DNA from: an uncultured Gemmatimonadales bacterium
GTDB lineage: Bacteria > Gemmatimonadota > Gemmatimonadetes > Gemmatimonadales > GWC2-71-9
Assembly: GCA_963739455.1 (NCBI GenBank)
Contig: CAVUAK010000001.1
Location: 320,001 to 384,000, forward strand
Reading direction: 5' to 3'
Length of the DNA stretch: 64,000 nt
Shown: one piece after another, positions 1 to 64,000 of the stretch
Layout: each line of letters begins with the position of its first letter
Position numbering within the stretch: position 1 is the stretch's first letter
Notes under the pieces: model-generated
Databases searched by the model: none
Told to the model about the DNA's origin: nothing
What the model saw: the letters and a program-made list of their open reading frames with translations, nothing else
Position numbers and translations under genes: made by a program

Positions 1-181
1 CGGACCCCTCACTCTCGCGGCGCTGGCCTACGCCACCGCGGATACCGTGGGATACATCGTCGGCACCTACGGCGGAGCTGATCCCGCGACGCACACCGGC
101 AAGTACCTGCTCGCCCTGCGCCGCTCACCTGGCGGGCCCTGGATGATCGCGGCCGACATGGACAACTCGAGCACCAGGTAG
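1..181 (+). CDS. 3' end of NTF2-like/DUF4440 (YybH-like) protein, partial
   Basis: Own translation from position 2: GPLTLAALAYATADTVGYIVGTY...TGKYLLALRRSPGGPWMIAADMDN; stop TAG at 179-181. Confidence 0.6.
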   Translation, partial: GPLTLAALAYATADTVGYIVGTYGGADPATHTGKYLLALRRSPGGPWMIAADMDNSSTR

Positions 182-216
182 TGCCGCATGCCGGATCTTC
201 GCCTTCCGGTTCATCG

Positions 217-243
217 AGGAAAAGGGTGCCTGACCCTTCTCCT
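217..243. terminator. Hairpin between convergent genes
   Basis: aggaaaagggt-gcctg-acccttctcct inverted repeat. Confidence 0.5.
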
Positions 244-245
244 GC

Positions 246-1684
246 TCAGCGGGAGAACTTGAATTGCGTGCTCTCGGTGATCGTCATCGACGACCCGAGA
301 TTGTCCGGCACCGTCACCGTGCGCTTGATCTCGCAGACGGCCAGGTAGGTCGACGTCGAGTCCGTCTTGCACCATTCACCCGGCACGGTGAAGGTGAAAT
401 TGTTCCGGGCCTCCGCCAGCATCGCATCCGCATTCGGCAGGATCTGCTGCATCATCTGTTGCAGCTGTGCCCCGTCCGCCGCACTGCCCGGCGAGGCCTG
501 CATCTTCTCCGCGAGCGCCTTCAGCTTCGCCGGGTCCATCGCCGTCCAATTGGGCATCGACGAGGCGCTCGGCCCGACCTTCGTGCTGTGCAGCGCGATC
601 CATGACTCGGTGAAGATGCCGGCCTCCTTTTCCCCAGGCATGCCGGTCACGATTCGACCCGTTGCCGGGTTGCGGCACTTTGTCTCCACCGAATGAATGT
701 CGGCGCTCGGCACGAACTGGAACCGCAGCTTCACGTCCGGGCTCGCGCCGACACCCAGCCACATCGTCACGTCCGACTTCGGGCTCTGCTGGACCGTCAC
801 GACACAGCCGTTGTTTCGATTGATCTGCACCGCCGACCAGCTGATGGTGCCCGTCGCTCCGTCGGGTCCCGTCGTTGCGAAGTAGTCCGGCTCACCCTGG
901 TCCGGCCCGAGGGAGAGATAGTTCTGTCCCACCCCCGTGATGTGGCTGCTCGCCTTGGTCACGCCCTTCCCTGCCACCGTGATCGTCGAGATGTACTCCA
1001 CCTTGATGTTGTCGAGGGCGCAGCCGCAGTCGTTGTCACCCACGAAGGAACCACCCTGTGCCTTCACCCACTCCTTCGCCTGTTGCACCATCTGCGTGTG
1101 AGTGCCCGGCGGTGGTGCCGGCGTGATCTTGCCGAGGTCGTCCTCGACAATCGACTGCCCGCCTTCGCTCAGTCCACGCATTCCCTGGAATGCCGCGGCA
1201 ATGAACTGCGGGCCCCCATTGTCTCGCACGATGTGATCGATGAACGCGGCACCGGTGCTTCCCTCCTTCATCGAACTGCAGAGCTGGAGATCGGACTGAG
1301 GCTTCCACGAACTCATGGGCGCGACATGCCAGCGCTCCATGTGACACTCCTCGCACACCTTGGGTCCATCCGCCGCCTTGATCTCCACCACGCCCATGTG
1401 GCTCACGGCGCCCAGGTTGCCCAGCGGGTCGGCGATGCCCCCGTGGCAGTTGGTGCACCGGGGACTGCGGAACACCGGGATCATCTTCTGGAAGGCCTTG
1501 ATGGCGTTGACCTGTTGCGGCACCGTGAGCGGGCAATTGCCGCCCTGGCGTCGCGCGGCACGCCGCGCCGATGCGGCGGCCGGTTCCGACCCCCCATGCC
1601 AAAGGCCATGGCCACCAGCACCAGGGACATCACGGTGACGGACCACGACAGCCGCCGCAGGATCGGTGGCCACTTGGAAGGCAT
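246..1684 (-). CDS. Exported diheme c-type cytochrome with C-terminal extension (frameshift near 5' end)
   Basis: CTNCH and CEECH motifs; hydrophobic signal-like N-terminus MPSKWPPILRRLSWSVTVMSLVLVAMAF is in another frame starting at 1684. Confidence 0.65.
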
Positions 1685-1855
1685 GCGCGAGCGTCTCCGG
1701 ATGAGAGGGGCGATAACCAGGCGGCCAACCTACCTCGGCACTGTCATGGCTCCATCATCCAGAATCACTTCTAGATCATCTGGTCCAGGCGCCCTAACCA
1801 ATTGCACTTATTACACATGCAGCCGCTGCCACGGTCATGCCAAAATGGCCGATAA

Positions 1856-3887
<2,032 letters not shown>

Positions 3888-3899
3888 TAGAGGGCGTTA

Positions 3900-3966
3900 G
3901 GTCGGGGATGGCGGGGAAGGCGGGGAAGCATTCCCCAACCTCCCCGCCCTCCCCGCCCTCCCCGCC
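3900..3966. repeat. Inverted pair of 9-mer arrays (GGCGGGGAA-like x3 / CTCCCCGCC-like x4)
   Basis: Read directly; long hairpin after dnaK stop. Confidence 0.9.
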
Positions 3967-4057
3967 TTTCGTTACACTCTGCGACGGTCGGCCTACCCAA
4001 CGCATCTGGTTTAGTTAGGGTATAGATCGGTAGTCGTCACCCCAGCAAGGAAGACTG

Positions 4058-5683
4058 ATGTCCGCGCGTTCATTGAACTGGCTCAAGTTCGGCGGTCTGG
4101 TAGGTCTCGCGTTCGGCCTCGGACTGCTCTTCGCAGGCCTCCTCGACCTGCCCCGCACCTCAGAGGCACAGCAGGCCAGTGGCCCCCCGGCCACCGCGAC
4201 CAAGTCGATCATCACCCCGACGCAGGCGCCCGCTATTCCGGCCGCCAAGTCGTTGCAGGACCTGAGTGACGCATTCGCCGCCGTCGCCGAGGCCGTGCGC
4301 CCCAGCGTGGTGTTCATCAAGGCATCGCACTCCGAGAAGGCCAGCGCCCCGCAGACGCAGCGTGATCCCCGGATCCCGCAGGGCATGGAGCCGTTCTTCC
4401 AGCCCCGTCGCAAGCCCGAGTTCGAGCAGGGCAGTGGCACCGGCTTCATCGTGTCGCAGGACGGCTACATCCTCACCAACAACCACGTCGTTCAGGGCGC
4501 CGACAAGGTCATCGTCCGGCTGCTGAACCGGAACGAGTATGTGGCGAAGGTGATTGGCGCCGACCCGAACACCGACGTGGCGGTCCTCAAGATCGACGCG
4601 ACCGGCCTCACCCCTGCCGCCTTGGGCGACAGCGATCGTGAGCGCATCGGTGAGTGGGTGCTGGCCATCGGCAACCCGCTGGGCGACGGGCTGACGTTCA
4701 CCGTCACCTCCGGCATCATCAGCGCCAAGGGCCGCACCCTCGACGGGCTCCAGCGTGGTGGCGTCACCATCTCCGACTTCATCCAGACCGACGCCGCGAT
4801 CAACCCCGGCAACTCCGGTGGTCCGCTGGTCAACGTGCAGGGTGAGGTGATCGGCATCAACTCCGCCATCGCCAGCGAGACCGGCTTCTACTCCGGCTAT
4901 GGCTTCGCGATCCCGATCAACCTGGCCCGCCAGGTCATGACGCAGCTCATCAAGACCGGCAAGGTGCAGCGTGCCGCGCTCGGCATCAACATCGCCGAGG
5001 CGTCGCCGGAAGACGCGAAGTACGTGGGACTCACCGAGCCCTACGGTGTGAAGGTCGCAGCGTTTCCGGCCAACTCACCCGCCGAGAAGGCCGGGCTCGA
5101 GGAGGGTGACATCATCGTATCGATCGATGGCAAGAAGGTCGAGCGCGTGGGCCAGTTGCAGCAGGAAGTTGGCTTCAAGGCGCCCGGCGACGTTGTTACC
5201 GTCGAGGTGGCGCGCAAGGCTGGCGTCCGGAAGACGTACAAGGTGAAGCTGCAGTCGCTCGCCGAGGTACAGCAGCTCGCGGCGGATGGCACCCCGGGCG
5301 ATGACGAATCGGATACCGCCGCCGACAACGCCAAGGACGACGCGCTCAATGCGGTCGTTCAGCAGCGCCTCGGCATCGCAGCCGAGCCGCTCGATCCGGC
5401 CGACGTGAAGGCACTCGGCTTGCCGCCCACCACCGCCGGGCTCGTGGTGACGGAAGTGGTTCCCGGTGGCCCGTCGTTCGACGCGCTCCGCGCCGCGCGG
5501 AATGGAGCCGCCGACATCCTCATCTCGGTCGAGGGCCAGCCGGTGAAGACCATGGCCGACCTGCGCACGGTGCTGGCCGCGCAGAAGCCCGGGTCGATCG
5601 TCACCCTTCGCATCCTCACGGTTCAGGGCGGCGCTACGCCGCTCCGGCGAGTGGAGCGGGTGCAGTTGGCGAACGCGCAGTAA
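4058..5683 (+). CDS. degP: DegP/HtrA (Do family) serine protease with two PDZ domains
   Basis: TNNHVV, TDVAVLKI, QTDAAINPGNSGGPL. Confidence 0.93.
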   Translation: MSARSLNWLKFGGLVGLAFGLGLLFAGLLDLPRTSEAQQASGPPATATKSIITPTQAPAIPAAKSLQDLSDAFAAVAEAVRPSVVFIKASHSEKASAPQTQRDPRIPQGMEPFFQPRRKPEFEQGSGTGFIVSQDGYILTNNHVVQGADKVIVRLLNRNEYVAKVIGADPNTDVAVLKIDATGLTPAALGDSDRERIGEWVLAIGNPLGDGLTFTVTSGIISAKGRTLDGLQRGGVTISDFIQTDAAINPGNSGGPLVNVQGEVIGINSAIASETGFYSGYGFAIPINLARQVMTQLIKTGKVQRAALGINIAEASPEDAKYVGLTEPYGVKVAAFPANSPAEKAGLEEGDIIVSIDGKKVERVGQLQQEVGFKAPGDVVTVEVARKAGVRKTYKVKLQSLAEVQQLAADGTPGDDESDTAADNAKDDALNAVVQQRLGIAAEPLDPADVKALGLPPTTAGLVVTEVVPGGPSFDALRAARNGAADILISVEGQPVKTMADLRTVLAAQKPGSIVTLRILTVQGGATPLRRVERVQLANAQ

Positions 5684-5710
5684 CTGAAGTCGCGCGGTTC
5701 AGCGGTCAGG

Positions 5711-5740
5711 GAGAGGCGCCAGGATTCTGGCGCCTTTCTC
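5711..5740 (+). terminator. Rho-independent terminator-like hairpin
   Basis: gagaggcgccag-gatt-ctggcgcctttctc. Confidence 0.7.
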
Positions 5741-5762
5741 ACAATCAGCCTCGAGGACCTGC

Positions 5763-6989
5763 ATGCCTATTCCCCGCTGGCGCGTGCGCGCGACCAGTTC
5801 AGCGATCATCTGTGGTGCGGTCCTCGCGGCGTGCGGTGGCGATGATGGGCCCGGTGAGCCGGCGGGCACCCTGTTGCACTTCTCGTTCTGCCCCGGAGAT
5901 GCACCGGTCTGGCTCGCGGTGCAGGATGGCGATGCGGCATGGACCCGGGTCGATCCGCAGCGAGCGGGCCTCTATCAGGCCCGCTTCACCGCCGCTCGCG
6001 GCGGCGTCGCCTACGTCTCGAGCGCAGGCCACAGCTTCACCGTCAATTACGGAGACCTGGCCGAGCTGGCGTCCATCAGTTGTGCCTCCGGCGACAAGAT
6101 CCTGAATGGCAACGTTGCCGGTCTTGCCTCGGCAGAGGGTTCAAACATCCATTACGGCAGCACACTGGTCTCGGTCACCGCGCAGGCGCCTCGCTTTCAG
6201 TTCCGGAACATTCCCGATGGGCAGCAGGACCTGTTTGCGACACGCTTCACCTGGACTGGCGGCGGAGGGCAGCTGGCAAATCGCCTGGTCATTCGGAGGG
6301 CGCAGACGCTTACGTCGGGCAGCCGGATCCCGCCAATCGACTTCGCTTCGTCGGAATCATTTGCTTCGGCCTTCGCCACGGCGTCCGTGACTGGAGCCGA
6401 TGGCGCGGCGGCGGCTACGCTCGAGTCCACCTGGGAGGGACGCGGATCGACGGCGCTCCTCATGTACAGCCCAACGCCGGGCCCGCTCGTGTATCCCGCA
6501 GTTCCCCAGGATCGGCTCGGCCCCGGCGAATTCTCGTCGCTGCAGGCCGTCACCTTCGACCAGCTCGGTGTTCGCTCGTCGACTTCGTATTTCCGCGCGC
6601 CAACTGACAGGGTTGTCACCATGGGGCCGATGCTGAACACGCCCGTGGTGACCTGGACCGGCAGTCCGTCCAGTTTGCGCCCCCGCACTCAGTTGGCGTC
6701 GCAGCCGCAGTACGCGCGAACGGCCTCGGTCGCGTACTACCAGGCCACCAGCAAGGTGAGTGTCAGCACGACGTCGGGCTACCTTGGCGGGACGCCGCCG
6801 ACATGGGATATCGAGGTGCCTGATCTCTCTTCCGTGGACGGATGGAATGATGCGTGGGGGCTTGGCGCAGGTCCGGTGAACTCCTGGCGCGTAGCTGCCG
6901 GGGGTGGCTCGCTGCGGAGTCTGGGGGATGCCCTGCGCGACGGGGACGTGGCCATGTCTGCCTACATCGATGGCAGCGCCGGGAACTAG
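5763..6989 (+). CDS. Hypothetical lipoprotein, paralog of 15921-17165
   Basis: Lipobox LAAC; shared WxAxQDGDxxWTR motif. Confidence 0.75.
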   Translation: MPIPRWRVRATSSAIICGAVLAACGGDDGPGEPAGTLLHFSFCPGDAPVWLAVQDGDAAWTRVDPQRAGLYQARFTAARGGVAYVSSAGHSFTVNYGDLAELASISCASGDKILNGNVAGLASAEGSNIHYGSTLVSVTAQAPRFQFRNIPDGQQDLFATRFTWTGGGGQLANRLVIRRAQTLTSGSRIPPIDFASSESFASAFATASVTGADGAAAATLESTWEGRGSTALLMYSPTPGPLVYPAVPQDRLGPGEFSSLQAVTFDQLGVRSSTSYFRAPTDRVVTMGPMLNTPVVTWTGSPSSLRPRTQLASQPQYARTASVAYYQATSKVSVSTTSGYLGGTPPTWDIEVPDLSSVDGWNDAWGLGAGPVNSWRVAAGGGSLRSLGDALRDGDVAMSAYIDGSAGN

Positions 6990-6996
6990 ACCTGCC

Positions 6997-8397
6997 CTAA
7001 CGTGCCTGCTTGTCCGGCGCCCCAGGCACCACCGTCGCCGACCGGGACTTCGTGATGTAGTTGCAGTAGCTGTTGCTGTACTGCAGCACGCCCTGCTTCA
7101 GGACGAGGTCATGCTTCATGCCCCACGACTGCTGCTGAGTGGGGCCCGAGCCGATCACCTGGAATCCCAGCTGCCGCGCCCTGCCCTCGCACGCATTCTT
7201 CGCATCGTCGAACACGTTGCCACCACCGCCTCCAGTCACCTCGCGCTGGTCCGTGATCAAGGCGGTGTTGTTGGACGATCGATACGTGCACTTGATCGCC
7301 CAGGTCCGGTTCTGCAAGCGCGCCTTCATTTCCACGTAGGCGTAGGCGCCGCTCTGGCGCACCGACTCGATGGCGATATTCTGGTAACCGGCCGTCCTCG
7401 CCTGGTTGGTGCACACCTCGCGACCGCGCTGGATGAGGTTGCCCGTACCACCCGCAGGGTCTTCCGATGTGATTTGTGCGCGGTTGCTGAAGGCGTCGTA
7501 CTGGCAGTCCAGCAGGTACTGGCCGGTGGACCGGTACCCGCGCAGGTAGACCCACACCACATTGCCCCTCTGGTTCAGGCTGGTGATGCTGATGTTCTGG
7601 TATGCGCGGCTCCGCGCCTTGTCATGGCACGCGTTACGGGCCTGCTGAAGAATGCTGCCGCTGCCGCCCCATGTGCCCGGGTAGCCGATCCAGCCCGACC
7701 CGGTACCGCCGTGACCCACCGCAAACTCCCCGCGACACCCATCGTTCACCCACACGCCATGGAGGTCGTAGCCCCAGTTCCGCTGCTGCACACAGGGCGT
7801 CGACGACAATTGCCGGACCAGCGTCACCTGTCCGTCGGTGCGCGTGAAGCAACGGGTGTAGCGGCCGTCGTTGCTCTGGCATGAGACGATGCGGAGGTCA
7901 CCCTGCCAGCTCGCGTCACCATACCCCACCTCGAACTCGCCCCGGCACCCGTTGCCCACCCAGATCTGGTCCGTCTGGTAGCCCCAGGTGTTGCCCGCAA
8001 TGCAGGGAGCCGGTGACAACTGCTTCACCAGCCGCACGTAGCCATAGGTGGGAAGCTGGCAGATCATGAAGGCGCCATTCTCGCTCTCGCACCGTACCCG
8101 CTGGCCCCAGTTCCCCGACTGCCAGCCGGTGCCGGACCCGTTCACCAGGAAGAGCCCGCCGCAGCCGCGATCGACCCAGACGGCGTTCCAGTCGAAGCCC
8201 CAGGTGCGACCGTACTCGCAGCGCGCCGAGGAAAGCGTCTGCTGCAGCCGGACACTGCCACCGGTAACCACCGGGCAGGTGGTGAAGGCGCCCGCGCTCT
8301 GGCAGGGAATGGTGGTCTGGGCCGACGCCGGCCGGGCGTGAACCACGGTGACGACGCAGAGCCCCGCGGCGAGGACCACGGTCCGGAAATTCAGCAT
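6997..8397 (-). CDS. Exported DUF3011-domain protein with repeated Cys-rich modules
   Basis: Three repeats of C.S....C...V.L..QLS...C.....WG....vWV..GC.G.F; signal peptide. Confidence 0.8.
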   Translation of the reverse strand: MLNFRTVVLAAGLCVVTVVHARPASAQTTIPCQSAGAFTTCPVVTGGSVRLQQTLSSARCEYGRTWGFDWNAVWVDRGCGGLFLVNGSGTGWQSGNWGQRVRCESENGAFMICQLPTYGYVRLVKQLSPAPCIAGNTWGYQTDQIWVGNGCRGEFEVGYGDASWQGDLRIVSCQSNDGRYTRCFTRTDGQVTLVRQLSSTPCVQQRNWGYDLHGVWVNDGCRGEFAVGHGGTGSGWIGYPGTWGGSGSILQQARNACHDKARSRAYQNISITSLNQRGNVVWVYLRGYRSTGQYLLDCQYDAFSNRAQITSEDPAGGTGNLIQRGREVCTNQARTAGYQNIAIESVRQSGAYAYVEMKARLQNRTWAIKCTYRSSNNTALITDQREVTGGGGGNVFDDAKNACEGRARQLGFQVIGSGPTQQQSWGMKHDLVLKQGVLQYSNSYCNYITKSRSATVVPGAPDKQAR

Positions 8398-8475
8398 GAG
8401 GGGCTCCGCTGGTGATCGGAAGTGACTCGAAGATATCCCGCGACGGTTCCGCTGTCAGTATCTTTCGGGCACCCG

Positions 8476-8557
8476 GCGAGCGTGGCGGAATTGGTAGACG
8501 CGCAGGACTTAGGATCCTGTGGAGCAATCCGTGGGGGTTCGAGTCCCTCCGTTCGCA
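8476..8557 (+). tRNA. tRNA-Leu(TAG), CCA not encoded
   Basis: GCGAGCG/CGTTCGC acceptor stem, TGGCGGAATTGGTAGACGC D-arm, cagga-ctTAGga-tcctg anticodon arm, long variable arm, GGTTCGAGTCC. Confidence 0.96.
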
Positions 8558-8658
8558 TAAGGGATGACGTGATTCGGGCGCTTCTTGCGCGTTAGTAGGT
8601 AGGACCTCGTCGCAGCCATCCCGGCTGCGTCCCCGTCCCGCCCCCGCAAGGAGCCACC

Positions 8659-9123
8659 ATGTCGTCCCTGAGGTTCGAGCCTGTACCCGGGCCCGCCCGG
8701 TTCTCCTACTCGCCACTGGGCACCGGCCATGCCGGGGACTGGACCGGGCGGTGGGCGAATGACCGCAACGCGACAGTCGTGCTCAACATCGCCTGCCCTG
8801 ACACCGCCAAGCGCGAGTACGACATCGCCGTGCGCGAAAGGGTGTCCTCGCCAGCCTCGCTCCTGCGGCACACCTTCGTACAGATCTTCGAGACGTGCGC
8901 ACCGGCAACGCCGATTCCCGCCGCCTCCGATGCCCCCGAAGGGGAGGTGCGCACGCTCCTCCTGCCCGAGCACGGCATCCTGCTGTGCCTGTACCAGCTC
9001 ATCGAGCAGCAGGCCGGGCCGTGGACTGGTCCACCTTGCCGGATCATCCGCTACCGGCGACCAGCCACGGCGCGCGCCGCCGGGGTTGACCTGATGCTCC
9101 TGCAAACACCGCGAGTGGACTGA
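8659..9123 (+). CDS. Hypothetical protein
   Basis: AAGGAG SD upstream of ATG; fills intergenic space; no recognised motif. Confidence 0.5.
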   Translation: MSSLRFEPVPGPARFSYSPLGTGHAGDWTGRWANDRNATVVLNIACPDTAKREYDIAVRERVSSPASLLRHTFVQIFETCAPATPIPAASDAPEGEVRTLLLPEHGILLCLYQLIEQQAGPWTGPPCRIIRYRRPATARAAGVDLMLLQTPRVD

Positions 9124-9152
9124 AGCGCTGACCCCCCGCGATGTGCGCGGGC

Positions 9153-9187
9153 CTTCACGTCTTCAAGTCTTCAAGTCTTCAAGTCCT
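9153..9187. repeat. 8-mer array (CTTCAMGT)x4
   Basis: cttcacgt cttcaagt cttcaagt cttcaagt cct, abutting the stop at 9186. Confidence 0.9.
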
Positions 9188-10265
9188 AGAATGTCGCCCC
9201 CACCAGCCCGCTCGGACCGATCGGGACGTTGATGCTGTCGGTCAGCGCGAGTGTGCTGCCGTCATACACGAAGTAGTACGCCGGCTGTGATTGCGCCGCC
9301 GAACCGAAGAATGCCTGGTACACATCGCCATTCGGCGCCACGGTGGCATCAGCCGCGCCGCGGCAGGCCCCGCCCGTCACCGGCGCGCAGAGCGGATTCG
9401 ATGGGTCGCGGAGGAACGCCGACGTGGTGGTGCTCCAGGCGATCGTGCCATAGCTGAAGCTCGAGATGAACGCCCGACCCTGAGAATCGATGCTGATCGT
9501 GATCGGTGCATCGCCGAACCCAGGTACCGTCGTCTCGACCACGTTGGTCGCCAGGTTGATCACCGACAGCGTCCCGTTGCTTGCGCCGTAGTCGCCGGTA
9601 TTCACGACGTACAGCTTGCCGTTCGGCGCCACCGCGGCATACTGAGGATTGGTGCCCACCGTGAAGGTCCTCACCACTGCCATCGTCGACGGATTGAGCT
9701 CCGTCACCACGCCAGGGCCCGCCGACATGTAGTTGTCGTCGAGGTTGCTGGAGACGACGAACGCCCGGCCGCCGGTTGCGACCACGCTGTTCGGGAACTG
9801 CGTGACGGTGACGAGCCCGGTCACCGCACTGGCTGACTGCGCCGGGTCGAACTTGCCGCACTGGTCGGTGGACTGGTTGCACACCACGACCGTGCTGGCA
9901 TTCACGAACGCCGAGCCGGTTGCATTTCCCGAGGGGAAGAAGAAGTCCCGCTCCACCGTCTCCGTGGCGAGGTTGACGTACGCCACGCTCCCGACGTTGC
10001 CCAGCGGCACCGCGGCAAAGTTCCCGAGCACCGAGAGTCCCACCGGCGTCACCGTCGAGCTGGCGCCCAGCGGAATGCTCACGCGCTCAGCCGGCGCCCC
10101 CGTCTGCAGCATGAACAGGGCCCGGTCGAGGTTGACGGCAAGCATGATCCCGGGGTCGGACGCCGTGCCATCGAGGAAATTGGGCGCTGGGGGCGTGTCG
10201 TCGCTGCACGCGGCAAGGGTGAACAGTGCGGCGAGTGCGAACAAGGCGGCATGGCGTCGGTTCAT
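9186..10265 (-). CDS. YncE-like beta-propeller lipoprotein, putative cobalamin-binding (BtuG-like)
   Basis: Lipobox LAAC; YVTN-type repeats (VGTNPQYAAVAPNGKLYVVN); last gene of the B12 operon. Confidence 0.7.
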   Translation of the reverse strand: MNRRHAALFALAALFTLAACSDDTPPAPNFLDGTASDPGIMLAVNLDRALFMLQTGAPAERVSIPLGASSTVTPVGLSVLGNFAAVPLGNVGSVAYVNLATETVERDFFFPSGNATGSAFVNASTVVVCNQSTDQCGKFDPAQSASAVTGLVTVTQFPNSVVATGGRAFVVSSNLDDNYMSAGPGVVTELNPSTMAVVRTFTVGTNPQYAAVAPNGKLYVVNTGDYGASNGTLSVINLATNVVETTVPGFGDAPITISIDSQGRAFISSFSYGTIAWSTTTSAFLRDPSNPLCAPVTGGACRGAADATVAPNGDVYQAFFGSAAQSQPAYYFVYDGSTLALTDSINVPIGPSGLVGATF

Positions 10266-10270
10266 TCTGG

Positions 10271-12424
10271 TCACGATCCGTAGCGGAGGGAGATGTCGAA
10301 CCGGAGCACACGCCCCGGCAGGGGAAAGTCGATCAGCATGCCGGTGCGGGTGCCGATCAGGTTGTCGATGGCAAAGCGTGCCCTCACCGCCATTCCGCCC
10401 ACCGGAATGACTCGCGAGACGCGAAAGTCGAGCAGGTGGACGGGAGGAAGGGAGTTGAGGTCGGTGCCCATCGCCGTGCGGCGCGATCCGGCGTAGCGCC
10501 ACGCCAGGCCGCCGTCGAACCCGAGCACGCTGGCATCTGCGCTGGCGGTGGCGCTCCAGAGTGGCCGGTAGATCACCTGCCCGGACAGGACCGGCCCGTC
10601 ATACGTGACGCTCGCGAGCGCTACTCCGCCGGCAAGTGCCACGTGGCTGCCCCGCGGTGCCATGTGCACGTTGAGCTCGCCGCCACGGCGACTCACGTCG
10701 AAATTGTTCGGGCTCCAGATGAACCTGAAGTCGGGCGACCAGAGGATCATCCCGCTGATGTCGGCCGCGAAGAGGTTGAGCCCGACCCCTGCGTTGAGCG
10801 ACGCCGGCCCCACCTCCCGCGCTTCCAGGAACACCGACCACTCGCTCTTCACCCGTTCCGGCTGCAGCAGCGGGTTGGGGCGAACCTGCACCCCTTCCTG
10901 GAAGTACATGTCGCCCAGGGTCGGCGGGTTGTACGCCTGCGCCCAGCGCAGTTCCGCGCTCCACCAGGCATGCCGCAGCAGCGCGCCCACCTGCGGCGAC
11001 GCGTACCACTGGTCCAGCACCGAACTGCCATCCACCATCAGGGCAGCGTTGGCGTCGAGTGCCCAGTCGCCGGTGATGAGCGGAGCCCGGGCGGCGACGC
11101 GCCCGCCACCGTAGTACGTCGCGCCCGGCGCACCCTGACTCAGTGCCGTGCCACTGATGCCCATGCGCTGAAAGAGCAGTCCGGCACTCAGGTCCATCCT
11201 CTTTACGACGCGCGTAACACCAGCATCCACTAGCAGCACGTCAGCGCGGCTCTGGTTGTCATACGGTGCGCTGAACGGTGGCGCGCTGTCCGTGAACGTC
11301 GCGTCCTGCCGCTGCAGCGATACGCTGGCTGCCGCTGTGGCCTGCCCCAGCTTCATCGTGCCGTCGAGCCCGGCGCCAATCCGCTGCTGCGTCTGGTGAC
11401 CGGTCAGCGACGGCTGTACTACCGTCCCCGGCATTCCCCGGTCCATGTCGAAGTACTCGCCACGCAGCCGCGCCTCGGCGCGGGCGCCGGTCAACGACAT
11501 CACGCCATTGAGGGACAGGTCGCGCGCGGCCGAGTTGAGCCGTACGCCGGTGCCGCCGCCACGCTCCGGCGGGATGTCGTACGGATAGTCGCCGGCGAAA
11601 TTGTTCCATGCCCCGCCTAGCGATGCCGCAACCCCGCCGCCGTTGCCTTGGCCCGCCGACACGCGCCCGGCGACCGCTCGACCGCCGTAGCTGCCCCCAC
11701 CCACCTCCGCCTGTGCCTCGACCCCGAGCGGTCGGCGCGTAGTCACCACAATCGCGCCGCCCAGCGCCTGCCGGCCGTAACGCGCCGACTGTGCGCCGCG
11801 GAGCACCGAGACACTTTCCACGTTGTCGAGCCGCACCAGCGAAAGGTCGGCGCTGCCGCTGACCGCCTGGTTCTGCGGCACGCCATCGACCAGTACCAGC
11901 ACCTGGTTGGCACTCGAGCCACGAATCGACGCCACCGCCGGTGAGCCGGGTCCGCCGGCCCGCGTCACCACCACGCCCGGCTGCTGCTGCAGGACCTCGC
12001 CCAGGTCGGTGGCACCGCTGCGCTCGATCGCCGCCCGGTCGATCGCGGTTACGCCGCCCGGCACCGGTGCCTCGGCGGTTGTCTCGAGTTCAGCCAGGTG
12101 TACCGGCGCCGACAGCATGCGGAAAGTGAGTGATGAGGCACTGCCATTGGCGAGCTCGATGTCGCGTGTGATCGGCGCGAAGCCGACCTTGCGCACCGTC
12201 ACCTGCGCATCACCCGGCCGCAGGGCATGGATGATGAACGTGCCATCACTTCCCGTCGCCGTGCGTGACCCATCGCTCAGCAACACTTCCGCGTCCTGGA
12301 TCGGGGTCGACGTGGAGTCATCGAACACCCGGCCGCGCAGCTCGGGCGCGTGCTGCGCCTGAAGCGGAAACGCCGCTATCACGGAGAGCAGCGCCAGGCA
12401 GGCGGTGGCGCGTGCGAGCATCAC
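10271..12424 (-). CDS. btuB: TonB-dependent receptor, BtuB-like
   Basis: Plug motifs SIRGSSANQVLVLVDGVP and VESVSVLRGAQSARYG; riboswitch context. Confidence 0.85.
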   Translation of the reverse strand: MMLARATACLALLSVIAAFPLQAQHAPELRGRVFDDSTSTPIQDAEVLLSDGSRTATGSDGTFIIHALRPGDAQVTVRKVGFAPITRDIELANGSASSLTFRMLSAPVHLAELETTAEAPVPGGVTAIDRAAIERSGATDLGEVLQQQPGVVVTRAGGPGSPAVASIRGSSANQVLVLVDGVPQNQAVSGSADLSLVRLDNVESVSVLRGAQSARYGRQALGGAIVVTTRRPLGVEAQAEVGGGSYGGRAVAGRVSAGQGNGGGVAASLGGAWNNFAGDYPYDIPPERGGGTGVRLNSAARDLSLNGVMSLTGARAEARLRGEYFDMDRGMPGTVVQPSLTGHQTQQRIGAGLDGTMKLGQATAAASVSLQRQDATFTDSAPPFSAPYDNQSRADVLLVDAGVTRVVKRMDLSAGLLFQRMGISGTALSQGAPGATYYGGGRVAARAPLITGDWALDANAALMVDGSSVLDQWYASPQVGALLRHAWWSAELRWAQAYNPPTLGDMYFQEGVQVRPNPLLQPERVKSEWSVFLEAREVGPASLNAGVGLNLFAADISGMILWSPDFRFIWSPNNFDVSRRGGELNVHMAPRGSHVALAGGVALASVTYDGPVLSGQVIYRPLWSATASADASVLGFDGGLAWRYAGSRRTAMGTDLNSLPPVHLLDFRVSRVIPVGGMAVRARFAIDNLIGTRTGMLIDFPLPGRVLRFDISLRYGS

Positions 12425-13245
12425 GGGCGAGGAATAACGGGCGCGGACGTGAGACGCGGTACCACGAGCGGACGACCCGTCTCCTCACCCGGACCAGAAT
12501 GCTGTACGACGTCGATCGGCCAGCCGTACACCCGGGTGAGACGCTCGCCGGTGAGTACCACGGCCGCGTCGCCGTGCGCCACCAGCTCACCCTCCGAGAA
12601 GAGCAGTACCCGATCGGCGAGGCGCGACGCGAGCGAGAGATTGTGCGTCACCAGCACCACGGTGCGGCCGTAGGAAGCCAGGCCGCGTAGCAGCGCGAAG
12701 AGCTCGATCTCGTGCCGCACGTCGAGACCAGCGGTAGGCTCGTCGAGCACGATGGCAGATCCATGCTGCGCCAGCGCCCGCGCGATGCGCACGCGCTGCT
12801 GTTCGCCCCCACTCAAGGTGGAGAAGGGGCGGTCGGCAAATGGAAACGCGTCCACGTCCTCGAGCGCGTGGCGCACCAGGCGTCGATCCTCCTGGGACTC
12901 GGCGCGCCACGGACCCAGGTGCGGATAGCGCCCCATCGCCACCACTTCCCGCACCGTCATCGGGAACACCGATTCCTCGCCCTGTGGCACGAAGCCGATC
13001 TCCCGCGCGATCGCGCCGCGAGGCCATGACCCGAGGCTCCGCCCGCGAAACTGCACGATGCCGCTGGTGGGCGCGGCGAGGCCGATCAGCAGCCGCACGA
13101 AGGTGGACTTGCCGGCACCATTCGGGCCGAGGATCGCCGTGACACCTCCGCCCGCGAGCTGGCAGGTCACGTCACGCACTGCGTCGCGCGATGACCCCGG
13201 GTGCCGGAAGCTCACCCGCTCCACCTGCCAGGCGACGTCAGTCAT
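12421..13245 (-). CDS. btuD: Cobalamin/siderophore ABC transporter ATPase
   Basis: GPNGAGKS, LSGGEQQR, LDEPT. Confidence 0.88.
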   Translation of the reverse strand: MTDVAWQVERVSFRHPGSSRDAVRDVTCQLAGGGVTAILGPNGAGKSTFVRLLIGLAAPTSGIVQFRGRSLGSWPRGAIAREIGFVPQGEESVFPMTVREVVAMGRYPHLGPWRAESQEDRRLVRHALEDVDAFPFADRPFSTLSGGEQQRVRIARALAQHGSAIVLDEPTAGLDVRHEIELFALLRGLASYGRTVVLVTHNLSLASRLADRVLLFSEGELVAHGDAAVVLTGERLTRVYGWPIDVVQHSGPGEETGRPLVVPRLTSAPVIPRP

Positions 13246-14236
13246 CGCGCCGCCTCAGCAGCACCACGAACACCGGGACGCCGACCAGTGCTGTCAGGAC
13301 ACCGATCGGAAGCTCGGTCGGTGCCGCCACGGTGCGCGCGGCGGCGTCCGCCGCCACGAGGAAGATCGCACCCAGCAATGCCGCACCCGGTAGCAGTTGG
13401 CGATAGTTGCTGCCCCACATCAGGCGTACCGCATGCGGAATGATCAGGCCCACGAACCCGATGACGCCGCTCACTGCCACTGCTGCGGCCGCGAGCACCG
13501 ACGCCAGCGCAAAGCAGAGGTACTTCACGCGCTCCACGGGAACGCCGAGTGCCGCCGCAGTGGGTTCCCCCACCGCGAGCAGGTTGAGTGAGCGAGCGAA
13601 CCCGAACAGCACTACGCTCGCAACGACCAGCGGCACGGCGAGCAGCAGCACATGCTGCCAGGTCGCCCCGGCGAGACTCCCCATCATCCAGAACACCGCC
13701 GACCGGAAAGACTCTGCGTCAGCAAAGGTGAGGAAGAGAAGAACCGCGGCGTTGCAGAAGGCGCCCACCACCACACCGGCCAGCAGCAGCGTGCGACGGT
13801 CGAGTACGCGGCCTGCCACCAGCGCCACGCGGAGCACCAGCACGATTGCGACGAGCGCGCCGGCAAAGGCGAACGCAGGAATGATCCACGGGCTGAGCCG
13901 GTCGAGTCCGAACACCGTCGCCGCGACTGCACCGAGCGCGGCACCGCTGGACACGCCGAGGATGTACGGCTCAGCCAGCGTGTTCCGGAGCAGCGCCTGG
14001 TAGGTGGCGCCACTGATGGCGAGCGCTGCGCCGCAGAGCGCCGCCAGTACGACGCGCGGAATCCGGAGACCGACGACGATGGTGCGCGTGGCGCTGTCGG
14101 CGGTGCCACGGATCGCTGCGATGATGTCGTTCAGCGAGAGACCGACCGCGCCCACGCGCACCGCCAGCATCGCCGAGAGCCCGAGCAGCAGGGTCAGCAA
14201 GAGGTAGCGGCGCACGATCGTGGCGGTGGTCGTCAT
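13238..14236 (-). CDS. btuC: FecCD/BtuC family permease
   Basis: LRIPR, RNTLAEPYILGVSSGA, GVIGFVGLIIPH. Confidence 0.9.
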   Translation of the reverse strand: MTTTATIVRRYLLLTLLLGLSAMLAVRVGAVGLSLNDIIAAIRGTADSATRTIVVGLRIPRVVLAALCGAALAISGATYQALLRNTLAEPYILGVSSGAALGAVAATVFGLDRLSPWIIPAFAFAGALVAIVLVLRVALVAGRVLDRRTLLLAGVVVGAFCNAAVLLFLTFADAESFRSAVFWMMGSLAGATWQHVLLLAVPLVVASVVLFGFARSLNLLAVGEPTAAALGVPVERVKYLCFALASVLAAAAVAVSGVIGFVGLIIPHAVRLMWGSNYRQLLPGAALLGAIFLVAADAAARTVAAPTELPIGVLTALVGVPVFVVLLRRRDD

Positions 14237-15138
14237 GGAACGGGGCAGGTCTCGTCGTGCAGCAGTACCTCGAGACGCTGTGCGGCCACGGCGACGTTGG
14301 TCCCGGGCCGGTTCACCAGGTCGGCGTCCACCAGCGCGATGCAGCCGTTCTTTACCGCGCGCAGGTCGCGCCAGCCGGCGGTGGCCTTGAGCCGGTCTCC
14401 CACCTGGGCCGACATCTCGCCCACCGGCAGCACGACGATATCGGGATCGCGCTTCACGACTTCTTCCAGCGACACCGTGGGCCAGTTCGACGTGGCGTCG
14501 TTGAAGACGTTGTCCGCACCCGCAATGTCGAGCAGCTGGTCGATAAAGGTGCCGGGACCGGCGGTCATCGGCGGGTCGTTGTAGACCACATAGAACACGC
14601 GCCGGCGCGAGCGCCCGGCCGCGCGTGATTGTGTTTCCCTCAGAGATCTGCGCAAGGCACTCTGCAGACTGTCAGCTGCCGACTGCCGACTCAGCACGGT
14701 GCCCATCACCTTCACCACCCGATACGCATCCGCCGTGTCCTGCACCTCGAAGGCGAATACCGGGACACCCGCCTTCTCCAGCTGGCCGCGCAAGTCGCCG
14801 CGCTTGTCGCTGGCCCACACCACCACCAGGTCGGGCCGGAGCGCGACGATCGCCTCCGTACTCGGGCTGAGCCCGCGGCCGACGAGCGGCACCGTAGCGA
14901 TGGAGCTGTCGCGGTCGTACTCGGTTCGCCCGACAATGCGGTTGCCGGCGCCGAGCGCGATGATGGTTTCGGTGACGCTGGGAACGAGGGAGACGACGCG
15001 CTGCGCGGGACCAGCCAGCTTCACCGAGTGCCCGGCGTCATCGGTCAGCGCTATTGCGGCGCTTCCGGCAGGAACTTCCTTGCCGCCACCCTGGCAGGCG
15101 GCGAGCAGCAGCAACAGGACCCAAACAAAAACACCCAC
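14233..15138 (-). CDS. btuF: Cobalamin-binding periplasmic lipoprotein
   Basis: RVVSLVPSVTE, EAIVALRPDLV, VSLEEVVKRDPD. Confidence 0.88.
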   Translation of the reverse strand: MGVFVWVLLLLLAACQGGGKEVPAGSAAIALTDDAGHSVKLAGPAQRVVSLVPSVTETIIALGAGNRIVGRTEYDRDSSIATVPLVGRGLSPSTEAIVALRPDLVVVWASDKRGDLRGQLEKAGVPVFAFEVQDTADAYRVVKVMGTVLSRQSAADSLQSALRRSLRETQSRAAGRSRRRVFYVVYNDPPMTAGPGTFIDQLLDIAGADNVFNDATSNWPTVSLEEVVKRDPDIVVLPVGEMSAQVGDRLKATAGWRDLRAVKNGCIALVDADLVNRPGTNVAVAAQRLEVLLHDETCPVP

Positions 15139-15240
15139 TCGTTCCGGCTCCTGGAACGAAGGGGTGCAAACTCGGCGCTCGTCTCCTGTGCGGAGACGTC
15201 ACCCACCCCCGCGTCCCTCCCTGGAGAGACATGATGCGGG

Positions 15241-15413
15241 CGCAGGCGGGCCAGTCTCCTGGCTCGAGGCAGCGTCGCCGGCCTTCCCAGGGAGCAGACT
15301 GTCCCCAGTGGCTTTACCTTGGCGACACCGGACCGCGGATCCTCTCGCGGGCCTCATACAGTGGCGGGGCCGCGCCGGCTTGAACCGGCTTCCTTACAGC
15401 AGCACCGCCTGCG
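15241..15413 (-). ncRNA. Cobalamin riboswitch
   Basis: Minus strand: AAGGAAgccggt...ccccGCCACTGT...GCCACTG...GGGAAGG...GAGCCAGGAGAC, closed by complementary ends; upstream of btuF. Confidence 0.93.
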
Positions 15414-15501
15414 TCTATGTAAACTCGATGGTCAACGTACCGGCCGAATCGGTCGAACGCAATCCAGTGGTTATGTGAAAAGATTCACAAGGAGAATTTC
15501 A

Positions 15502-15924
15502 ATGTTCGGACCGCTGAACAGCAAGCATCTCCCCGCTGCCCAGGCCGCCCTCCGCATCTTTGCCGGCGCCGCCTTCTTCTCCCATGGCGCCCAGAAGCTT
15601 CTCGGCTGGTTCGGCGGGATGGGACCCGACGGCGGCACGGTACAGCTGATGAGCCGCTTCGGGGCCGCCGGGGTCATCGAACTGGTCTGCGGCTTCCTGA
15701 TCATGATCGGCCTCGGCACGCGGCTCGCCGCCTTCATTGCCTCCGGCGAGATGGCGGTTGCCTACTGGTGGATGCATGCCGGCGGCAGCGGGAAGATCTT
15801 CTGGTGGGAGAACCGGGGTGAGACGGTCATGCTGTTCTGCTTCATTTTCCTCGTGTACGCCGCGTGGGGGGCCGGTCCGCTCAGCGTGGATCGCTGGCTG
15901 GAGTCCAGGAGACAGCAAGCGTGA
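15502..15924 (+). CDS. DoxX family membrane protein
   Basis: HGAQKLLGWFGG, ASGEMAVAY, GAGPLSVD; AAGGAG SD. Confidence 0.88.
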   Translation: MFGPLNSKHLPAAQAALRIFAGAAFFSHGAQKLLGWFGGMGPDGGTVQLMSRFGAAGVIELVCGFLIMIGLGTRLAAFIASGEMAVAYWWMHAGGSGKIFWWENRGETVMLFCFIFLVYAAWGAGPLSVDRWLESRRQQA

Positions 15925-17165
15925 TTTCGCGCGTTAGCCTTGCGCTACTAACGATGAGCCTTGTTGCAGGGTGCTCGGACGGCACCGATCCGGCGGATGA
16001 TGGCGACGTAGCGTTCGTGGTGTGCGACGCCACCTGGGTGGCTGCGCAGGACGGTGATGGAGTCTGGACCCGGATCGAGCCGGCCGGATCGACCTACGAC
16101 TTCAGCTTCAGGTCCGGGCGCGGCGGGATCGCAAAGGTGCGCAACCTGCGCTGGGATGGACAGAATCATCTCGACATCTTCTACGGAACCGTCGCGGAAC
16201 TTCGTCAGGCCGCCACCTGGCCGGACGTCTCCTACTGCAGCCCGACGCTGGGCATGACGGGTACGGTCGTTGTCGATACCCTTGGCTCGACCCAGGTGCA
16301 ATTGCACCTCGGCACCAGCTACAGCTCTGTCGGGCTGTTCACGGACAGCTTCACCATCTTCGGCGACCCCGGCACGTGGGACTTCGTGGCACGCCAGGTT
16401 TCTGTCAGCGGGAATGCCGTCACCCGGATGATCGTGCGCCGGAACGTCGAGGTTGTTTCTGGTGGAACCCTCGCCACGCTGGATTTCGGGTCCTCGGAAG
16501 CATTCAGCATGGACTCGTCTACCGCGACTGTCGCCGGCCTGAACGGTGACCAAGTCCTCGCAAAGTCGACGTTCTTCGGCTCGAAGGGTGCCGCGGTTGT
16601 GCCGCTGCCCGCGAGGATTGCGCCTGATGGGGCCACACCGGCGCGGTACGAAGCCCTGCCCGCTAGCCAGTTCGCGGCCGGCGACTTTCAGCTGGTAGAG
16701 GCCGTAGGCTACGCCGTTGGACGGGGCGCAAGGCAAGCCGGTGTCTATACTCGCTCGCCGAGTCCGCGCGCACTGACACTCGGCCCCCGACTCAACGCCC
16801 CGACAGCAACCATCATCGATTCTCAGCCGAACCTGCGAATGCAGGCACAAGTTGGTTCCCAGTCACAATACGCCCGGGCGATGATGGCGCACTTCGAACA
16901 GGGACCAGGGGTCACGCCGCTCAGCCCTCGAAACGTGGAGGTCACCGCGACGGCGGCGTATTTCGGGGCCATTCCTTCCAGCTGGACGATCACCATTCCC
17001 GACCTCTCAACCGCCGCGGGATGGGACCCGACCTGGGGACTCAGCAGCAACGCGTTGGTGACGTGGTCGGTAAAGGGCGTCGGCGGCGCCATTCCGCTGC
17101 TTGATCGCTCAGTGGCGGATGGCGCTACGACCCTCAGCGCCACTTCGTTTCCGCAGTCGCCATGA
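15921..17165 (+). CDS. Hypothetical lipoprotein, paralog of 5763-6989
   Basis: GTG start overlapping doxX stop; lipobox VAGC. Confidence 0.75.
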   Translation: MISRVSLALLTMSLVAGCSDGTDPADDGDVAFVVCDATWVAAQDGDGVWTRIEPAGSTYDFSFRSGRGGIAKVRNLRWDGQNHLDIFYGTVAELRQAATWPDVSYCSPTLGMTGTVVVDTLGSTQVQLHLGTSYSSVGLFTDSFTIFGDPGTWDFVARQVSVSGNAVTRMIVRRNVEVVSGGTLATLDFGSSEAFSMDSSTATVAGLNGDQVLAKSTFFGSKGAAVVPLPARIAPDGATPARYEALPASQFAAGDFQLVEAVGYAVGRGARQAGVYTRSPSPRALTLGPRLNAPTATIIDSQPNLRMQAQVGSQSQYARAMMAHFEQGPGVTPLSPRNVEVTATAAYFGAIPSSWTITIPDLSTAAGWDPTWGLSSNALVTWSVKGVGGAIPLLDRSVADGATTLSATSFPQSP

Positions 17166-17193
17166 GTGGGGTCGCCTGAACCTCTCGACGAGC

Positions 17194-18081
17194 ATGCACT
17201 TCATCGCCGCCGCAGTTCTGGTTGCGGCGGCAGCACCGGCGAACGCGCAGGACCCAAAACGCTCGCCCACCCTCGGGGAGGCACCCGAAGCTCTCAAGTG
17301 GAACGTGTCGGCTGAGCCGGTGAGGATCGCGGGGCCCCTTTATTTCGTGGGCACAGAGGGGCTGGGCGTGTTCCTGATCACGACACCCGAGGGCCACATA
17401 CTGATCAATACCGGGATGCCGGCGTCGGGGCCGATGATCGCCGCCTCCATTCAGAAACTTGGATTCAAGCCCGACGACGTCCGCCTTCTGCTGCTTGGCC
17501 ATGCCCACGTGGATCACGCGGGTGGGCATGCTTACATGCAGCAGCTTACTGGCGCAAAGGTGGCGGTGATCGCGGAAGAGAAGGAACTGCTCGAGTCGGG
17601 CGGCAAGGCAGACTTCCTGTACGGAATGTATCCGGAGTTCTGGTTCGATCCGGTCCAGGTTGACCAGGTGTTTCACGATGGCGATACCCTGAGGCTGGGC
17701 GACGTCGCGATCATTGCACGACTCACCAGTGGCCACACCAGGGGTTCGACGTCATTTGTCACCCGCATCGTCGACAACGGCACCAGTTATACAGTCGTGT
17801 TCCCCGCCAGCACCGGTATCAATCCCGGTACCCGCTTCATCGACCAGCCGTCGTATCCCGGCATTGCCGATGACTACCGTCGAACGCTCCAGGCTCTCGA
17901 GGGGCTCAACCCCGACATCTGGCTCTTCCCGCACAATGAGGCGTACGATTTCGCGGCCAAGCGCGCACGGGCCACTAGCGAGGGCGTCCAGGCCTGGGTG
18001 GATCCGACTGGGTACCGGAAGTGGCTTGCCGCACAGCGGTCGAGATTCGAGTCGGAGATCGCGACCGAGGCCGCGCGCTAG
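17194..18081 (+). CDS. Subclass B3 metallo-beta-lactamase
   Basis: Signal peptide; PVRIAGPLYFVGT, HAHVDH, GHTRG, C-terminal PH. Confidence 0.85.
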   Translation: MHFIAAAVLVAAAAPANAQDPKRSPTLGEAPEALKWNVSAEPVRIAGPLYFVGTEGLGVFLITTPEGHILINTGMPASGPMIAASIQKLGFKPDDVRLLLLGHAHVDHAGGHAYMQQLTGAKVAVIAEEKELLESGGKADFLYGMYPEFWFDPVQVDQVFHDGDTLRLGDVAIIARLTSGHTRGSTSFVTRIVDNGTSYTVVFPASTGINPGTRFIDQPSYPGIADDYRRTLQALEGLNPDIWLFPHNEAYDFAAKRARATSEGVQAWVDPTGYRKWLAAQRSRFESEIATEAAR

Positions 18082-18161
18082 GGAGAAAGTCGTCTATGAG
18101 CAGCGCCGGGGCAGGTCGCGCGCTGGATCTCCTCCCCTCCTCAGTCCGCTGGAACCTTGTT

Positions 18162-18233
18162 CCCACCCTACCCGCCTCATCCGCCCTACCCGCCCTACCC
18201 GCCCTACCCGCCCTACCCGCCTCACCCGCCCTA
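18162..18233. repeat. 9-mer array (CCTACCCGC)x~7
   Basis: Read directly; ends 13 nt before the tig ATG. Confidence 0.92.
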
Positions 18234-18246
18234 TTATCTTCCCCCC

Positions 18247-19510
18247 ATGTCCAACATCACCATCGAAAAGAAGTCCGAGGACGCTGCCTCCCGTTCCCTC
18301 CAGGTCACTGTGGGGGTCGAGCGGGTCAAGCAGGCCGAGGACAAGGCCGTGGCCATGTACGCCAGCCGCGCCCGCCTCCCCGGGTTCCGCCCCGGCAAGG
18401 CCCCCGTCGCCATCGTCCGGAAGAAGTTCGACCAGGCCATCAAGCAGGCGGTCCTGGAAGACGTCATCCGTGAGAGCTGGGAAACCGCGCAGACGGAACA
18501 GAACCTGAAGCCCATTTCCGACCCCTCGGTCCGGAACCTCAAGTTCGAGCAGGGTGGGCCGGTCGAGTTCGAGCTCGTGGTCGAGGTCCGTCCCGAGATC
18601 ACCCTGGCACGCACGGGCGGCTTCACCTTCACCCGCACCGTAGTGCCGGTGGACGAGGCCGCGATCACCAAGCAGCTGGACCAGATGCGCGAGCGGAAGG
18701 CCAACTGGCTCCCGGTCGAGAGTGGGAAGCCGTCGCCCGGCCAGATGGTGCGGGTCGAGGTGGCCCCGATCGATGACGGCAAGGCGGGCGAGTCTGCCCC
18801 GCACAACATCGTGCTGGGACAGAACCAGGCGGTGCCCGATCTCGAGGAGAAGGTCATGACCCTCGAGGCCGGCCAGACCGGTGGATGCCGACATCCGGTT
18901 CCCCGAGGATCATCCCGACGAGGCGCGCCGCGGACAGACCCGGAAGGTCCGGCTCACGCTGCACGAGATCAAGCGCCAGGAACTGCCGCCGCTCGACGAC
19001 GCCTTCGCGAACGAGGTGGGCGACTTCGAGACCCTGGCGGCCCTCAAGGAGGCCATCCGCACCGACCTCGCCCGTGACGCCGAGCGGAACGCCGACGCGC
19101 AGGTGCGCTCCGCGCTGATCAATGAGCTCGTCGCCGCCAACAACATCCCGGCGCCGCATTCGCTGGTGCACCGCTGGCTCCACGCCTACGCGCACCAGTT
19201 CGGGGTGCCCAGCGAGCCGCACGAGGCGCTGGCGAAGTTCGAGGAGCAGTTCCATTCCATCGCCGAGGCGCAGGTGCGCCGCGACCTGATCTTCGGGGCC
19301 CTGGTGGAGAAGGAGAAGCTGCACGCCACCGAGGCGGAAATCGACGAGCGCATCGGCGCGCTCGCCGCCGCGCGCGGAGTGTCGGCCGGCGACCTCTACG
19401 GCCAGCTCCAGAAGGCGGGGCGGCTGCAGGAACTGGAGCACAGCATCACCGAAGACAAGGCGTTCACCTGGCTGCTCTCGCAGTCCACCGTAGTGGAGGC
19501 GAAGTCCTGA
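18247..19510 (+). CDS. tig: Trigger factor (frameshift ~18880)
   Basis: [10 protein letters not shown] signature; upstream of clpP-clpX. Confidence 0.93.
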
Positions 19511-19512
19511 CG

Positions 19513-20134
19513 ATGGCCCTGTATCCGCCGTACATCATCGAGCGTTCCAGCCGCGGCGAGCGGACCTACGACATCTTCTCGCGCCTGCTCATGGACCGTA
19601 TCGTCTTTCTTGGCGCGCCGATCAACGACGACGTCGCCAACATCATCATCGCCCAGCTGCTCTTCCTCGAGGCCGACAACCCCGAGAAGGACATCTACCT
19701 GTACCTGAACTCGCCCGGTGGCGTCGTGTCGTCCGGCCTCGCCATCTACGACACCATGCAGCACCTCAAGGCGCCGGTGAACACGATCTGCATGGGCATG
19801 GCGGCCTCCATGGGGTCGTTCCTGCTGGCCGCGGGCAGCAAGGGCAAGCGCAGCGCGCTGCCCCACTCCCGGATCATGATCCACCAGCCGTCCGGCGGCG
19901 CGCAGGGCACCGCGGCCGACATCGAGATCCAGGCGCGGGAAATTCTCTACCTCCGCACCAAGCTGAACTCGCTCTACGCCCACCACACCGGCCAGCCGGT
20001 GGAGACGATCGAGCGGGACATGGACCGGGACCGGTTCATGAGCGCCGAGGAAGCGATGGCGTACGGCCTCATTGACAAGGTCTTCTCGCCCCGCAAAGGC
20101 GTCGGAGACCCTGGCCGCCGTCGCTGCGGGCTAG
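19513..20134 (+). CDS. clpP: ClpP protease (apparent +1 indel near 20090; true stop likely 20134)
   Basis: [28 protein letters not shown]. Confidence 0.95.
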
Positions 20135-20203
20135 CCCTTGACGCCCCCCGTGGGGCGGGCAAGCTTTCGGCTCGCCCCACACCACATCCCGGAAACGGCC
20201 TGA

Positions 20204-21448
<1,245 letters not shown>

Positions 21449-21452
<4 letters not shown>

Positions 21453-22050
21453 CACCCGCTCCCTTCCTCGATCTCCCGGTCGAGTTCGTCGGCTCCTTTC
21501 CCGACCCACTCACGAATCTCGACCCGGTCATGCCCGAGATCGCCTTCATCGGGCGCTCGAACGTGGGCAAGTCCAGTCTCCTCAACTCGCTCACCGGCCG
21601 GAAGGGCCTGGCGCGGGTCAGCGGCACCCCCGGCAAGACGCAGCACATGAACATGTTCCGGTTTCCCACCTTCTACCTGGTGGACCTGCCGGGCTACGGC
21701 TTTGCGCACGCGAACAAGGGCATGCGCGCCGGGCTACCGGAAGCTGGTCGAGGGCTACCTCACGAAGCGCGAGCAGCTGAAGGGCGTCGTCTGGCTGCTC
21801 GACATCCGGCACGAGCCGTCGAAGGACGACCTCAGCCTTCCAGGACCTGCTCGCCGAGAGCGGCCGGCCGGCCCTGGTGGTGCTGACCAAGGCCGACAAG
21901 CTCGGCCGCCAGCAGCAGCGGCTGCAGGCGAAGGCCATCGCGAAGGTGCTCGGCCTTACGGAGGAATCGCTGCAACTGGTGAGCAGCGTCGAGGGCACCG
22001 GGATCGCGGACCTGGGCGAGAGTATCAAGGCGGCAGTGGTGGCGGAGTAG
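21449..22050 (+). CDS. engB: GTP-binding protein EngB/YihA/YsxC (two frameshifts; possible CTG start)
   Basis: [31 protein letters not shown]. Confidence 0.88.
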
Positions 22051-22091
22051 CTGCCGACTCCCTGACGACTGCCGACTGAAGACTGTAGACT
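22051..22091. repeat. Degenerate 7-mer array CTGNNGA x5
   Basis: ctgccga ctcc ctgacga ctgccga ctgaaga ctgtaga ct, directly after the engB stop. Confidence 0.75.
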
Positions 22092-22113
22092 AGGTGTACC
22101 CTTGGGAGGCTCA

Positions 22114-22807
22114 ATGACACGGTCCGCCACGCTCCTGCTCCTGCTCGTTGTCCCGGCGCTCTCGCACCCGCGGCATTCCCATGCCCAGAACCTTCCCAGT
22201 TCCGAGCAGGTGCTGCCGCCCGGCTACGGCACGCTCAAGCAGGAAGACCTGCAGATCGCCCTCGCGACCACGGCGCTCGAGATCCGCTTCACCCCGCTCG
22301 ATCCCCGGGTGATCAACCTGCTGGCGCCCGACGCATACGGGGCCATGGCGGCGCTGGTCAAGAACAACCGGCCCCGCATCGACTCGGCTGCACGCGTCAA
22401 CGCCGTCTCGCGTCCCGGCATCGCCTTTGTCCAGTTCTATGGCCTGCAGCCCGGCGCCAACTTCGACGCACAGTCCCTGGTGCTGGTGTTCCGGGGACGG
22501 CTGCTGCGGCCGATCTCCATCATTCCCTATAGCCAGAAATTCACCGATGGCCGCCTCGAGCCGCGACAGCTCGTAACCGCCTTCTACCTGTTCGAGGAAC
22601 AGATTCCCGGTCCTCGAGCCGTTCACCCTGCAGTACTACCAGCAGGGCTCGACCGAGTGGACCAGCAGTCGCGTCTCGAAGATCAACAACGAACGCCAGC
22701 GCGTCCTGTTGCGGTCGTCGGCCGGCACCTCCTCCACCGCCCCGGCACCCGCAACGCCCCCCGCCCCCGGAACGACCCCGGTAGTAGCAGCACCCCCGCA
22801 GCCCTGA
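22114..22807 (+). CDS. Exported hypothetical protein (frameshift ~22610)
   Basis: Signal peptide, GGAGG SD; shifted frame continues VLEPFTLQYY... to TGA 22807. Confidence 0.65.
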
Positions 22808-22812
22808 CACCC

Positions 22813-22858
22813 GGGCGGGGTCCTCCCCGCCCTCCCCGCCCTCCCCGCCCTCCCCGCC
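22813..22858. repeat. 9-mer array (CTCCCCGCC)x4 with one inverted vestigial unit
   Basis: gggcgggg tc then ctccccgcc x4. Confidence 0.9.
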
Positions 22859-23039
22859 GTTACACCAATGTGACCCAACCAGGTCATCACGGCGCACGTC
22901 CGTGACTCTGTGACACATCCGTGGCAATTCGGTGCGCCATCCGATACGCGAATCGGGGACTTTTGGGCCGTTCCTGAACGGGCGGCACAGCCGGACATCG
23001 CCGGCGCCTGCCCGACATGCACCCGGGCCCCAGAGAGCC

Positions 23040-25797
23040 ATGCACCGCATTCGATCGCACGCGTTCCTTGCCTTCCTCCTCACGCTGATGCTCGTGCCCG
23101 CCGCACTGGCCGCCCAGCAGACCGGCCGCATCGTCGGTCGCATAGTCGAGAGCGGACAGGGTGCACCGATCGCCGGGGCGCAGGTCCAGGTCGCCGGCAC
23201 CGACATCCATACGGTGTCGGCTATCGACGGTCGCTACACGCTGCAGAATGTGCCGGTGGGACCGGCGTCCATCACCGCGCGCATGCTGGGCTACGCGCCC
23301 AAGACGGTGACGGGCCTGGTGGTCACCTCGAAGGACGTGGTCGAGCAGAACATCTCACTGTCCTCGTCAGTGGTGCAGCTGGAAGAGGTGGCGGTGACCG
23401 CGGAGGCGGAGAAGGGCTCGATCAACTCCGCATTCGAGACCCAGAAGAACGCGATCAACGTCGTCAACTCCCTGAGCGCCGAGCAGATGGAGAAGTCACC
23501 CGACGGCGACGCCGGCGCTGCGGTGCAGCGCGTCAGCGGCGTATCGGTGGAAGACGGCAAGTACGTGATTGTCCGAGGCCTTGGAGAGCGCTATACCACC
23601 ACGGCGCTCAATGGAGCCACCATCCCGAGCGCCGAGACCGACCGCAAGGTGGTCCCGCTCGACCTCTTCCCCACGGAACTGCTCGAAGGCATCACCACCT
23701 CGAAGACCTTTACCCCCGACCAGCCGGGCGACTTCAGCGGCGCCCGCGTCGACTTGAAGACGAAGGAATTCCCGGCCGGCCGCCAGATCAACCTCGGCGT
23801 GTCAGCCGGCTTCAACACGCTCGCGACCGGGCAGAACATCGCGAAGGCCCCAACCACGAGTGGCGACTGGTTCGGCAACGGTGCCAAGAACCGCGCGCTG
23901 CCGTCCAATGTCGCCGCCGCCGGCGACCTGCAGGGCAGCAGCCAGGCGCAGCTCAACTCCTACATGGCGTCCTTCCGCAATGTCTGGAGCCCCAATGACG
24001 GCACCGGCAACGGCGCCGGCGGCTTCAATGCCTCCATTGGTGGTGAGGACCCGCTCTTCAAGCACATGTTCGGCTACCTCGCATCGTTCAGCTACGGCTA
24101 TGCGCAGGAGATCCAGTCGGACGAGACGAAGGGCATGGTCAAGCTTGGGCCGGAGTCCGGCACCGCACTGGCCCTGAACCAGTACAGCGGCCAGAGCTCC
24201 ATCGGCAGCGTCCTCTGGGGCGGCATGGTCAACCTCTCGACCCGCATCGGGTCGGGAACCAAGCTTGCCTTCAACAACACGCTCACTCGCGGCGCCGACA
24301 ACTCGGTCGAGAATCTCAGCGGGTTGAACGAGGAGTACGCCACCGATTTCGCCTTCTCGCGCATCACGTACATCCAGCGCAGCGTCCGCACCAACCAGCT
24401 GCTCGGCAACCACCTCATCGGCCAGCGCAACTTCGTCACCTGGCAGGTGGCGACCAGCGGGATCAACCGCGATGAGCCCGATCGTTCCGATATCGGCTAC
24501 CTCGCCCGCCCCGGCACCGATGGGGCGCTGGAACCCTACCAGTGGTTCGGCCAGACCCGCTTCGCCACCCGCACCTGGAGCACGCTCGATCAGACCAGCT
24601 GGGACCTGGGCGCCAACTGGCAGCACAGCTTCGGGTCGCTCAACCGGCCCTGGATCGTGAAGGGCGGCGCAGGCTGGCGCACCGCCAGTCGCAACGTGGA
24701 CGTCCGGGCCTATGACATGGTGAACCAGGGTCTCGGCACCGGGCAGTTGCAGCAGCAGCCGGAAGACATCTTCTCGCAGGGCGAACATCGACGCCAGCAG
24801 CTTCTTCATGCAGGCGAACGCCAACGGTGGCCGGTACGACGCCAGCGAGGACATCTACGCCGGCTACCTGCAGATGGAGTTCCCCCTGACTCGCCGGCTG
24901 CAGTTCGTGGGTGGCGCCCGGCTCGAGGCGTGGAACCTCGACGTGGCCAGCGTCACGACAACTGGCGAGGTGGTGGATGCCAACCCGACCGCGACCGACA
25001 TCCTGCCGTCGCTCGCGCTCAACTACGTGCTCACGCCCGACCAGAACCTGCGCTTCGCCGCCACCCAGACGGTGTCGCGCCCCGAGTACCGTGAACTGTC
25101 ACCGATCGCCTTCTTCGAGCAAGTCGGCTTCGCCATCACCCAGGGTAACCCCGCCCTGACCCGCGCCCTGATCCAGAACCTCGACCTGCGCTGGGAGTGG
25201 TTCCCCCGCTCCGGCGAGATCATCAGTGCCGGCGTCTTTTACAAGCACTTCATCACGCCGATCGAGAAGGTCTACATCGCGGCCGCCGGCGCCAACGTGC
25301 TGAGCTACGTGAATGCCGATGCCGCCGACAACTACGGCCTGGAGCTCGAGGCGCGGAAGAACCTCGACTTCATCGGCAAGGGCCTGAAGGTGCTCACGGC
25401 ATACACCAACGTCACCCTGATGAAGAGCTCCATCACGGTCGGCAATGACAGCATCTCGGCCCTGACCAACCCGGTGCGGCCGATGGTGGGGCAGTCCCCG
25501 TACATCGTGAACGCCGGGCTGCTCTTCGCCAAGGGCGCGTGGGCGGCATCGCTGCTCTACAACGTGCAGGGCCAGCGCATCCTCGAGGCCGGCGTGGAAG
25601 GCATCCCCGACGCCTACGAGAAGCCGCGCAACATGATCGACGCGACCGTGCAGATCCCGGTCCTCAGCAACCTGACGGCCAAGCTCGAGGCGCGAAACCT
25701 TCTCGACGCGCAGTACCTGCTCGTGCAGGGCGGGGTCACGCGACAGGCGTACAACGCCGGGCGGATTTTCGGCGTGAGTTTCCGGTGGGAGATCTAG
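23040..25797 (+). CDS. TonB-dependent receptor with N-terminal carboxypeptidase-regulatory-like domain (frameshift ~24780)
   Basis: VIVRGLGERY, VVPLDLFP, PGDFSG plug; TVSRPEYREL; C-terminal beta strand. Confidence 0.9.
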
Positions 25798-25919
25798 GCG
25801 GCGTTGACACGATTGTGACGCAACGGTCACGGGGGCGGGACGCGCACAGGGTTTCGTGCTCCCCGAATTCACGGTGGTCGTGCCGTCGTGAGGTCACGAG
25901 ATTCAACTTCTACGAGGGA

Positions 25920-27648
25920 ATGACGATGACGCGGTTACCTAGGAAAGTGGTGCTCGCTGGCCTTGCCGGCCTGACGGCAATGGTCACACTTGCTGCGTGC
26001 AGCAGCGACAATGGACCGTCGGCTCCCTGCCACGCCGACCGGGCTCGCCGTGACGGCGCTGACCGCCACGTCGACCCGGATCACCTGGACCGCCGTCTCC
26101 GGCGCCACCAGCTACACCCTGCAGCGCGCCGTGGTCACGGCCCCGACGGTCTTCACCGACCTGAGCACCACCCTGACGGTCGCGACCTACGATGATCCCG
26201 GCCTGACGCCACCGCTGTCCAACTACCTCTATCGGGTCGCAGCCACGAACGCGACCGGCACCAGCGCCTTCTCCGGGACGCGCAGCGTCGGCGCCTTCAT
26301 CTCCGGCAACATCACTGCCAGCCGCACGCTCTACAGCGACACCGTCTACACGCTCTCCGGCTACGTGAAGGTGCAGAGCGGTGCGACCCTGACCATCCAG
26401 CCTGGCACCAAGATCGTGGGCGACACGACGGCGCCGGGCAGCTCGCTCTGGATCCTTCGCGGTGCCAAGATCGAGGCCAACGGTACCGCCGCGGCGCCGA
26501 TCGTGTTCACCTCGGCGCGCGCGTCAGGCAACCGCAAGCCGGGTGACTGGGGCGGCATCATCATCATCGGCAATGGCATCATCAACCGTACCGGCAACCC
26601 GATCCTCACCGAGGGCGGCGCGGCGGGTGTGGCCGAGAACTATGCTGGCGGCACCGACAACAACGACAACAGCGGCACGCTGCGCTACGTGCGCATCGAG
26701 TTCGCCGGCTACGACATCTCGAACGGCGCCGGCCAGGAGCTCAACACGCTCTCCAGCTACGCCGTCGGCCGGGGCACCACGTACGAGTACATCCAGAGCA
26801 TGACCGGCCTCGATGACTCGTTCGAGTGGTGGGGTGGCGCAGTCGACAGCCGGTACCTGGTTTCCTACGAGTCGGGTGACGACCACTTCGACTGGACCGA
26901 GGGCTACCAGGGCCGTAACCAGTTCATGATCGCCTTCCAGAGCACGCGCATCACGCCGGCGGCAAACACCGGCACGCTGTCGAGCGACCCCCGCGGCTTC
27001 GAGGGCGATGGCTGCGATCCCGCCGTGGCCGGTTGCACCGTCACGGCGACCACTGCCAGCACGCCATACTCCATGCCGGTGTTCGCGAACTTCACCATGA
27101 TCGGCACTGGCGACCTGGTCGCTTCATTCCCGGCTGACGGCAACGGCGGCGTGTGGCGCCGCGGCACCGGCGGCACCGTGTACAACGGCATCATGGGCCG
27201 CTACAAGGGCACCGCCATCAACATCCGTGATGCGTGGACCGATACCCTGTGGACCGGCTGGAAGGCACCGAACACCAAGGACTCGCTCTGGATCTCCAAC
27301 ACGTTGCTCGCGCAGAACGGGGCGGACTACGACGCCGAGGGCGGCACGTTCTACGGCCAGCCGACCAACTGGGACCCGACGCGCCTCGCAACGATGAAGA
27401 CCTACCCGTCAGGCACCCAGATCGACGTCCTGCTGGGCCTGGGCCTCACGGCACCGGCGCTCAACTGGAAGCCGAGCGCTGCGTCCCCCGCTGCTACCGG
27501 CGGATTGACGGCGCCGCCGGCCCTGATCACCGCCCGCACGACGAACTACTTCGGCGGCACCTGGGCCAACACGTCCTACCTCGGCGCCGTGGATCCGGCG
27601 GCTGGCACGCTGTGGTACTCCGGTTGGACTGTCTACCAGACCAACTGA
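25920..27648 (+). CDS. Lipoprotein with FN3 domain and beta-helix-like DNSGTLRYVRIEFAG domain (frameshift ~26025)
   Basis: Lipobox LAAC in one frame, PATPTGL...W....GATSY FN3 in the next; DDSFEWWGG and DDHFDWTEG motifs. Confidence 0.8.
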
Positions 27649-27663
27649 GCTGAACGTACAATT

Positions 27664-27700
27664 CGCCCGACCGGTGGCAGGTCTGCCGGTCGGGCGTTTT
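27664..27700 (+). terminator. Rho-independent terminator
   Basis: cgcccgaccgg...ccggtcgggcg-tttt. Confidence 0.8.
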
Positions 27701-27733
27701 CTTGCCCGCGAACCGCTTGTAACGAGGAAGTGC

Positions 27734-28351
27734 ATGAACCGCTCGACCCTGATTGTCGTCACCATCGCCGCGTTTGCTGCCGCCTGCGGCGGTGAGCGCG
27801 CCCCGGACGCTGCGGCATCGACTGTCGTGGCGGCCGCGGCACCCCAGCATGTCGATAGCGTGGTGCCGCGCGAGGTGGCCCTGGCGCAGTTCCGCGAGGG
27901 AACGAAGCAGGTCGACCGCTTCTCGGGCGGCGCCCCATCGCGTGACGCCCTCGTGCAAGCCTGGGTGAAGGCGGTCGAGGCCAATGACACCGTGGGCCTG
28001 GCGCGACTGCGCATCTCACGCGATGAGTTCGCGTGGCTCTACTATCCCACCGCGAAACAGGGGCTGCCGCCGTACGACCTGAGCCCGTCGCTGATGTGGT
28101 TTGTGGTGGATGGAGGGAGCAACAAGGGAGAGGCCAGGCTGCTGCAGGACCGCGGCGGAAAGCCGCTGCACGTCGTCGGCTACACCTGCGATCCGCAGTC
28201 GTCAGTCGAGGGGGAGAACACCAGCTGGGGGCCCTGCGTCCTCAAGCGCGTGCCGGCAAGGGGCGACACCCTCGAGGAGCGGCTGTTCGGGCTGATCGTG
28301 GAGCGCGGCGGGGAATGGAAGTTCCTGAGCTATAAGGGGAGGTACGACTAG
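27734..28351 (+). CDS. Hypothetical lipoprotein
   Basis: GAGG SD, lipobox AAAC. Confidence 0.75.
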   Translation: MNRSTLIVVTIAAFAAACGGERAPDAAASTVVAAAAPQHVDSVVPREVALAQFREGTKQVDRFSGGAPSRDALVQAWVKAVEANDTVGLARLRISRDEFAWLYYPTAKQGLPPYDLSPSLMWFVVDGGSNKGEARLLQDRGGKPLHVVGYTCDPQSSVEGENTSWGPCVLKRVPARGDTLEERLFGLIVERGGEWKFLSYKGRYD

Positions 28352-28413
28352 GGCGGGGAGGGCGGGGAGGGCGGGAGGGCGGGGAGGGCGGGGAGGGCGG
28401 GGAGGGCGGGGAG
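28352..28413. repeat. 9-mer array (GGCGGGGAG)x7, left arm of four-helix cassette 1
   Basis: Read directly; one unit is 8 nt. Confidence 0.95.
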
Positions 28414-28429
28414 GGCGCGAAAGTAGGGC

Positions 28430-28810
28430 TCATTTCGGATGACGCCGTGCGGTACCAGCGTTTCTCATGCTTCGCGCCAACAATACAACGAGCCCCATCG
28501 CATTCGATTGCAATTCAGTCAGTTCCTGCCACTTGTCGCGTGGCAGGAACCCAAGATCAAGCGCCAACCGCAAGTGATTGTCGAGTTCTCCGAGGGAGCC
28601 CAGCGAAATATCGAGATAGCGCTTGAACTCGCGCGGACCGAGGCGCGCCGCTCCTTCGGCGATGTTCGCACCAGCAGAACCAGCCGCGCGCCGCGCCTGA
28701 CCGATAAGGCCAAACCTCTCGGTGGTCGGCCAGGAGTTCGTCACTTCATAGACAGCCAATGTGAGTTGATGCACTCGCTGCCACGCGAGTAACCGCTCGT
28801 GTCGGGCCAT
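28430..28810 (-). CDS. Four-helix-bundle protein (TIGR02436 / 23S rRNA IVP family, Avd-like)
   Basis: LLAWQ...VY...WP..ERFGL..QARRAA.S..ANIAEG..R....EF.RYL.I..GSL.EL. Confidence 0.92.
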   Translation of the reverse strand: MARHERLLAWQRVHQLTLAVYEVTNSWPTTERFGLIGQARRAAGSAGANIAEGAARLGPREFKRYLDISLGSLGELDNHLRLALDLGFLPRDKWQELTELQSNAMGLVVLLARSMRNAGTARRHPK

Positions 28811-28883
28811 GCGGAAATGTTCTACCTGAAAAGCCAGCAACTGGCACCCAAACAACGCCAGGCGGGCCGGAACCCCGCTGTAC

Positions 28884-28928
28884 TTCCCCGCCCTCCCCGC
28901 CTTCCCCGCCTTCCCCGCCTTCCCCGCC
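28884..28928. repeat. 9-mer array (YTCCCCGCC)x5, right arm of four-helix cassette 1
   Basis: Reverse complement of the left-arm unit. Confidence 0.95.
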
Positions 28929-28929
28929 C

Positions 28930-30342
28930 TCAATACCCCGCTCTATCCGCTGCCTGCCACGGAGCGAGGACGACATTCCCCGACACCTTCTCGCTCGTGG
29001 CTTCCTCCGAGGCGCTGTCCCAGTAGTTGCCGCCGGCATTGAGCTCCGGCGCGATCACATAGAACCGGCCCGGGCGCAGGAAGATGTTCCCCTGCACCGC
29101 GGCATCCTTTGCGGCTGCGTCGGCCACCAGCGCTTCGCGGTTGCCATCGAACACATTCCCCCTGATGCGCAGCTGCGTCGTTCCCTGCAGTACCAGGGCG
29201 CGCTCGAAACGCGACAGCGTGTTGTCGCTGACCCGATAGCCCCGGCTCGGCGGGCCGGTCTGCGCCGACGTGAAGAGCTTGATGCCATCCTTGCCGCCGA
29301 TCAGCACGTTGCCCGCGATCTCGTTGTCGCTGCCATGCTCGATCGCGATCGCCGCCTCGCGGCTTCCCACCGCCGTGTTTCCCCGGACCGTGGCCCCGGT
29401 GGAATAGCCCAGCCAGAACCCGTAGGCCGAGCTGTCGGCGCGATTGTCGAGGAACACCGTGGCCCAGCTCCACGTGGCCTCGAAGGCGTTGTGGTAGGCG
29501 TGACTGGCATCGTTCCGGATCACCAGGTTGCCCACCGAGGGCTCGAGCCCCGGTTGGTGCCCGCTCAGGAAGAAGCCGTCGCCCGACCAGCGGAGGTCGT
29601 TGTCGGCGATGACGTTCGAGTCGCTTCGCTGCCGGAGCAGCAGCGCCGCGGAATCGCACCCGTGGCTGTACCCCTCGCTCTCGCACCGCACGTTGTGCAT
29701 CGCCCGGTTCCGCAGCAATGCGTTGCGTGACGAGCGCCAGAGGCTCATGCCCCAGCCGCTGTTGTCCGAGACGTCGTTGTCCAGCAACTGGCTCCGCCGC
29801 ACGCTCGACAGCATGATGCCGTTCTGCGCATCCCTGGCCGTCACCCCCTGCACGGTGATGCCCTCGGCGTTCTTGAGGTAGAGCCCGGCCCCGTAGGTCT
29901 CGAAGGTGTCGGGATGAAAAATGTCGAGCCAGTCCGCCTCGGCGAACTGCGCGGGGGTCGAGCGCAGCTCCTGCGCCCGTGAGCCTGACAGCGTCATTCC
30001 CGTCACCGTGTGCCCCGACCCGCCCTCCAGTAGCACTCCGATGCGGTATCCGCGAATCGTGCCGCCGGTGATCGCGACGCTGTCCACGTTGCGGAGCGTG
30101 ACCCCATACCCCGTGTAGCGGCTGGGCACCGAGTCACCGCTCTCGATGATGACGCCATCGAGGTCGAGGTGTACCCCGGACGCCGCCACCACCAGCACGC
30201 CCTTCTGTCCCGGGTCGGCGATCCGGTACCGGCCCGGACAGATCTTCGTGTCACCGCGCAGCTCGGTACCGGCGCGGGCCACGCGAGTGCATGGCGCAGC
30301 GGCGTTCAGCAGGGCGAGGACAGCGATGACGCCAGATATCAT
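28930..30342 (-). CDS. Exported right-handed beta-helix (NosD-like) protein
   Basis: Own signal peptide [12 protein letters not shown]; repeated GI.L....N....N motifs; ATGA overlap with hisF stop. Confidence 0.8.
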
Positions 30343-31092
30343 GGTCGCACCGGGTAGCCCCGGCTCTTGAGATAGGCGCGGGCCTCGGGGAGCGAGGACC
30401 CGCGAAAGTGAAAGATCGATGCCGCCAGCACCCCATGTGCCCCGGCCTCGAGGGCATCCGCCAGGTCTTCGAGCTTTCCCGCCCCACCCGAGGCGATCAC
30501 CGGAATCTCGACAGCGCGCGACACCGCCGACGTGAGCACCAGGTCGTAGCCCGATTGTGTGCCGTCCCGATCCATCGACGTGAGCAGGATCTCGCCCGGC
30601 ACCACGCTGCTCGAGTTCCTCCGCCCACTCCACCGCGGTGCGGGCGGTGGCCTCACGGCCGCCGGTCACCATCACGACGTCGCGCCCATCCACCCGCTTG
30701 CTGTCGACCGCCACCACCACGCACTGGCTCCCGAAGCTGTCCGCCAGGCGCCGCACGAGGTCGGGGTCACGCACCGCGGCGGTGTTGACCGCCACCTTGT
30801 CGGCGCCGGCACGGAGCGCCTGGCCCGCATCGGCCACCGTGCGGATCCCGCCACCCACCGTGAAAGGAATGAACAGGCGGTCAGCCACGCGGCTCACCAT
30901 CTCGAGGGTCGTCGAGCGCGCCTCGTAGCTCGCCGCGATGTCGAGGAACACCAGCTCGTCGGCACCTTCGGCGTCGTAGTGCGCCCCCTGCTCCACCGGG
31001 TCACCGGCATCGCGGAGCGACTCGAAGTGCACGCCCTTCACCACCCGTCCGTTCGCGACGTCGAGGCATGGGATGATGCGCCGGGCTAGCAT
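30339..31092 (-). CDS. hisF: Imidazole glycerol phosphate synthase cyclase subunit (frameshift ~30595)
   Basis: [34 protein letters not shown]. Confidence 0.95.
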
Positions 31093-31544
31093 ATGCGCAG
31101 CGCGTCCTCGAGTGCGCCCGCGTCGCCCGCGCCGAGCAGGTGCATCGCGTCGTCGAGGCAGCGCACTTCGCGCGGCCAGGAGAACCGGCGCCTGGCCTCG
31201 TCCAGCGGCAGCCAGGCAAACGCATCGTGTTCCTCGCTCAGCGTCACCGCGCCCTGGTCCACGAAAGCCGCGAACACCCCCACCAGCGTCACGGTATCGG
31301 TCTTGTGGAGGTAGAAGCTCTCCACCCTGCTCAGGTTGTACAGGCGGTCCGGGACGAACCCCGTCTCTTCCTTGAGCTCACGCAATGCGGCAGTGGCCGG
31401 TGGTTCTCCCGGGTCCAGCTTGCCGTGCACCATTTCCCATGAGCCGGGCGACCGTCCGGTTGCGCGCCGAAGCAGCAGGCATTCGAACGCCGCGCCGCTG
31501 CGGCGGAGTACCAGCACGTCCACCAGCGTGATGCCGCTGCTCAT
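31086..31544 (-). CDS. NUDIX hydrolase (NudB-like)
   Basis: Nudix box [27 protein letters not shown]. Confidence 0.88.
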
Positions 31545-32161
31545 GGGTTCCACCGCGCGAAGGCATCCAGAAGTGCCAGCCCCGCGCGCTGCGACTTCTC
31601 CGGGTGGAACTGTGCTCCCAGCACGTTGTCGTGGCCCACGAGTGTCGGAAAGACCTCGCCATAGTCGGCGGTGGCGAGCACGTCACTGGCCGGAACGCCG
31701 TGCGGATGGTAGCTGTGGACATGGTAGAAGAACGGCGGCTCGCCCTCGAACAACTGGGAGACGCCGGCGTGAACCCTTCCCGCACCGGTGCCCTCGACGC
31801 GCGCCCAGCCGACATGCGGTACCGGAAGGCCAGGGCGGAACTTCACCACCTCGCCCTCGAGCAGCCCCAGCCCGGCGGCATCGGGCGCCTCCTCGCTCGT
31901 CGCGAAGAAGAGCTGGAGGCCGAGACAGATGCCCAGCACCGGACGTCCCGCGGCACTCACCTCACGCACCGCATCACCCAGCCCGCTGGTCCTCAGGTTC
32001 TCGGCGGCACGCGCAAAGTGTCCCACGCCCGGCATCACGACCCTGAACCCTTGACTCACGACCTCTGGATCAGCAGAGAGGGTGACCTCATGCCCCGACG
32101 CCCCGATCGCGCGCACGACACTGGCCAGGTTGTTCACCCCGTAGTCCACCACGACGATCAC
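31541..32161 (-). CDS. hisH: Imidazole glycerol phosphate synthase amidotransferase
   Basis: DYGVNN, PGVGHF, GICLGLQ, QFHPEKS. Confidence 0.95.
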   Translation of the reverse strand: MIVVVDYGVNNLASVVRAIGASGHEVTLSADPEVVSQGFRVVMPGVGHFARAAENLRTSGLGDAVREVSAAGRPVLGICLGLQLFFATSEEAPDAAGLGLLEGEVVKFRPGLPVPHVGWARVEGTGAGRVHAGVSQLFEGEPPFFYHVHSYHPHGVPASDVLATADYGEVFPTLVGHDNVLGAQFHPEKSQRAGLALLDAFARWNP

Positions 32162-32748
32162 AGCACGCCCTTGGTCGACGGCACCCCCCGCACTCGGGGA
32201 TCGATCATGGTGGCACCGTCCAGCGCGCGGGCAAACGCCTTGACCGCCGCCTCGACGATGTGGTGCGGGTTGTCGCCGCGGATCAGGTCTACGTGCGCCG
32301 TGAGCCCGGCATTCGTCACCAGCGCGCGGAAGAACTCCGGCGTGAGGAACACGTCGTAGTCGCCCAGCAGTTGCCACTTCGGAATCTCGACCTGGTATGA
32401 CAGGTACGGCCGGCCGGAGACGTCCACCACGGCGCGCACCAGCGCCTCGTCGAGCGGCACCAGCGCATCGGCATACCGGCGGATACCGGCACGGTCACCC
32501 AGCGCCTTGGCAATCGCCTCCCCCAGCGCGATCCCGGTGTCTTCCACCGTGTGATGCCCGTCCACGTGCAGGTCGCCCTTCGCCTCCACGGTAAGGTCGA
32601 AGAGCCCGTGCCGCGCGAAGGCGTCGAGCATGTGGTCGAAGAAGCCGATGCCCGTGCTCACGCTCGCCACGCCCGACCCGTCGAGGTCGATGCGCACGCG
32701 CAGTTCCGTCTCCTTTGTCTTCCTGGTTATCTCACCGATTCGCGCCAT
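32158..32748 (-). CDS. hisB: Imidazoleglycerol-phosphate dehydratase
   Basis: TGIGFFDHML, HHTVED, NPHHIVEA, PSTKG. Confidence 0.96.
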   Translation of the reverse strand: MARIGEITRKTKETELRVRIDLDGSGVASVSTGIGFFDHMLDAFARHGLFDLTVEAKGDLHVDGHHTVEDTGIALGEAIAKALGDRAGIRRYADALVPLDEALVRAVVDVSGRPYLSYQVEIPKWQLLGDYDVFLTPEFFRALVTNAGLTAHVDLIRGDNPHHIVEAAVKAFARALDGATMIDPRVRGVPSTKGVL

Positions 32749-32752
32749 CGAC

Positions 32753-32782
32753 CCTCCTCACTCCTCACCCCTCACCCCTCAC
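32753..32782. repeat. 7-mer array CACYCCT x~4 filling the hisC-hisB spacer
   Basis: cctcct cactcct cacccct cacccct cac. Confidence 0.85.
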
Positions 32783-33868
32783 GCAGTTCCTAGAATCTCG
32801 GCCAACGCCCGTTCCACCGCCACCATGTCCCCATCCGTCCCCACCGAGATGCGCAGGCATTGCTCCAGCCCGGCCACGCCCGACACATCGCGCACCAGGA
32901 TGTCATGCTCCTCGAGCAAGCGCCGGTACACCTCGCTCGGTGCCACCGAATGGAAGCGCACCAGGAAGAAGTTGCCGGCGCTCGGGTACACCGTGACACC
33001 TGGCAGCGCGCTGAGCCGTGGGAACGTCCGGTCGCGCGTCGCGATGATGCGCGACACCAGGTCCTGGCGTACGTCCATGTGCTCCAGTGCCACTTCCGCC
33101 GCCGTCAGCGTGAACAGGTTCACGTTGTACGGCAGCTTGGCCTTCGCGATCTCCCTCGCCATCCGCCGGATGCGCCAGCCCCACGCCGAACCGGAGCCCC
33201 GCCATGCCGAGCGCCTTGGAGAAGGTGCGCAGCACGACGACCCGGTCCGATGATGCCAGCGCACCCATTGCGTCCGCCCCGCCGAAATCGATGTACGCCT
33301 CGTCGCACAGCACCAGCGCCCCGGTCTCGGCGAGCACGCGCTCCACGGCACCCTGCGGCAGCACGCTGCCGGTCGGGTTGTTGGGCGAGTTGAGCACCAC
33401 CACCTTGGCCCGCTCTCGCACCGCAACGTCGATGAGGCGGTCCATGTCGTACTGGAATGCGTCATCGAGCGGCACCGGCACGTAGCGCCCGCCCGACACT
33501 GCCGTCAGGACGCGATAGAGCGAAAAGGTCGGGGCCGGTGCCACCACGGCGTCGCCCGGCTCCACCGTCACCGCGAGCGTCGCCTGGATCAGCTCGTTGG
33601 AGCCGTTCCCCGCGAGGATGCCGTCGGCCGGCCAGCGGAACCACTCGGCGAGCCGCTCGAGCAGCCTCGCCGGCACGAACTCAGGATAGCGCGGCCACGA
33701 GGCGCGGGCCACGCGCTCCACGATCTCGCGCTTGAGCGAGTCGGGGAGGTCGTACGGACTTTCGTTCTGGTTGAGTTTGCGTCCCGCGTCGAGTGCCGCG
33801 AGGGTGTACCCGGGCTGCGCCCTGACCGATGCCTTGATCAGGTCGAGCGCATCGGGCTCGTTGCTCAG
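32779..33868 (-). CDS. hisC: Histidinol-phosphate aminotransferase (frameshift ~33175; possible CTG start)
   Basis: KLNQNESPY, GNGSNE, SPNNPTG, DEAY, RTFSKA. Confidence 0.9.
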
Positions 33869-36136
33869 ACCCGGCGGCGGCCCAGCACCGCCTCGAGCCG
33901 CGCCGAGAGCGCGCGGGCGCGGAAGGGCTTGGTCAGGAAGTCGTCGGCACCCATCTGGAAGACACGCACTTCGTTGTCCTCGTCACCCTTGGCCGTGAGC
34001 ACGATCACCGGGATCTGGCTGGTGGACGGCCGCGACCGGAGCCGCTGCAGCACGCCGTACCCGTCGATGCCGGGCAGGTTGAGGTCGAGCATGATCAGGT
34101 CGGGCGCGCTCCGGTCCACCTCATCCAGCGCCTGCGCACCGTCGCGCGCCTCAGCCACCTTGTAGCCCTCGCGCTCGAGCAGGTCCTTCATCACCCGGCG
34201 CAGCTGGTCCTCGTCTTCCACCAGCAGCACCATGCGGCCCTTGCCGCGGCCGGCCCACCGGGTCGTCGATGACCGGCGTGATCGCATCGTCCAGCAGCTC
34301 GAAGGAGAGGTCCACCCCCGGTCGCCGCCGGGCGGCGCCAGCGTGGCGACGCCGTTGCTGGCCGGCTCGACCGGCGGCATCGCCGGCTGCTGGCCGGACA
34401 CCCGGAACGGCGCCGGCGTCGGCACCCGGCCGATGCCGAAGCCGCCGGCCCGGTCGTCGTGCGGCACGTCGGTGACGCGGAGCAGCTCCTCCATGCGTCG
34501 TCTCGCCGTTGAGCACATGCACCAGGCCGCTCTCCCACAGCGACTTCATCCCCGAGTGACGCGCCGCCTCGGCGATCTTGTCGGCCGTGGCGCCGGCACC
34601 GATGCGCCGCTCGATCTCGGGATTCATCGTCAGCACCTCGACGATGCTGAAGCGGCCGCGGTAGCCCGTCATGGCGCAGTCGGGGCAGCCCACCGAGCGG
34701 TACAGCACCGCGCCCTCGGGGATGTAGCGCTTGATCCGGGTCGGCACCGCGTCGCGCGCTTCCTGCCGGCAGAGCGGGCAGAGGCGGCGCATCAGCCGCT
34801 GCGCGACGACGCCGCGCAGCGCGGTGGCGATCTTGTACGCCTCCATGCCCATGTCCACGAGGCGCGTCACCGCGTTCGGCGCGTCGTTGGTGTGGAGCGT
34901 GGAGAGCACCAGGTGGCCCGTGAGCGACGCCTGCACCGCGATCTGCGCCGTCTCGTGGTCGCGAATTTCGCCGACCAGCACCACGTCGGGGTCCTGCCGC
35001 AGGATCGAGCGCAGCGCCGTCGCGAACGTCAGCCCCGCCTTCTCGTTGACCTGCACCTGCACGATGTTCTCGCCCAGCCGGTACTCGACCGGGTCCTCGA
35101 CCGTGACGATGTTGACGCCCTCGCTCTGCACCATGCGGAGCGCGGAGTACAGCGTCGTCGTCTTGCCCGAGCCCGTCGGGCCGGTGACGAGGATGATGCC
35201 TTCCTTGTTCGTCAGCAGCTTCCCGATCTGCTCCCGCTCGTCCTCGGACATGCCGAGCGAGTCGAGCGACAGCACCGTCGCCTTGGCGTTCAGGATCCGG
35301 ATGACGACCTTCTCGCCGTGCGTCGCCGGCAGCGTCGAGATGCGCAGGTCGACCGGCGAGCCGTTCACCGAGACACGGGCGCGCCCGTCCTGCGGCCGGC
35401 GCCGGTCGGCGATGTCGAGCCCGGACATGATCTTGATGCGGGAGATGAGCGGCACGCCGGCGCTGCGCGGGATCTTCATGACCTGCCGCAGCACGCCGTC
35501 GATGCGGTAGCGCACCACGACGCCACCCTCCACCGGCTCGACGTGCACGTCGCTCGCCCGGCTGGAGATGCCGTCGGCCAGCATCATGTCCACCAGCCGC
35601 ACGATCGGCGCGGTGCTCGCCTCTTCCGCCGAGGCGGCGACGTCGGCCGGTTCGTCCTCGAGCTGTACGTCCGCATCCTCGAGGCCGCCCAGGATCTTGT
35701 GCACCGCCTCGTCGGCGCCGCCATAGAGCATCTCGGCGCGCTCGCGGATCTTCGACGGCGACGCCAGCAGCATGCGCACTTCGCGTCCTGTCGCGAACGC
35801 GAGCATCTTCTCGGCGTCGATGTCGAATGGATTGGCGGTGGCGACTTCGAGGAAGGAATCCGTCATCCGGAGCGGCAGCACGTTGAAGCGCCGCACCAGG
35901 TTTTCCGGCAGGTTCTCGCGCACCCTGACGTCGAGCACCCCAATTTCCGCCACCGGCAGGCGGAAGCGCTTGGCGATCGCCGCCAGGATCAGGTCGTCCG
36001 TCGTCAGCCGACGCTGGACCAATTGCTCCCAGAGGGACACCGTCGCCATCCCGGATTCCGACCGGACGGCATCGATGGCACCCTCAGGCAAAAGGACCTG
36101 AACCGTGGCAACCAGCCACTCGTCGTTGAACGCCAT
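33865..36136 (-). CDS. GspE/PilB family ATPase with C-terminal receiver domain (frameshifts ~34250-34500)
   Basis: ASDVHVEP, PQDGR, GPTGSGKT, LRQDPD, TLHTND; REC LLVEDE...LDLNLP...DFLTKP. Confidence 0.85.
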
Positions 36137-36292
36137 GAACTCCTGACTCGCCAGTGAAGCCTGCGACCCTGACTGAAGCTAACTATACCTCCCGCAAGAC
36201 CATAGCGGCGTGCAGGGTGCCTTCAGGGGCCCCCGTGGCTTGCTGCCCGGGCGCGCCCGCCGGTACCTTCCCGCCCTCCCCACAGCCACCTC

Positions 36293-36904
36293 ATGACACG
36301 ACTCCGCGGGCATCTTAGCAGGACGCGTTCCAATGCCCGGGGATGGGCCACCCTGGCACTGGCCCTGGCCGCGGCCTGCGGGGGACGGCGCGGCGTCAAC
36401 ACCTCCTCCCGCCCTGAGGAGACTGTCGAACGCACCCTGGCGCAGTCCGACGTGTGGGTCCTGGAGGCCGGAGGCACCCCGCCCGACGACACCACCCTCA
36501 CGCTCATCGCCGGCCAGGCCCGGGTGGTCGTGCTGCGCAACGGTGCCCCCGACCTCGCCACCTTTGCGGTCCTGATCTTTCCCGACAGCGCACTCAAGGC
36601 CGAGGCCGGCACCCCGGTGGAGCTGACGCTGCATGTGCGCCCCGGCGTCTACGGCCTCGATATCGACTGCAAGGCCGAGACGGTGGGTGCCCGCATCATG
36701 TTCAAGTATGCTCGCCACTTCGAGGCACCTATCGAGGCATACAAGAAGTACGGCAGCAACGAGGCTTTCGAGCGGCAACTCGCCATCGGGCGGCTCAATG
36801 GCGACAGCACGATGCTCCTGCTCGCCACCCGGCGCCCCAACCAGGACAACCTGAGCGCGCTGATCAAGGGCAACGGCGCCTACGTGGTGGCGGGCCCCCG
36901 ATGA
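36293..36904 (+). CDS. Hypothetical lipoprotein
   Basis: Lipobox AAAC; ATGA overlap with trpE. Confidence 0.7.
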   Translation: MTRLRGHLSRTRSNARGWATLALALAAACGGRRGVNTSSRPEETVERTLAQSDVWVLEAGGTPPDDTTLTLIAGQARVVVLRNGAPDLATFAVLIFPDSALKAEAGTPVELTLHVRPGVYGLDIDCKAETVGARIMFKYARHFEAPIEAYKKYGSNEAFERQLAIGRLNGDSTMLLLATRRPNQDNLSALIKGNGAYVVAGPR

Positions 36905-38392
36905 AGAGTCGCTTCGAGGACTTCGCCGAGCGCGCCGCGCGGGGTGGCATCGTCCCCGTCACCCGCGAAGTGGTGCTCGACGGCGATACGCCCGTATCGG
37001 CCTTCCAGAAACTCCACCGCGGCCGCTACGGTTTCCTCCTGGAATCACTCGAGGGTGGCGAGCGCTGGGCCCGGTACACCTTCCTCGCCACTGACCCGCG
37101 GGAAGTGTTCGAGTACCGCGACGGTGGCGTTCGTCGCTGGTCGGCGGCCGGAGGGTGGGGCCCCCTCACCCCTCACCCCTCACCCCTCACCCATCTGGGC
37201 GAGGTCATGCGCGCCCATCCGCCCGCCCATGTGCCGGGATTGCCACGCTTCACCGGCGGTGCCGTCGGGTTCATGGGCTACGACGTGGTGCGCACGCTCG
37301 AGAGCTTGCCCGATGCCCCGCCCGACGACCGCGACCTGCCCGACGCGCTCTTCATGGTGGTCGACACTCTCCTGGTGCTCGACAACATCTACAATCGCGC
37401 CACCGTCATTGCCTCCGTCGAAGTGACGCCCGGTGCCGATGCCGCAACGCTGAGGCAGGGCTTTGACGACGCCGAGGCGCGCATTGACCTCTGGCTCAGC
37501 CGCCTCGAGTCGCCCAGCCAGGTGCAGCCCCTCGCCATGGAGCCGGTGGCGATGCCCCGCTCCACGTCGCCCTACCCCGACGACACCTTTCGCGCCGACG
37601 TCTCGCGCATCAAGGAGTACATCGCGGCCGGTGACATCTTCCAGGCGGTGCTCTCGCGGCGCATCGACCTCCCCGCGCCGCCACCATTTCTCGCCTATCG
37701 GTATCTCCGGGCACTCAACCCGGCGCCGTACCTTTACTACCTGCAGTTTGACGATATCTGCATCGTGGGCAGCTCCCCCGAGGTGCTGGTGCGCGTGGAG
37801 GACGGCGAGGTGGTCGTCCGGCCCATTGCCGGCACCCGGCCCGCGGGGCGCCACGCCGGAGGACGACGCCGCCATGGAGGCGGAGCTCGTCGCCGACCCG
37901 AAGGAACGGGCCGAGCACCTCATGCTGGTGGACCTGGGGCGCAACGACGTCGGCCGGGTGGCCGAGTACGGCACCGTACGCCTTACCACCTTCATGACGG
38001 TGGAGCGATACTCTCACGTCATGCACCTCGTCAGCGAAGTGCGGGGACGCCTCCGCCCCGGTATCGACGCCCTCGCGGCACTCGGCGCCTGCTTCCCCGC
38101 AGGCACGGTGAGCGGCGCCCCCAAGGTGCGGGCGATGGAGGTCATCGATGAACTGGAGCCCACCCGTCGCGGTCCCTATGCCGGCGCCGTCGGCTATGTC
38201 AGCTGGGGCGCGCTCACCCTCGATACCGCGATCGCCATCCGCACCTGCGTCATGAAGGACGGGCGCGCCTGGGTGCAGGCCGGTGCCGGCGTGGTCGCCG
38301 ACTCCGATCCGATGACCGAGTGGCGCGAGACGGAGGCGAAGGCGCGCGCCGTGCTTACCGCCCTCGCACTCGCCGCCCGGGGTCACGCATGA
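36901..38392 (+). CDS. trpE: Anthranilate synthase component I (frameshift ~37840)
   Basis: [45 protein letters not shown]. Confidence 0.93.
37165..37192. repeat. (CTCACCC)x4 inside trpE
   Basis: Perfect array encoding LTPHPSPLT. Confidence 0.9.
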
Positions 38393-39967
38393 GCGAGACG
38401 GTCTTTCGCTTGATCCGCACCAACGGCCCCGAGGCGTTCGAGCTCGCGGCCGGCAACTCGTACGTCCTCGGCCGCGGCCCCTCGAGCGACTTCCCGGTGG
38501 CCGACCCCACCATCTCCCGGCGTCACGCCGAGCTCCGCGTGGAGTCCGATGCACTGGAGATCGTCGACCTCGGCAGCAGCAACGGCACCCAGGTCAATGG
38601 CAACAAGATCGCGCGCGGGCGTGCCGCGGCCTTCGATACGCTGACCTTCGGGCGCGCCACCTTCCGCGTCGAGCCGCTGGAGACGGGTCCCCGCTCGGCC
38701 GGCGGCACCATCGTGCGCCAGGTCAGGGTCGAGGGTGGACGCGACGCCTTCGCGCACCTCGATGCTCACTCCGAGCGAAGCCTGCTCAAGCTCGGTGACG
38801 CCGATGCCGCCGCGCGGCAGGCCCGCAAGCTCGAGCTGCTGCTCGATCTTTCCCAGCGCCTCTCGGGCGAGCTCGATCACGAGCGCCTGCTCGAGACGAT
38901 CGTGCACACCGCGTTCGAGGTGCTCGCGGTGGATCGGGTCGCCATCCTCCTGCTCGACGTGGCGAGTGGCAAGCTCGTGCCCCGCATGAGCCGGAGCCGC
39001 ATCGGCAACCTGCCCGCAGAAGCGGTGCCCCGCTCCATCGTCGACACCGTCGTCGCCGGCCGCGTGGCCGTGCTCTCCGACAATGCAGTCGCCGACAGCC
39101 GCTTCAGCGGACAGTCGATCCTGCGCCAGAGCGTGCGCAGCGCCATGTGCACACCCCTCATGGCCAGCGCGGAGCAGGTGCTCGGCATTCTCTACGTCGA
39201 CAGCGTCACCGCCACCAACTCGTTCAGCGACGAGGATCTCCAGTTCCTCATCGCGTTCGGTGGTATCGCGGCCGCCGGGCATCCGCGCCAGCATGCAGGC
39301 CGACGAGCTGCAGGAGCAGGCCATCGTGCGCGGCAGTTTCGAGCGCTACTTCGCGCCCGGGGTGGCCGCCGAGATCGCGCGCACCGCCGGCGCGACGCAG
39401 CTGGGTGGCGAGCGCCGCAAGATCGCCGTGCTGTTCAGCGACGTGCGCGGCTTCACCCGTCTCGCCGAGGGCATGACCCCCGAGGCCCTGGCCAAGCTCC
39501 TCTCCGAGTACTTCACGGAGATGGTCGAGGTGGTGTTCGAGCACGGCGGCACCCTCGACAAGTTTGTCGGCGATGCCATCATGGCCCTGTGGGGTGCACC
39601 CCAGGCGCAGGACGACGCCCCCGATCGCGCCGTGCGCGCCGCGCTCGCCATGCAGGAGGCGCTGGCACACCTGAACGCCCGCTGGCTCGCGGCCGGGCGG
39701 CCCGCACTCGGCGTGGGCATCGGCATCAATTTCGGTGAGGTATTTGTCGGCAACATCGGCAGCCACCGCCGGCTGGAATACACCGTGCTCGGCGACGTCG
39801 TGAACGTCGCGGCGCGCCTCTGCGCCGAGGCGGGAGCCGGGGAGATTCTCGTGGCTGATGGGGTTCGCGCAGCGACCTACGGCGGATGGAACTACGACGC
39901 GCTGGAGCCGATGGCCCTCAGCGGACGGGAGGAGAAGGTGAACGTCTTTCGGGTGGTTTCATCCTGA
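38389..39967 (+). CDS. FHA-GAF-class III adenylate/guanylate cyclase (frameshift ~39278)
   Basis: FHA GR...SRRHA...[35 protein letters not shown]. Confidence 0.9.
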
Positions 39968-39982
39968 GCGCAGCGAAGGATC
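39959..39982. repeat. REP-like palindrome TCATCCTGAGCGCAGCGAAGGATC
   Basis: atcct...aggat stem; resembles GTCATCCTGAGCGNAGCGAAGGATC-type REPs from memory. Confidence 0.55.
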
Positions 39983-39989
39983 GCCCTGC

Positions 39990-40436
39990 TTGCGCATAGT
40001 CCTCCAGCGCGTCTCGAGCGCCTCGGTCACGATCGACGGCGAGGTGACTGGCGCAATCGGCACCGGCTTCTGCCTCCTGGCTGGCTATGCCCCCGATGAC
40101 ACTCCCGATGTCGTGTCATGGCTCGCCGAGAAAGTCGCCGGCCTTCGCCTCTTCAGCGATGCCGATGGCAAGATGAACCTCGGCCTCACCGATGTCGGCG
40201 GCGCGGTCCTCGTCATCTCCCAGTTCACGCTCTACGGCGATGCCTCGAAGGGCCGTCGTCCCTCCTTCATCGCCGCCGCGCGCCCGGAGATCGCCATTCC
40301 GCTGCACGATCAGTTCATCGCTGAACTTCGCGCCAGCGGCCTCACCGTTGCCACCGGGCGCTTTGGCGCCGACATGAAGGTGGCGCTCGTCAACGACGGT
40401 CCCGTCACCCTGATCCTCGAGCGCAACGCCGCATGA
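39990..40436 (+). CDS. dtd: D-aminoacyl-tRNA deacylase
   Basis: QRVS, SQFTL, NDGPVT. Confidence 0.95.
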
Positions 40437-41002
40437 TTCCACCCCTGGTGCTGGCGTCCGCATCGCCCCGTCGCAAGCAACTGCTGGAGATGCTCGGCAT
40501 TCCCTGCACCGTCGTTCCGTCCCGCGTCCCCGAGGTTCGCATCGCTGGGGAAAAGGCGATCCCCTACGCCGAGCGGCTGGCGCAATCAAAGGCCCTGAGC
40601 GTGGCGGGCGATCTCGTCCTCGCCGCTGACACGATCGTGGTCTCCGGGGACAGCATCCTGGAAAAGCCCGCCGATGAGACGGACGCGTTCCACATGCTCT
40701 CGCGGCTTCGCGGACACTCGCACAAGGTCGTCACAGCGGTGGCGCTTTCCCACATGCGCCAGCTCCGGCTCAGGACCGATGTCACCAAGGTCACCTTCCG
40801 GCACGTGTCCGATGATTTCATCCGCGCCTACATCGCCACCGGCGAACCGATGGACAAGGCCGGCGCCTACGGCATCCAGGGCTACGGCGCCGCCCTCGTC
40901 GAGAAGGTGGAGGGCGATTTCTTCGGGGTGATGGGCCTGCCGGTGCGGCTGGTGCTCGACCTCCTCGCCGAGGCCGGATTCGACTACACCTTCAGGTCCT
41001 AG
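40433..41002 (+). CDS. maf: Maf family NTP pyrophosphatase
   Basis: [28 protein letters not shown]. Confidence 0.95.
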
Positions 41003-41011
41003 AACGAGAAA

Positions 41012-41035
41012 CGCTCCCGGCTTCAGCCGGGAGCG
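41012..41035. terminator. Hairpin between convergent maf and glmS
   Basis: cgctcccggc-ttca-gccgggagcg. Confidence 0.75.
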
Positions 41036-41063
41036 CCCGTTCCCTGTTTCCCTGTTTCCTGTC
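41036..41063. repeat. CCTGTTY-type array x~4
   Basis: cccgttc cctgtttc cctgttt cctgtc, abutting the glmS stop. Confidence 0.75.
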
Positions 41064-42890
<1,827 letters not shown>

Positions 42891-42903
42891 CGTTCACTCC
42901 TTC

Positions 42904-44280
42904 TCAAGCCAGCTCCCGCGCAGCGCCGACAAGTGACTCGGCGTCGGTCGCCGTTGGAGCCTCTGCGATGTAGCGGATGATCGGCTCCGTGCCCGATGGC
43001 CGAACGTGCAACCACCGATCGCGCCACGAAAGGCGAAGCCCATCCCGCTCGTCCGCGTCCGCATCAGGAAAGCGGCGCCGGAGCGCGTCGTACAGGGGGC
43101 GCAGTTCCGCCCCTCTCGGACCCTTCGCCTTCACGATCGTGTACCGTGGATGCTGACGGACCAGCTGGGACACCGGAACCCCAGACCCAGCCAGCATTTG
43201 CAAGATAAGGGCCACCCCCAGGGGGGCATCGCGGCCGATATGCAGCGCCGGCAGCATCACCCCGCCGTTGCCCTCCCCGCCGATCAGCGCCCCCTCATCC
43301 CGCATGGTACGAGCGACGTTAGCCTCACCCACCGGCGCCCGGACAAACCTCGCGCCGTAGTCCCGGGCGGCATCCTCGACGACAAGGCTGGTGGAAAGGT
43401 TCACCACCACTGTGGCTGGCTTCCCCGCCTTCCCCGCCCTCCCCGCCTTGTCCGCTTGGAGGACCGTCCTCACTGCGAACGCCAGCGTGTAGTCCTCCCC
43501 CGGCGCCGTTCCTGTCTCATCCACCAGGGCCAACCTGTCCACGTCCGGGTCGACGGCCATCCCGATGTCGGCCTTCGTTTCCCGGACCAGCTTGCCGAGC
43601 TCGACCAGGTTCTCCGGGATCGGCTCCGGCGCACGAGGGAAGCGGCCATCGGTCTCGAGGTTGATACCATGCACCTCGCATCCGAGTTGCTCGAGCAGCG
43701 CCGGAATCGACCGTCCCCCGGCTCCACGGACACAATCGAGCGCCACCCGGAACCGCCGGGCCCGGATCTTTTCGACGTCGATCATCGGCAGGCGAAGGAT
43801 GTGCGCGAAGTGCCGCTGCAGTGCCGAAGGGTCCTCGCGCACCACGCCGAGTCCCTCCCAGCCGTTCCTGACCGGGCCCTTCTCGGCCAGGGCGCGCACC
43901 GCGGCACCTGCGTCCCCATCCAGGAAGATCCCGTCGGGACCCACGAACTTGAGCGCGTTCCACTCGATCGGGTTGTGGCTCGCGGTGAGGATCAGACCCG
44001 CACCGGCGTGATGCTCCTCCACCGCCATCTGCACCGTCGGCGTCGGCACGATGCCAAGGTCGATGACGTCCACGCCCACCGACATCAGGCCGGCCGTGGC
44101 GGCATGCGCGAACATCGGCCCACTCGTTCGCGAGTCGCGCCCGAGTACCACCAGTGGCTTCCCCTGGCTTCGCGCCCAGGAACCCAGCGCCGCGGCGTGG
44201 CGGGTGACGAGTTCAGGCGTGAGGTCGGTTCCCACATGTCCACGCATTCCGGACACGCTGATCATGAGTGTTGATGACAT
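42904..44280 (-). CDS. glmM: Phosphoglucosamine mutase / phosphohexomutase
   Basis: TASHNP, DPDVDR, GGEGNG, RPSGTEP; adjacent to glmS. Confidence 0.88.
   Translation of the reverse strand: MSSTLMISVSGMRGHVGTDLTPELVTRHAAALGSWARSQGKPLVVLGRDSRTSGPMFAHAATAGLMSVGVDVIDLGIVPTPTVQMAVEEHHAGAGLILTASHNPIEWNALKFVGPDGIFLDGDAGAAVRALAEKGPVRNGWEGLGVVREDPSALQRHFAHILRLPMIDVEKIRARRFRVALDCVRGAGGRSIPALLEQLGCEVHGINLETDGRFPRAPEPIPENLVELGKLVRETKADIGMAVDPDVDRLALVDETGTAPGEDYTLAFAVRTVLQADKAGRAGKAGKPATVVVNLSTSLVVEDAARDYGARFVRAPVGEANVARTMRDEGALIGGEGNGGVMLPALHIGRDAPLGVALILQMLAGSGVPVSQLVRQHPRYTIVKAKGPRGAELRPLYDALRRRFPDADADERDGLRLSWRDRWLHVRPSGTEPIIRYIAEAPTATDAESLVGAARELA
43421..43456. repeat. (YTCCCCGCC)x3 plus degenerate unit inside glmM
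   Basis: Encodes ADKAGRAGKAGK in frame. Confidence 0.9.
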
Positions 44281-44312
44281 CGTTTCTCGGTGTAAGGTCG
44301 GGCTAGAATCTA

Positions 44313-44386
44313 GGCGGGTACGGCGGGTAAGGCGGGGAGGGGCGGGGAGGACACCCCACTTCCCCGCCTTCCCCGCCCTCCCCGCC
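44313..44386. repeat. Inverted pair of 9-mer arrays between divergent glmM and metB
   Basis: ggcgggtac ggcgggtaa ggcggggag g ggcggggag, ~10 nt spacer, ttccccgcc x2 ctccccgcc. Confidence 0.92.
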
Positions 44387-44421
44387 CTGACTAGGCTTCC
44401 CCCTCCTCAAGCCACCCGTCC

Positions 44422-45590
44422 ATGACCCAGATCCGCGACCACGACCTGACCCTCGGCTTTGCCACTCGAGCCGTGCACGCCGGCCAGCAGCCGGACCTCC
44501 TGTCCGGCGCCGTCATGACACCGATATACCAGACCTCGACCTATGCGCAGGAAGGCATTGGTCGTCACAAGGGCTACGAGTACGCGCGGACTCAGAACCC
44601 CACGCGCGAAGCGCTCGAGCGCAACATTGCCAGCCTCGAGGGTGGACAATTCGGCTTTGCGTTCGCGTCCGGCCTTGCGTCGCTCGATGCGATCCTCAAG
44701 CTCCTCAAGGCCGGTGATCATGTGATCTGCGGCGCCAACGTCTACGGCGGCTCGCATCGCCTCATGGAGCGGCTGTACACCAACTTCGGGCTGACGTTCA
44801 CCTTCGCCGACATGCGCGACATCAAGAATGTCGAACGCGCCATCACGCCCGCGACGCGACTCATCTTCGGCGAGACGCCCACCAACCCGATGATGCACCT
44901 CTCCGATCTCAGCGCGATCGGTGACGTGGCCCAATCGCATGGGCTTGTCTTTGCTGTGGACAATACATTCGCGACGCCCGTCTTCCAGCAGCCGCTCGGG
45001 CTGGGCGCGGATATCGTGCTCCACTCCACCACCAAGTACCTCAACGGTCATAGTGACATGATCGGGGGGATGCTCGTCGTCAATCGCGAGGATCTCGCCG
45101 AGCGGCTCGGCTTCATCCAGAACGCGTCGGGCGCCGTGCCAGGCCCGATGGATTGCTGGCTCTGCCTCCGCGGCACCAAGACGCTGCCGCTCCGCATGGC
45201 GCGTCACGATGCCAGCGGACGACAGATCGCGAAGTGGCTCACCGAGCGGAAGGACATCAGCACGGTCTACTATCCCGGCCTGCCCGATCCAACCCGCAGT
45301 TCGAGCTGGCGAAGCGGCAGATGAAGGGCTTCGGCGGCATGATCAGCTTCGACGTGAACGATGCGGCGCGCGCGCGCCGCGTCGCCGAGAAAGTGAAGAT
45401 CTTCGCGCTCGCCGAGTCACTCGGCGGGGTGGAGAGCCTTATCGGTCACCCGGCGTCCATGACCCACGCCGCCGTGCCGCAGGCGCAGCGCCTGGAAATG
45501 GGCCTCACCGACAGCCTGCTGCGATTGAGCGTTGGCGTGGAGGAAGTCGATGATCTGCTGGCGGATCTGGATCAGGCACTTCGGACGTGA
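44422..45590 (+). CDS. metB: Cystathionine gamma-synthase/gamma-lyase (frameshift ~45290)
   Basis: YARTQNPTR, ETPTNP, VDNTF, HSTTKY, AESLGGVESL. Confidence 0.88.
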
Positions 45591-45635
45591 AGACGTGATG
45601 TGGCAGTTACCTCACGTCTTCACGTCCTCACGTCT
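45583..45635. repeat. Inverted pair of 8-mer arrays (RGACGTGA x2 / TCACGTCY x3)
   Basis: Read directly; the metB stop lies in the first unit. Confidence 0.9.
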
Positions 45636-45707
45636 AATTGTACCATTTTGAAACGTTAGGGAACCTGATTATCGTACAGGCGCCTTCCCTGAATCGAGGT
45701 CAGTGCT

Positions 45708-46724
45708 ATGTCGTCGTCCATTCCCGTCGCCCGCTCGCGCCGCACCTTTCCCGGCATAGCCGCCGTCACCTGGGAGCACCCCGCCGACCGCGCGGCGCTC
45801 CAGGCCCTGCGCAGCGTGCCCGGCGCCGAGGAAGTCATCAAGAAGATCCTTGCCATGATCGGTGGCGAGCGCGGCATTCGCCTCCTGTTCCAGGGCAATG
45901 CCGTACGCGTCGGACCCGAGCAGTATCCGCGGATCTGGACCCTCCACACCGAGGTCTGCACCACCTTCGACTGGGACGTCGTGCCCGAGCTGTACGTCTC
46001 CCAGACGCCATTCGTGAACGCCGGTGCCTACGGCATCGACGAGCCGTTCATCGTCCTCAACTCGTCGGCCATCGAGCTCCTCACCGACGACGAGGTGCGC
46101 GTCCTCATCTCGCACGAGATGGGGCACGTCATGAGCGGCCATTCGCTCTACCGCACCATCGCGGCGATCCTGGCTCTCATCAGCCTCGGTGCACTCCCTG
46201 CCCTGGCAGGACTCGCCCTGCTGCCGGTCCGGCTCGCGTTCCTCGAGTGGTCCCGGAAGGCGGAGCTCTCCAGCGATCGCGCCGGCCTCGTTGGCAGCCA
46301 GGACATTCTCTCCACGCAGCGGCTCTTCATGAAGCTTGCGGGCGGCGGGCGGGGCGACCAGTTCGTGGGCCAGCTCAACGTCGATGCGTTCATTGCCCAG
46401 GCCAACGAGTACGCGACGTCCAACGAGGGCCTCGACATCGTCTACAAGGTGCTGGCTACGCTCGGCCTCACGCATCCGATGAGCACGGTGCGCGCCGGCG
46501 AGTTGCAGGCGTGGGTCGCCTCGGGAGACTACGAGCGCATCGTGCGCGGCGAGTACGTGCATCGCGGCGCTGAGGCGCGCGAGCGTCCGCTCAGGGACGA
46601 CTTCGCCGCGGCGGGCCGGCACTACGCCGCCGGCGCGCGCGACGTCGCGTCACAGGTGGCCGACGCCGCCAAGGGCGTGGCCGATCGGGTGGGAGAAGCG
46701 TTCCGGCAGGCCCAGAAGTCGTGA
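45708..46724 (+). CDS. M48 family metallopeptidase
   Basis: HEMGH, AELSSDRAG, THP. Confidence 0.9.
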   Translation: MSSSIPVARSRRTFPGIAAVTWEHPADRAALQALRSVPGAEEVIKKILAMIGGERGIRLLFQGNAVRVGPEQYPRIWTLHTEVCTTFDWDVVPELYVSQTPFVNAGAYGIDEPFIVLNSSAIELLTDDEVRVLISHEMGHVMSGHSLYRTIAAILALISLGALPALAGLALLPVRLAFLEWSRKAELSSDRAGLVGSQDILSTQRLFMKLAGGGRGDQFVGQLNVDAFIAQANEYATSNEGLDIVYKVLATLGLTHPMSTVRAGELQAWVASGDYERIVRGEYVHRGAEARERPLRDDFAAAGRHYAAGARDVASQVADAAKGVADRVGEAFRQAQKS

Positions 46725-47995
46725 GGCTGCTAGTCGTAGGCGGTGGCGGGCGCGAACACGCACTATGCTGGGCCCTCCACCGCGAAAACCCGGACGTGAT
46801 CATCTGCTGCGCGCCCGGAAATCCTGGCACCGCTGAATTCGCCACCAACCTCGCCATTGCCGCCGACGACATCGATCGCATCGCCGATGCGACCGACATG
46901 TACGGCATTGACCTCGTCATCATCGGGCCCGAAGTGCCGCTGGCGCTCGGTCTGGCCGACCGGCTGCGTGCCGAGGGACGGCTCGTCACCGGGCCCGGCG
47001 CCGCGGCGGCGCGCATCGAGGCCTCGAAGGCGTTCTCCAAGGACGTGATGGCGGCCGCGGGCATTCCCACCGCGGCGAGCGAGACCTTCACTGATCTTCA
47101 GGCAGCACTCGCGTACGTCGCGAAGCACGCCGAACCACTGGTGGTGAAGGCCTCCGGCCTCGCGGCGGGCAAGGGTGCGATCGTCTGCGCCACGCGCGCG
47201 GAAGCGAAGGCGGCGGTGCAGTCGATGCTCGGCGATCGCCAGTTCGGTGACGCCGGCAGCGTCGTCGTCATCGAGGCCTTTCTCGAGGGTGAGGAAGTCT
47301 CGCTGCTCGGCTTGACCGACGGCCGGACCGTCGAGCTCCTTCCTGCAGCGCAGGATCACAAGCGCCTGCTCGAGGGAGACCAGGGGCCCAACACCGGCGG
47401 CATGGGCGCCTACGCACCAGTCTCCATCGCGACGCCCGCGCTGCTCGAGCGCGCGCGCAGGGAAGTCTTTGCGCCCTGCCTCGCGGAGCTCGCGCGACGC
47501 GGCGCGCCATTCACCGGTGTGCTCTACGCCGGCCTGATGGTGGCGCCCGACGGCACGCCCAACGTGGTCGAGTTCAACTGCCGCCTCGGTGATCCGGAGA
47601 CGGAAGTGGTGCTGCCCCTGGTGACGAATGGCCTTCTCGCCGCGTTCGAGGCCATCGCTCGCAGCGAGACACCGCCGCCGCTCGAGATCGCGCGCGACCG
47701 CTTTGCGGTGACCACGGTGCTGGCATCCGAGGGATATCCCGACAAGCCGATGAAGGGGCAGCCGATCGACTTCCCCGAGAGCTTCCCTCCCGGTGTCCTC
47801 GCGTTCCATGCCGGCACCACCCGAGACGTCCAGGGCGTGCTGCGCGTCAGCGGCGGTCGCGTGTTCGCCGTGACAGGCGTGGGCGCCACCTTCGAGGAGG
47901 CGCAGGCACGCAGCCGCAGCGGTGCCGAGGCGATTCACTACCAGGGCAAGGTCTATCGCAGCGACATCGGCTGGAGAGAGGTCGAGAGGCGTTAA
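46721..47995 (+). CDS. purD: Phosphoribosylamine-glycine ligase
   Basis: GGGGREHA, KASGLAAGKG, QDHKR, GPNTGGMG, RLGDPE. Confidence 0.97.
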   Translation: MRLLVVGGGGREHALCWALHRENPDVIICCAPGNPGTAEFATNLAIAADDIDRIADATDMYGIDLVIIGPEVPLALGLADRLRAEGRLVTGPGAAAARIEASKAFSKDVMAAAGIPTAASETFTDLQAALAYVAKHAEPLVVKASGLAAGKGAIVCATRAEAKAAVQSMLGDRQFGDAGSVVVIEAFLEGEEVSLLGLTDGRTVELLPAAQDHKRLLEGDQGPNTGGMGAYAPVSIATPALLERARREVFAPCLAELARRGAPFTGVLYAGLMVAPDGTPNVVEFNCRLGDPETEVVLPLVTNGLLAAFEAIARSETPPPLEIARDRFAVTTVLASEGYPDKPMKGQPIDFPESFPPGVLAFHAGTTRDVQGVLRVSGGRVFAVTGVGATFEEAQARSRSGAEAIHYQGKVYRSDIGWREVERR

Positions 47996-48034
47996 GCGTT
48001 AAGCGTTAGGCGTTAGGCGTTAGGCGTTAGGCGT
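47988..48034. repeat. 7-mer array (RGCGTTA)x6, left arm of four-helix cassette 2
   Basis: Contains the purD TAA and the four-helix gene stop. Confidence 0.93.
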
Positions 48035-48385
48035 GGAAAGGAGGCTTCGCCGCAACCCGCCAAGCAAGCGGCCGGTTTCCTCGTTCCGATTCTCCAGCTC
48101 GGCGTGTGTCGCGTCGCTCAGGTATCCGAGTGCATGAGCAATGTCGAAGAGGCACGCAAGTTCGCCGAGAGACCCTGCCGCTATGCTGAGGTATCGTGCA
48201 AACTCGTTTCGACCGTGTCGTGCGGCCCCTTCGGCAATGTTTGCGCAGACTGAGACGGCCGCCCTTCGCGCCTGAGCTGTCAGGCCGAAGCGTTCATGTG
48301 AGGGCCACGGGCCTGAAACGCGATATACTTCAAGGGTCAGTGCACGGGCGTGTTGCCAGGAGACGAAACGTGAGTGGCGAGCCAT
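48020..48385 (-). CDS. Four-helix-bundle protein (TIGR02436 / 23S rRNA IVP family, Avd-like)
   Basis: WQ...VY....WP..ERFGLTAQARRAAVSVCANIAEG; AAGGA SD. Confidence 0.93.
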   Translation of the reverse strand: MARHSRFVSWQHARALTLEVYRVSGPWPSHERFGLTAQARRAAVSVCANIAEGAARHGRNEFARYLSIAAGSLGELACLFDIAHALGYLSDATHAELENRNEETGRLLGGLRRSLLSTPNA

Positions 48386-48462
48386 GCTTGATCCTTACAT
48401 CAAATAGCAGGTCTTCATGCACCCTTTCTTCGCGACCTGGGGCATACTGCCGCGCTAGCATG

Positions 48463-48493
48463 TCACAACCAACGCCTCACGACTAACGCCTAA
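48463..48493. repeat. Degenerate 7-mer array (TAACGCC/TCACGAC), right arm of cassette 2
   Basis: tcacaac caacgcc tcacgac taacgcc taa, then the mutM GTG. Confidence 0.75.
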
Positions 48494-49351
48494 GTGCCCG
48501 AACTGCCCGAGGTCGAGACCATCGTCCGCGACCTTCGTCCCCACCTGGTCGGTCGCACCATCCAGAGCGCGAAGCTGTCTCACGACGACGTTCTCCGCGG
48601 CGTCACGAAGCGGAAGCTCGTCGCGTCGCTCGCCGGGGCCCGAATTGTCGGCATGACACGCCGCGCCAAGCACGCGATCCTCGAGCTCGGCTTTCCACTT
48701 CACGTCCTTACGTCTTCACGTCCTCACGTCTTGTCATCCAACCCGGCATGACCGGCTCCCTCATGATCTCACGACAAGCCACTCACCCCAGCGGAGGCCG
48801 AAATACTGCCGTCCTCCGCGCCCCGCTCGACGACGGCCGGGAGCTGGTCTACCGCGACGTGCGCCGTCTGGGCACAATTCTGTTGCTCGACGAAAAGGGC
48901 TGGGCCGCTTACGACGCGGCCCTGGGCCCCGAACCCCTCGACCCCGAACTCACGCCCGCTCGCTTCGCCGCCATCATGGCGTCGTCGAAACAGGCGATCA
49001 AGAAGGTGCTGATGGACCAGCGGAAGATCGTCGGCGTCGGCAACATCTACGCGAACGAGGCGCTCTTCGCGGCGGGTATCGACCCGTCCAAGGCCGCGTC
49101 GCGACTCACGACCTCACGACTCACGACTCCTGCTCGACCCACACCCGCGCATCCTGGAGGCCGCGATCGCTCCCAGGGCACCACCTTCCGCGACTACCGC
49201 ACCGGCACCGGCGAGAAGGGCAACTTCCAGCTCGAGCTCTTCGTCTACGGTCGCGAGGGAGAGAAGTGCAAGGTGTGCGGCACACGGCTGGCCCACACGC
49301 ACGAGATCGACGCGCGCATGCACCGTCTTCTGCCACAAATGCCAGCAGTAG
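48494..49351 (+). CDS. mutM: Formamidopyrimidine-DNA glycosylase (several frameshifts)
   Basis: MPELPEVET, RRAK, GMTG, GVGNIYANE, zinc finger CKVC...TVFCHKCQ stop 49351. Confidence 0.9.
48699..48732. repeat. 8-mer array (YTYACGTC)x4 inside mutM
   Basis: ttcacgtc cttacgtc ttcacgtc ctcacgtc tt. Confidence 0.88.
49102..49128. repeat. 7-mer array (CGACTCA)x~4 inside mutM
   Basis: cgactca cgacctca cgactca cgact. Confidence 0.8.
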
Positions 49352-50449
49352 CCCGCGCTCCCACGCTCGCCCTGGCGTCCGCCGACCTGGAGCGGCTGCG
49401 CGTGCGCGTGCGCGCCCTCGCCGAGAACCGGCCCGGCGTGTATCGCATGCTCTCCGCGACGGGTCGCATCCTCTACGTCGGCAAGGCGCGGAAGATCCGC
49501 ACCCGTCTCCTGTCGTACTTTCGCGCCGACAACCACGACAAGGCCGCGCGCATCCTCCAGGCAGCCCACGACATCAAGTGGGACTACGCGCCCAGCGAGT
49601 TCGCGGCACTGCTCGGCGAGTTGCGCCTCATCCGGCAGCATCGCCCGCCGTACAACGTGCAGATGAACCGCACCCGTCGGGCACTGCTGATCAAGATCAG
49701 TGGCGGGGCGGCACCCCGCGTGTACGGTGGCGGCGCGGTGGTGGCCGAGGACCGTCTCGCCTACGGTCCCTTCGCGTCGATGGGACGGATGCTCGATGGG
49801 GTGCGGGTCCTCAACGACCTGCTCGGCCTGCGCGACTGCGCCGCGACGATGCCCATCGTCTTTGCGTCCCAGGGCGACCTCTTCGGTGCCCCGCGACACG
49901 CCGCCTGCATGCGCCACCAGTTCGGCACCTGCACCGGGCCCTGCGCCGGCTTCGTGAGCGAGGCCGACTATCGCTCGCGCGCCGAGGTCGCGGCCGCCTT
50001 CCTCGAGGGCCGCACCCTGACGCCGCTCGACCGCGCTGTCCACGCCATGACGGAGGCAGCCGCCGCAAACGACTTCGAGCGTGCCGCGCGCTGGCGCGAC
50101 AAGTTCGAGCAGCTCGAGTGGCTGCTCGCCGCCACCAGTCGCGCGCGCACCGCGATCGACTTGCTCACCTTCGTCTATCGCGACCCCGGCACCTTTGGCG
50201 ACGACCGCGCCTACGTCGTGCGCCGCGGTGTCGTGCGCGCCACCTATCCCTGGCCCGAGACACCCATCGAGCAGATGGCGTTCTCCGGCGTCGTGGCGCA
50301 CGAGAAGGAACAGCTCGCCGGGCCTGCCTGGCCCCTGCCACTCGAGTTCCTCGACGAGATTCTCCTGGTGTCAGCCTGGTTCCGGCAGGCACCCCGAGGC
50401 ACTCCGTCGTACCACGCCCCTCGAGGAGTTCAACGCGAACTGCCATTGA
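49339..50449 (+). CDS. UvrC/Cho-like GIY-YIG nuclease with UVR motif (frameshift ~50385)
   Basis: PGVYRM...ILYVGKA..IRTRLLSYF, P.YN, C...C, DFERAARWRD. Confidence 0.85.
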
Positions 50450-50646
50450 TCCGCCACCGCACAACCGGCGGCCGGACGCAACAGACCGAAAAGCATTCTT
50501 CTGCACCGCTACAGCCCACTCCCAAGTCAGGCTCGCGCACGCCGCTTCCACTGCTGTCTCGAACCCCGACACCGTAGCACTTCCTGACGCTGAGGGGCCG
50601 GTGCCACGAAATTCCTTGGCATCTCCCCTGCCCCTGTTTCCGGGCA

Positions 50647-51652
50647 ATGAGATACCTCCTGCGGTTCATCCTGCAGTTCGTGGCCGTCACCTGCCTCCTC
50701 CTCGTGGCGCAACCAGCGCGCGCGGATTCGCCGGGTCGGCGCGAGCCTGCCCGCGTCACCGTCTATCCGGTGAGCCGGGTGCGTGAGGGCGGCTGGTACC
50801 TGCAGCGGATCAGCGATCCAGGGCGAGTTCCAGCCGTCGATCGGTGCATCGCTCGAGGAAGCACTGCCCGACAGCCTGCTCAATGACCATGAGCGGCACG
50901 TCATGGCGTGGGATATGGCGGGGCTGCTGCGCTGGGACGTGGACTTTGCGCGCGGCATGGACGCCGGCGATCGCTACTCGATCGTCTTCGAGCGCTTCCT
51001 GGGCGACAACGGCGAGGTGCGCTACGGACGGCTGCTGGCCGCCGAGCTGCTGGTGAGCGGGCGACAGGTGTCGATCTACGCCTTCGATGCGCCCGACGGC
51101 CGCATCGTCTACTTCGATGGTGAGGGACGTTCACTCGAGCGCAGCTACCTGAGCGCCCCGGTGGACTTCCAGAGGATCAGCAGCGGCTTCTCGCGCTCAC
51201 GCTATCACCCGGTGCTGCATCGCTGGCGGAAGCACGAGGGCATCGACTACGCCGCCGACCCAGGCACGCCGGTGCGGACCATCGCCGATGGTGTGGTGGT
51301 GCGTGCCGGATGGTCGGGTGGGTATGGTCGCATGGTCGAGATCCGCCATGCCAACGGGATCGTGACGCGTTACGGTCACCTGAGCGCGTTCGCGGCAGGG
51401 CTCCAGCCGCGCATGTCGGTGCCCCAGGGCGCGGTCATCGGCGCTGTCGGTTCATCCGGTCTCGCCACCGGACCGCATCTTCACTTCGAGCTGCGCATCA
51501 ATGGCGTCGCCACCGACCCGCGCTTCATGCCGCGCGAGGGTGGCAAGCCGATCGCCGAGGACGATCGTGTTTCGTTCACGATCCAGCGCCAGAAGCTCCG
51601 AGGTCTCATGGACGAACCCCCCGTCACAACTCTTTCCGCAAACACGCACTAG
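50647..51652 (+). CDS. M23 family peptidase, MepM-like (frameshift ~50790)
   Basis: HEGIDYAA, YGHLS, TGPHLHFE. Confidence 0.9.
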
Positions 51653-51656
51653 CTCC

Positions 51657-51698
51657 CTCACGTCCTCACGTCCTCACGTCTTCACGTCTTCACGTCTT
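51657..51698. repeat. 8-mer array (YTCACGTC)x5
   Basis: Fills convergent spacer; contains the stop at 51690. Confidence 0.92.
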
Positions 51699-52334
51699 CG
51701 GCACCACCACCAAACCCCATCTGGCCGGCAACATCTCGATTCGACTCGCCCGTTCCCCGTCGTGTGGCGCTGGCCACGAATACCATGCACTCGGGTCGTT
51801 GTCATAGCTGCGGAACGCGATCGTCGCCTGGCGCGACGTCTCGTCGATGAACCACGCCACCGGTAGCAAGAGCTCCACGCTCCATCCCGCCGCGTCCGAA
51901 CTCGACTGCACCTCCCAGCCATCGATGCTTCTCGCCTTCCCCAGTCGCCAGTCGGGGTCATCGCTCGGTGGCATCCAGCGCCCGTGACGGCCCTGATTGG
52001 CAACGCTGCTGTCGAGCATGCGGCGCAGGTACCACTGCGTGTCATCGTGCCCCGGTCCCGGGGTTCCGTCGCCCAGCGGATCGATGCTCACCACGAAGTC
52101 ATCGCCCCAGTAGTACGTCGAGTCGGTCATGCGGGCAGCGACATATGCCGAGTCGCCGTGTCGAACGAGCCAGACCTCGACCTTGCCCTGCGCCGTCGGG
52201 ATCACAACGCTCGGCGTGCCATACTCGGCGGCGGACGCAGCCCCATCGAAGCGAACTGAGCTCGGCGCATCGCGCATGCGCAGCGTGTCCGCGTGCTGAA
52301 GTGCAGTGAGGGCGATCAGGGTCGTCAGCAGCAT
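51690..52334 (-). CDS. Exported hypothetical protein (CBM9/DOMON-like)
   Basis: Signal peptide; DG....EY, AYVA, WSVELLLP pattern. Confidence 0.6.
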   Translation of the reverse strand: MLLTTLIALTALQHADTLRMRDAPSSVRFDGAASAAEYGTPSVVIPTAQGKVEVWLVRHGDSAYVAARMTDSTYYWGDDFVVSIDPLGDGTPGPGHDDTQWYLRRMLDSSVANQGRHGRWMPPSDDPDWRLGKARSIDGWEVQSSSDAAGWSVELLLPVAWFIDETSRQATIAFRSYDNDPSAWYSWPAPHDGERASRIEMLPARWGLVVVPKT

Positions 52335-52413
52335 TGTCCTCAGGGGTTACAGATTGAAACAAATGGGCTCGCCAGTGCGTCAGGCCGCCATCCCTCAGAC
52401 CGCGGTCACCATC

Positions 52414-52863
52414 ATGCGCGCATCGATCCTGGCCCTGACATTGGGTCTCGCCGCCGTCCCTGCGGCAGCACAGAATACGTCAGCGGCCCCTGCCACCGCC
52501 CCGGCAGCAGAACTCAACAACACCCAGTGGATCCTTCTGGGTCGCCAGGTCACCGAGTGGTTCATGATCGGCCAGACCGACAGTCTCCTCGCTCATTCCT
52601 CGCCCGATGTGCTTGAACGCATGGGTGGCGCCAAGGGACTGCTCGAGGCCCGGGACGAGCTGGCCTCGCGTGTTGGCTCCGAGGTCGAGGTGATCACCGA
52701 CAAGATGACCAAGCGGAAGGGAAATCCACAGTACTGGCGGGAATCGAGGTACGAGAATGCACCGGAGCCCATTGTGCTACGATTCGTCTTCAACGCGCAG
52801 GCCCAGATCATCGGCATCGGGATGAGCCCGTTGAGCCAGGTTCCGGCTCCCGATCCATCATAG
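52414..52863 (+). CDS. Exported hypothetical protein
   Basis: Signal peptide MRASILALTLGLAAVPAAA. Confidence 0.65.
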   Translation: MRASILALTLGLAAVPAAAQNTSAAPATAPAAELNNTQWILLGRQVTEWFMIGQTDSLLAHSSPDVLERMGGAKGLLEARDELASRVGSEVEVITDKMTKRKGNPQYWRESRYENAPEPIVLRFVFNAQAQIIGIGMSPLSQVPAPDPS

Positions 52864-52874
52864 CGTTCAGCGAC

Positions 52875-53465
52875 GTGGAGGGCCCCATCCGCAAGCTGGG
52901 CTGGACCACCATGACGGTCCTGGCGCTGGGCGTGGCGATCTACGCGATTGCCGTGCTGGCGCTGCCTGCGTTTGGCCCACCCTTCATTCACGAGCGGCGC
53001 GCCATCATGCCGCTCGCTGTCTGGGCGCACCTTGCTGGTGGAAGCCTCGCCCTCGCCCTCGGTCCCTGGCAGTTCCTCCCCAGCATTCGCGCCAATGCCG
53101 TTGCGGTTCATCGCTGGACCGGACGAGCCTATCTCGTGGCGGTCCTGGTGGGTGGGCTCGGCGGGATGGCCCTGGCGCCGCAATCCCAATACGGACTCGT
53201 GACGCACGTGGGATTTGGCTTTCTGGCCCTCCTCTGGCTGGGCGCCACCGGACAGGCATACTGGTCTATTCGTCAGCGCGACGTCGCGGCGCACCAGCGG
53301 TGGATGACGCGGAGCTATGCCCTCACGCTCGCCGCCGTCACCCTGCGCATCTGGCTGCCCCTGAGCCAGGCGGCTGGTATCCCGTTCGCTGACGCCTATC
53401 AGGTAGTGGCGTGGCTCTGCTGGGTGCCCAACCTGGTGATCGCGGAGTGGCTGATCATCCGGTAG
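52875..53465 (+). CDS. DUF2306 membrane protein
   Basis: HRWTGRAY, HQRWMTRSYALTLAAVTLR, WLCWVPNL. Confidence 0.88.
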   Translation: MEGPIRKLGWTTMTVLALGVAIYAIAVLALPAFGPPFIHERRAIMPLAVWAHLAGGSLALALGPWQFLPSIRANAVAVHRWTGRAYLVAVLVGGLGGMALAPQSQYGLVTHVGFGFLALLWLGATGQAYWSIRQRDVAAHQRWMTRSYALTLAAVTLRIWLPLSQAAGIPFADAYQVVAWLCWVPNLVIAEWLIIR

Positions 53466-53535
53466 CGCGCTACGCGTTCTCCAGTGGCCAGTGAATATTG
53501 AAGGAGGAAGCCACTCCACAACCACCGAGATCCTC

Positions 53536-54195
53536 ATGCGCCTGTTGCTCCTGCTTGGCCTGATGGCGCAGACGGCGGCTTGCTGCACACGCCTGAGCGC
53601 CCAGACCGGCTGTGAACCCGTCGCACAGCGCGGATCGCGGGAGCTTGGTTGCTACATCACGGCCCGGCAGGAGCTTGGTAGGCTTCCGCGCGACACGCTT
53701 CTCTACTGGCATGTCGACAGTTTCCCCGGACTCGCGGCCGCTGACTCGGCGCGTACGCCCCGCAGTACCATCGTGCGGTCCCTCGGGTCCAACTGGCTCT
53801 TCACCATTGCAGAGACGGGTTGGCAGGCGCCGGCGGGCTATCACGTGGCCGTCATAGGCCCCGTGCCCCTCTTCGCGGCCGACAGTTTTGCCGCCGTTTA
53901 TATGGAGGGAGTATTCGAACCTGGCATGCAGACCGCCGTGCACCGACATCCCGGCACCGAGGCATGGTACACCCTCACGGGGCAGCAATGCCTCGAGACG
54001 CCAAGGGGAAGGATGGTGCAGAAGGCTGGCGATCCTGGGGTCATGGTACCCGGCGGTGAGCCGATGATCCTGACGGGCATTGGCACGACCATTCGCCGGT
54101 CTCTCGTCCTGATTCTGCAGGACGCCACGCAGCCGCGATCCATGCTGGCGACCGACTGGACACCGGCTGGATTGTGCAGCGCCCCTGGCTTGTAG
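53536..54195 (+). CDS. Exported cupin-domain protein
   Basis: VHRHPGTEAWY cupin motif; signal peptide. Confidence 0.75.
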   Translation: MRLLLLLGLMAQTAACCTRLSAQTGCEPVAQRGSRELGCYITARQELGRLPRDTLLYWHVDSFPGLAAADSARTPRSTIVRSLGSNWLFTIAETGWQAPAGYHVAVIGPVPLFAADSFAAVYMEGVFEPGMQTAVHRHPGTEAWYTLTGQQCLETPRGRMVQKAGDPGVMVPGGEPMILTGIGTTIRRSLVLILQDATQPRSMLATDWTPAGLCSAPGL

Positions 54196-54725
54196 TGGCG
54201 GCACAGGTGCGCCTGCCACTGATGCTGTGCTCCTTCGCCTTCGCTGCGCTGCCATCTGTCGCGCTGGCCCAGTCGAAGATCGCCGGCGCCAACTGGCAGA
54301 AGGGCCCGCGCATCGACAGCGTGCGGGCGGTGGTCAGCCGGGTTGAGGAACTCTCCGGCACCCTGACCATGCAGGTCGACTCCAGCGTCTGCGACGACGG
54401 CCACGTCGCCCTCGTGAGCAAGCTCTTCACCGACAGCGGCAACGTCGTGCGGCGATTCACGGTTCAGGGTGGATCGGATGAATCGGCTGGGCAGGAGTAT
54501 CACTACTACGATGCCCTCGGTACGCTCCGCTTCACGTTCGCCGAAACGAGTGCCGCCAACGGAACCCGCCGCGAGGATCGCTACTACTACGATGGCTCAG
54601 GCACCCTGATCTACCACGATGAGCGCAACCTGCGCGGTCCGGGATATTCCGGCGGGTTTATTGGCCTGCCGGTGCGCGACCCGCGAGGCGCCTTCCTCGC
54701 AGGATGCAGGCAGCACGACGAGTAA
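54195..54725 (+). CDS. Exported hypothetical protein
   Basis: Signal-like N-terminus; two YYD..G.L repeats; start uncertain. Confidence 0.6.
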   Translation: MAAQVRLPLMLCSFAFAALPSVALAQSKIAGANWQKGPRIDSVRAVVSRVEELSGTLTMQVDSSVCDDGHVALVSKLFTDSGNVVRRFTVQGGSDESAGQEYHYYDALGTLRFTFAETSAANGTRREDRYYYDGSGTLIYHDERNLRGPGYSGGFIGLPVRDPRGAFLAGCRQHDE

Positions 54726-54785
54726 CCTGTCGGCAGCGCTGCGACGTATCTTCCTCGGCATTCCAGTCAACAGGGAGATTATCGC

Positions 54786-55283
54786 ATGCGCCGGCTGCTA
54801 CCGTTGTACCTCCTGTCCGTTGTCATCATGGGGTGCAGTCCGGCCCCGGCACGACAGGAGGCGCCGCCGCCCATCGTCGGCGCCTGGCGCTCCTCACTCC
54901 AGTTCGCTGACGGCGCCTTCGCCGGCATCAAGGACCTGGAGTTCATGTACGTGTTCAACCAGGGCGGCACCCTCACCGAGTCATCCAACTACGATGGCGC
55001 TCCGCCCGTACCGCCCGCCTACGGTGCCTGGCGCGCCATCTCTGCCACCGAGTTCGAGGCGAAGTACGAGTTCTACGTCACCACTCCGGCACCGCCCGAC
55101 GCGTTCAAGACTGGGGCTGGCTGGTTGCCGGCGGGCCGCGGCATCTTCACCGAGCGGATCACGCTGGGTGCCGATGGAAAGACCTTCACCTCGACCATCA
55201 CCTACGAGGCCTTCGATACGCGCGGCCAGGCGGTAGCGGGTGGTGGTACCGCTACGGGACGCGCGGTCAGGATCGGTCTCTAG
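54786..55283 (+). CDS. Hypothetical lipoprotein
   Basis: GGGAG SD; lipobox IMGC. Confidence 0.7.
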   Translation: MRRLLPLYLLSVVIMGCSPAPARQEAPPPIVGAWRSSLQFADGAFAGIKDLEFMYVFNQGGTLTESSNYDGAPPVPPAYGAWRAISATEFEAKYEFYVTTPAPPDAFKTGAGWLPAGRGIFTERITLGADGKTFTSTITYEAFDTRGQAVAGGGTATGRAVRIGL

Positions 55284-55298
55284 CGAGGCCTCACCCGG

Positions 55299-55892
55299 CT
55301 ACTTGAGCTTGAACCCCGTTGCCTCGATCTGGGCCGCGGTCATCTGGATTACGCTCACCGTGAGCGGGATCGGCACCAGCGGTTCATCGAGTGAGTCGGT
55401 CGGCACCGACACGATCGCCTCAGCCACGTCCATTCCCTTGATGACCTGTCCATAGACCACGAAGTTGCCGTCCAGTCGCTTCAGGCCGTCCTTGTTCACC
55501 ACGATGTAGAACTGGCAGCCGGCGGAAAGCTTCTGCGGGTTGTCGTCGCGTCCGGCCCCGACTGCCCCGTACACATGCTTCAGGTCCGGTACGAACTCTG
55601 GTGCCAGGTTATACGGTGAGTCCTTGAACCCCGCCGGCGTGTCAGGGCACCCGCCCTGTGCCACGAAGTTCTTGATGACACGGTTGAACGTCAGCGAATC
55701 CCAGTAGTGCGCATCGGCGAGCTTGATGAAGCTCGCCATGTGGTTCGGCGTCTGGGGATACAGGTAGAACAGGATCTCGCCCTTGGGCGTGACAATACGG
55801 CCCACCGGGTATGTCGGGGCACTGTTCGCAGACAGGAAGGCGATGAGGGCCATCGCCGCGAGGGCGGGAAGGAATTTCTTCATGCGCGTCAC
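55299..55892 (-). CDS. Exported cyclophilin-type peptidyl-prolyl isomerase
   Basis: FNRVIKNFVAQGG, GCQFYIV, VYGQVIKGMDV. Confidence 0.9.
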   Translation of the reverse strand: MTRMKKFLPALAAMALIAFLSANSAPTYPVGRIVTPKGEILFYLYPQTPNHMASFIKLADAHYWDSLTFNRVIKNFVAQGGCPDTPAGFKDSPYNLAPEFVPDLKHVYGAVGAGRDDNPQKLSAGCQFYIVVNKDGLKRLDGNFVVYGQVIKGMDVAEAIVSVPTDSLDEPLVPIPLTVSVIQMTAAQIEATGFKLK

Positions 55893-56494
55893 CCCTGGCT
55901 CACGAGTTGTTTGACGCCATCGACCACCGTCTGCACCGCGAGCGCGGCGAGCAGCAGCCCCATGACGCGCCTCACGATGTTGATCCCGCCGTCCCCAATC
56001 AGGCGCTGGATCGGGCTCGCCGCGAGCATCAGCAGCAGCGTGAACCCAAGCACCGCGAGCATCGCGACGGACGTCTGCACCTGCTCCCCGACATTGAAGG
56101 TCGCGTTGTCGGTCAGCACCACCACCGCCATCATCGCCGCCGGCCCCGCCATCGAGGGGATCGCCACCGGGAAGACGGCCACGTCGTTCCCCTTCACCTG
56201 GTCGGCGTCCTCTTTCTGGTGCCCCGGATCGAACACCATTTGCAGGGCGAAGAGGAAGAGCACGATGCCACCCGCCACCTGGTACGAGGACAGCGAGATC
56301 CCCATCGCATTGAGCACCACCTGCCCCAGCGCCACGAAGCCGAGCAGGACGCCCGCCGAGATGAATGTCGCCCGCACGGCGACACGTCGCCGCTCCGCGT
56401 CGGTCATTCCCGCCGTTGCGGTGAGGTAGATCGGGATGGTTCCAACGGGATCGATCACGGCAATGAGCGTGACCAGGTCCTTCAGGACATCCAT
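55889..56494 (-). CDS. MarC family membrane protein
   Basis: IDPVGTIP, AVFPVAIPSMAGP, RVMGLLLAA. Confidence 0.92.
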   Translation of the reverse strand: MDVLKDLVTLIAVIDPVGTIPIYLTATAGMTDAERRRVAVRATFISAGVLLGFVALGQVVLNAMGISLSSYQVAGGIVLFLFALQMVFDPGHQKEDADQVKGNDVAVFPVAIPSMAGPAAMMAVVVLTDNATFNVGEQVQTSVAMLAVLGFTLLLMLAASPIQRLIGDGGINIVRRVMGLLLAALAVQTVVDGVKQLVSQG

Positions 56495-56498
56495 GGAG

Positions 56499-56990
56499 TC
56501 AATCCTCGTCGGGGTTGGTGAGCGGCACGAGTCGCCCGCGCGGTGGGATGCCCGGTTCGAGCTCGAGGATCCCCACCGACGGCAGGATATCGAAGCGCCG
56601 CTGGCCGGCGGCACCGGGGTTCATCACGGTCACGACCAGGTCCACCAGCGTCAGCAGCGGCTTGTGCGTGTGTCCGTACAGGATGATCTCGGCGTCGGGA
56701 TACGCGGCGTACAGTGCATCCGGTGTGGGGCTCCCGAACTGGTCACCATGGGTCACCACGATCTCGAACCCATCCAGCTGCACCCGAGCCACCTTGGGCA
56801 CCGCCGCCCGTACATCCCAGTCGTCGGTGTTGCCGTAAACAGCGGTGACGGGCGCAAGTGCCTCGAGCTCGGTCAGCAGCGCCAGCGACCCGATGTCACC
56901 CGCATGGAATATGTGGTCGACCTCGCGGAAAACCTCGAAGACTTCGGGCCGCAGCAGGCCGTGGGTATCGGAGATGATTCCGAGTCGCAT
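56499..56990 (-). CDS. YfcE/MJ0936 family metallophosphoesterase
   Basis: SDTHG, HAGD, GNTD, GHTH, NPG. Confidence 0.92.
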   Translation of the reverse strand: MRLGIISDTHGLLRPEVFEVFREVDHIFHAGDIGSLALLTELEALAPVTAVYGNTDDWDVRAAVPKVARVQLDGFEIVVTHGDQFGSPTPDALYAAYPDAEIILYGHTHKPLLTLVDLVVTVMNPGAAGQRRFDILPSVGILELEPGIPPRGRLVPLTNPDED

Positions 56991-56999
56991 GCGACCGTG

Positions 57000-57392
57000 C
57001 TACCGTTTGCGCTGTTGCGTATCGGCCAGGCGGATTTGCAGCGCAGACACAAATGCGCGCGCCTCATGACGGAATTTCCGGCTCACCAGGAGCGTGACCT
57101 CACGCGGATTCCGGGGAGAGAGTTCGACGAACGCCGTCGCATCACGGGCCGTCAGGCGAATGCGGCTCGTGAGGATACCCGGCCGGAGCACCGCCGACGA
57201 AATCTCGCTGTAGAGCACTTGCGCGCTGTTTGTCGCCCCGCCGCTTGACGCCGCGATCTCGAACACCAGGGCCTCATCGGCCAGCACGACATGCCCGTTC
57301 AGCCGGCGGGACAGTGAGCTGACCATGAGCCGCGCGTCGGGGTCGGCATCGTCCGCTGAGCTGGAGAGCCGGAATGGAATGTCGAGGGGCAC
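57000..57392 (-). CDS. Hypothetical protein
   Basis: ORF packed within the operon. Confidence 0.55.
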   Translation of the reverse strand: MPLDIPFRLSSSADDADPDARLMVSSLSRRLNGHVVLADEALVFEIAASSGGATNSAQVLYSEISSAVLRPGILTSRIRLTARDATAFVELSPRNPREVTLLVSRKFRHEARAFVSALQIRLADTQQRKR

Positions 57393-57393
57393 G

Positions 57394-58014
57394 TCAGCCC
57401 TCCCAGCGCGCGGCGATGCTGATATCCAGGTCGAGCTGGTCGAGGACTCGCTGCACGATGAAATCCACCAGCTCCCTCACCTCCGTCGGCCGGTGATAGA
57501 ACCCGGGCGCGGCGGGAACCACGGTGGCTCCCGCCTCCGTCACCGCTACGAGGTTGCGCAGGTGGATCAGCGACATCGGTGTTTCCCTTGGGACGAGAAT
57601 GAGTTTGCGGCGCTCCTTCAGGGTCACGTCCGCAGCGCGTTCCACGAGGGAGCGGCTCGTGCCCCCGGCGATCGCCGCCACCGTGCCCATGGAGCAGGGA
57701 CAGACCAACATTCCCCCGGTGCGCTGCGACCCCGACGCCGGCAACGCGCCGCGATCATCGTCTGGAAAGACCCGCACGCTGGCCCAGTTGCCGCCCGTCG
57801 CCGCCTTGAGCGCGTCGATGTCGCCAATGCCACACTCCGCCTGCAGTAACCGGAAGCCATGACCGGAGACGATGAGCCACACCGGCACCGCGGCGCTCGC
57901 CAATGCCTCGAGCAGGCGCACGCCATACGGCGCCCCGGACGCCCCAGTGATGGCCAACACGATCGGCAACTGCTTCACCGCTCCTCCTGTTCCCTGTTCC
58001 CTGTTCCCCGCCAC
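57394..58014 (-). CDS. ubiX: Flavin prenyltransferase (start 58014 or 57978)
   Basis: AITGASG, ASGS, PCSMGT, RAADVTLKERR, PRETP. Confidence 0.95.
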   Translation of the reverse strand: MAGNREQGTGGAVKQLPIVLAITGASGAPYGVRLLEALASAAVPVWLIVSGHGFRLLQAECGIGDIDALKAATGGNWASVRVFPDDDRGALPASGSQRTGGMLVCPCSMGTVAAIAGGTSRSLVERAADVTLKERRKLILVPRETPMSLIHLRNLVAVTEAGATVVPAAPGFYHRPTEVRELVDFIVQRVLDQLDLDISIAARWEG

Positions 58015-58037
58015 TTCACGTCCTCACGTCCTCACGT
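57986..58037. repeat. Composite array (CCTGTTC)x3 + (CYTCACGT)x3
   Basis: Read directly at the ubiA/ubiX junction. Confidence 0.88.
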
Positions 58038-58919
58038 CAGCGCGTCGAGGAGCGCGAAGGCAAAGACAGTCACGCTCATCACCGCGTTCATCGTGAAGAA
58101 GGCTGCATCGAGCCGTGAAAGGTCGTCGGCCCGCACAAGGTGGTGCTCCCAGACCAGGATCGCGGCCGCCACCGCGACCCCCACGTAGTACCATGTCCCG
58201 AAACCCGACCCCCAGCCGAAGAGCAGCAACGCAGGGATGGTGATGCCGTGCAGTACCTTGGCAAGGATGATCGCCCGCGGCACGCCCAGCCGCACCACGG
58301 CGCTGTGCAGTCCCTCGGTACGGTCGAACGCTTCGTCGGGCAGGGCGTAGAAGATGTCGAACCCCGCGACCCAGGTCGCCACCGCCACCGTGATGGCGGC
58401 CAGCGTCCACCACGGCGCGCTCCATTGGCCGGTAATGGCGAGGTACCCCCCCACCGGGGCGATCGCGAGGCTCAGGCCAAGCCACACGTGCGGCCACCAG
58501 GTGAAGCGCTTGGCGAGGCTGTAGACCATCACCCAGGCAAGTGCAAACGGGGCCAGCAGGGCGCAGAGCGGATTGAGCAACCATGCCGCAAGCAGGAACG
58601 CGACCGCCGCCACCGTCACGGATACCCAGGCCTGCCCGACCGTCAGCGTCCCCTTCGGGAGTTCCCGGTTGCTGGTGCGAGGGTTCCTGGCGTCGAAGTG
58701 ACGGTCGGCGATCCGGTTGAACCCCATCGCCACCCAGCGCGCTGCCGTAAACGCGGCGACTACCAGTAGTACCTCGCGAAGGTGCAGCGGTGTCGCCCGT
58801 GATGCCGCCACCACCCCCAGCAGCGCAAACGGGAGCGCAAACAGGGTGTGTGGAAGCTTCACGAAGTTGGCAAATCGAACTACGAGGGATTCACCCGCCA
58901 GCACCTGCCCCTCAGCCAT
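58032..58919 (-). CDS. ubiA: UbiA-like polyprenyltransferase (MqnP-like)
   Basis: HTLFALPFA, NRIADRHFDARNPRT, GFDIFYA. Confidence 0.88.
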   Translation of the reverse strand: MAEGQVLAGESLVVRFANFVKLPHTLFALPFALLGVVAASRATPLHLREVLLVVAAFTAARWVAMGFNRIADRHFDARNPRTSNRELPKGTLTVGQAWVSVTVAAVAFLLAAWLLNPLCALLAPFALAWVMVYSLAKRFTWWPHVWLGLSLAIAPVGGYLAITGQWSAPWWTLAAITVAVATWVAGFDIFYALPDEAFDRTEGLHSAVVRLGVPRAIILAKVLHGITIPALLLFGWGSGFGTWYYVGVAVAAAILVWEHHLVRADDLSRLDAAFFTMNAVMSVTVFAFALLDALT

Positions 58920-58929
58920 CGAGCCTCCC

Positions 58930-58982
58930 GCAGTCGCGGTTCCTCCTCACGCGGTCGCTGTTCCGCCTCACGCGGTTCTCAC
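58930..58982. repeat. Imperfect 21-bp tandem duplication
   Basis: gcagtcgcggttcctcctcac / gcggtcgctgttccgcctcac / gcggtt. Confidence 0.7.
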
Positions 58983-59705
58983 ACCGATGTGCATGGCACA
59001 CGATCCTCCCAGCAACGCCTCGTATGTCACGTCCCCAAACCCGTTCTCCCTCATCCGTCTCGCCAGCTCCGGCGGCGCAGGGAACACCCGGGTAGACTCT
59101 GGAAGCCAGGAGTACGCAGTCCTATGTTTCGAAATGGCGCGACCAATCCGCGGGAGCACGTGATCAAAGTAGAAATCGACGAGCGCCCGAAACGGCTGCC
59201 AGCCCGGTTGCGACATCTCGAGAATCGCGAGACGCGCACCTGGCTTGAGCACCCGCGAGGCCTCCCGGAGACCGGCCTCGAGATCCACCAGGTTCCGCAT
59301 GCCCCACCCTACAACCGCGCCATCGAAGTAGTCATCCGGGAAGGGCAGCTCGAGCGCGTCTGCCGTCACCGGCAGGATCGCACTGGTACCGATCTTCGTG
59401 CGACCGGTCACCAGCATCGCCGGAACGAAGTCGGCCGCGACAATGCGGCCCGCAAATCCGGGCTGGGTGGCCAGGGCCACGCTGAAATCCAGGGTGCCTG
59501 CGCACAGGTCGAGATAGACGCCGCCCGGACGCCGTTCCCAGCCGAGACGCCCGACCGCGCGGCGTCGCCAGCGCTGGTCGAAGCTGAAGCTGATGATCCG
59601 GTTCAGGCGGTCGTAGGTCGGGGCAATCGCCGCGAACATGGTCCGCACGTATGCCCGTTTTTCGGGCCCGCCAAAGACGGGTAAATGCTGATTTGATGCG
59701 GACAT
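58968..59705 (-). CDS. ubiE: Demethylmenaquinone methyltransferase
   Basis: MFAAIAPTYDRLN, LDLCAGT, GMRNL, RVLKPG. Confidence 0.9.
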   Translation of the reverse strand: MSASNQHLPVFGGPEKRAYVRTMFAAIAPTYDRLNRIISFSFDQRWRRRAVGRLGWERRPGGVYLDLCAGTLDFSVALATQPGFAGRIVAADFVPAMLVTGRTKIGTSAILPVTADALELPFPDDYFDGAVVGWGMRNLVDLEAGLREASRVLKPGARLAILEMSQPGWQPFRALVDFYFDHVLPRIGRAISKHRTAYSWLPESTRVFPAPPELARRMRENGFGDVTYEALLGGSCAMHIGVRTA

Positions 59706-59715
59706 ACGAGCGTAA

Positions 59716-59742
59716 TGTACCCCGGGCGGAATCGCGTCCGCA
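59716..59742 (+). promoter_or_regulatory. Putative ECF sigma promoter TGTACC-N17-CGCA
   Basis: Upstream of the ECF sigma start; same spacing as the 60397 motif. Confidence 0.45.
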
Positions 59743-59758
59743 AGCATGGTAGCAGCGC

Positions 59759-60364
59759 GTGGCTGAGCGCCCTGCGGCCTTGTCGGCCCTCACCGACCAG
59801 GAGGTCGTCCTGCTGGCGCGGGGCGGGCAGGAGCGCGCCTATCGCGAGCTCGTGCGACGGTACGAGCGCCCGATCTTCTCGTTGCTCTATCGCATGGTGC
59901 GCGACCGGGAACTCGCCGAGGACCTGTCGCAGGACACCTTCGTGAAGGCGCTCAACGCCATCGAGAGCTACAAGCCCGAGTACAAGTTCTCGTCCTGGCT
60001 CTTCAAGATCGCGAACAACGCCGCCATCGATCACCTCCGCCGCCGCGAACTCGACACCCTCTCCCTCGAGGGATCACCGCACGCCGTGACACCCGACGCC
60101 GTTGAAGCCACCGCATTGCAGATCGGCGACCGCGGTGAGAACGCACTCGACATCGTGGAGGCAAAGGAACTGGGCGGGGAAATCGAGCGGGCCATCGCCC
60201 TGCTCCGCCCCGAGTATCGCGCCTGCATCCTGCTGCGGCACGTGGACGGGCGCGCCTATGAAGAAATCGCCGAGATGCTCGACCTGCCGCTCGGCACGGT
60301 GAAGACGTACATCCACCGCGCGCGCAACGAGTTGCGACGCTCGCTGGCCCACTTGAAGGAATAG
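59759..60364 (+). CDS. ECF RNA polymerase sigma factor (SigW/RpoE-like)
   Basis: AEDLSQDTF, FSSWLFKIANN, YEEIAEMLDLPLGTVKTYIHRAR. Confidence 0.93.
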   Translation: MAERPAALSALTDQEVVLLARGGQERAYRELVRRYERPIFSLLYRMVRDRELAEDLSQDTFVKALNAIESYKPEYKFSSWLFKIANNAAIDHLRRRELDTLSLEGSPHAVTPDAVEATALQIGDRGENALDIVEAKELGGEIERAIALLRPEYRACILLRHVDGRAYEEIAEMLDLPLGTVKTYIHRARNELRRSLAHLKE

Positions 60365-60396
60365 GCAGTCCCATTTTGACGGCGAGGACCCGGGAG

Positions 60397-60423
60397 TGAA
60401 ACCCCGGCCGTCCAGCCCGCGTA
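60397..60423 (+). promoter_or_regulatory. Putative ECF sigma promoter TGAAAC-N17-CGTA
   Basis: Matches SigW-type -35/-10 elements; directly before the GGAGG SD of the anti-sigma gene. Confidence 0.6.
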
Positions 60424-60438
60424 GGAGGGGTCAATTCT

Positions 60439-61041
60439 ATGGAGCGCTCAGTCCTGCAGCACCTCACACTCGACGAGATCGATCTCGTCCTCGAGGGTAA
60501 CTACCCCGAGACAATTCGCGCGCACGTCAATGGCTGCCCCGACTGCAGTTCGCTCATCAACGGCGAACGCCTCGTGGTCCAGTGGCTGGGTGCGCTGCCG
60601 CTCCATGTGCCCGCCGCCGGCTTCGAGGATCGGGTCATGGCACGGGTGCAGGTTGTAACGCCCCGCTCGGCGCTCGCGACGCTGCGCCATCGCGCCATGG
60701 CGACGCCAGCGTCTCGCGCGCTGGCGGCCGGTGCCATGGTCTCGGTGCTCGGATCGCTCGCCGGCAGCATCGTCTGGTCCCTCGGGCACCGCGAGGTGCT
60801 CGCCTCCCTTGGAATGACCGCTCTCCACAACGTCGCCGAACTTGGCTGGGTAGTCGTGCATGGCCTGGCGACCACCCTGGTCGAGCAGCCCTGGTACGGT
60901 TCCGCACGCGCGCTGGCCGATTCGCCGGCACGCCTCGCGACCGTCGCCGGCGTGCTGACGACGGCGTGGGCCGCGGGAATGCTGCTGATGCGCCGGCTGA
61001 TTGCCATTCCGGCTGGGTCGGTGGCACATGAGCACATCTAG
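60439..61041 (+). CDS. Membrane anti-sigma factor with ZAS motif
   Basis: HVNGCPDC (HxxxCxxC) plus TM segments. Confidence 0.8.
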   Translation: MERSVLQHLTLDEIDLVLEGNYPETIRAHVNGCPDCSSLINGERLVVQWLGALPLHVPAAGFEDRVMARVQVVTPRSALATLRHRAMATPASRALAAGAMVSVLGSLAGSIVWSLGHREVLASLGMTALHNVAELGWVVVHGLATTLVEQPWYGSARALADSPARLATVAGVLTTAWAAGMLLMRRLIAIPAGSVAHEHI

Positions 61042-62304
61042 GGCGCTCCGGCTCGCTCCAGCCATTGCAGTGATTGCGCTGCTCGCCTGGCCCGCGCTCG
61101 TCTGCGGGCCGACGAGCCGAGCGATGTGCTGCGCGATGTCTGGACCCGCATCCAGCAGATCGCGCCGGGCCAGGATGCAGCGCCCACCCGGCCGCATCCG
61201 CAGGCAGTACAGACCTCGGCCGATGCGCCGAGCATTTCGCTCCGCGATCTCTCCCATCCCATCTCGCTCGAGCGAAGCATCCGTGCCGCCGCAGCGGTGC
61301 CACCCGCACAGCTGCGCCTCGCCATCCCGAACGGCCAGGCTCGCCTCGGCGACTTCAGCATCGGCTCAGACCAGGCGGTCACCGGCGACCTGCTCGTGCT
61401 CGAGGGTACCGCGGACGTCTACGGTCGCCTCAACGGCAACCTGGTGTGCTGGGGCGGCGACATCGTGCTGCACCCCGGTGCGGTGATCGACGGTGACGTG
61501 CTGGCGCTTGCCGGCCAGGTTCGCCTCGAGGGTGGAGAGGTGACGGGCGAAGTACGCACGCTGTCGGCGCCCTCCGCGGAGCAGTCGCCTGCCGCGCCCG
61601 CGTCGCCGATGCGCCACATCTTCCGCTCGCTGGCCGGCACCACCGGGGTGTTCCTTACGCTGCTCCTCGCCGGGTTCGGCCTTGTGCTCTTCGGCAAGTC
61701 GCCGCTTGAAGTGACCTCAGACACGGTGCGAAGCTCTTTCAGCCGGGCGTTCATCGTGGGACTGCTCGGCCAGATCCTCGTCCTGCCCACCTTCGGCATG
61801 CTCGTCGTGGGCCTGATCCTCACGGTCGCCGGCATCCTCCTGATCCCGTTCGTCGTGATCGTGTTCGCCCTGCTTCTCGTCGCCGGCATCGTCGGCGGCG
61901 CGCTGGCGGTGGCGCACGCCATGGGTGAGTCGATCACGCGGCGGCAGATGGCACAGGGGCGGGCGCTCTCTCCCAACAGCTATCGCTATCTCGTCGTCGG
62001 GCTCGCCTGCATCTTCGCCCCCTGGCTCGTGTGGACCCTGTTCGGCTGGGCACCGGTCGCCGGCGAACTGATGCTCGGTGCGGCGATCCTCATCAGCTGG
62101 CTGCTCGCGAGCGTCGGGTTCGGCGCCGCACTGCTGAGTCGCGGTGGGCTCAAGGAGCAGTTTGCCGGACGGTTCATCCCGCCCGAGATGCTGACCGACG
62201 AATTCCTCTGGGCCACGCCCCGGTTTGGTGTTCCGGCGGCGAAGCGGCCGGATAGCAGTACCAGCCCGCGCCCCGGCTCGCGGCCGCCCGACGGTTCGCG
62301 GTGA
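61028..62304 (+). CDS. Membrane protein with polymer-forming/bactofilin-like beta-helix (frameshift near 5' end)
   Basis: GDLLV.EG...V.G.L.GNLV..GG repeats then multiple TMs. Confidence 0.7.
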
Positions 62305-63164
62305 TGCGCCATCTGCTCCGGTTCGTGCCTCTCGGTCGGCCCCGCCACCGCCGCCCGGTGACGTGCAGGGCGCAGACGCTGCGCGAGTATTCCAGCACGC
62401 GGCAGGATCATGGTGAGTCGCGACTGTCGACGACGGTCCAGTATGCCGGCGGTACGCTCAGCCTGGTCCCCGCACCGTCGGGCATCCTGTACGCGCTACG
62501 CCTCACCTACGACGCCGATCGCTTCGCGCCCGTCGCACAGTTCGATCCCTCGGTGCCGCAACTCACCCTCGGTACCGAGACGCTGCCGCGCAGTGGTGGC
62601 GTCAGGGTGAGCCATCGCGGCACGCCGCCGGCCGCCACGATCGCGCTCAGTACCCGCGCGGACCTCGATCTCGATATCGAATTGGGCGCCGCCGAGGCCA
62701 CGCTCGAGCTTGGCGGGATCCGCATCAGCCGGCTCAAGGTCCAGACCGGTGCGAGCAAGACGGTGGTGCACTTCGCTGAGGCGAACCCGATTCGCTGTTC
62801 CGGCGCCGAGTTCTCGGCGGGGGCCGCCGAGCTCGTCGTGACGGGCCTGGGCTACGCGCGATGCGGCGAGGTCGACTTCAATGGCGGCGTGGGCAAGGTG
62901 ACGCTCGACTTCAGCGGGCGCTGGTCGGGACCGATGCACCTCGACGCCGGCATTGCCGTGGGCGAGCTGGTGCTGCGCCTGCCGCGGCGCGCCGGGATCA
63001 AGCTCGAGCTCGACAAGTTCCTGGCGAGCTTCGCCCCGGCGGGCCTGGTGCGCAGCGCTGACGGTCGCACATGGGTGAGCGCAGGATTCGAGAACGCGCC
63101 GCAGCAGCTGGTGGTCGAGCTGGAGACGGCGTTTGGCGGGGTGACCGTCGAGTGGATCGACTGA
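62301..63164 (+). CDS. Exported toast-rack/LiaF-related beta-solenoid protein
   Basis: Repeated L.L.LGA / GVG..TLD motifs; N-terminus probably indel-damaged. Confidence 0.6.
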   Translation: MMRHLLRFVPLGRPRHRRPVTCRAQTLREYSSTRQDHGESRLSTTVQYAGGTLSLVPAPSGILYALRLTYDADRFAPVAQFDPSVPQLTLGTETLPRSGGVRVSHRGTPPAATIALSTRADLDLDIELGAAEATLELGGIRISRLKVQTGASKTVVHFAEANPIRCSGAEFSAGAAELVVTGLGYARCGEVDFNGGVGKVTLDFSGRWSGPMHLDAGIAVGELVLRLPRRAGIKLELDKFLASFAPAGLVRSADGRTWVSAGFENAPQQLVVELETAFGGVTVEWID

Positions 63165-63177
63165 GGCCAGCCGGCCC

Positions 63178-63633
63178 TCAGCCCTTCTTGCGTGTTCCCG
63201 TCACCGGTCTCGGCTCCTGGGGCCCTGCATCGGGGCTGTCGATCTGCCGCGCTACCGTACCCTCGAGACCGTCGCCCTTCGCCCGCAGCACCCAGGTACT
63301 CACCACGCTGGCTTCGTGCTCGGCGCCGTTGACGTTGATGGTGGCCTTGCTGTGCGCAAGGAACGTGGCCTCGCCGGCACTCGCCCTCGCCGCAAGCCGC
63401 ATCGGTGGCCGCGATGGCATGTCGGGAGCGGGAGTGGGCGCCAGCATCCCGATCAGCGAATCGCCGGCGGCCTCGACGGTGAGCGTGCCAGTCCCCATGA
63501 TGGGAGTTGCGACGCCGTCCTCGATCCGCATTCCGGCCTGAAAGTTGACTTGCCACGTGCCAACCAGGGACTGATTCTGCGCCTGCAGCGTGCCGCTGCA
63601 CAGCATGAGTACCGCTAGCAGTTTTTTCGTCAT
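63178..63633 (-). CDS. Exported hypothetical protein
   Basis: GGGAG SD; signal peptide MTKKLLAVLMLC. Confidence 0.7.
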   Translation of the reverse strand: MTKKLLAVLMLCSGTLQAQNQSLVGTWQVNFQAGMRIEDGVATPIMGTGTLTVEAAGDSLIGMLAPTPAPDMPSRPPMRLAARASAGEATFLAHSKATINVNGAEHEASVVSTWVLRAKGDGLEGTVARQIDSPDAGPQEPRPVTGTRKKG

Positions 63634-63705
63634 ATCTCCCTGATGCCTGAGGCGGGCGGGCCGTCGCAACTGGCGTTCATGTCACGAAGGATAGGCTGGG
63701 GCCCG

Positions 63706-64000
63706 ATGAATACCCTCAAGCTCCTTGGCACGGCCCGCCATTTGTTCCCCCTGAACGCACTGTTGTTGGTGGCCGGGTGTCGTTCCGCCCCTGAGGCGCC
63801 AGTCGAGCCTGTCGCATTCGACTTGCCACCCAACACGAACGCGTCGCCGGTGGACTACGAGCCGTCCTGGTCGCCCGATGGTACGCACCTGGCATTCATT
63901 TCCAATCGGGACGGCCCGCTCAACGTATACACCGTGCGTGTCGATGGCACTGGCCTGACTCGGCTCACGAGTGGTACCGCCGAGGACGACTCGCCTTCCT
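63706..64000 (+). CDS. TolB-like PD40-repeat lipoprotein, partial
   Basis: Own translation: lipobox VAGC; PSWSPDGTHLAFISNRDG...LTRLT. Confidence 0.8.
   Translation, partial: MNTLKLLGTARHLFPLNALLLVAGCRSAPEAPVEPVAFDLPPNTNASPVDYEPSWSPDGTHLAFISNRDGPLNVYTVRVDGTGLTRLTSGTAEDDSPS

Follow-up and report, generated by a model that had tools for sequence, protein, structure and literature searches.

Between two host genes named purD and mutM from their translations, a Gemmatimonadales genome carries a small antisense gene for a four-helix protein, enclosed by arms built from a 7-base word, and the question raised by this locus is what connects such a protein with such a repeat. The window analyzed here, that is, the whole stretch of 64,000 nucleotides from one contig, belongs to an assembly that is 84% complete (G000; handles of this kind denote the genomes of the order that were compared). 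The comparison showed that each paralog of the gene has its own unit, that the arrays dispersed through a genome follow the set of paralogs of that genome, and that the unit at orthologous sites is replaced by another one. By analogy with known systems, the best reading is that an Avd-fold, probably repeat-binding protein sets the unit in trans, as in the RAYT–REPIN pairs but without a transposase.

The cassette is located between two protein-coding genes, not within a 23S rRNA gene, and its parts are collected in Table 1. That one 7-mer repeat provides both the purD stop codon and the end of the cassette gene, as the earlier note had read from the sequence, was confirmed; on the minus strand, the left arm encodes the last codons (TPNA) and the stop of the cassette gene. 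Such arms lower the cost of inserting a cassette next to a stop codon, because a purine-rich run of 7- or 8-mers can provide the stop of the host gene. The close relative G008 has the same cassette with the same unit at purD–mutM, and its left arm contains two additional copies, both perfect, compared with that of G000.

Table 1. Coordinates (positions in the window) of the cassette at purD–mutM, its neighbors, and the cassette used for comparison.
Feature	Position	Strand	Remarks
Host gene purD	46721..47995	+	TAA stop (47993-47995) comes from the left arm; orthologues located in relatives
Left arm, (AGGCGTT)6.9	47987..48034	+	Period 7, 95% matches; two AAGCGTT variants; plus strand G-rich
Four-helix-bundle gene, 121 aa (TIGR02436 / PF05635)	48020..48385	-	Antisense to purD and mutM
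Spacer, 84 bases	48386..48469		Presumed site of the promoter of the cassette gene
Right arm, degenerate (TAACGCC)n	48470..48493	+	CAACGCC TCACGAC TAACGCC TAA; plus strand C-rich; copy of the left arm in inverted orientation
Host gene mutM, start (GTG)	48494..48751	+	Frame broken near the internal array in the present assembly
Gene-less 8-mer array, (TCACGTCY)n, inside mutM	48698..48732	+	
Cassette 1 (comparison)	28350..28928	-	Paralog 28430-28810; 9-mer arms 28350-28417 and 28883-28928

The degenerate right arm had likewise been described correctly as running exactly up to the mutM start codon: its last base directly precedes the GTG, and when reverse-complemented it agrees with the left array in 21 of 23 bases. 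None of 10,000 versions of the 108-base spacer obtained by dinucleotide shuffling scored as high, which rules out a chance match; of 20,000 random genomic 108-mers, 3 did. When the locus was folded in silico, the two arms were predicted to pair over ∼20 base pairs on the plus strand and 24 on the minus strand. The distance between arm and start codon of the cassette gene has a median of ∼75 nt (82 loci). By eye, TAGCAT at 48456-48461 on the plus strand (TAGCGT in G008) may be a −10 box for mutM; a consensus scan of the locus for promoters and terminators found none, and no Rfam family matched there. A target-site duplication was considered and rejected: in G000, TAAG is found on either side, whereas G008 has TAGG on the left, and the junction ends vary among relatives.

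The cassette protein scored 107.5 bits against TIGR02436 (cut-off 24) and 112.7 bits against PF05635 (cut-off 33.8). The sole sequence match among solved structures was 2GSC (Xcc0516; E 5e-21). The predicted model (pLDDT 96.8) is all-helical and superimposes on 2GSC with a TM score of 0.92 (rmsd 0.9) and on the accessory protein Avd (4DWL) with a TM score of 0.79, whereas the Avd family models were matched below their cut-offs (NF033474, 24.5 vs 80 bits; PF22296, 23.2 vs 40 bits). From the five chains of 2GSC and from Avd, a pentamer would be expected. The protein is basic in 89 of 90 loci, and Q38, N49, E52, and E75 are near-invariant (conserved in 88-89 of 90). It probably binds its repeat, either as RNA or as single-stranded DNA. 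The orthologues of G000 and G008 differ by 19 synonymous and 7 non-synonymous codons, and the protein is, to judge from codon comparison, under purifying selection. Neither a catalytic motif nor a partner enzyme was identified. The residues that separate paralogs with 7-mer units from those with 8-mer units are confounded by descent.

The architecture is a general one. All five paralogs of G000 lie between a G-rich arm upstream and a C-rich arm downstream, each with a unit of its own, and TIGR02436 was found in 33 of the 41 genomes of the order. The 118 matches yielded 90 full-length loci after 2 that were not fetched, 2 split pairs that were merged, 1 without a hit, and 23 that were partial, broken, or near contig ends had been accounted for. 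At 84 of these loci, the cognate arms in inverted orientation exceeded the 95th percentile of non-cognate pairs; in direct orientation, the arms did so at 5. A set from many other phyla (80 loci, minus L157 as a 94%-identical near copy and 8 with short flanks, leaving 71) gave 52 loci above that percentile for inverted and 9 for direct arms. The clearest exception to the inverted-arm rule was Daviesbacteria (1 of 8). Across the order, purines predominate in the 5′ arm in 146 of 163 cases, and the cassette gene is antisense at 28 of 30 co-directional junctions; a further 17 of the 49 mapped loci lie at convergent junctions.

The earlier note had counted about 53 matches among the first 89 residues of the focal protein and that of cassette 1, and the recount gave exactly 53. 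The two units had nevertheless been called unrelated, which does not hold: AGGCGTT and the unit of cassette 1 have an AGGCG core in common, and the clade of the focal gene (33 rows) has mostly 8-mer units, for example AGGCGGTT and AGGCGGGT, the former one base away from AGGCGTT. What was substantiated is the more general claim of a conserved architecture with an exchangeable, paralog-specific unit, since inverted cognate arms are the rule while paralogs within one genome (at different sites) have arms in common in only 4 of 132 pairs. A period of 7 or 8 followed the protein tree across sites and hosts, with 9 changes over 74 rows compared with a null mean of 22 (reached in 0 of 1,000 shuffles; kin share labels). 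That the five paralogs of G000 have five distinct units is, within this genome alone, not significant (P about 0.29). One cassette of G008, at the C3:177 kb junction, has an odd unit of 13-15 bases.

If the protein were linked with its unit beyond the cassette, arrays elsewhere in the genome should reflect which paralog is present. G000 holds 436 arrays of period 7-9 (cassette arms included; gene calls are rough), among them 74 gene-less inverted pairs, or hairpins, most of them at stop codons. A total of 283 of the 436 arrays, again including the arms, are within one mismatch of a resident unit (null mean 26). Only G000 and G008 among the 41 genomes carry the focal paralog; its unit was matched 46 times at 14 sites in G000, 35 times at 11 sites in G008, and once in the other 39 genomes together, figures to be read with the fact that related genomes are not independent samples. 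An action of the cassette in trans, proposed earlier as a possibility, is thus more strongly supported by the dispersed arrays. As the focal word stands at gene ends in its two carriers and is nearly absent from 39 relatives, it is likely that every version of the gene determines a word of its own throughout the genome; this would account for a class of bacterial repeats that has long lacked an explanation.

The coupling extends to other paralogs, although not without exceptions. The unit of G006 was matched 152 times in that genome, 6 times in G008, and never in the other 39. In sampled DNA, the share of dispersed arrays within one mismatch of the genome's own units was 65 of 76 for G006, 22 of 28 for G008, and 16 of 24 for G003; in G009, whose assembly is 64% complete, only 11 of 28 arrays match its one known paralog. 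In a second family, the counts of AGGGGCT and AGGGTGT were 73:4 in G026, whose cassette unit is AGGGGCT, but 6:29 and 0:12 in G032 and G034, whose cassette units are AGGGTGT, and 3:2 in the gene-free G028. Strictly taken, the prediction that AGGGTGT should be missing from G026 and G028 failed, with 4 and 2 matches, respectively. The density of arrays is uneven along the chromosome, and gene-free genomes, a small sample, had 9 arrays in 302 kb, of which 7 were noise composed of G and C only, compared with 148 in 1,784 kb.

Arrays were also followed at orthologous sites. Nine sites with the focal unit in G008 were examined; in G000, five of them have another unit, one has the same unit, two have no array, and one could not be mapped. 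Thus, arrays are replaced in place. At three loci (L297, L304, and L305), both arms differ between the two genomes, at L297 around a similar terminator-like stem. A remote site (C1:352.75 kb in G000) reads AGGGGTG in G000, AACGGTG in G006, and AGCGGTG in G003, and these are the respective arm units of the cassettes that the three genomes carry at one shared junction. Four 9-mer arrays of G000, at three sites, map to the AGGCGGGT family in G006, whose corresponding gene is sister to cassette 1. The array inside mutM varies as well: it is of the focal 7-mer type in G008 and consists of ACCCGCCT in G006, in both genomes agreeing with the adjacent cassette; G016 and G018 have no array at this position.

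Could the repeats, in contrast, be passive, with arrays spreading and becoming homogenized by slippage, template switching, and ectopic conversion, while the gene is mere cargo and its protein has nothing to do with them? The units are closely related to one another, and as one or two edits separate them, drift combined with conversion could give the appearance of rewriting; the pairing of one paralog with one unit also falls short of significance within G000. Furthermore, some arrays are present without a matching gene: GGGAACA was matched 63 times in G000, AGGGTGT 12 times each in G038 (98% complete) and G040 (87%), and AGTCGKC is present in G004 and G007 (77% and 60% complete), with no such paralog found in these assemblies. 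Gene-less arrays of this kind could reflect incomplete assemblies or could have outlived a gene that was lost. Passive spread does not account for the rare focal unit tracking the focal paralog (two of two carriers vs one stray match in 39 non-carriers, mostly at different sites), for the rarity of shared arms among paralogs of one genome, for the agreement of period and protein tree (kin sharing labels), or for the scarcity of arrays in gene-free genomes. We therefore regard it as improbable.

The junction itself was compared at 29 loci in relatives, 4 of which were uninformative. An empty purD–mutM junction, on which the earlier note had made its interpretation depend, is common: 23 of the 29 loci are free of a cassette, and among these 23, purD and mutM overlap or are 3-4 bp apart in 12, and arms without a gene are present in 3. 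In G006, this position is occupied, in the same orientation as in G000, by another paralog (55% identity) with arms of the 8-mer AGGCGGGT. A quick tree groups this gene with cassette 1 (SH-aLRT 98), as would be expected if it had been inserted independently at purD–mutM, but in an AU test, a single clade of the three purD-site genes was not rejected (p 0.35). The site of cassette 1 offers a series of decay, being full in G000, internally deleted in G003, reduced to a tiny hairpin in G009, and empty in G006 and G008, and the cassette at C3:177 kb has one orientation in G000 and G008 and the opposite one in four congeners. Cassettes are thus gained, lost, degraded, and inverted at fixed junctions. 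Of the four-fold sites compared between G000 and G008, 16 of 67 differ in the focal gene, as opposed to 33 of 47 and 35 of 41 in other same-site cassette pairs of these two genomes and 736 of 1,921 in host genes, which suggests that cassettes are laterally exchanged. Because no transposase travels with the cassette, it would move by recombination via flanks and arms.

Where and how the arrays are placed bears on what the protein might do with them. In solitary arrays, the purine-rich strand coincides with the strand that is locally G-rich (248 vs 40, from skew at four-fold sites), and with whole-sequence skew, the preference was the same for genes in either direction (55:12 and 82:15), which points to a process at the level of DNA. 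The bias is less clean in parts of G006. In most bacteria, the G-rich strand is the leading strand; the skew in the present genome is unusual, and no element common to the sites where the GC skew changes sign was found. With respect to genes, 141 purine-rich arrays lie over or after a stop, compared with 58 pyrimidine-rich ones, and 22 of the 72 gene-less hairpins with mapped neighbors are located between convergent genes (background 183 of 1,893). Some arrays wrap terminator-like hairpins; others lie inside coding loops. The number of copies peaks at 4 (194 of the 436 arrays in G000). A selection of the RNA strand through G–U pairs was ruled out, as no bias toward the transcribed strand was detected in the hairpins (22 sense, 28 antisense, p 0.48).

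Several of these features would also suit a domesticated regulator. In that case, the protein would form a sequence-specific RNA-binding ring, the arrays would be selected binding sites at mRNA 3′ ends or terminators that arose by mutation and slippage rather than being made by the protein, and each paralog would have its own regulon. The clustering at stops, the excess at convergent junctions, the wrapped terminator-like hairpins, and a copy number close to that of a pentamer all agree with this, and the coupling of unit and paralog is compatible with it, too. The missing G–U bias is at odds with it, as are the orientation of arrays by the local G-rich strand whatever the direction of the gene, the change of regulon that one site would have undergone between close relatives, and the arrays inside coding loops. 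Such a regulator appears to us a serious candidate, albeit an unlikely one.

Two further explanations involve enzymes, and for both the genomes of the order were searched. As the protein belongs to the same family as that of the intervening sequence (IVS) in the 23S rRNA gene of Coxiella burnetii, which has tandem heptamers besides its terminal inverted repeats and is cleaved in vitro by RNase III (PMC4990558), RNase III might cut the stem formed by the arms, the predicted pairing of which would permit this, and thereby remove the cassette from the purD–mutM transcript. With three profiles, RNase III was matched in 1 of 41 genomes, and that match is on a contig of ∼1.5 kb; in G000 it was not found, the best hit with the lone RNase III protein as the query having an E value of 1.4. 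Controls of this search were matched in 8-9 of 14, and no report of RNase III loss in the phylum was found in the literature searched. In addition, the gene is antisense to co-directional neighbors almost throughout (28 of 30), and excision leaves the coupling of dispersed arrays unexplained. Excision from mRNA is accordingly very improbable, and RNase III is removed as the default explanation for the whole order.

The other explanation, raised in the earlier note, is a telomerase-like synthesis of the repeats by a dedicated reverse transcriptase (RT) acting in trans, with the four-helix protein as an Avd-like helper. It would fit the fold predicted to be in common with Avd, an effect in trans, and the fixed polarity of the purine-rich 5′ arm. 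However, the RT family PF00078 was matched in 5 of the 41 genomes and in none of the 12 that belong to the genus, and 28 of the 33 carriers of the gene lack it; the score against the Avd family model is far below its cut-off, and no template RNA family was found at the locus. With RNase III in 1 and RT in 5 of 41 genomes, neither IVS-type excision nor RT templating fits, and templating by a canonical RT is unlikely; we rate the telomerase-like scheme as a whole as highly improbable. The likeness of TTAGGCG to telomeric repeats, which had given rise to the idea, is probably incidental, because this is one variant among dozens of units. The other enzymes suspected of accompanying the arrays did not turn up as partners either: in G000 (84% complete), PF01797 (Y1/RAYT) and PF13366 (GxxExxY) were not found, and both GIY-YIG matches, one of them the gene after mutM, are in long frames, so that there is no stand-alone endonuclease.

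Taken together, we infer a causal role of the protein in seeding or converting arrays, and consider protein-driven seeding or conversion of the dispersed arrays an evenly balanced proposition. The locus would be a gene-in-a-hairpin cassette, the Avd-fold protein of which likely recognizes its own word of 7 bases and likely brings about the deposition of arrays of this word, or the conversion of existing ones, at gene ends throughout the genome, probably by means of host replication or repair enzymes. A wider conjecture is that Avd-fold four-helix proteins are specificity subunits of an RT-free way of writing repeats, in which the own arm is the template and, close to gene ends, a host polymerase adds the word of 7-9 bases to DNA ends or at stalled forks; the unexplained heptamer arrays of many bacterial phyla would originate in this way, and the rRNA IVS and Avd of diversity-generating retroelements (DGRs) would be derived from such a system. 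As a whole, this conjecture is speculative and rather unlikely to be right.

New here are the coupling of unit and paralog at a distance and the replacement of arrays in place. In the literature searched, largely open-access papers, no description of this coupling was found. Structures have been solved for PF05635, a widespread family to which no function has been assigned, and intergenic arrays of 7-8 bases have separately lacked an explanation; the coupling ties the two together. It also names matched pairs of protein and word, for example, the focal protein with AGGCGTT, that of G006 with AGGCGGGT, and that of G026 with AGGGGCT. Should the protein help to write arrays, it would represent a novel way of synthesizing repeats from a template; should its role be confined to binding, the family would consist of rings with swappable sequence specificity.

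Heptamer arrays have been described before, GGGAATC in Xanthomonas and GGGGA(C/T)T in Nostoc (PMC4692102), and TAACTGA in Beggiatoaceae (PMC4679880). As in the present genomes, those of PMC4692102 have the G-rich strand after stops and the C-rich strand before starts, form inverted pairs, and prefer four units. One GGGAATC array in Xanthomonas is located 6 nt after bccP and overlaps the annotated start of XCC0516 (PMC4692102, supplement S2, row 15), the gene of the protein in 2GSC. A word search of PMC4692102 and PMC4679880 returned no link between the arrays and TIGR02436/PF05635 genes. Roles as G-quadruplexes or in translation have been proposed (PMC4692102, PMC4679880). Among the present units, AGTCGTC, for example, has no G-runs.

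In RAYT–REPIN systems, the REPs on either side of a RAYT gene belong to a class particular to it. Similar to the system considered here, a single-copy RAYT gene is tied to dispersed, non-autonomous inverted pairs of short repeats, and several gene–repeat pairs can coexist in one genome (PMC3337134, 10.1101/2022.05.22.493013). Dispersed gene-less inverted pairs of the own repeat are found here, too, as the 74 hairpins of G000. Unlike RAYT–REPIN, the present system has no Y1 HUH transposase as far as the 84% complete G000 is concerned (PF01797), its units are tandem words of 7-9 bases and not palindromic REPs, and arrays are seemingly replaced in place and not copied as whole elements.

The IVS of Coxiella resembles the cassette in that a TIGR02436/PF05635 ORF lies inside terminal inverted repeats able to form a stem, with tandem GACAGAT heptamers in variable number upstream of the ORF (PMC4990558). 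In contrast to this IVS, the cassette is located antisense at a junction of protein-coding genes, both of its arms are tandem arrays, and its unit is dispersed at many gene ends in an order with RNase III in 1 of 41 genomes. Avd of DGRs is a pentamer, all five protomers of which bind an RNA stem-loop (10.1101/2023.10.23.563531), and it has been proposed to position template and primer (10.1101/2023.10.23.563531, PMC10053308). The present protein is like Avd in its predicted fold and its basic charge, and unlike it in scoring below the Avd family cut-off and in belonging to a genus in which no RT gene was found. Thus, the cassette works most like RAYT–REPIN and is built like an ORF-bearing IVS, whereas it departs from both of these systems, and from DGRs, in features that define them.

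Relatives that lack the cassette (the four-helix gene between inverted arms of short tandem repeats) at the purD-mutM junction carry a TAnnnT box 6 bases upstream of the mutM ATG (L002, L005, L008, L010, L012 and L014; recognized by eye). From the same by-eye reading of the sequence, box and ATG together would constitute a start of the leaderless type. In the source genome, G000, and in its relative G008, the cassette arm directly adjoins a GTG as the start of mutM, in place of the TAnnnT box and the ATG. The junction is occupied by other genes, unrelated to the cassette, in five relatives (loci L008, L010, L012, L013 and L017), which makes purD-mutM a frequent point of insertion.

Within the G000 assembly, mutM itself is frameshifted near its internal array, and again further downstream. 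Because the insert is in frame in the relatives G006, G008 and G009, these frameshifts may be read errors.

Positions, within the window, of mutM and of the arrays
Feature	Unit	Window position
mutM		48494-49330
Internal array in mutM		48698-48732
Second array	CGACTCA	49102-49129

A frameshift in the G000 assembly was also observed in a paralogous four-helix gene with arms of the AGTCGTC type (contig C1, near 2,353.1-2,353.4 kb). The unit of this paralog is nevertheless the most common one in the genome, accounting for 90 of its 436 arrays. Several genes that are paralogs of one another contain mixed heptamer tracts at the same position (G000 contig C1, near 103.6, 168.7, 172.9 and 175.7 kb). 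At the junction located at 177-178 kb on contig C3 of G000, the orientation of the cassette is opposite between congeners (L114, L116, L118, L120 and L126), and the unit at L126 is atypical, comprising 13-15 bases. One clade of paralogs has no clear tandem unit, yet its inverted arms score highly (L040, L043, L069, L070, L073, L081 and L085); it was found in G031 and G035, with several sites within one genome.

RNase III was matched in only 1 of the 41 genomes of the order (G038), on a contig of ∼1.5 kb that may be of foreign origin. The enzyme has apparently been lost order-wide, and a literature search on such a loss returned no description of it. On contig C92 of G038, the DNA 5′ of the cassette at L041 resembles, by eye, 3′-terminal 23S rRNA gene sequence.

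Over the whole length of G000 contig C1, GC skew at four-fold sites follows a saw-tooth, flipping abruptly from plus to minus near 77, 779, 1,486 and 2,459 kb and declining to zero within 300-500 kb after each flip. The size of the skew correlates with array density along the contig (rho 0.58, 88 bins). The dnaA gene lies at 882 kb, away from any flip, and additional DnaA-like matches are found at about 2,235 kb. The same gradient is present in the syntenic stretch of G006. The saw-toothed skew could reflect several replication domains on this contig.
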